This document shows, one piece after another, positions 1-18,132 of a stretch of 18,132 nucleotides of DNA. Where the stretch lies: NCBI GenBank assembly GCA_030616475.1, contig JAUWXF010000054.1, forward strand, positions 1-18,132, in the 5' to 3' direction. The DNA comes from Desulfobacterales bacterium (GTDB lineage: Bacteria; Desulfobacterota; Desulfobacteria; Desulfobacterales; C00003060). Position numbers and translations under genes: made by a program. Each line of letters begins with the position of its first letter. Position 1 is the stretch's first letter. The notes below the pieces were generated by a model. It saw only the letters and a list, made by a program, of their open reading frames with translations. It had not been told where the DNA came from and searched no databases.

Positions 1-439
1 GATCTCTTTCTCGCTCCTCTTTGGGAGGCTCGACGGCTTTCTTGCGCTCAGCTATCTTTTCTTCCTCAGGGCCTGGCTCCTTCTCCACCTTTTCTTCTTC
101 TTTGACAACCTTGATAAAAGAGCCTTTAAACAAACTAACCTGCAAGGTTTTCCCCGGCAGTACGTGAATCTTCGTTTCTGAATCCTTGACCTTTAGCGTG
201 TGCAAGCCCGGTTCCACTTCCTTCAACCAGACCGGCGTCTTTCCAATATTGGAGCCATCCAGGAAAGCATCAAGACCAGGGGGCTCACTTACCACAGTCA
301 ATTTCCCATGGGCTTCCTCAGTGCCGTGGAGAGTGCGGGTCGGCGCAATCAAGTCATCAGCAAGGCAGAAAGGAGTAATAAAAAGCAGGATAGACAGGAA
401 AAATGCCGAAAGGACCGTTAATCTTGAAAACATCCTCAT
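1..439 (-). CDS. PEGA-domain secreted protein, N-terminal part (gene runs off the left edge of the window)
   Basis: Not in the ORF track because it is open at the window edge. My reverse-strand translation from the ATG (complement of 437-439) reads MRMFSRLTVLSAFFLSILLFITPFCLADDLIAPTRTLHGTEEAHGKLTVVSEPPGLDAFLDGSNIGKTPVWLKEVEPGLHTLKVKDSETKIHVLPGKTLQVSLFKG..., followed by a Glu/Lys-rich tail. It has a hydrophobic signal peptide. The stretch LTVVSEPPGLDAFLDGSNIGKTPVWL..GLHTLKV fits the PEGA-domain pattern. A GGAG Shine-Dalgarno lies at the complement of 447-450. Confidence 0.75.
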   Translation of the reverse strand, partial: MRMFSRLTVLSAFFLSILLFITPFCLADDLIAPTRTLHGTEEAHGKLTVVSEPPGLDAFLDGSNIGKTPVWLKEVEPGLHTLKVKDSETKIHVLPGKTLQVSLFKGSFIKVVKEEEKVEKEPGPEEEKIAERKKAVEPPKEERERD

Positions 440-469
440 GGTGAATCTCCTGAACACAGTATTGCTGTT

Positions 470-499
470 ATCATAATCATGATTCCTTCATTATTTCAA
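470..499 (-). promoter_or_regulatory. Candidate sigma70-type promoter for the PEGA gene
   Basis: On the minus strand: TTGAAA (complement of 494-499), a 17-nt spacer, then TTATGA(T) (complement of 470-476). It sits about 30 nt upstream of the ATG at 439. Pattern match only. Confidence 0.35.
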
Positions 500-781
500 T
501 ATATTTCTATAGCGGGTATCTGGAAGGCAAATGGAGTCAAATCTGAAAAAAAAGCTTTACAATTGCTGTAACGTGCGGAACTTAGTTCGCTTCGCTGCAC
601 TGATTCGGATCCATTTCTCAGAAATCATCGAAAGGCCGCATGCAATCTTGCCTGTGGCCTCTTTTATGTCCCATCCTGTCCATCGTGCAAAAATCCAGAC
701 AGTATTTACTCAGAGACAATAAGACAATAGGCGCTTAGTTCTAAGATTCGCGTTTTTTCTGGCAAGAAATTCTAAAAGACA

Positions 782-878
782 ATCACGAAAACGCAAAAGA
801 TCGAAAGCACGAAATAAAACAACATTCAGACTTTCGTGTCTTCGTAATTTCGTGCTTTCGTGATAAATTTTTTTTGGT
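782..878. repeat. Inverted arrays of CACGAAA-type heptamers forming a hairpin, followed by a T8 run
   Basis: A 14-bp perfect inverted repeat: cgaaagcacgaaat (802-815) and atttcgtgctttcg (847-860). An outer 9-bp pair also exists: atcacgaaa (782-790) and tttcgtgat (856-864). A T8 run lies at 868-875. Confidence 0.7.
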
Positions 879-960
879 TCCGGCCAGTCCGCCTCACTCC
901 GCTTGGCAGGAGGGCGGGCTCGTCCGGGTTAGGGGATTGGGGAAATAGGAAGGGTGTACT

Positions 961-1449
961 GTGGCTTTTGGTAAACAAGATGTAAGAATCCTGGTGGTAG
1001 ACGATGACAAGGAATTCGCAGATCTTCTGGTGGAACACCTGTCGAATCTGGGCTATTCTGCGAAAGCGGCCTACAGTGGGAGTGAAGCTCTCAGCCGGTT
1101 TGAAAACGGGGCCTTCCAACTGGTTATCACCGATCTTAAGATGCCGGATATGGACGGCATGGATCTTCTGGAGGCGGTCAAGGCTCGGGATAAGCAGGCC
1201 GTGGTTATGGTTATCACCGGGTATGGCACTATTGAATCGGCAGTCAAGGCCATAAGGAACGGGGCCTACGACTTTATTACCAAGCCGATCAAGATGGAGG
1301 AGTTGGAGGTTATCATTGAGAGGGCACTGGACAGATACGCCCTCTCGAAGCAGTTGGGTGTTTTCAAGGGGCTCACCCTGGCTCTGATCATATCTGTCCC
1401 GCTGTGGCTCATACTGGGGATTATATTGGCCGTGCTTTGGAGGAGATAA
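961..1449 (+). CDS. Receiver-only response regulator with a C-terminal transmembrane anchor (paralog A)
   Basis: The 162-aa ORF has a GTG start at 961, preceded by AGGAAGGG (947-954). REC hallmarks are present: VVDDD acidic pocket, ITDLKMPDMDG phospho-acceptor Asp, VITGYG Thr and ITKPI Lys. The C-terminus LTLALIISVPLWLILGIILAVLWRR is a single hydrophobic helix with an Arg-Arg end. Confidence 0.9.
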   Translation: MAFGKQDVRILVVDDDKEFADLLVEHLSNLGYSAKAAYSGSEALSRFENGAFQLVITDLKMPDMDGMDLLEAVKARDKQAVVMVITGYGTIESAVKAIRNGAYDFITKPIKMEELEVIIERALDRYALSKQLGVFKGLTLALIISVPLWLILGIILAVLWRR

Positions 1450-1504
1450 GAATTGGGGAATTGAGGGATTAAGTCAAATTTAGGAATTAAGGGATTGTCG
1501 AAAT

Positions 1505-1544
1505 AAGGCCCAAGTCCAGCAGGATTTGGGCCTTTCTTTTTCTT
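1505..1544 (+). terminator. Rho-independent terminator of response regulator A
   Basis: Stem aaggcccaagtcc (1505-1517) pairs with ggatttgggcctt (1522-1534), including one G-T wobble. The loop is agca. The tail is tctttttctt. Confidence 0.8.
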
Positions 1545-1678
1545 GGTTCAGAGACAATCCCGCTGAGTGAAAATGAACACGATCATTCTCCACAACCACG
1601 AGAGCAGGATTGTCGGGGGGGTGGGCACGGTGATCCGAAAATACAGGTATCACTGAAAGTGTGGGAGGGGACTTAACC

Positions 1679-1975
1679 TTACGCCGTCACGTAGATCCCC
1701 CTGCCGGCTCGCTTGATTTTGCCCTGCTTAGATGCCTTGAAGACGATATTCCTGATCTTCTTGTCTTCAAACCCAGTCTTTTTGACCAACGTAGGAACGT
1801 CAACACCCTTCTTCGATCTCTTGATAATGTTCACAACCTGGTCAGTGGCGGTCTGCGCAGCAGCTTTCTTCTTGGCAGGGGCTTTTTTCGCAGCAGCTTT
1901 TCTGGCGGGCTTAGCCTTGGCCTTTGCTTTCTTGGCCGCCTTGTTTTTCTCAAACTTTTCAACTGCCTTTTCAGA
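1679..1975 (-). pseudogene. Lys/Ala-rich histone-H1-like DNA-binding protein ORF without a usable in-frame start (possible frameshift)
   Basis: The minus-strand frame is open from the codon after a TGA (1973-1975) to the TAA (1679-1681). It translates as SEKAVEKFEKNKAAKKAKAKAKPARKAAAKKAPAKKKAAAQTATDQVVNIIKRSKKGVDVPTLVKKTGFEDKKIRNIVFKASKQGKIKRAGRGIYVTA. An ATG at the complement of 1977-1979 is one base out of frame (ATG ATC TGA). The first in-frame start is a GTG at 1834, which gives 51 aa. The two + strand ORFs at 1661..1981 and 1713..2063 are low-complexity shadows of this frame. Confidence 0.5.
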
Positions 1976-2114
1976 TCATAAACACTATCATAATAAAATA
2001 GTTGAAAGTAGTTCGGTCAGCCTGAAACAAGAGGAATATTTTGATTTGCTCAATAACATTTAGTTGGACCACTCAAAATCAATCGGCCTTTTGCATGTTA
2101 TCAATCGTATGACT

Positions 2115-2219
2115 CCAAACGATCAGAACCAATCAAACGACCAAAACCAATTCAACCAATCAAACCAACCAAACAACTCACAACGAGCTTTCAGCTTTCA
2201 GCCTTGAGCCTTCAGCTGC
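2115..2219. repeat. Tandem heptanucleotide arrays (AACCAAT-type, then GCTTTCA-type)
   Basis: The sequence reads ccaaacgatcagaaccaatcaaacgaccaaaaccaattcaaccaatcaaaccaaccaaac, then gctttca gctttca gccttga gccttca (2187-2214). Confidence 0.85.
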
Positions 2220-2240
2220 TCCATGCTCTCTGTCCGCTCC

Positions 2241-2361
2241 TATGGATTCACTAGTAACCAATAACGTTTCTCTCTGTCATCTGCCCTCTGTCATCTGACC
2301 TCTGCCCCATGCTTGAGACAAAGAGCCGAAACGAGAAACTTATAAAGTAAAGAACGTCCCC
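2241..2361. repeat. Bipartite conserved non-coding element, copy 1
   Basis: The 5' box is tatggattcactagtaaccaataacgtttctct. The 3' box is gagaaacttataaagtaaagaacgtcccc. They flank a TGTCATC-type heptamer core. The same boxes recur at 4301-4415. Confidence 0.65.
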
Positions 2362-2412
2362 TTTTTGCTTTTTGCCAAAGTCACCAAGATTCTCTAAAAG
2401 ATAAGAAAATTC

Positions 2413-2441
2413 TTGACAAATGGTAACTTTACTGTTACTTT
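2413..2441 (+). promoter_or_regulatory. Promoter plus dyad operator of the killer/antidote operon
   Basis: TTGACA (2413-2418), 17-nt spacer, TACTTT (2436-2441). The dyad GTAAC (2423-2427), N6, GTTAC (2434-2438) lies in the spacer. GTG 2452 is about 10 nt past the -10 box, so the mRNA would be near-leaderless. Confidence 0.55.
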
Positions 2442-2451
2442 GTAAATGTCC

Positions 2452-2781
2452 GTGATATAGATAAAGGAATACATAGACGAGACCGGCAAATCGCCTTACG
2501 CAGTTTGGCACGACCACTTGGATGCGAGGGCAGCTGCAAAAGTCACTACAGCATTGTATCGGCTTGAGCAGGGAAACTTTTCGAATACCAGTGGTGTTGG
2601 AGGTGGAGTTTTCGAGTACAAAATTGATTTTGGCCCCGGCTACCGGATCTATTTTGGCAAAGACGGCGAGCGTATTGTGATCATTTTGGGCGGCATAACA
2701 AAGAAACGCCAACAACAGGATATAAATGCCGCAAGGGCTTACTGGCAGGACTACAAAGCACGGAAACGAAAAAGTAAGTGA
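2452..2781 (+). pseudogene. Addiction-module killer protein (RelE/ParE superfamily, Gp49/HI1419 type) with an in-frame TAG at codon 3
   Basis: The frame reads GTG ATA TAG ATA AAG..., which translates as M I * IKEYIDETGKSPYAVWHDHLDARAAAKVTTALYRLEQGNFSNTSGVGGGVFEYKIDFGPGYRIYFGKDGERIVIILGGITKKRQQQDINAARAYWQDYKARKRKSK. The GPGYRIYF and GG.K..Q..DI motifs and the RLEQGNF segment are typical of this family. The track start (TTG 2518) would remove about 20 family-typical N-terminal residues. Confidence 0.7.
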
Positions 2782-2790
2782 GGTGCTGCA

Positions 2791-3141
2791 ATGGTCTTAA
2801 CAAGAGACTTTCGGAAAACCATACAAGCTCGTGCAAAAAGGGACCCTGCATACCGCGAAGCTATGTTGACTGAGGCGGTGGACTGTTTCCTATCTGGTGA
2901 CGTAGAAGTTGGAAAAGCAATGCTGCGCGACTATATAAACGCCACCATCGGCTTTGAGGCACTCGGTCGGCAGATCGGTAAACCCAGCAAAAGCCTTCAT
3001 CGCATGATAGGTCCATCTGGCAATCCCAAAACAAGCAACTTTTTCGAAATTCTGCATTTCTTACAGCGAAACGAAGGACTGGAGCTTGTGGTTACCGCCC
3101 GCCATCACACGCATGGTGGGATACACGGGGTTGCTCCATAG
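2791..3141 (+). CDS. Cognate HTH antidote / transcriptional regulator of the killer protein
   Basis: 116 aa. It has a GAGGTG RBS at 2780-2785, and the ATG lies 9 nt after the killer stop. TRDFRKTIQARAKRDPAYREAMLTEAV...LRDYINATIGFEALG...SKSLHRMIGPSGNPKTSNFFEIL resembles the DNA-binding partners found downstream of Gp49-like toxins. Confidence 0.8.
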   Translation: MVLTRDFRKTIQARAKRDPAYREAMLTEAVDCFLSGDVEVGKAMLRDYINATIGFEALGRQIGKPSKSLHRMIGPSGNPKTSNFFEILHFLQRNEGLELVVTARHHTHGGIHGVAP

Positions 3142-3182
3142 AAATAGGGCGAGCACTATTCAATCATTAACCTCGACTTTTT

Positions 3183-3304
3183 CGCTTTGAGCTTTGAGCT
3201 GTTCTTATGCGCTCTGCCCTCTGTCATCTGCCCTATGTCATCTGTCATCTGACCTCTGTCATCCGTCATCTGCCATCTGAGATGCCCTATGCGCTCGGCC
3301 CTCC
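3183..3304. repeat. Tandem heptanucleotide arrays (GCTTTGA, then TGTCATC/TGCCCTC types)
   Basis: The sequence reads cgctttgagctttgagctg, then ctgccctctgtcatctgccctatgtcatctgtcatctgacctctgtcatccgtcatctgccatctga. Confidence 0.85.
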
Positions 3305-3347
3305 GATTTTTGGGATGCCTGGTTAAGAAGATGACAAATTCGAAATG

Positions 3348-3376
3348 TTGTGATAAAGTTTTTAAAAGTTTGTAAT
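3348..3376 (+). promoter_or_regulatory. Candidate promoter upstream of the RHH stub and hicBA
   Basis: TTGTGA (3348-3353), 17-nt spacer, TGTAAT (3371-3376). Pattern match only. Confidence 0.35.
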
Positions 3377-3390
3377 TTGAAGGGTAATTA

Positions 3391-3549
3391 ATGAGAACGA
3401 TTCAAACCGAGGTGCCGGAGCAGCTTTATAAGAAGGCCAAAGCTTTGGTTCAAGTCCTTTCGCATTTTTTATGGATGGGAGGTAACCATGAAAACTTTAA
3501 GAGCGGACAGAATAAAAATAAGAATAGGAAACGTATGGGAAAGCCCTGA
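3391..3549 (+). pseudogene. Remnant of a ribbon-helix-helix-type antitoxin (only about the first 21 codons look native)
   Basis: This is a 52-codon ORF that I translated myself. MRTIQTEVPEQLYKKAKALVQ resembles the N-terminal beta-strand and helix of RHH antitoxins. It then turns into non-protein-like sequence that overlaps the hicB RBS and start. Confidence 0.3.
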
Positions 3550-3868
3550 ACTCCATATTTTGTTGACTCAGGAGGATGACATCGTTGTAGCCCGCTGCCT
3601 GGATTTCACAGTTTCTTCCCACGGTAAAGATGTCCAGGACGCTTTAAAATCGTTGGCAACCTCTATCAAAGAATATATTTTGACGGCAGTAGAAAACGAT
3701 GCCATTAATACAATTTTTGATCCAGCACATGGAAAGTATTGGAGGATGTATAATGAATTGGAAGCTCGACATTCCAGCGGCAAACTTAAACGGTCTCTAA
3801 AGAAATCCCTTAAATCGGTTCCCTATGAGAATATACAACAATCAACCGCTGAAATAAGCTATGCCTAA
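3488..3868 (+). CDS. hicB: HicB-family antitoxin
   Basis: 126 aa, with a GGGAGG RBS at 3476-3481. HILLTQEDDIVVARCLDFTVSSHGKDVQDALKSLATSIKEYI matches the HicB N-terminal fold pattern. It overlaps the downstream HicA gene by 8 nt (ATGCCTAA). Confidence 0.65.
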   Translation: MKTLRADRIKIRIGNVWESPELHILLTQEDDIVVARCLDFTVSSHGKDVQDALKSLATSIKEYILTAVENDAINTIFDPAHGKYWRMYNELEARHSSGKLKRSLKKSLKSVPYENIQQSTAEISYA

Positions 3869-4079
3869 GCCGCTGGAATTAAGAAAAGTCGTTAGAGTAC
3901 TTAAGAAATATGGCATCGTTTACGTAACTGGCAAAGGCAGACATCCCAAGTTTTATGATCCCGAAACCCATAAGTCGTACCCCATCAAATCCCATGGCAA
4001 AAAGACGCTTATTTTGTCCTACGCCCTTGATGACAGGATAGAGAAGTTTGACTTGCCGGGTGATGTATTCGATAGATAG
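3861..4079 (+). CDS. hicA: HicA-family mRNA interferase toxin
   Basis: 72 aa. LRKVVRVLKKYGIVYVTGKGRHPKFYDPETHKSYPIKSHGKKTL matches the YcfA/HicA pattern (G-x-G-x-H-x-K/F ... H). It is translationally coupled to hicB. Confidence 0.7.
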   Translation: MPKPLELRKVVRVLKKYGIVYVTGKGRHPKFYDPETHKSYPIKSHGKKTLILSYALDDRIEKFDLPGDVFDR

Positions 4080-4120
4080 GGTATTTTACTATATTTCTGT
4101 TTTTCCTCTTCTCAGCACTT

Positions 4121-4296
4121 TTCAGCCGTTAGGCTTATGAGCTTTTTCCCTTTCAGCTTTCAGCTTATTCCGCCTTCAGCTTCGAACGAAGTGCTCCTAA
4201 CGCCTAACGCAGCGCAGCGATACCCTCTTGCCCTCTGTCATCTGTCATCTGAGCTCTGCCCTCTGCCCTCAGCTCTCTGACCTCTGTCATCAGCTC
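4121..4296. repeat. Tandem heptanucleotide arrays (GCTTTCA, CGCCTAA, TGTCATC, TGCCCTC types)
   Basis: The arrays read ctttcagctttcagctt, cctaacgcctaacgcagcgcagcg, and ctgtcatctgtcatctgagctctgccctctgccctcagctctctgacctctgtcatc. Confidence 0.85.
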
Positions 4297-4300
4297 CTTA

Positions 4301-4415
4301 TATGGGTTCCCTAATAACCAATAACGTTACTCTTCGCGCTCTGCTCCATGCCCTATGCCCTATGCCCTTTGCGCCATTGAAAAAATGAGAAACTGGAAAA
4401 GCAAGGGGCGTCCCC
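4301..4415. repeat. Bipartite conserved non-coding element, copy 2
   Basis: The 5' box tatgggttccctaataaccaataacgttactct matches copy 1 at 29/33 positions. The 3' box is gagaaactggaaaagcaaggggcgtcccc. The core is a different heptamer family: gccctat gccctat gcccttt (4350-4370). Confidence 0.65.
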
Positions 4416-4427
4416 AATCTCACTCTC

Positions 4428-4516
4428 TTGCCTTATGCCTTAAACGTACTGGTCCTAGCGCCTAACGCAGCGCAGCTTTGCCCTATGCGCCATGCGCCAT
4501 GCGCCATGCGCCCCGT
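4428..4516. repeat. Tandem heptanucleotide arrays (CGCCTAA/CGCAGCG, then GCGCCAT x3-4)
   Basis: gcgccat gcgccat gcgccat gcgcccc lies at 4487-4514, preceded by gcgcctaacgcagcgcagc. Confidence 0.85.
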
Positions 4517-4546
4517 GCTTTATAGTTTGAACGGTGATAGACCTGA

Positions 4547-4575
4547 GAATTGTCAAGGGGAAAGATTTGACCCCT
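4547..4575. repeat. Left copy of a 29-bp inverted repeat (internal dyad GTCAA-N10-TTGAC)
   Basis: The sequence is gaattgtcaaggggaaagatttgacccct. The reverse complement of 5774-5802 is gaattgtcaaaatgaaagatttgacccct, a 25/29 match with 10-nt and 15-nt perfect blocks. Confidence 0.8.
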
Positions 4576-4753
4576 ACCCACCCCAGATTACACGGATGAA
4601 AAACAAATTTAGGGATTTAGGGATTGGGGAATTCAAGTCAGTAGGGCACGGTGAAATATGTCATTTCGCGTGGTAGGCAGTATGCAGAGAAGAGCTGATA
4701 AGCTGGTAAGTTGATGAGTTGATGAGCTGTTCTCTTTCCAGGACAAAAAAGGC

Positions 4754-4782
4754 TTGACATGCGTAACCTTACTGGTTACACT
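4754..4782 (+). promoter_or_regulatory. Promoter plus dyad operator in front of the truncated higA
   Basis: TTGACA (4754-4759), 17-nt spacer, TACACT (4777-4782). The dyad is GTAACC (4763-4768), N5, GGTTAC (4774-4779). The ATG at 4790 begins 8 nt after the -10 box, which implies a leaderless mRNA. Confidence 0.55.
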
Positions 4783-4789
4783 AAACTTA

Positions 4790-4993
4790 ATGATCAAAAC
4801 CTTATCCAAGATTGTAAATGAACGTGGTTCTATCAGTTCAGGCATGGCCTTGCGTTTATCACGGGCGTTTAACACGTCTCCGGAACTTTGGCTGAATTTA
4901 CAAAGGAACTATGACTTGTGGCATGCCTCTCACAATTCTAATGATTGGAAAAATGTCCAACCGGTAGAGAGACAGGTTAACGCTCTGGCATAA
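4790..4993 (+). pseudogene. higA: N-terminally truncated HigA-family (XRE HTH) antitoxin, 67 codons
   Basis: The ORF reads MIKTLSKIVNERGSISSGMALRLSRAFNTSPELWLNLQRNYDLWHA... The motifs I.NG.R.IS...ALRL...F.TS.E.WLNLQ..YDL match the C-terminal half of HigA. The usual N-terminal roughly 30-35 residues, including the first HTH helices, are absent. The track start (TTG 4754) lies inside the -35 box. Confidence 0.65.
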
Positions 4994-5094
4994 GATTGTG
5001 TGCTTTCCACTCTATCTGAACCATTCCCTTATTTCCGCATATCTATTCCCTGGCCTCCAAAAATTGGTTTTATGAGCTGATAAGCAGGTGAGCT

Positions 5095-5583
5095 ATGGCT
5101 ATTGATAGAGAAGATGCAAGAATTCTGGTGGTAGATGATGATAAGGAGCTGGCCGATGGGCTGGTAGAGTCTTTGTCGAATCTGGGCTATTTGGCGGCTG
5201 CTGCTTATGGGGGCCGTGAAGCGCTGACCAGGTTTGAACAGGGTGCCTTCCAACTGGTTATCACCGATCTCAAGATGCCGGACATGGACGGTATGGAGCT
5301 TCTGGAGGCGGTCAAGGCGCGGGATAAGCAGGCCGTGGTTATCGTCATCACCGGTTATGGCACTATCGAATCGGCAGTCAAGGCCATAACGAACGGGGCC
5401 TACGACTTTATCACCAAGCCAATCAAGATGGAGGAGCTGGAGGTCATCATTGACCGGGCACTCGAAAGACATGCGATGTCTAAACAATTGGGGGTCTTCA
5501 AGGGCTTGACCCTGGCTCTGATCATCTCTGTCCCGCTGTGGCTCATACTGGGCATTGTACTTGCCGTGCTTTGGAGGAGATAA
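5095..5583 (+). CDS. Receiver-only response regulator with a C-terminal transmembrane anchor (paralog B)
   Basis: 162 aa with an ATG at 5095. By my manual alignment, 140/162 residues are identical to paralog A. All REC catalytic residues and the C-terminal hydrophobic helix are conserved. Confidence 0.9.
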   Translation: MAIDREDARILVVDDDKELADGLVESLSNLGYLAAAAYGGREALTRFEQGAFQLVITDLKMPDMDGMELLEAVKARDKQAVVIVITGYGTIESAVKAITNGAYDFITKPIKMEELEVIIDRALERHAMSKQLGVFKGLTLALIISVPLWLILGIVLAVLWRR

Positions 5584-5638
5584 GAATTGGGGAATTGAGG
5601 GATTAAGTCAAATTTAGGAATTAAGGGATTGTCGAAAT

Positions 5639-5676
5639 AAGGCCCAAGTCCGAGAGGATTTGGGCCTTTCTTTTTT
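5639..5676 (+). terminator. Rho-independent terminator of response regulator B
   Basis: Same stem as at 1505-1534: aaggcccaagtcc pairs with ggatttgggcctt. The loop is gaga instead of agca. The tail is tctttttt. Confidence 0.8.
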
Positions 5677-5773
5677 ATGGCTCAAAGACAATTCCACTGA
5701 GTGGAAAAGACGAGCAAAACAAAGGGGTTAGATCTCAACATTTGACCGCAGTAAAATAAGCCAAGTCTCGATC

Positions 5774-5802
5774 AGGGGTCAAATCTTTCATTTTGACAAT
5801 TC
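5774..5802. repeat. Right copy of the 29-bp inverted repeat
   Basis: The sequence is aggggtcaaatctttcattttgacaattc. See 4547-4575. Confidence 0.8.
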
Positions 5803-5830
5803 ATTCAGAAGAGTGAGGCTACCTTTGTAA

Positions 5831-6271
5831 GTTTTATACCAGAAAAAAATAGAACCTCAACATTTTGCTGCCTGTATCAGTACAGACAAAGGGATAAGAC
5901 AGATTGATGCTGTCAGGCATTTCAGTTACCATAATACAATGGAAGAAGAATTGACCAAAGTCCCACTTCCCAACTCGTATCAAGAAACAGTCTATGTGAT
6001 GCATGCACCGCCGTTTCAAACCAATTTGGACGTCTTGTATGACAGGCGCTCGGTTGGAAGCCGCGCCATCCGGCAATTCATCGAAAAAAACCAGCCTTAC
6101 CTGACTTTGCACGGCCACATACATGAAGCGCCTTCACGTTCCGGAAGTTACTGGGACAAAATCGGCGATACCGTTTGCGTCAATCCCGGCCAGGCGACCA
6201 AGGACCTCCATGCCGTCATGTTTGAGCTGGAAGATGTCTTGAATACAATGAATCATACCATCTTTGGATAA
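5831..6271 (+). pseudogene. Metallophosphoesterase (calcineurin-like), C-terminal fragment only
   Basis: VYVMHAPPFQTNLD...GS.AIRQFIEKNQPYLTLHGHIHE...VCVNPG carries the late motifs (H-x-P and GHxH). The N-terminal metal-binding motifs (DxH, GDxxDR, GNH[DE]) are absent. The frame is open only back to a TAA at 5828-5830. The first ATG is at 5939. Confidence 0.7.
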
Positions 6272-6487
6272 CTTTGATATTATAGGAATTTCCTTTTTTG
6301 CCCCACCAAACCCTCCCCCTGTTCCAGACTGGATAACATACCTGACAGACCGATTTGAGCGTCTAACACCCTGGTGTTCTTCTCGAGTTTATTGCCGCGG
6401 TTGGACGTTCTGTAGCCCTTGATTTTGCCGGCCATTATGCTTATTGTAACATAGTACAAAGAGCTAAGTTCCGATCTGGGGAATGGC

Positions 6488-6739
6488 ATGAACAAAATGC
6501 GTGTAAAGTGCATCAAGTGCAAAAAGGAATGGCAAAAAGATTCCTCGCTTTCTTGGGGACGTGAGGATATTACATCATCGCTGTGCGATTCCTGCTTTAG
6601 AAAAACAATCACTCCTGTCATTCACAGGAAACAATTGCATAGAGGTCATTTAGACTGTTTTGACAAACCGGGCAACTACTGCGATGAATTTCAGTGCAAG
6701 TACAGAAAATGGTGTTCCCGCGCAAAAGAAGCAGCATAA
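6488..6739 (+). CDS. Small Cys-rich protein (83 aa), putative zinc-binding, function unknown
   Basis: GGGGA lies 7 nt upstream of the ATG. Cysteines form CxxC (CIKC) ... CxxC (CDSC), then C-x10-C-x4-C-x6-C (DCFDKPGNYCDEFQCKYRKWC). I recognise no family. Confidence 0.55.
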   Translation: MNKMRVKCIKCKKEWQKDSSLSWGREDITSSLCDSCFRKTITPVIHRKQLHRGHLDCFDKPGNYCDEFQCKYRKWCSRAKEAA

Positions 6740-6983
6740 AAGTTCTTCGAATTAACAATGCCCTGCATAGCTTCCATCCTTAATTTTGAATACATCTGAT
6801 AGTACAATGGAATAATGGGTTCTGCGAAAATGGGACAGTGGCTTATTGGCAAAATCTCTCTTAACAGGGAAGCTAATAAATGTGTAACTTCCTTTAAAAA
6901 CCAACATTCCAACATTCCATTATGAGCGCAAGCTTCACTTCGTGTCCAGTATTCCAATTGCGGAGCGAAGCGGAGCTAAGTTC

Positions 6984-7295
6984 TTAAACTTTGTTGAAAA
7001 ATTCTTGTAACTGCTTGATAACAGCAACTTTTGTATCTAAAGATGTATCATCCTCAAATAAGAACTCCAGTAGAAATATCATCTTATAATCCACCGCTGA
7101 TGTCTTATATTCCTGGAGAGAGGTAACCTTGACGTCCTTCACTTTGCCATAATCACCTGCCTTAAACAGATCGGTTTTTCTCAGGATGAGATTGATTGCC
7201 TCCTGGGCATCGTTAGGACTATCCAACACAATTTCAATTCCATCCAATTTTTTCAAAGCCTTAATCATCTTTTCGCTTTCGACCTTTATTTTCAT
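6984..7295 (-). CDS. Hypothetical protein (103 aa) in AT-rich DNA
   Basis: I prefer the ATG at the complement of 7293-7295 (MKIKVESEKMIKALKKLDG...) because GGAAGAG precedes it. The track ORF extends to 7403 with an Arg/Cys-rich N-terminus that does not look like protein. No recognisable domain. Confidence 0.5.
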   Translation of the reverse strand: MKIKVESEKMIKALKKLDGIEIVLDSPNDAQEAINLILRKTDLFKAGDYGKVKDVKVTSLQEYKTSAVDYKMIFLLEFLFEDDTSLDTKVAVIKQLQEFFNKV

Positions 7296-7522
7296 TTCAC
7301 TCTTCCATGAGAACCAATTTCGTCTCGTTCTATCTCGTACAGGTAGCCGTCTTTCTTTGTGCCTGTATTGTATTATCATCATACAACATTTTAGACATTT
7401 CAAGCATTTTGATTATGAGGGTATTGTCTTTGACAGGTTCTTTAGCAGATAAGTTATTTACATTATAAAGAATTTCGGGTTTCCCGAAAAACCTTTTTTG
7501 TGGACACGTTTGGCCGAAAACC

Positions 7523-7551
7523 TTGACAAAAGTTATGATTTCAATTAGAGA
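7523..7551 (+). promoter_or_regulatory. Candidate promoter for the YihY-family gene
   Basis: TTGACA (7523-7528), 17-nt spacer, TAGAGA (7546-7551). Pattern match only. Confidence 0.3.
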
Positions 7552-7599
7552 TCTACAATGAAATCGATTGGTTGATTGAGTATAGATCGTGTGGTCGTC

Positions 7600-8994
7600 A
7601 TGAATGCAAAACAACTCAAGACAGCTATGACCAGGTTCATTTGGGGAGCCGAGGTAGCCTCCTTGCCTTGGTGCAAGGCCTGGCTTATCAGCGCACTTCG
7701 AGTGTCCTACGTGGTTGTATACGATCTAGCTAAAGGTCAGCTCACCCTCCAGGCGATGAGCCTCGTCTATACCACACTGCTTGCCCTGGTGCCGCTGCTT
7801 GCCTTCAGCTTCTCCGTTTTGAAGGGGTTCGGGGTACACAACCAGGTTGAACCGTTGCTGCTGAACTTCCTGGAGCCGTTGGGAGAGAAAGGGATCGAGA
7901 TCAGCGGTCGCATCATTGGTTTTGTGGATAACGTCAAGACAGGGATCCTTGGCTCTGTTGGCCTTGCGCTTCTCATCTACACGGTCATCTCTTTGATCCG
8001 GAAGATCGAGCGAGCATTCAACTACATGTGGCACGTCAAGCGGAGCCGGCCGTTTGGACAGTGCTTCAGCGACTACTTGAGCGTGATTTTGATTGGCCCT
8101 GTGCTCGTGTTTTCCGCCCTCGGCATCATGGCATCCGTAATGAGCACGGCGGTGGTGCAGAAGCTGGTGGCAATTGAACCGTTTGGCAGCCTTTTAAAGG
8201 TGGCGAGCCAACTGCTGCCATACCTCCTGATCATCGTCGCATTCACGTTCTTCTATATCTTTATACCCAACACCAGGGTGCGCCTTCGCTCCGCGTTAAC
8301 CGGTGCGGTGATAGGAGGTGTTCTGTGGGGAGCCACGGGTTGGGCGTTCGCTTCCTTTGTCGTGACCTCCTCCAAGTACACGGCTATTTACTCCGGCTTA
8401 GCGATTCTCATAATGTTCATGCTCTGGCTCTACCTTAGCTGGCTGATCTTGCTCGTCGGGGCGAGCATAGCCTTTTATCACCAGCATCCCGAGTCCCTGA
8501 CTACGGATCGGCACGAACTACAGTTGAGTAACCGTCTGAAAGAGAAGCTGTCCCTGCTGATAATGCTCCTGATCGGGCAGAACTACTATCACCGCCGTCC
8601 CGCATGGACTATGGAAGGCCTCGCACAGCGCCTCCGCGTACCCATGGAAACTCTGGAACCCATCTTAGAGACCCTGGAGCAGTATGGCCTGTTAACACAG
8701 ACCGGCGATGAGCCTCCATCCTACTTGCCTGCCCGACCCCTGGAGACTACCGAGCTTAAAGACGTACTCGATGCGGTTCGCGCAGCCCATGAAGTGTCCC
8801 ATCTTAATGTGCAAAGACTCCCTGCCGAGCTTGTCGTTGAGCAACTGGTCGACCACCTCGACCAGGCCTTAGCCGAGGCGCTCCAGGGTCGTACCTTAAA
8901 GGAGCTGGCATTATCGGAGCCGCCACCTGTGACATCGGTCTCCCAATCGCCGCCGCCGCAGGCGGCCCCCTCTGGGCGCCGCCGTGAGGTCTGA
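7600..8994 (+). CDS. YihY/BrkB-family inner-membrane protein with a long cytoplasmic C-terminal extension
   Basis: Family-typical segments are present: LTLQAMSLVYTTLLALVPLLAF, IERAFNYMWHVKRSRPF, YIFIPNTRVRLRSALTGA and YSGLAILIMFMLWLYLSWLILLVGA. The ATG at 7600 is preferred over the track TTG at 7576. The last roughly 170 aa are soluble and end in a Pro-rich tail. Confidence 0.9.
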   Translation: MNAKQLKTAMTRFIWGAEVASLPWCKAWLISALRVSYVVVYDLAKGQLTLQAMSLVYTTLLALVPLLAFSFSVLKGFGVHNQVEPLLLNFLEPLGEKGIEISGRIIGFVDNVKTGILGSVGLALLIYTVISLIRKIERAFNYMWHVKRSRPFGQCFSDYLSVILIGPVLVFSALGIMASVMSTAVVQKLVAIEPFGSLLKVASQLLPYLLIIVAFTFFYIFIPNTRVRLRSALTGAVIGGVLWGATGWAFASFVVTSSKYTAIYSGLAILIMFMLWLYLSWLILLVGASIAFYHQHPESLTTDRHELQLSNRLKEKLSLLIMLLIGQNYYHRRPAWTMEGLAQRLRVPMETLEPILETLEQYGLLTQTGDEPPSYLPARPLETTELKDVLDAVRAAHEVSHLNVQRLPAELVVEQLVDHLDQALAEALQGRTLKELALSEPPPVTSVSQSPPPQAAPSGRRREV

Positions 8995-9279
8995 ATGCTG
9001 AATGGCGTCAACTTGACATGGGACAAAATGAGCATTTGGCTAACAGAAAAATCATTAGAGCAGACTACCGCCGCTGAAACCAGCCTTCCAGTCTGTCGAT
9101 TCGTCGAGATTCAGCCCACCCCACCAAACCGATGAGACATTGCGTCTTGAGCGTCATAAAGACCTCCTGCATCTGGCGAGACGATATTGTAAGACAAAGA
9201 GAAGATTTCTGCAACAGCCTCGGCGGGGTTTGAGAAAAAGCGACAGGCCTAAACGCCATGAACCCTAATCCAAAATTCC

Positions 9280-9308
9280 TTGACATCAGAGCTTATGAAG
9301 ATTATCCA
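9280..9308 (+). promoter_or_regulatory. Candidate promoter for the small ORF and hybrid kinase
   Basis: TTGACA (9280-9285), 17-nt spacer, TATCCA (9303-9308). Pattern match only. Confidence 0.3.
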
Positions 9309-9371
9309 GATATCCATGGTAGACTCGTTTGCGTAGCTATTAATAGATCCAACCATTAGAGAGGAGGCAAA

Positions 9372-9515
9372 ATGACACGATCTTATGCCGTGCATTTTCC
9401 TCAACGCTCACCACAAGGCTCTTTACCCATCCAGCTTGAGGTGGTTTGGAACCTATTATGTTACCCGATGGACTTTTTTGTCTTAGGGGCAATTGCAGGA
9501 TTCTCTGATGACTAA
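9372..9515 (+). CDS. Small ORF (47 aa) overlapping the start of the hybrid kinase gene
   Basis: A strong GAGGAGG lies at 9361-9367, 4 nt before the ATG at 9372. My translation is MTRSYAVHFPQRSPQGSLPIQLEVVWNLLCYPMDFFVLGAIAGFSDD. The stop at 9513-9515 overlaps kinase ATG 9508 (GATGACTAA). It is below the size cutoff of the ORF track. Confidence 0.35.
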   Translation: MTRSYAVHFPQRSPQGSLPIQLEVVWNLLCYPMDFFVLGAIAGFSDD

Positions 9516-11118
9516 GAAACCGACTTACGAAGAATTGGAACAAAGGGTCAAGGAGTTAGAAAAGGAAGCCGTTGAGCGCAGGCACGCGGAGGAAGAAATA
9601 AGAATTTATCGATCTATGGTTGAATCCGCCCATGATGCTATCTTTTTCAAAGACTTGAAAAGCCGCTATGTTATCACCAACGCCAAAACCTTAGAAGCCT
9701 TTGGGTTATCCAAAGAGAAAGTTATTGGAAGGAATGACTATGAAATAATGCCAAATAAGGAAGAAGCGAAGAAAAATATTGAAGATGACCAGATTGTTTT
9801 CAAGACAGGTAAGCCAAAAGAAATTACTAAGCACATGACTGGCAGAGATGCAAAAGAATACTGGTTCCAAGCCATAAAGGTTCCGCAATTTGATCATAAA
9901 GGAAATATTGTTGGGCTTGTTGGCATTGCCCGTGACGTCACCGAGCAAAAGCAGGCGGAAGAAGAAAAAAGGAGACTTGAAGCCCAACTCCAACAAGCCC
10001 GGAAGCTGAAGGCCATTGGCACCTTAGCCGGAGGCATTGCCCATGACATCAATAACGTGCTCATGGGTATCCAGGGGCACTCGTCTTTGGCGCTGCTGTA
10101 TGCTGACTCCGGCCGTCCCCATTCTGAACATCTCAAGGGAATAGAGGATATGGTTCAAAGGGGCGCAGCTCTTACCAAACAACTTTTAGGTTTTGCCATG
10201 GGCGGCAAATACGAGGTGAGACCTACGGACCTAAACGAGCTAATCGAGGATAGTTCTGAGATGTTTGGCCGCACCAGAAAAGAGATAAAGATTTATAGAA
10301 AATACCAGAAAGACATCCGGCCGGTCGAAGCAGATCGGGGGCAGATTGATCAGGTGTTGTTAAACCTCTATGTCAATGCCTGGCATGCCATGCCGCGTGG
10401 CGGAGACCTCTATATTGAAACAAGCAGCGTTGTGCTTGACAAAAACTATACCAAGCCTTTTGGTGTGAACCCTGGCAATTATGTCAGGATATCTGTAACA
10501 GACACCGGAGTGGGTATGGATGAGGCTACCCAGCAAAGGATATTTGACCCCTTTTTTACCACCAAAGAGATGGGCCGTGGAACAGGCTTAGGTCTCGCCT
10601 CTGCTTATGGGATCATCAAGAACCATGGCGGCGTCATGAATGTTTACAGTAAAAAGGGTGAAGGAACCACCTTTAACGTTTACCTGCCGGCTTCGGAAAA
10701 GGAGGTCACAATAAGAGAAAAGAAACTGGCTGACAAGATCTTAAGGGGCACAGAGACTGTTCTTATTGTAGATGATGAGGCTATGATTCTTGATGTTGGC
10801 GAGGAGCTGCTGAAAGAAATGGGGTACAAGGTATTGCTGGCCAGAAGTGGGAAAGAAGCAGTAGAACTTTACAGGAAATACAAACACGAGATTGATCTGG
10901 TCATCCTCGACATGATCATGCCCGACATGGGCGGTGGCGAGGCCTATGACACAATGAAAGAGAACAACCCCAAGATAAAGGTTCTTCTTTCAACCGGCTA
11001 CAGCATAAGAGGCCAGGCCACCGAGATCCTGGAACGCGGCTGTAATGGCTTTATTCAGAAGCCGTTCAAAATAAAAGAGTTGTCTAGAAAAATAAGGGAA
11101 ATTCTAGACAAGCAATAG
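9508..11118 (+). CDS. Hybrid sensor histidine kinase (coiled coil, PAS, HisKA, HATPase_c, REC)
   Basis: The PAS region is YRSMVESAHDAIFFKD...GLVGIARDVTEQK. The H-box is GGIAHDINNVL and the N-box is LLNLYVNAWHAM. G1 is DTGVGM, F is FDPFFTTK and G2 is GTGLGLA. The C-terminal receiver is VLIVDDE...LVILDMIMPDMGG...STGY...FIQKPF. The ATG at 9508 is preferred to the track TTG at 9493. Confidence 0.9.
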   Translation: MTKKPTYEELEQRVKELEKEAVERRHAEEEIRIYRSMVESAHDAIFFKDLKSRYVITNAKTLEAFGLSKEKVIGRNDYEIMPNKEEAKKNIEDDQIVFKTGKPKEITKHMTGRDAKEYWFQAIKVPQFDHKGNIVGLVGIARDVTEQKQAEEEKRRLEAQLQQARKLKAIGTLAGGIAHDINNVLMGIQGHSSLALLYADSGRPHSEHLKGIEDMVQRGAALTKQLLGFAMGGKYEVRPTDLNELIEDSSEMFGRTRKEIKIYRKYQKDIRPVEADRGQIDQVLLNLYVNAWHAMPRGGDLYIETSSVVLDKNYTKPFGVNPGNYVRISVTDTGVGMDEATQQRIFDPFFTTKEMGRGTGLGLASAYGIIKNHGGVMNVYSKKGEGTTFNVYLPASEKEVTIREKKLADKILRGTETVLIVDDEAMILDVGEELLKEMGYKVLLARSGKEAVELYRKYKHEIDLVILDMIMPDMGGGEAYDTMKENNPKIKVLLSTGYSIRGQATEILERGCNGFIQKPFKIKELSRKIREILDKQ

Positions 11119-11140
11119 CACGCACTTCCGAATTGTGGAC

Positions 11141-12313
11141 ATGGCATTCGAAAAGGCGAGAAGCATGCCTGTTAACAATTTCCGCTACAAAGTAGAAAGG
11201 CTATTGTCCTTTGCTGACGTTAAAATCGACGGCGACCGCCCTTGGGATCTTCAGGTTCATAACGAGGACCTGTATGCAAGAATACTGGCGAAGGGATCGC
11301 TGGGTTTGGGCGAGTCTTATATGGACGGCTGGTGGGACTGCAACAGACTTGACGAATTTTTCAATAGAATTCTACGGGCCAAATTGGATGAGAGAGTCAA
11401 ACCATGGTCGGGGCTTTTCGGTATTCTTAAAGCTAAATTGTTCAACCCCCAGAAACCTTCACGTGCCTTTCAAATTGGGCAGCGCCATTATGATATTGGC
11501 AATAACCTTTACCGGCATATGCTTGGCGAGCGCTTAATCTATAGCTGCGGCTACTGGGAAAATGCGTCCACCCTGGACCAAGCACAGGAGGCCAAGCTTG
11601 ACCTGGTCTGCCGAAAATTAGACCTTCAGCCGGGAATGCATGTCCTGGATATCGGTTGCGGCTGGGGAGGGACGGCCAAATTTGCTGCTCAGCGTTACCA
11701 GGTTGAAGTAGTCGGCATCACCGTTTCTGAAGAACAGGCAAGGTTCGGGAAGGAACTCTGCCAGGATCTTCCGGTTGAGATCCGCTTACAAGACTACCGT
11801 GGCCTGGAAGGTGCTTTCGACCGTATTCTTTCCCTTGGCATGTTCGAACACGTCGGTTACAAGAATTACGTCACGTTTATGCGCGCCGTCAACAGCTACT
11901 TAAAGGATGGGGGGCTATTTCTGCTGCATACTATTGGTGGATACCGCTCGGTTACCAGGACCGACCCCTGGATAGAGCGTTACATCTTTCCAAATTCCAT
12001 GCTGCCCTCCGCAAGGCAGATCTGCGCCGCCGCCGAAGGGTTGTTTATTCTTGAGGACTGGCATAGTTTTGGTGCCGATTACGATAAGACCCTTATGCAC
12101 TGGTTTCGGAATTTCCATAATAATTGGGATACCCTTAAAGAAGAATATGACGAGCGATTCTACCGGATGTGGAAGTATTATCTCCTATCATTCGCCGGGT
12201 CGTTCCGTGCAAGGATAAACCAGTTGTGGCAGATAGTTCTTTCCCCCGGAGGCATACCGGGCGGTTACCGGCCACATCGCATATGCCGTATCGCACGATG
12301 CACTACGAATTAG
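11141..12313 (+). CDS. cfa: Cyclopropane-fatty-acyl-phospholipid synthase
   Basis: It aligns along its length to E. coli Cfa as I recall it: GSLGLGESYMDGWWDC, HYDIGNNLY, VLDIGCGWGG (SAM-binding motif), SLGMFEHVG, DPWIERYIFPN, EDWHSFGADYDKTL and QLWQIV. The start is ambiguous among 11135 (GTG), 11141 and 11165. Confidence 0.9.
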   Translation: MAFEKARSMPVNNFRYKVERLLSFADVKIDGDRPWDLQVHNEDLYARILAKGSLGLGESYMDGWWDCNRLDEFFNRILRAKLDERVKPWSGLFGILKAKLFNPQKPSRAFQIGQRHYDIGNNLYRHMLGERLIYSCGYWENASTLDQAQEAKLDLVCRKLDLQPGMHVLDIGCGWGGTAKFAAQRYQVEVVGITVSEEQARFGKELCQDLPVEIRLQDYRGLEGAFDRILSLGMFEHVGYKNYVTFMRAVNSYLKDGGLFLLHTIGGYRSVTRTDPWIERYIFPNSMLPSARQICAAAEGLFILEDWHSFGADYDKTLMHWFRNFHNNWDTLKEEYDERFYRMWKYYLLSFAGSFRARINQLWQIVLSPGGIPGGYRPHRICRIARCTTN

Positions 12314-12999
12314 ACAAAAGATGGCTCTGCATTGAGCTTCCTGCCACAGGGTACAGGGAGGCATGGAAACTTCAGGGTCAGCTTGTGGCTGCAAGAAAAG
12401 ACAAAATCATTGACACAAATGTTGTCCTGTTATTGGAACACCCCCCTGTTTTCACCCTTGGTCGCAGGGGCGGGTTGAACAACCTGACGGTGTCCGCGAA
12501 TTTTCTGAAAAAAGCGGGCATTCCCGTAATCCAGGTGGAGCGCGGCGGCAGCATTACTTTTCACGGCCCTGGCCAGCTCGTTATGTATCCGATCATTGAT
12601 CTCAATGTTGCCAGGCTGAGAGTGGTCGATTATGTTGAAAACCTCGAAGAAGTCATGATTCGGGCCGCTCTGGACTGGGGCATTAAGACTGAGAGGAATC
12701 CCATGAACAGGGGTGTATGGGTGGGCAATAACAAACTGGGGAGCGTCGGGATAGCTATTCGCCGGGGAATCTGCTTCCACGGCCTTGCATTTAACGTGAA
12801 TCCCTCACTAAAGCCTTTTGGCTGGATAAGTCCATGCGGTCTTAAAGATATAAGGATGACATCCATGGAGCGGGAGCTTTCCCGTAAAGTATCCATGAAT
12901 CAAGTACGCGAGACCGTAAAACGTCACGTCCAAGCGGTTTTCGGGGTTGAGCTTATCATGACAAGCCTATTAGAAGTACAAGGTCTTCTAAAAACGTAA
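12298..12999 (+). CDS. lipB: Lipoyl(octanoyl) transferase
   Basis: Motifs are LLLEHPPVFTLGRRG, VERGGSITFHGPGQLVMYPI, KLGSVGIAIRRGICFHGLAFNV and SPCG. The track ORF start at 12169 is an upstream in-frame extension overlapping cfa. ATG 12298 or 12283 is more plausible and overlaps the cfa end by 16-31 nt. Confidence 0.9.
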   Translation: MHYELDKRWLCIELPATGYREAWKLQGQLVAARKDKIIDTNVVLLLEHPPVFTLGRRGGLNNLTVSANFLKKAGIPVIQVERGGSITFHGPGQLVMYPIIDLNVARLRVVDYVENLEEVMIRAALDWGIKTERNPMNRGVWVGNNKLGSVGIAIRRGICFHGLAFNVNPSLKPFGWISPCGLKDIRMTSMERELSRKVSMNQVRETVKRHVQAVFGVELIMTSLLEVQGLLKT

Positions 13000-13005
13000 A
13001 TATAT

Positions 13006-13036
13006 TAGCCACAGACCCACACAGACGGACACAGAC
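13006..13036 (+). repeat. 31-nt direct repeat 1 (TAGCC + CACAGAC heptamers) flanking the GxxExxY gene
   Basis: tagccacagacccacacagacggacacagac matches 13458-13488 at 29/31 positions. It is followed by the hairpin ttttgcccgagc/gctcggccaaaa (13038-13066). Confidence 0.85.
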
Positions 13037-13097
13037 ATTTTGCCCGAGCGACCTGCTCGGCCAAAAGGCGTCATCCGCCACAGGCGGATAGGATGAG

Positions 13098-13460
13098 ATG
13101 GATATTAACGAACTGACTTACCTAATCAACGGCGCGATCTTTGAAGTAAATCGTGAACTCGGAGCGGGTTTTCTGGAGAAAGTCTATGAGAACGCCTTGT
13201 TGTTTGAGCTAGTGGACAGGGGACTCAAGGCCGAGAATCAAGTCCCGATTAAGGTCAAATACAAGGGTAAAGAAGTCGGGGAGTATTATGCAGATATCGT
13301 CGTTGAGAACCAGGTCATTTTGGAAATTAAGGCGGTTGATTCGTTACAGAAAATTCATGAAGCCCAGTTACTGAACTACCTCAAGGCCAGCGGATATAAA
13401 ATCGGTCTTTTGGTTAATTTTACGCATCCAAAAGCTGAAATTAAGAGATTTATTCTTTAG
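13098..13460 (+). CDS. GxxExxY protein (PD-(D/E)XK nuclease superfamily)
   Basis: 120 aa. GAGFLEKVYENAL contains the eponymous G-x-x-E-x-x-Y. YYADIVVENQVILEIKA supplies the D...E-x-K nuclease motif. LLNYLKASGYKIGLLVNF is the typical C-terminus. Confidence 0.9.
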   Translation: MDINELTYLINGAIFEVNRELGAGFLEKVYENALLFELVDRGLKAENQVPIKVKYKGKEVGEYYADIVVENQVILEIKAVDSLQKIHEAQLLNYLKASGYKIGLLVNFTHPKAEIKRFIL

Positions 13461-13488
13461 CCACAGACCCACACAGAAAGACACAGAC
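13458..13488 (+). repeat. 31-nt direct repeat 2 (includes the GxxExxY stop codon)
   Basis: The sequence is tagccacagacccacacagaaagacacagac. It is followed by a perfect 12-bp hairpin: ttttgttcggcc (13490-13501) and ggccgaacaaaa (13507-13518). Confidence 0.85.
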
Positions 13489-13670
13489 GTTTTGTTCGGC
13501 CAAGTCGGCCGAACAAAAGGTACTTTCGCTCCGCGAAGAAAACCCATTTTCTTATTGGCGTTAATTCAAGAAGATTACTACTATGATAGCGCCGTGTTTG
13601 AAGTAAAAATAAGGTACTAAAATTGCCCGAATGGCATACGGTTTTTCCTTGGCCAGTGTCGGCCAAGGAA

Positions 13671-13699
13671 ACTGACTGTCTGTGTGTGTCTGTGGCTAA
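13671..13699 (-). repeat. Inverted copy of the TTAGCC-CACAGAC repeat just upstream of lipA
   Basis: actgactgtctgtgtgtgtctgtggctaa has the reverse complement ttagccacagacacacacagacagtcagt. It is preceded by the hairpin ttccttggcc (13645-13654) / ggccaaggaa (13661-13670). Confidence 0.8.
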
Positions 13700-13712
13700 T
13701 CAGAAATCGAAA

Positions 13713-14573
13713 ATGCACGTTCCCAAACCCCGCTGGCTGAAGCGGAGTCTTCCAACCGGGTCCACATATGAAAAAGTTACGGCTCTGTTAAGGAAAAGCC
13801 GCCTTCACACAGTGTGCCAGGAAGCCAAGTGTCCCAACCTCTGGGAGTGTTTTTCCAGACAGACCTCAACCTTCCTGATTATGGGGCCCTGTTGCACGCG
13901 CAACTGCCGTTTCTGCGCAGTGGCGCACGGACCGTCAGGCCCGCCCGATCCCGGAGAACCGGCCAGGGTGGCTGAAGCCGCACAAAGTATGCAATTGACC
14001 TATGTGGTCATCACCTCTGTTACCCGGGACGATCTCCCTGACGGCGGAGCCAGTTATTTTGCAAAAACAATTAAAGAGATCCGCAAGAAAGTGCCCGATG
14101 CGCTTGTGGAGGTTTTGATACCCGATTTTCAGGGGAACAGGGATGCGCTTCAGACGGTCGTGGAGGCTCATCCTGATGTTTTGAACCATAATCTTGAAAC
14201 TGTGCCGCGTCTTTATCCTTCGGTTAGGCCAGAGGCCGTTTACCGGCGCTCACTTGAACTCCTGAAGCAGGCCAAAGAATACGACGCAACCATTCCCGCC
14301 AAGTCAGGCCTCATGCTCGGCCTGGGAGAATTTCCCGAAGAAGTCCACAAAACGTTGCGGGACCTTATTGACGCGGGCTGCGGCATCCTGACGCTGGGTC
14401 AATATCTTCAACCCACAAGGGAACACTTACAGGTTGAACGCTTTGTTCATCCCGAAGAATTCGATGACTGGAAGGAGACAGCCCTTAAAATGGGCTTTTC
14501 CGAAGTTGCCAGCGGGCCGTTTGTGCGTAGTTCTTATCATGCAAAAGATCTCTATCAGGCCCTGGAGCTTTGA
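13713..14573 (+). CDS. lipA: Lipoyl synthase (radical SAM)
   Basis: The auxiliary cluster motif is CQEAKCPNLWEC and the radical-SAM motif is CTRNCRFC. Other typical segments are VVITSVTRDDLPDGG, HNLETVPRLY, SGLMLGLGE and RSSYHA. ATG 13713 (MHVPKPRWLK) is preferred. The track start at 13623 extends through the repeat DNA. Confidence 0.92.
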   Translation: MHVPKPRWLKRSLPTGSTYEKVTALLRKSRLHTVCQEAKCPNLWECFSRQTSTFLIMGPCCTRNCRFCAVAHGPSGPPDPGEPARVAEAAQSMQLTYVVITSVTRDDLPDGGASYFAKTIKEIRKKVPDALVEVLIPDFQGNRDALQTVVEAHPDVLNHNLETVPRLYPSVRPEAVYRRSLELLKQAKEYDATIPAKSGLMLGLGEFPEEVHKTLRDLIDAGCGILTLGQYLQPTREHLQVERFVHPEEFDDWKETALKMGFSEVASGPFVRSSYHAKDLYQALEL

Positions 14574-14603
14574 CTCGATGGAGTTTATGCAGAATCGCAC
14601 TGC

Positions 14604-14804
14604 TCATAAAGGTTGCCGAAAAGGAGGGGGGACTTTTTCTCCGTCAAGAGCCTTTCGCATGCGATTCCGTTCGGCCTTGAGTTTTCGCAGACGATCCTTC
14701 ATGTGCTCCTGCTCATGAAATGGGGCGGATTTGATCTGTGCTTCCAGCTTTTCCACCTCCTGCTGAAGGCGGTACAATTCCTTTGCTACCATACGGATGG
14801 ACAT
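14604..14804 (-). CDS. Small coiled-coil protein (66 aa), function unknown
   Basis: MSIRMVAKELYRLQQEVEKLEAQIKSAPFHEQEHMKDRLRKLKAERNRMRKALDGEKVPPPFRQPL has heptad-like charged helices and a Pro-rich end. It is convergent with lipA. No Shine-Dalgarno is visible. Confidence 0.55.
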   Translation of the reverse strand: MSIRMVAKELYRLQQEVEKLEAQIKSAPFHEQEHMKDRLRKLKAERNRMRKALDGEKVPPPFRQPL

Positions 14805-14810
14805 GTGGCA

Positions 14811-14914
14811 TTTCGGATTTCGGATTTCGGATTTAGCGCAGGCTTCACTTCGTGTCGGATTTGCGGCTTACGCCTTGAAAAGAGCACGGATTTCGGATTT
14901 CGGGGCGAAGCCCC
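14811..14914. repeat. CGGATTT heptamer arrays with embedded conserved 22-mer and GNRA-type mini-hairpins
   Basis: cggattt occurs three times (14814-14834) and twice more (14887-14900). The hairpin ggggcgaagcccc lies at 14902-14914. Confidence 0.85.
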
Positions 14915-14925
14915 TCAGTTCATAG

Positions 14926-14975
14926 TATAGGAATTTTCTTTCTTGGAGCGGCGAAGCCGCGTTACATAAAATCGC
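14926..14975. repeat. TATAGGAATTT-box dispersed element, copy b
   Basis: tataggaattttctttcttggagcggcgaagccgcgttacataaaatcgc aligns with 16522-16575 and partly with 6281-6300. Confidence 0.65.
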
Positions 14976-14984
14976 AAAGCGATT

Positions 14985-15344
14985 TTATTTCTTGAAGAAT
15001 ATATATACGGCCAACCCGAGCAAGATCACGGCGAAAATCTTCTTGAAATTGGCGGTCGAGACATGCTCTATAAGGCGTGCTCCGATCTGGGCACCGATGA
15101 TGCCGCCGACACCGAGTAGAATCCCTGCTTTATAGTCCACATTAGCCAATTTATTATGAGCTAAAAGGGCAGAAAGGGAGATGACCACGATGGCAAGAAA
15201 GGAGGTGCCTACGGATTTCTGTGCCGAATACCCAAGGAAAAGCAAGAGGGGGACCATCAGAAAGCCGCCCCCCAAACCGGAAAAAGATGCACCAACACCA
15301 ACGAGAATCCCGCAAAAAACCATCATCAACACATTTGCGTTCAT
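14985..15344 (-). CDS. TauE/SafE (DUF81) family anion exporter, half-size (119 aa)
   Basis: It has four hydrophobic segments. GVGASFSGLGGGFLMVPLLLFLG and SVGTSFLAIVV are typical TauE/SafE motifs. An AAGGAAG RBS lies 6 nt upstream of the ATG. Confidence 0.85.
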   Translation of the reverse strand: MNANVLMMVFCGILVGVGASFSGLGGGFLMVPLLLFLGYSAQKSVGTSFLAIVVISLSALLAHNKLANVDYKAGILLGVGGIIGAQIGARLIEHVSTANFKKIFAVILLGLAVYIFFKK

Positions 15345-15371
15345 TGTTACTTCCTTGGGAAAGAACAGGAA

Positions 15372-15399
15372 ACTATACAGACCGCACTTAAATGCTCAA
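15372..15399 (-). promoter_or_regulatory. Candidate sigma70 promoter for the TauE-like gene
   Basis: On the minus strand: TTGAGC (complement of 15394-15399), 16-nt spacer, TATAGT (complement of 15372-15377). It sits about 28 nt upstream of the start codon. Confidence 0.45.
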
Positions 15400-15574
15400 C
15401 AAAGATCGAACTTTCCTGGTACGATTTAACAAGTAGCTGCAGTTCTTTCTTTAGGCTCACTTTGGCCCCAGTTTTACACGGTTCAAAATCTGATTGTCGT
15501 TGGATCGACCGTGTTTTCAAAGACATAAATTGTTACGATTCTTCAGTGAACGGTTACGTTACCTTTTTAGTGGT

Positions 15575-16354
15575 TCACAGATTAACGTGCAAACCTTTTC
15601 CCCTCAGGTATTCTTTGACCGCTCTGATACTCAAGATGCGATAGTGAAAAACCGAAGCTGCCAATAAAATCTGGGCACCGCCCGCAACGACTGCCTCATA
15701 AAAATGTTCCAGCTTGCCTGCGCCACCTGAAGCCACGACCGGAAGATCAACAACATCTGAAATGGCCTTTGTGAATTCCAAATCATAGCCTGCCTGGGTT
15801 CCGTCACCGTCCATGCTGGTCGGCAGGATCGAACCAGCACCCAGGTTCTGGCACTCTTTGGCCCAGGAAACGGCATCTTTTCCTACCGGCCTGGTTCCAC
15901 CTGAGACAACCAGCTCAAATCCGGAAGGCATCTCCTTGTTCCTTCTTGCATCCACAGCCACAGTGATCTTTTCTGAGCCAAATCGTTTTGCCGCCTCTCT
16001 CACAAGATCGGGATTGGCCACTGCGGCACTATTCATGGAAATCTTATCAGCACCCGCTTGCAGGACCAGTTCGATGTCCTGCAAACTCGATATCCCTCCA
16101 CCCACCGTAAGGGGAATATCTATGACGGCTGATACATTCTTAACCCATTCGAGCCTCGTTTTTCGGTTTTCTACGGTGGCTGCTATGTCGAGCATGGCCA
16201 GCTCATCGGCCCCTTCTTTCTGATAGAACTCGGCATTTTCCACAGGATCACCAGCATCTTTCAGGTCCACAAAATGTACCCCCTTGACTACCCGGCCATC
16301 TTTCATGTCAAGGCAAGGCATAACCTTAATTGTTTCGATTATCTGTTCTTTCAT
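15575..16354 (-). CDS. hisF: Imidazole glycerol phosphate synthase, cyclase subunit
   Basis: Motifs are PCLDMKDGRVVKG, GADELAMLDI, PLTVGGGI, GADKISMNSAAV, VAVDA, SMDGDGT and VASGGAG. The start at 16354 (MKEQ...) is preferred because AAGGAG (complement of 16364-16369) lies 9 nt upstream. The track start is 16375. Confidence 0.92.
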   Translation of the reverse strand: MKEQIIETIKVMPCLDMKDGRVVKGVHFVDLKDAGDPVENAEFYQKEGADELAMLDIAATVENRKTRLEWVKNVSAVIDIPLTVGGGISSLQDIELVLQAGADKISMNSAAVANPDLVREAAKRFGSEKITVAVDARRNKEMPSGFELVVSGGTRPVGKDAVSWAKECQNLGAGSILPTSMDGDGTQAGYDLEFTKAISDVVDLPVVASGGAGKLEHFYEAVVAGGAQILLAASVFHYRILSIRAVKEYLRGKGLHVNL

Positions 16355-16521
16355 GGCTTCTTTCTCCTTAATCATGAATTCTTGCAGATCAACTCTTAAA
16401 CTAAAAGGGCGGTGGGGTCAAGAGGGTCTGGGTGCGGAAAAGGGTGTCAAACTGAAGGGGCGGTCATTTAAAGAGCGAGCGGTTGACCTCCGCTGGTGAA
16501 TGGTGTATGGTCACTTCACCG

Positions 16522-16575
16522 TATAGGAATTTCCATTTTTTGAGTCCGCCGCAGGCGGACGTCATATAAAATCCC
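16522..16575. repeat. TATAGGAATTT-box dispersed element, copy c
   Basis: The sequence is tataggaatttccattttttgagtccgccgcaggcggacgtcatataaaatcccc. The layout (box, T-rich, GC hairpin, CATA-AAAATC) matches copy b. Confidence 0.65.
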
Positions 16576-16672
16576 CGCCTGCCAACGCCCCGTACGGCAT
16601 GCAGCTTACACGCTAGCGTGCTTGGCAATGGCGGGCAGGGCGCAGCGATTTCATCAAAGGAGCGCAAAGATT

Positions 16673-16966
16673 GTGGCGGACGTAAAGAAGGATAGCCTGT
16701 TAGCACAGATTCGCTTTGCTTATAAGAAGCCCATTGTCCTTGGGGAATACCCTCCAGGAGAAAGCAAGCCCTTGGAACACTGGATAGACCGCTTTATAGA
16801 CGAAGAGGTCAGTCAATATAGTCTTGTAAATATAGCGCACGTGTTCAGTGACCACGAACGCGCCACAAAGCTTTTATTAGTCTACCTTGAGGAACAAGGA
16901 GCCATTGAGGATAGTGGCGTTGAATTGCAAGAGAAGGAAGATCTTCAAGCCATGTTAAAGGCGTAG
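16673..16966 (+). CDS. Hypothetical protein (97 aa from GTG 16673)
   Basis: AAGGAG at 16657-16662 lies 10 nt before the in-frame GTG at 16673. The track start is TTG 16622. The sequence ...KKPIVLGEYPPGESKPLEHWIDRFIDEEVSQYSLVNIAHVFSDHERATKLLLVYLEEQG... has no domain I recognise. Confidence 0.5.
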   Translation: MADVKKDSLLAQIRFAYKKPIVLGEYPPGESKPLEHWIDRFIDEEVSQYSLVNIAHVFSDHERATKLLLVYLEEQGAIEDSGVELQEKEDLQAMLKA

Positions 16967-17029
16967 TTTAGCTACCCTTCTACTTGACCCTCCACAAAAT
17001 CATCTTGTGACACCTAACCCGGACAAGCC

Positions 17030-17122
17030 GGAATTGAGGGATTGCGAATTGAGGAATTTAGGAATTGACGGAATCACCAATGTTTTAATTCCTCAATCCC
17101 TGAATCCCTAAATTCCTCAATT
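17030..17122. repeat. Inverted GGAATTG/GGGATTG heptamer arrays forming a long imperfect hairpin
   Basis: The left arm includes aattgaggaatttaggaatt (17047-17066). The right arm aatccctaaattcctcaatt (17103-17122) is its reverse complement at 19/20 positions. Confidence 0.75.
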
Positions 17123-17282
17123 ATTTGTCAGTATTGAAAAACAGTGTATTCTAAATATTTTCTGCCAGAAAAAACACGAACTTCACAACTAAGGGACTAA
17201 GATAAGAATCGGTACTTCAGGCTGGAGCTACCCGCACTGGAAAGAACTGTTCTATTTTTGAAAAATCCCAGCCGTCAAATTG

Positions 17283-17311
17283 TTGACAGCGGGCAGTTCC
17301 TGAATTAGAAA
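17283..17311 (+). promoter_or_regulatory. Candidate sigma70 promoter for the yqgE/algH-family gene
   Basis: TTGACA (17283-17288), 17-nt spacer, TAGAAA (17306-17311). A GGAGG RBS lies at 17363-17367. Confidence 0.5.
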
Positions 17312-17375
17312 TACTCGATGCTAAAATAACCTTGTCTTTTGACGTTATTTTGAAAAAGCAAGTCCTGGAGGACAA

Positions 17376-17951
17376 ATGAGTCAAGAAAAGGAATTCCAGG
17401 TATCTCTTAAAGGACATTTTCTGATTGCCATGCCAAGCCTTGCCGATCCAAATTTTTCCAAGACCGTGACCTGTATCTGTGAACACACTCCAGAGGGGGC
17501 CGTGGGGTTAGTGATTAACCGGGTGCATCCGGAATTAACCATGGAGCCTGTGCTTAGGGAGTTAAACCTGGAATCTGTTCCGGAGGTGGATTCCCTTCCC
17601 CTTCACCTGGGAGGGCCTGTGCACCCGAGCCAAATCTTTATAGTGCATGGCCCCCCGTTTGGCTGGGAAGCCTGCCGTCCGGTGACCCCCTCCCTTGCCC
17701 TGAGCAATTCAAAGGACCTTTTGGAGAGCCTTGCCAAAGGACAAGGGCCCGAATCTTTTATTATCACCCTGGGATGCGCAGCGTGGGGCCCCGGCCAGTT
17801 GGAATCCGAGATCATGGCCAATGCCTGGCTGACCTGTCCTGCCAGTGAAACCGTCCTGTTCGAAACCCCTGTGGATAAGCGATGGGAGAAGGCCGCCAAA
17901 CTCATGGGGATCGATGTAAGACTTCTCACGGACGCCGCTGGCCATGCCTGA
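17376..17951 (+). CDS. yqgE: YqgE/AlgH-family (UPF0301) protein
   Basis: GHFLIAMPSLADPNFSKTVTCICEHTPEGAVGLVINR, GGPV, GCAAWGPGQLESEIMANAWLT and RWEKAAKLMGID...AGHA are collinear with E. coli YqgE as I recall it. Confidence 0.9.
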   Translation: MSQEKEFQVSLKGHFLIAMPSLADPNFSKTVTCICEHTPEGAVGLVINRVHPELTMEPVLRELNLESVPEVDSLPLHLGGPVHPSQIFIVHGPPFGWEACRPVTPSLALSNSKDLLESLAKGQGPESFIITLGCAAWGPGQLESEIMANAWLTCPASETVLFETPVDKRWEKAAKLMGIDVRLLTDAAGHA

Positions 17952-18058
17952 GGACCTGCGAAGAGTGCCTAGTGCAGTGTCTCAAAAGTTCTATGCACGA
18001 TTTTGGGGCATCCTTCATTTTCGCCATAAAGTAGTTTACACTTTTTTTCACCACCCCA

Positions 18059-18086
18059 GGTTTCAGGTTTCAGTGTTCAGGTTTCA
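18059..18086. repeat. GGTTTCA heptamer array
   Basis: The four tandem heptamers read ggtttca ggtttca gtgttca ggtttca. Confidence 0.85.
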
Positions 18087-18132
18087 GACCCGCCTGCCAA
18101 CGCCTGGGTCACACCGAGGTTACAATGCCCGC

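Follow-up and report, generated by a model that had tools for sequence, protein, structure and literature searches.

Classic cases of ectopic gene conversion and concerted evolution among dispersed bacterial paralogues are tufA/tufB and the rRNA operons. Regulatory sRNAs such as CpxQ, SdhX, DapZ and similar RNAs derive from mRNA 3' UTRs, and terminators are for the most part conserved in structure rather than in sequence. Variable islands of chromosomes that are rich in toxin-antitoxin (TA) genes and the TA-stabilised cassette arrays of sedentary chromosomal integrons have been described (PMC11551772, PMC7167474), as has ectopic gene conversion and concerted evolution in general (PMC5485169, PMC6002687). 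Here we describe a locus with two response-regulator (RR) genes, RR-A and RR-B, that bracket TA genes and share an identical 3' tail.

The window analysed is one entire metagenome-derived contig of 18,132 bp, and all of the sequences compared with it are metagenome assemblies. In agreement with the original prediction, it carries direct repeats (948-1583 and 5082-5717) with a period of 4134 nt. The repeat finder detected 953-1252 and 5087-5386 (83% identity) at this spacing, and MAFFT and an ungapped comparison showed the units to be collinear from ~948/5082 to ~1583/5717 with no indels. In each unit, a gene for a 162-aa receiver-domain protein that ends in a membrane helix is followed by a purine-rich spacer of 54 nt and an intrinsic terminator with a 13-bp stem (Table 1). 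The similarity begins approximately 8 to 13 nt upstream of the start codon, not at the codon itself as first described, and is lost approximately 134 nt past the stop codon rather than at about 125 nt; the sequences further upstream are unrelated, as had been stated.

Table 1. Features of the RR-A/RR-B locus (window coordinates).
Feature	Position	Strand	Remarks
Upstream region of RR-A	537..960	+	counterpart in L016 (5867-6489), 95-99%
RR-A	961..1449	+	stand-alone receiver (REC) protein, 162 aa, C-terminal transmembrane helix, GTG start
89-nt tract, putative gene-conversion tract	1429..1517	+	identical to 5563-5651; CDS end, spacer and 5' arm of hairpin
Spacer A	1450..1503	+	purine-rich, degenerate 8-mer repeat (GRATTNRG), unstructured
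Intrinsic terminator A	1505..1545	+	13-bp stem, loop AGCA, T-run
Post-terminator non-coding flank, A locus	1546..1658	+	first ~38 nt still B-like; rest only in L001 870-1030 and L005
Lys/Ala-rich histone-H1-like ORF	1679..1975	-	no start codon before codon 48; possible debris
Heptamer tandem tract (TCTGTCA/TGCCCTC type)	2268..2330	.	cassette boundary; window/L001 breakpoint at 2361
RelE/ParE-family toxin gene	2452..2781	+	in-frame TAG at codon 3 (2458-2460); probable pseudogene
Putative partner antitoxin, 116 aa	2791..3141	+	assigned from position alone
Heptamer tandem tract	3201..3291	.	cassette boundary; breakpoint 3217 inside tract
HicB-like (3488-3868) and HicA toxin (3861-4079) module	3488..4079	+	apparently intact
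Heptamer tandem tract	4215..4305	.	cassette boundary
HigA antitoxin fragment	4754..4993	+	N-terminus and HigB toxin deleted
RR-B, RR-A paralogue	5095..5583	+	ATG start; P0001 in protein collection
Partner tract in copy B	5563..5651	+	89/89 to 1429-1517
Spacer B	5584..5637	+	identical to spacer A
Intrinsic terminator B	5639..5679	+	stem as in A, loop GAGA, T-run

The two coding sequences, 489 nt each, differ at 77 nucleotides, 49 of which are at third codon positions (84% nucleotide and 86% amino acid identity). Leaving aside the start codon, 22 residues differ, 14 of them in residues 2-50, the same count as predicted. With a dN of 0.087 and a dS of 0.563 over the whole coding sequence, both copies are old and under constraint; 22 of 68 four-fold degenerate sites (32%) differ. 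The supposed gradient of identity from 5' to 3' proved to be a patchy profile, with a dS of 1.10 for codons 2-50, 0.28 for codons 51-120, 0.80 for codons 121-156 and 0 beyond codon 156.

RR-A (P0011 in the protein collection) matches PF00072 at residues 10-119 (E = 6e-29); its matches in NCBIfam were at the REC level, and no curated family spanning the whole protein was found there. Its hydrophobic C-terminus, GLTLALIISVPLWLILGIILAVLW, was read from the sequence, and in both copies one can read the acidic DDD pocket, the Asp of ITDLKMP as phospho-acceptor, the T/S within ITGYG and the Lys of TKPIK. RR-A and RR-B are probably long-diverged paralogues that are still functional. The family is multi-copy in Desulfobacterales and comprises stand-alone receivers presumably tethered to the membrane by the C-terminal helix. 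In more distant relatives, a single RR gene lies directly downstream of an exopolysaccharide (EPS) sugar-transferase (Bac_transf) gene, the conserved neighbourhood being an EPS glycosyl-transferase cluster.

The 89-nt identical run consists of the last 21 nt of the coding sequence, including the stop codon, and 68 nt past it. At the overall CDS divergence (15.8%) such a run has P = 2e-7, and, if the 68 non-coding nt diverged at the rate of four-fold sites, the absence of any difference among them has P about 3e-12, which bears out the claim that the non-coding tail is better kept than the coding sequence. The identity of the tail itself was described correctly, but its length was given as 72 nt after the stop; the quoted string is 71 nt including TAA, and the true figure is 68. 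The tract of copy A is also identical (89/89) to those of the B copies in L001 and L016; L005, a relative of the A locus, has a different spacer.

The terminator hairpin (1505-1534 and 5639-5668) has 13 pairs and a 4-nt loop, with a folding energy of -23.4 kcal/mol (z = -4.7), and within it the loop is, as predicted, the sole difference between the two copies. Because the stem is invariant in nine contexts (copies A and B of the window, L001 at two sites, L002, L004, L005, L008, L014 and L016) with loops of AGCA, GAGA, GGGA, AGGA or GGCA, and because the terminator block is identical at 46 of 46 nt between the orthologous loci of L004 and L014, where four-fold sites are 60% identical, purifying selection clearly acts on the hairpin across species. 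Folding is good on either strand; the hairpin has an upstream A-tract and sits between convergent genes in the window and in L014. An antisense ORF at 1480-1653 was rejected as a gene, since substitutions are spread evenly over its codon positions.

The affinities of copy A change along its length. Nucleotides 1-150 are 92% identical to L016-P0010 and to a fragment in L001 and 73% identical to B, and over nucleotides 361-468 the identity is 96% with L002 and L013 and 83% with B. Just 5' of the hairpin, copy A and the B group have TCGAAATAAGG in common where the two A-locus relatives read TCGGAATGAGG; past the T-run, copy A groups with the A-locus relatives, and positions 1584-1658 match only L005 and L001 870-1030 (about 88%). 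On these relationships, copy A is a mosaic in which the 5' end goes with one paralogue type, the spacer with copy B and its orthologues, and the post-terminator flank with a third locus. Copy B is mosaic as well, as its last 69 coding nucleotides are 88% identical to the L001 orthologue, compared with 98-100% for the remaining coding sequence, and 94% identical to L016-P0010. A PHI test on 13 family members gave 0.362 against 0.459 +/- 0.010 in permuted data, with 0 of 2000 permutations as low (p<0.0005), and mosaicism recurs in many independent assemblies and in proteins of several sources.

RR-B has orthologues with 99% identity in L001 and 97-99% identity in L016, and the stretch comprising RR-B and its flanks aligns collinearly with L001 (98-99%). 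Sequences resembling the 5' end and flanks of RR-A are present in L005, L016 and L001; in the L016 counterpart of 537-960 the RR coding sequence is lost exactly at the start codon. The nearest population has three or four dispersed family copies; P0003, P0008 and the pair RR-B/P0010 each lie on one of three contigs, the coverage of which matches in two samples.

In the closest relative, L001, a 7.6-kb island with different cassettes lies upstream of RR-B, and no RR-A is found at that site. By this comparison, the DNA between the copies is a TA cassette island that probably turns over quickly between strains, and not one insert. The TA modules and gene debris that the original prediction placed there were recovered. 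The RelE/ParE-type toxin (TIGR02683, E = 1.5e-24, profile positions 18-95 only), the translation of which begins VI*IKEYIDETG, is missing from L001, and profile searches gave no family match for its putative antitoxin. The HigA fragment matches TIGR02607 at profile positions 23-80 of 81; HigB/HigA is intact in L001, and the window lacks L001 7837-8220. The HicB/HicA module (PF07927, 29.7 bits, cutoff 27) is 98% identical to L001 6780-7371, with equal gene lengths. The original prediction proposed that such modules may counter-select deletion of the segment; two of the three present here are degraded, and a single one looks functional. ORF 1679-1975 is 94% identical to L001 3052-3435. No transposase, integrase or terminal inverted repeat was found in 1584-5081, and no integrase in the window or among the called genes of L001. 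The locus differs between relatives and is thus dynamic, which supports the original prediction in this respect.

One alternative scenario starts from the picture in the original prediction, a single recent 0.6-kb duplication with insertion or bracketing of a 3.5-kb TA element, and adds rapid divergence of the coding sequences afterwards, for example through positive selection acting on the receiver's N-terminal surface. Direct repeats do flank the TA genes, and the amino acid changes cluster in the first 50 residues. However, the nucleotide differences are mostly synonymous (dS 0.56 overall and 1.1 in the 5' part), the two copies have separate counterparts and different closest relatives in other genomes, where family members are dispersed, the intervening DNA lacks the mobile-element hallmarks sought, and the nearest relative combines RR-B with an unlike island and no RR-A, all of which makes this scenario extremely improbable. 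Another scenario, which we consider highly unlikely, is a chimera made by an assembler that jumped from one paralogous locus to another at the shared 89 nt or the hairpin, so that neither the juxtaposition of the genes nor the mosaic copy A would be biological. The window is a whole metagenome-derived contig, related contigs break in or near RR genes (for example, L016 begins inside RR-B, and L007 stops just past the gene), and the apparent switch point of copy A falls in a repeat; but a chimera requires a second switch, and a repeat looked for at the left junction of the RR-A segment (524-537) was not present there. The recurrence of mosaics in independent assemblies and the collinearity of RR-B with L001 also argue against an artefact.

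Alternatively, the tail might be a functional 3' UTR RNA, either a 3'UTR-derived sRNA or an element of the CsrA/Hfq type that would bind protein through the GGA-rich spacer together with the terminator, held identical by strong purifying selection and not by recombination. Its single-stranded, purine-rich spacer, with four GGA motifs, is followed by a strong hairpin and U-tail, and tail identity exceeds CDS identity in every pair examined (99/100 versus 89% for L002 and copy B, 93/95 versus 91% for L014 and copy A, 90/95 versus 84% for L004 and copy A). Between L004 and L014, not only the terminator but also the spacer (42 of 49 aligned positions) exceeds the 60% identity of four-fold sites; the spacer shows an indel of 9 nt and about 70 additional nt of repeats. 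Nevertheless, unrelated sequence takes the place of the spacer in L005, L016-P0010 and L013; in L002 an insertion of 72 nt splits it, in L004 it is broken up by indels, and in L008 repeats of 740 nt lie between it and the hairpin, so that it is, as far as these loci indicate, kept mainly among close relatives. Moreover, it is unstructured (z = +0.31), has a period of 8 at 1450-1468 (TRF) and is of an 8-mer repeat type that recurs between other genes of the window (17030-17125), and neither an Rfam match for the 3' UTR nor a promoter-like site in the CDS end was found. Selection alone would also leave unexplained why the flanks of copy A group with other loci. We therefore think that a functional RNA is unlikely to account for the identity; the predicted selection on the 3' UTR is borne out for the hairpin, and some selection on the spacer may contribute to its identity.

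Because of the mosaic pattern of copy A, we favor ectopic gene conversion between old paralogues, ending in the conserved terminator, as the probable cause of the identical tail. The original prediction had raised gene conversion involving the 3' side, and this is the best explanation of the incongruent relatives of tract and flanks and of the significant family-wide PHI test. Purifying selection would keep a common strong terminator nearly invariant at the ends of family members, and this terminator, together with the highly conserved coding end for the membrane helix, would provide stretches of perfect identity among dispersed copies, between which RecA-type ectopic gene conversion could repeatedly swap patches. 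At this locus, we infer that the terminator was the homology anchor and that a B-type 3' end was copied onto the A locus, in a tract of at least 89 nt that would start in the CDS end, take in the spacer and reach into the hairpin's 5' arm, with its 3' boundary in the loop. Such a tract would leave the tail identical although the coding sequences are 16% diverged. With a single 18-kb contig as its basis, the assignment of the donor copy is uncertain; the CDS end of copy A would be matched more closely by an L002-type paralogue located elsewhere in the genome than by copy B. The phenomenon is real, yet represents fairly ordinary genome dynamics.

Like sedentary chromosomal integron arrays and TA islands, the island consists of small, mostly same-strand TA modules, the content of which varies between close relatives; its cassettes are also separated by repeats, but these are heptamer tandem tracts and not attC-like imperfect palindromes, no integrase was found in the window or the L001 gene calls, and two of three modules have decayed. 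The RR proteins resemble stand-alone receivers of the CheY, DivK and CpdR type in their single REC domain and retained pocket residues, but differ by the conserved C-terminal transmembrane helix and the EPS neighbourhood. Their hairpin lies directly past the stop region, has the G+C-rich 13-bp stem, tetraloop and U-run of a Rho-independent terminator, and could in principle act in both directions; it is unusual in that the stem sequence is invariant across paralogues and loci. CpxQ, SdhX and DapZ likewise combine a conserved mRNA 3' end, a single-stranded stretch and their own terminator, whereas the RR tail is known from sequence, has a candidate seed conserved in close relatives only and belongs to no Rfam family. 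As in tufA/tufB-type conversion, patches of identity lie within otherwise diverged DNA, different parts of the gene point to conflicting relatives, and the exchange would be non-reciprocal, with the intervening DNA not deleted. The RR case, where conversion is deduced from sequence comparison, differs in that it concerns a small signalling gene rather than a translation component, and in that the best-preserved tract is non-coding, with one boundary in a terminator loop.

The repeat finder located a direct pair in the window at 953-1252 and 5087-5386, spaced by 4134 nt, and a MAFFT alignment together with an ungapped comparison of the copies showed that they are collinear, without indels, from approximately 948/5082 to approximately 1583/5717. 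Both approaches agree with the 4134-bp period of the original prediction. The homologous copies (961-1583, copy A, and 5095-5717, copy B) reside on one contig of a metagenome assembly, and each contains a gene for a 162-aa receiver protein, RR-A and RR-B, respectively. Of the 77 nt differences between the two ORFs, 49 are at third codon positions, and a recount of the proteins gave the same 22 residue differences as before, with 14 of them in residues 2-50 (the start codon being ignored). A perfect run of 89 nt (1429-1517, equal to 5563-5651) covers the final 21 nt of the coding sequence and 68 nt past the stop codon, and stops within the loop of a hairpin with a 13-bp stem. The identity beyond the stop codon had been put at 72 nt; the identity holds, but its length is 68 nt, and the string that was quoted has 71 nt including TAA. 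As was also claimed, the terminators of the two copies differ in the loop only.

At four-fold degenerate sites, 22 of 68 positions differ between RR-A and RR-B; at this rate, zero changes in the 68 non-coding nt has P = 3e-12, and a perfect run of 89 nt at the divergence of the coding sequence has P = 2e-7. The smooth 5'-to-3' gradient of identity described originally was not recovered. The profile is patchy instead, with dS values of 1.10, 0.28, 0.80 and 0 in successive segments (overall dN/dS = 0.087/0.563). The low-dS patch in the middle of the coding sequence (1111-1320) may be a second conversion tract, although it is also the most conserved segment in all pairs compared (84-94%). The repeat and its identical tail, which runs through a 54-nt purine-rich spacer into the hairpin 3' of each RR gene, are confirmed.

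Coordinates of the receiver genes, their terminators, the segments of copy A with their closest relatives, and recurrent repeats (window positions unless another locus is named)
Feature	Position	Properties	Closest relatives	Identity to copy B
RR-A ORF	961-1449 (+)	489 nt, GTG start		
RR-B ORF	5095-5583 (+)	489 nt, ATG start		
Hairpin A	1505-1534	13-bp stem, loop AGCA, then T-run		
Hairpin B	5639-5668	13-bp stem, loop GAGA, then T-run		
Copy A segment	nt 1-150 of copy A		L016-P0010 and 5' fragment in L001, 92%	73%
Copy A segment	nt 151-360 of copy A		many members, ~93%	~93%
Copy A segment	nt 361-468 of copy A		L002 and L013, 96%	83%
Copy A tract	1429-1517		RR-B and its orthologues in L001 and L016, 89/89	identical
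Copy A flank	1584-1658		L005 and L001 870-1030 only, ~88%	no match
GGGGTCAAATCTTTC motif	5775-5805			
GGGGTCAAATCTTTC motif	L013 ~2370-2410			
GGGGTCAAATCTTTC motif	L001 12883-12960	two copies		
GGGGTCAAATCTTTC motif	L016 ~6495			
Heptamer tracts	2268-2330, 3201-3291, 4215-4305	TCTGTCA/TGCCCTC type		
Heptamer tracts	L001 4629-4661, 5599-5686, 6519-6572	same type		

In both proteins, a receiver domain (PF00072; E = 6e-29 for RR-A and 1e-28 for RR-B) is followed by a hydrophobic C-terminal helix, and the acidic pocket, the phospho-acceptor Asp, the conserved Thr/Ser and the Lys are readable in both sequences. The NCBIfam matches were only to the REC portions of NtrC/AtoC-type regulators, and neither these nor PF00072 span the entire protein; an exact-sequence look-up of the two proteins gave no match. 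At E <= 1e-10, more than 2000 homologues were recovered in a protein search; the 120 listed are mostly 160-173 aa long, and the named ones are from Desulfobacterales and other deltaproteobacterial MAGs. The same search showed that the window spans an NCBI contig of 18,132 bp from end to end. In more distant relatives (loci L004, L006, L009-L012, L014 and L016 from other assemblies), a glycosyl-transferase cluster has at its end a single RR copy positioned 3' of a CoA_binding_3/Bac_transf sugar-transferase gene, and DivIVA and T2SSE genes come after it in L006, L009 and L010, the latter two also with a YggT gene. Three contigs with matching coverage in two samples (~40x and ~14x) jointly carry four members of the family. 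P0003 is next to TPR genes, P0008 follows one Bac_transf gene, and the third contig has an RR-B orthologue together with P0010, which follows another Bac_transf gene. We infer from the coverage that the three contigs belong to one genome. The family, in which a receiver domain is joined to a membrane anchor and which is linked to exopolysaccharide (EPS) clusters, is uncharacterised and widespread.

The relatives closest to copy A change along its length, as listed in the table. Immediately 5' of the hairpin, TCGAAATAAGG is found in copy A and the B group, and TCGGAATGAGG in both relatives of the A locus, namely L005 and L001 870-1030, which match the 3' flank of RR-A; 3' of the T-run, copy A clusters with these two relatives. 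The segment identities, the 3'-end alignment, and L005 and L001 870-1030 show that the tract groups the paralogues and that the flanks group with other loci. A PHI test of 13 family members gave an observed value of 0.362 versus a permuted value of 0.459 +/- 0.010, and 0 of 2000 permutations were as low. Because the relatives are incongruent from segment to segment and the PHI signal is significant, the identical tail is best explained by ectopic gene conversion among dispersed paralogues, with one tract boundary probably within the hairpin; gene conversion was among the sources proposed originally. Copy B is a mosaic too, since its last 69 coding nt are 88% identical to orthologues that are otherwise 98-100% identical, and match L016-P0010, the second RR copy in L016, at 94%. 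The B-type spacer is common to the B orthologues in three genomes, which suggests transfer from a B-type copy to A. The end of the copy A coding sequence, however, is nearest to the L002 type (97%), and the donor of the copy A tract may thus be a copy beyond this contig. No A/B recombinant, the product of a deletion, was found among database proteins, where the protein nearest to RR-A is 91% identical.

All of the sequences compared are assemblies, and one could envision that the contig is a chimera joined through the shared 89 nt. We consider such an artefact highly improbable: it requires a second switch point, and at 524-537, where the RR-A segment begins on its left side, there is no repeat common to other loci. 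The RR-B side, furthermore, is collinear at 98-99% with L001, a 32.7-kb JGI contig.

The original prediction also raised selection on the 3' UTR, which fits the terminator better than the spacer. The hairpin is a predicted intrinsic terminator with 13 pairs (7 G-C), a 4-nt loop and a T-run (-23.4 kcal/mol, z = -4.7). Its stems are invariant in nine contexts (both window copies, two sites in L001, L002, L004, L005, L008 and L014/L016), and variation is limited to the loop, which reads AGCA, GAGA, GGGA, AGGA or GGCA. The L004 and L014 loci are orthologous: their glycosyl-transferase, WecG, Bac_transf and RR genes are collinear and 80-84% identical. That their terminator block is identical at 46/46 nt, despite only 60% identity at four-fold sites, argues that the predicted terminator is under strong purifying selection. 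A scan with the hairpin pattern found one locus in the genome collection, one in the metagenome collection and none in the viral collection, so the hairpin is not a genome-wide REP/MITE-like repeat; every occurrence was at an RR locus or an RR remnant.

The 54-nt spacer 5' of the hairpin is unstructured (z = +0.3). Between L004 and L014 it matches at 42/49 positions, and the two loci also differ by an indel of 9 nt and by ~70 nt of additional repeats; by these alignments it is less strongly conserved than the hairpin. Only close relatives keep it as a whole, and the L004/L014 pair keeps it in part. Other sequence takes its place in L005, L016-P0010 and L013, a palindromic insertion of 72 nt splits it in L002, it is interrupted in L004, and in L008 740 nt of repeats lie between spacer and hairpin. 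The spacer is a degenerate 8-mer repeat of the kind seen in other intergenic regions of the window. No single-stranded seed of the sort expected for a 3'UTR-derived sRNA is conserved across the lineages that keep the terminator, and an Rfam scan of the window at E <= 1 gave no family for the tail, its sole match being a group II intron fragment at 9370-9480. A promoter consensus scan of the end of the coding sequence found nothing, which is weak evidence. An antisense ORF (1480-1653) that is apparently conserved in L005 was rejected as coding, the substitutions being distributed 6/7/7 and 6/14/7 over the codon positions.

The spacer may act as a functional RNA, and selection on it would then be the main cause of the identical tail. 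This is unlikely, given that the spacer is replaced, split or displaced in several lineages, belongs to the 8-mer repeat class and is without an Rfam match. A broader reading is that the entire tail is a functional RNA module, made up of a GGA-rich single-stranded spacer, the invariant hairpin and a U-tail, and present in all paralogue mRNAs. We regard this as quite improbable. If it is true, the candidate module would be released from, or work within, the mRNAs of the EPS-linked, membrane-anchored receiver family, and might serve as a 3'UTR-derived sRNA or sequester a CsrA/Hfq-type protein as a sponge. Its spread among the copies, and its upkeep there, would in that case be due to gene conversion, and the tail would be a regulatory element common to all paralogues.

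Several repeat elements accompany the tails and other intergenic DNA. A G+C-rich palindromic element upstream of RR-A (883-919) is 92% identical to the reverse complement of L002 2551-2587, part of the 72-nt insertion by which the RR tail is split in L002/L003. The tails of L009-L012 have similar CCTGCCCGCC...GGCGGGCAGG elements, and elements of this type may be small mobile hairpins. The motif GGGGTCAAATCTTTC(C/A)T(C/T)TTGACAA(A/T)T, within which there are a short inverted repeat and a hexamer resembling TTGACA, recurs 3' of RR genes or remnants at several loci. Upstream of an AlgH-like gene (17030-17125), inverted (GGAATTGA)n octamer tracts, related in sequence to the RR spacer, form 35-nt arms that are 80% complementary and 6 nt apart. 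Further heptamer/octamer tracts in the intergenic DNA of the window are ATGCGCC, CAGCTTT, ATTTAGGG and AGCTGATA.

The DNA between the copies had been described as a 3.5-kb insert of toxin-antitoxin (TA) genes and debris. The TA genes and their decay are evident, but a single insert is not. L001 has RR-B at 99% protein identity, and upstream of it are the HicB/HicA module of the window and HigB/HigA in intact form. By whole-region BLAST, the window is without L001 7837-8220 (HigB and the 5' end of HigA), L001 is without the RelE/ParE-type module at 2452-3141 of the window, and a DUF4062-HATPase cassette, a TumE pair and a second HicAB of L001 are missing from the window; from the A-locus terminator to RR-B the distance is 7.6 kb in L001 versus 3.5 kb in the window. 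The window RelE/ParE toxin (TIGR02683) has TAG at codon 3, and HigA (TIGR02607) is N-terminally truncated, with HigB absent. HicA scores above the Pfam cutoff, the gene for its partner upstream is intact, and of the modules HicAB alone looks intact. The variable content with respect to L001 and the decayed modules indicate a rapidly turning-over TA island rather than one insertion.

The synteny comparison suggested in the original prediction bore this variability out. In addition to the cassette differences of L001, its A locus has the terminator and downstream flank (870-1030) beside a PEGA gene, without an RR gene, and a 145-nt RR 5' fragment follows a Bac_transf gene (12726-12882). L016 5867-6489 corresponds to the RR-A upstream region (95-99% to window 537-961), and there the deletion of the coding region begins precisely with the start codon. 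The difference between the A loci of the window and L001 is not a simple deletion, for L001 has 60 nt of unrelated sequence in place of 537-1497. L016 (3-4949) and L001 (8520-12911) each have a layout like that of the window, in which RR-B and a second RR copy (P0010; the 5' fragment in L001), in direct orientation and ~3.9 kb apart, bracket PemK-like and BrnT/CopG TA modules and a Bac_transf gene.

Neither the window nor the set of genes called in L001 contains an integrase-like ORF or an integrase Pfam match, and an integron cassette array was rejected; the inter-cassette repeats are heptamer tandem tracts. In the window as in L001, these tracts separate successive TA cassettes, and the window/L001 indel breakpoints at 2361 and 3217 are within or next to them. 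A transposon or IS insertion was likewise rejected: a transposase ORF is lacking, 1584-5081 is not delimited by inverted repeats, and the "duplication" is 620 nt long and 16% diverged. One rather improbable possibility is that the invariant terminators and heptamer tracts serve as homology anchors of an integrase-independent shuffling of TA cassettes. Also within the segment, a 55-nt direct repeat (4172-4226 and 4430-4484, 258 nt apart) appears, by comparison with L001 7464-7518, to reflect a local duplication in the window of ~200-260 nt of repeat-rich non-coding DNA. A Lys/Ala/Pro-rich, histone-H1-like ORF at 1679-1975 (-) (KAAKKAKAKAKPARKAAAKK...) matches no family and lacks ATG/GTG/TTG ahead of codon 48; its conservation is 94% in L001, where two separate small genes are called.

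Outside the repeat, a TauE/SafE fragment (14985-15344 (-), profile positions 2-111 of 237) and a metallophosphoesterase fragment (5939-6271 (+), only the C-terminal part of the domain) point to more gene decay in the region. The Rfam match at 9370-9480 (-) (group-II-D1D4-2; 43.8 bits versus a gathering score of 36; E = 4e-6) is intergenic, upstream of a PAS-HisKA-HATPase-REC hybrid kinase gene, and is probably an intron fragment because no intron-encoded protein ORF is nearby. A PDDEXK_3 (GxxExxY-type) gene (13098-13460) is located between lipB and lipA. Direct repeats of 64 nt that are 77% identical flank it at 13005-13068 and 13457-13520, each with a CACAGAC-type repeat and a hairpin; the segment 13005-13520 looks like an inserted cassette.

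In this uncultured Desulfobacterales lineage, the receiver genes provide a clean and well-delimited case in which concerted evolution affects a small signalling gene at its non-coding end, and the nucleotide sequence of a terminator can evidently stay conserved across species well beyond neutral expectation. Annotators and assemblers should be aware that the family is multi-copy and mosaic, that these genes are frequent sites of contig breaks, and that orthology cannot be read from any single segment. TA cassette islands bounded by heptamer tandem repeats are unstudied, as are membrane-tethered receivers beside exopolysaccharide clusters; the tracts of the window resemble the intergenic heptamer repeats of Beggiatoaceae and cyanobacteria (PMC4679880). 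Intrinsic terminators and TA-rich variable islands are well established (PMC7167474, PMC11551772), as is the gene conversion that keeps repeated bacterial genes alike (PMC5485169, PMC6002687). The departures from what is known are modest: besides the sequence-level conservation of the terminator and the uncharacterised gene family, the best-preserved tract here is non-coding.

Follow-up and report, generated by a model that had tools for sequence, protein, structure and literature searches.

Two inverted repeats in a Desulfobacterales contig as probable solo TIRs of the TIRYT transposase family

The inverted repeats found in a Desulfobacterales contig (JAUWXF010000054.1; the whole stretch of 18,132 nucleotides analysed is called the window here) are most likely, with a probability that we put at about 0.88, solo copies of the 27-bp TIR of a TIRYT unit ('TIRtron') that were acquired or retained independently, and are neither the ends of one element nor the borders of an invertible segment. 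The window has no TIRYT gene but two orphan TIRs around unrelated cargo, namely a higB'-'higA fusion and a response regulator gene. The TIRYT/TIRtron architecture is already known, and the window copies belong to that transposase family, which has been little studied. For annotation, this removes a tempting 1.26-kb mobile or invertible element from the window and replaces it with two orphan TIRYT TIRs in a strain-variable toxin-antitoxin region.

The repeat pair in the window

The pair lies where the original prediction had placed it (4547-4575 and 5774-5802), and a recount from the window sequence gives 26 of 29 matching positions with perfect blocks of 10 and 16 nt, where 25 of 29 with blocks of 10 and 15 nt had been counted before. 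All three mismatches fall in the central triplet (GGG versus AAT), and an inverted-repeat search of the window puts the complementarity of the arms at 90%. With this triplet masked, the 29-mer has exactly two matches in the window and none in any of 200 dinucleotide-preserving shuffles, which bears out the earlier view that chance is an unlikely origin of the pair; a third copy was not found in the window with up to three mismatches allowed. Comparison across the repeat family (see below) narrows the conserved unit to 27 nt (Table 1), and the bases of the 29-mer beyond it agree by coincidence. The flanks on both sides are unrelated and show no target-site duplication, as had been noted, and the internal dyad GTCAA-N10-TTGAC is present as described (a 5-bp stem with a 10-nt loop) but is weak as a hairpin. 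Relative to the intact transposase-bearing unit, the window copies are placed inside-out, such that their outer ends face each other across the 1.2-kb segment.

That the window has no transposase or recombinase gene could also be confirmed. A Pfam scan of its 20 ORFs detected no recombinase, and the transposase encoded at locus L047 of a related genome found no similarity anywhere in the window at E<1e-3. When 11 transposases were compared by tblastn, to E=20, with positions 4000-4600 and 5750-6500, the sole co-located match was to the six or seven residues encoded by the motif itself, and no transposase remnant was seen on the inner side of either copy (to the left of the left copy, to the right of the right copy). 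An Rfam scan of positions 4300-6000 returned nothing credible, and an outward promoter with an acceptable -10 box was found at neither solo copy, including downstream of the outward-facing TTGACA of the right copy.

Table 1. Features of the repeat pair, the enclosed segment and its right flank (positions in the window)
Feature	Position	Strand	Remarks
Left solo TIR copy	4548..4574	+	AATTGTCAAGGGGAAAGATTTGACCCC; right-end (RE) orientation; outer end (GACCCC) directed rightwards into the segment
Sigma-70-like promoter of the higBA cassette	4754..4782	+	TTGACA-17-TACACT; enclosed by the segment, outside the TIR system
In-frame higB'-'higA fusion ORF, 67 aa	4790..4993	+	HTH_3 match; recognised by comparison with L100
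Response regulator copy B	5095..5583	+	Receiver domain and C-terminal hydrophobic tail
Intrinsic-terminator-like hairpin and T-run	5639..5668	+	3' of the response regulator gene
Window-unique 25 nt	5743..5767		Between the block shared with L100 (end 5742) and the block shared with L095 (start 5768); blastn
Right solo TIR copy	5775..5801	-	GGGGTCAAATCTTTCATTTTGACAATT on the + strand; left-end (LE) orientation; outer end (GGGG) directed leftwards into the segment
Metallophosphoesterase gene, C-terminal fragment	5939..6271	+	5' part removed by an internal deletion on the right side of the TIR

The transposase-bearing unit and its dispersed repeat

A search for a linked enzyme, which the original prediction had proposed, was successful. 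Inverted TIR copies flank a gene for a protein of 325-337 aa at seven loci (L012, L047, L059, L065, L070, L087 and L097), of which L047 belongs to the MAG Co_bin7, a close relative of the source genome; at an eighth locus (L099) the contig begins 22 nt ahead of the ATG, so that the right end alone is visible. The intact unit measures about 1.07 kb and has a single gene. It begins with 5'-GGGGTCAAATCTTTC-NNN-TTGACAA, continues with 27 nt that include a -10-like box before the ATG, and closes with the last codons and the stop inside TTGTCAA-NNN-GAAAGATTTGACCCC-3'. The distance from the left TIR end to the ATG is a constant 27 nt in all nine loci with a visible left end, the left TIR includes the putative -35 box of the promoter, and the right TIR overlaps the stop codon.

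The protein encoded next to the motif at these related loci (the window itself has no such gene) matches Pfam Y1_Tnp with E=6.5e-15. Among NCBIfam models REP_Tyr_transpos scores best, at 76.9 bits against a cut-off of 80, and the IS200 model reaches 16.9 bits against a cut-off of 55. The HUH motif (N59, H60, H62) and the tyrosine motif (R118, Y119, I120, N123, P124) are invariant in 11 homologues, which also share a conserved C-terminal EIG...DYSxVSQxRKR block. The C-terminus further gives a weak match to Bac_DnaA_C (E=0.0035, below the gathering score), and the DnaA C-terminus of TIGR00362 aligns to residues 238-329 with E=1.9e-4. Complete metagenomic homologues carry TIRs in 46 of 54 cases versus none of 54 shuffled controls, and GGGTCA stands at both ends in 37 of these 46. 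The proteins have diverged to 39-77% identity (a range that excludes L069, where the TIR is diverged) while the 25-nt TIR core is near-invariant, an apparent invariance that is partly one of ascertainment because the genome scan demanded an exact core. In DX4.bin27, MAG-1293 and PVC MAG 0.426, several contigs terminate within the 5' or 3' end of the transposase gene, which in these fragmented MAGs suggests multi-copy, IS-like behaviour. In PLSDB, tblastn with the transposase retrieved only distant homologues below 36% identity, and therefore no plasmid vehicle was identified; a motif scan of IMG/VR viral contigs gave no match.

The repeat itself is widely scattered. The 22-nt TIR core occurs in 99 public genome stretches, against about four expected by chance on our own estimate, and its copies number 110 in total, 108 at these 99 public loci and two in the window. 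Its hosts include Desulfobacterota, Nitrospirota, Planctomycetota, Atribacterota and others, with Mb-scale contigs and one isolate among them. In the cultivable Desulfofustis glycolicus DSM 9705 (L090), which carries the motif, the transposase homologue nearby is distant, with 28% identity and about 240 nt between it and the motif. Over the 99 unique contexts the conserved unit has sharp edges and reads AW-TTGTCAA-NNN-GAAAGATTTGACCCC. Across all loci, 79 TIR copies are solo and stand in unrelated contexts, and 34 are adjacent to a transposase; copies number tens per MAG, as in Co_bin7, which holds 17 exact-core copies on 14 contigs. The 29-mer of the original prediction is in effect a dispersed repeat without pairing preference, and its sequence places it in a TIRYT TIR family spread through Co_bin7 and many other phyla. 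Ideas that the repeats are of CRISPR, integron attC or tRNA-fragment origin, which had been drawn from the sequence, were dropped after the link to the transposase emerged.

A REP-like role as a single-stranded, hairpin-forming substrate was also considered and rejected. The folding energy of the consensus 27-mer is -2.0 kcal/mol (z of about -0.8 to -1.0), 38 of 200 shuffles fold equally well, and TIRs of the wider TIRYT family, such as GGGGTCACATCTTCATATGTCA, do not conserve the dyad. The 27-nt unit contains neither a GTAG nor a CGTC tag. Candidate MITE-like units (TIR, spacer, TIR) at L003, L015, L028, L031, L033 and L042 look like other repeats joined to one TIR, and no second TIR was found within 420 nt upstream of these recurrent inner-flank families. 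A metagenome scan for the empty site with a 25-mer from the inner side of the right copy gave no match, and a clean pair of filled and empty sites was found for none of the solo TIRs.

We envisage that the TIRYT protein recognises the TIR, that the conserved GGGGTCA outer core would serve as the recognition and cleavage end while the inner TTGACA would double as the -35 box of the transposase promoter, whose mRNA is predicted to be leaderless and to start at the ATG, and that the enzyme would nick and rejoin DNA at the TIR by HUH/tyrosine chemistry. Orphan TIRs may have arisen by decay of full units, or else through copying of just the end, as with REPs. TIR copies would also be preferred rearrangement junctions, which would account for the synteny breaks next to the right copy as well as for the short tandem repeats seeded from TIR outer ends elsewhere. 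Binding, cleavage and solo-TIR mobilisation by TIRYT are inferred here, because our literature search found no experimental or biochemical study of TIRYT activity on its TIRs; activity assays are named as future work in the relevant section of Di Nocera et al. 2013 (PMC3733652).

Near-identical genomes and competing readings

Genomes near-identical to the window separate the two copies of the pair. Over the main blocks that it shares with the window, Co_bin7 shows 95-99% identity (about 98%); it contains one intact unit (L047) together with decayed units (L039 and L091). A TIRYT is thus presumably encoded in the source genome too, to judge from this MAG of about 98% identity, the window itself being devoid of a transposase. 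The locus L100 has an orthologue of the left copy (at 7570) and the segment, but the right copy is absent at the corresponding place, where 7.2 kb of different DNA is found. Conversely, L095, a contig of Co_bin7, has the orthologue of the right copy (1284-1305, with one base different, in the variable triplet) and is without the segment, its cargo being replaced by IHF-like and other genes. Since L100 and L095 each hold one copy without the other, the window pair is not one unit. Synteny breaks 6-31 nt outside the right TIR in blastn comparisons of the window with L100 and L095, because a window-unique stretch (Table 1) splits the block shared with the former from that shared with the latter.

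A first alternative is that both copies are operators for a DNA-binding regulator, such as the C-terminal HTH of TIRYT or HigA, which co-regulates local genes. The DnaA-C-like HTH weakly detected in the transposase, the dyad within the TIR and the overlap of the left TIR with the transposase -35 box in intact units, where protein binding would autoregulate, are all in keeping with such a role, and in this last sense, and no other, the dyad operator of the original prediction survives. However, neither window copy overlaps a predicted promoter of a local gene, 180 nt separate the left copy from the higBA promoter, which is independently conserved in L100, solo copies stand in 79 unrelated contexts, and the dyad is not kept by the wider family. 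We regard the operator reading as very unlikely.

It is slightly less probable still that positions 4547-5802 form a single non-autonomous or composite element, with higA and the response regulator as cargo, moved in trans by TIRYT. The repeats really are inverted transposon TIRs and the region is hypervariable among near-identical genomes. Also, the RE-then-LE order of the window recurs in L100 (7570 and 12890/12928), where the copies are 5.3 kb apart instead of 1.2 kb; this recurrence and the closeness of the window copies could reflect an unexplained local preference, a point that counts against two independent solo TIRs. Against these points, the outer GGGGTCA ends face the cargo and not the flanks, L100 combines the cargo and the left copy with different DNA in place of the right one, other genes take the place of the cargo at the right copy of L095, and no second copy of the 1.26-kb unit was seen among 182 fetched loci. 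The reading is hence largely refuted. Of the mobile-element termini proposed originally, what stands is that the 29-mers represent the TIR of a transposase-bearing unit whose cognate enzyme is found in the MAG of about 98% identity; the claim of a single 1.26-kb element is unsupported because the copies are inside-out and each is found without the other in near-identical genomes.

The least credible proposal is that a recombinase acts on the pair to invert a phase-variable segment and thereby switch flanking or enclosed genes: inverted repeats 1.2 kb apart do enclose a promoter, and the TIR does hold an outward-facing TTGACA hexamer, but this hexamer has no usable -10 box at the right copy, the window is without a recombinase, the repeat family is dispersed and linked to a Y1 transposase rather than an invertase, and the segment has a single orientation in the two genomes that share it (the window and L100), in the latter without a second repeat.

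Known systems and rearrangement at the TIRs

The orphan TIRs of the window and their parent unit correspond closely to the TIRYT or 'TIRtron' described by Di Nocera et al. 2013 (BMC Genomics 14:522; PMC3733652) and classified as TnpA_Y1 subclass 2.1, with a subgroup 2.1.2 that has a Bac_DnaA_C-like tail (Quentin et al. 2018, BMC Genomics 19:475; PMC6006769). As in TIRYTs, a RAYT-like HUH/Y1 gene lies between long TIRs and not REP hairpins, one repeat directly precedes the gene while the second overlaps the 3' end, and the C-terminus weakly matches HTH models of the DnaA-C type, the published description of subclass 2.1 giving an extra C-terminal HTH similar to Bac_DnaA_C, HTH_23 or HTH_28. The outer end GGGGTCAA fits the TIR motif GGGGWSAS given in the TIR sections of PMC3733652 and PMC6006769 at seven of eight positions, the last being A and not S; in the wider family found here the outer ends are mostly GGGGTCAG or GGGGTCAA. 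TIRYT TIRs, like those described here, are also moderately abundant as single, paired and clustered copies. A point of difference is that Quentin et al. (PMC6006769) report no REP-like sequences near subclass 2.1 genes. TIRYTs (TnpA_Y1 subclass 2.1) have been reported in about 15% of the strains covered by the survey. Relative to the TIRYT descriptions in these two papers, as far as their pertinent sections go, the TIR subtype (GGGGTCAAATCTTTC-NNN-TTGACAA) and the hosts (Desulfobacteria, Thermodesulfovibrionia, Planctomycetota and others) do not feature there, and neither do four further traits: the near-invariant 25-nt core in spite of 39-77% protein identity, a TIR that includes the -35 box and always ends 27 nt short of the ATG, the tandem repeats seeded by outer ends, and the synteny breaks at solo copies.

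With the REP/RAYT systems (REPtrons, REPINs) the unit shares the branch of the enzyme, REP_Tyr_transpos being the best-scoring model, and a gene placed between inverted copies of a short, dispersed and mostly intergenic repeat. It differs in that the protein falls just under the family cut-off, the repeat has neither a GTAG/CGTC tag nor a stable hairpin, copies appear to number tens instead of hundreds, some genomes seem to carry several IS-like copies of the gene, and one repeat is common to several phyla, unlike the lineage-specific REP/RAYT repeats. IS200/IS605 elements (TnpA_IS200; IS608, ISDra2) lack TIRs and end instead in directly oriented subterminal hairpins. They share with the present unit the HUH/Y1 catalytic core and the expected absence of a target-site duplication, whereas the unit described here has true inverted repeats with weak folding and falls far from the IS200 model; poor folding as single-stranded DNA also separates its TIR from the substrates of characterised Y1 enzymes. 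In MITEs, the outer ends of the TIRs point outward and a target-site duplication is usual. MITEs resemble the window copies in having short TIRs that derive from a transposase-bearing parent and no enzyme of their own, but the window copies point inward, with 1.2 kb and whole genes between them, and occur one without the other in related genomes. A MITE is moreover defined as a short non-coding unit of 70-300 bp (PMC3733652), and a MITE or composite element bounded by the window copies was rejected in view of their inward outer ends and of L100 and L095, which have one copy each.

Several observations suggest, from sequence comparison, that TIR ends are recombinogenic. Tandem repeats occur at the junction in 34 of 107 outer flanks versus 11 of 105 inner flanks, and a gap-free test gives Fisher p=0.003. 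Tandem TIR pairs are present in L004, L047, L060 and L100, and a response-regulator paralogue of L100 breaks off precisely at such a pair, followed by a decayed transposase promoter. A bolder proposal, which we consider doubtful, is that the 27-bp TIR is an active junction, nicked and rejoined repeatedly by TIRYT, which would swap cassettes between TIRs in toxin-antitoxin-rich variable regions and leave short tandem repeats of the TIR terminus and a few flanking bases. If so, these tandem repeats could seed the hepta/octamer arrays that punctuate these genomes, and a near-invariant TIR in at least five phyla would mark broad-host-range, integron-like cassette shuffling by HUH chemistry. A 27-bp TIR that hardly varies even where the transposases share no more than about 40% identity offers a well-defined substrate for TIRYT biochemistry, and given the fixed promoter-in-TIR layout and the recombination-like footprints, the role of TIRYT and the spread of solo TIRs are testable with an oligonucleotide and one protein.

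Compared with L100, the higB'-'higA fusion has lost 384 bp (L100 positions 7837-8220) by deletion; in L100 the higBA promoter sequence stands directly 5' of an intact higB. The deletion has no relation to the TIR. Response regulator copy B, whose 99% identical orthologue is P0002 in L100, is a passenger of the segment outside the TIR system. The original prediction that the right copy marks a rearrangement boundary holds for the synteny breaks on its outer side, but not for the truncation of the metallophosphoesterase gene, which is due to an internal deletion and leaves a fragment that starts 137 nt from the right repeat; L095 keeps the complementary, frameshifted N-terminal part of this gene behind the same TIR and a 48-nt upstream block.

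Polarity and setting of the two repeat copies

The sequence GAATTGTCAAGGGGAAAGATTTGACCCCT at the left of the 1.2-kb segment recurs as its reverse complement at the right, with all differences confined to the central triplet. The inverted pair of the original prediction holds at its coordinates, although counting from the sequence gives a match of 26/29 instead of 25/29, the perfect 10-nt block standing as described and the 15-nt block being one of 16 nt. With the triplet masked, the 29-mer has two exact matches in the window and any match in 0/200 dinucleotide-preserving shuffles, and a third copy is absent from the window at up to 3 mismatches. The 29-mer consists of a conserved 27-mer plus one coincidentally matching base per end, since the family-wide alignment shows sharp 27-nt edges. 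An Rfam scan of positions 4300-6000 found no known RNA family overlapping the region.

We read the two 29-mers, with a probability close to nine in ten, as orphan terminal inverted repeats (TIRs) of a TIRYT or TIRtron unit, that is, a RAYT-like HUH/Y1 transposase gene flanked by TIRs, rather than as element termini, an invertible switch or a pair of local operators. The left copy is of the right-end type and the right copy of the left-end type; therefore, their outer GACCCC/GGGGTC ends point into the segment, and the TTGTCAA/TTGACAA sides, which are expected to bear the transposase, point away from it at both copies, leaving the pair inside-out. The predicted lack of a transposase in the window is borne out by tblastn, in which the protein of L047 (public loci carrying the motif or its relatives are numbered with an L) had no match in the whole window at E<1e-3. 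A further search of 4000-4600 and 5750-6500 with 11 transposases, up to E=20, turned up nothing co-located other than the 6-7 residues that the motif encodes.

Comparison of related genomes, as had been proposed for the segment, finds it present in L100, a JGI metagenome contig encoding a response regulator 99% identical to copy B of the window, and replaced in L095, a contig of the MAG 'Desulfobacteria bacterium Co_bin7'. Between L100 and the window, identity is 98-99% in the hicBA cassette and across 4796-5742, and 86% in the left-TIR region (4430-4807); the left TIR of L100 is at the orthologous place (7570). Past window position 5742 it carries 7.2 kb of other toxin-antitoxin and unrelated genes before rejoining the window at 6984, and thus has no right copy there. 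L095 is 95-99% identical over the main blocks from window position 5768 onward and keeps the right TIR in the orthologous position; on the left of it, an IHF/HU-like gene and a 108-aa ORF stand in place of the segment. Because L100 and L095 separate the copies, the pair was neither inherited nor moved as a unit, and the claim that it bounds one 1.26-kb segment is unsupported, given this separation and the inside-out polarity. The right copy does lie at a rearrangement boundary, as predicted, in that synteny breaks outside its outer end, after 6 nt relative to L095 and 31 nt relative to L100, but the metallophosphoesterase gene lost its 5' end through a distinct, internal deletion. In both the window and L095, the TIR, the 48 nt that follow it and a CAAAGGGATAAG block precede the metallophosphoesterase remnants, and the gene has decayed in complementary fashion: the window keeps the C-terminal part (GHIHE motif), and L095 an N-terminal part (GNDD motif) that is frameshifted and runs into unrelated DNA. 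The 'truncated higA' of the segment is indeed truncated: a 384-bp deletion, unrelated to the TIR, has removed the bulk of higB and the 5' portion of higA and fused what remains in frame as higB'-'higA (MIKTLSKIVNERG...), as judged against the intact higB-higA of the 99%-related L100. The 162-aa response regulator (receiver domain and C-terminal hydrophobic tail) has two window copies, 83-86% identical, and further paralogues in related genomes either stop at a TIR or are cut short by one.

Coordinates of repeats, genes and gene remnants in the window and related loci
Feature	Sequence	Positions	Remark
Left TIR copy	window	4547-4575	conserved 27-mer 4548-4574
Right TIR copy	window	5774-5802	conserved 27-mer 5775-5801
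higB'-'higA fusion	window	4790-4993	
Intact higB-higA	L100	7812-8418	
Metallophosphoesterase, C-terminal part	window	5850-6271	
Metallophosphoesterase, N-terminal part	L095	1357-1620	
Response-regulator copies	window	953-1576 and 5087-5710	each with the same octamer repeats and terminator
Response-regulator paralogues	L039; L100	1815-2311; 12722-12882	
Window-specific bases	window	5743-5767	25 nt, between synteny blocks shared with L100 and L095
Outer-flank tandem repeats	L049; L051; L080; L094	268-340; 7770 (minus); 1711-1800; 732-800	examples
Outer-flank tandem repeats	L031; L060; window	482-560; 3712-3821; 4575-4640	further examples
Terminus insertions	L025; L046	5348-5400; 179-230	about 19 nt
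Hepta-/octamer arrays	window	2188-2330, 3185-3300, 4150-4520, 1457-1500, 4604-4636, 5591-5636, 17030-17122	
(TTTAACGGGGCAGGCG)CAGATTACACGGAT unit	window	4586-4600	adjoins left TIR
(TTTAACGGGGCAGGCG)CAGATTACACGGAT unit	L100	7604-7637, 9388-9410, 12690-12720	
TTTTMTRCCAGAAAAAAC... repeats	window	728-770 (-), 5832-5859 (+), 17157-17199 (+)	third short repeat family
PD-(D/E)XK_3 nuclease-family gene	window	13098-13460	within 13004-13700
Inverted repeat around nuclease gene	window	13004-13031 and 13673-13700	27-28 nt
Direct repeat around nuclease gene	window	13005-13068 and 13457-13520	64 nt
Additional DNA in L095	L095; window	4311-5992; 8973-9173	about 1.7 kb; about 200 bp
ATGGGGTCAGGCAATC	L095	1357-1375	48 nt from TIR inner end

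The transposase unit and its dispersed ends

A search for further copies of the repeat, also proposed in the original prediction, was run across one genome per bacterial and archaeal species with the pattern TTGTCAA-NNN-GAAAGATTTGAC and found it in 99 genome stretches, where about 4 are expected by chance (our own estimate, from 19 specified bases and ~1.2e12 searched positions). The hosts are mostly Desulfobacterota (Desulfobacteria, Syntrophales, Desulfobulbaceae), with others among Nitrospirota/Thermodesulfovibrionia, Planctomycetota (including a 2.9-Mb contig and Scalindua), a PVC-group MAG, Atribacterota, Aminicenantia, Aegiribacteria, Fibrobacteres, Tritonobacter and the isolate Desulfofustis glycolicus. 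Alignment of 110 copies with their flanks, including the window's two, 109 of which had enough flank for a profile (99 unique contexts), delimits a conserved unit of 27 nt: A, A/T, TTGTCAA, a variable triplet (mostly GAG), GAAAGATTTGAC and CCC. Information content just outside this unit is near zero, and the CCC and leading AW are conserved though they lie outside the requirements of the search pattern. Over all loci, 34 copies adjoin a transposase or transposase fragment and 79 are solo, the latter mostly intergenic (median covering open frame 74 aa vs 230 aa at random positions). The motif was absent from viral contigs in a scan of IMG/VR, and tblastn against the known plasmids of PLSDB found no close homologues of the transposase, only distant ones (<36% identity).

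Two recurrent types of flank on the TTGTCAA side are the 5' and 3' ends of one gene, a 337-aa ORF bracketed by inverted motif copies in L047 and L012. Both unit ends are visible in seven loci (L012, L047, L059, L065, L070, L087, L097), the left end alone in L035 and L096, and the right end alone in L099, because only 22 nt precede the ATG on that contig. The unit runs 5'-GGGGTCAAATCTTTC-NNN-TTGACAA, 27 nt, ATG, gene, TTGTCAA-NNN-GAAAGATTTGACCCC-3'. A -10-like hexamer (TAATAT, TAATGT, TACTAT and similar) lies 16-17 nt after the TTGACA of the left repeat and 5-7 nt upstream of the ATG, a spacing that suggests a promoter built into the left repeat and a leaderless or near-leaderless mRNA. At the other end, the coding sequence finishes within the right repeat, which supplies the terminal residues (LSRGKI* or LSI*) and the stop codon. 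The protein is a Pfam Y1_Tnp match (E=6.5e-15), scores 76.9 bits against the NCBIfam model 'REP-associated tyrosine transposase' (cut-off 80) and 16.9 bits against the IS200 model, and its C-terminus weakly matches the DnaA C-terminal HTH. The HUH-motif histidines (N59, H60, H62), the tyrosine motif (R118, Y119, I120, N123, P124) and a C-terminal EIG...DYSxVSQxRKR block are conserved in 11 homologues.

The linked transposase that had been sought was found in the related MAG Co_bin7, which holds one intact unit (L047), decayed units (L039, L091) and 17 exact-core TIR copies on 14 contigs; in L039, a response-regulator paralogue is followed by a left-type TIR with degenerate promoter and start. 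The same transposase end recurs at several contig ends with differing outer flanks in DX4.bin27, Thermodesulfovibrionales MAG-1293 and PVC MAG 0.426, as expected of a multi-copy, IS-like unit. Orphan TIRs would arise by decay of full units or by copying of just the end, in the manner of REPs; none of the solo copies gave a clean pair of filled and empty sites. TIRYT may act on duplex TIRs, by way of its putative HTH tail, or on single strands.

The motif-flanked transposase unit has the TIRtron/TIRYT architecture, a term confined, in the literature searched, to two papers. Di Nocera et al. (2013; PMC3733652) gave the name to RAYT-like tyrosine transposase genes flanked by long TIRs and not by REPs, and report that many of these TIRs share GGGGWSAS, that one TIR often overlaps the gene end and that some of the TIRs belong to 'moderately abundant families' whose members are single, dimeric or grouped. 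In the classification of Quentin et al. (2018; PMC6006769), most TIRYTs fall into TnpA_Y1 subclass 2.1, present in 14.9% of strains, with a Bac_DnaA_C-like C-terminal domain in subgroup 2.1.2; these authors describe GGGGWSAS as unlike a DnaA box. The present loci share the Y1/HUH protein beside the motif, the flanking of the gene by TIRs instead of hairpins, an outer end fitting 7/8 positions of GGGGWSAS as reported, and a dispersed TIR family; for the C-terminal HTH the match is weak. They differ from REP/RAYT systems in lacking the GTAG-tagged stable hairpin, from IS200/IS605 in lacking direct subterminal hairpins and an IS200-type protein, and from MITEs in their defining features. The kind is already known, though barely studied, and what is new is this subtype and its host range.

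Conservation of the TIR family

A profile-guided scan of metagenome contigs yielded 80 further homologues (30-64% identity). Inverted repeats join the pre-start region to the stop region in 46/54 complete metagenomic homologues vs 0/54 shuffled controls; among the same 54, GGGTCA stands at both ends in 37 (a variant core in 5 more), TTGAC lies within the left repeat in 33, and the coding sequence extends into the right repeat in 39. The window motif is one subtype of this wider TIR family. The GTCAA-N10-TTGAC dyad described within each repeat is present but is not conserved as a dyad in other subtypes, and is best read as an outer core, GGGGTCA(A), plus an inner -35-like TTGACA, because the wider family follows approximately GGGGTCA[AGC][AG][TC]C, then some variable positions and TTGAC(A). 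Folded as single-stranded DNA, the motif is no more stable than its shuffles (-2.0 kcal/mol, z about -0.8). Transposases with exact-core or one-base-off TIRs share 39-77% pairwise identity, except L070/L096 at 95%, and that of L069 is more distant (32-42%), with a clearly diverged TIR. Exact-match searching inflates the apparent invariance of the TIR, yet loci with ~45% identical proteins still keep the two TIRs to no more than one mismatch. Multiple constraints may act on the repeat, which would serve at once as recognition site, promoter and coding sequence. The locus by itself is of modest interest; the TIR invariance across phyla and the junction repeats would matter more, should they turn out to reflect enzyme activity.

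Possible recombination at TIRs, and neighbouring repeats

Several associations point to the TIRs as recombinogenic, the mechanism being inferred. Besides the synteny breaks beside the right TIR, the response-regulator paralogue of L100 is cut exactly at a tandem left-type TIR pair, followed by a decayed transposase promoter, and the TIR with 12-20 nt is tandemly duplicated in L004, L047 and L060. In many cases the outer (GACCCC) flank has short tandem repeats that start inside the TIR terminus (for example, GACCCCAACG x3.5 and TGACCCCAAGGGGCC x4), with a unit of 6-19 nt (mostly 6-16 nt) in 2-5 copies made of (TT)TGACCCC and a few flank bases. TRF arrays occur in 34/107 outer vs 11/105 inner flanks, and a stricter gap-free test gives 21/108 outer vs 6/108 inner (Fisher p=0.003), with 22/500 at random sites. 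These repeats may be the footprint of repeated nick-and-rejoin or slippage at a putative transposase cleavage site.

Other repeats are frequent in the window. Dense hepta-/octamer tandem arrays (units TGCCCTC, TGTCATC, TGACCTC, TGCGCCA, GGAATTGA and GGGATTTA) separate toxin-antitoxin cassettes and trail both response-regulator genes, and the unit TGACCTC resembles the TIR end TGACCCC. The unit (TTTAACGGGGCAGGCG)CAGATTACACGGAT beside the left TIR has a 17-nt longer version at the same site in L100 and further copies elsewhere. One TTTTMTRCCAGAAAAAAC... copy, which the window has in common with L095, lies 30 nt from the right TIR on its inner side. Between lipB and lipA, the nuclease-family gene is surrounded by repeats of the type TTAGCCACAGACCCACACAGAC, a similar one lying upstream of the response regulator in L039, and its region looks like a separate small insertion module. 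L095 has a longer stretch than the window between a BrkB/YihY-like gene and a PAS histidine kinase, read as a strain-variable insertion, and its ATGGGGTCAGGCAATC resembles the commoner TIRYT core GGGGTCAGGTCT of metagenomic units and could represent another type of TIR at this hotspot. In L025 and L046, AAAGGGCCTTTTAATGGGT or AGGTGCCCTTTAATGGGT is inserted between ...GATTTGAC and GACCCCC, inside the TIR terminus, with GAC duplicated.
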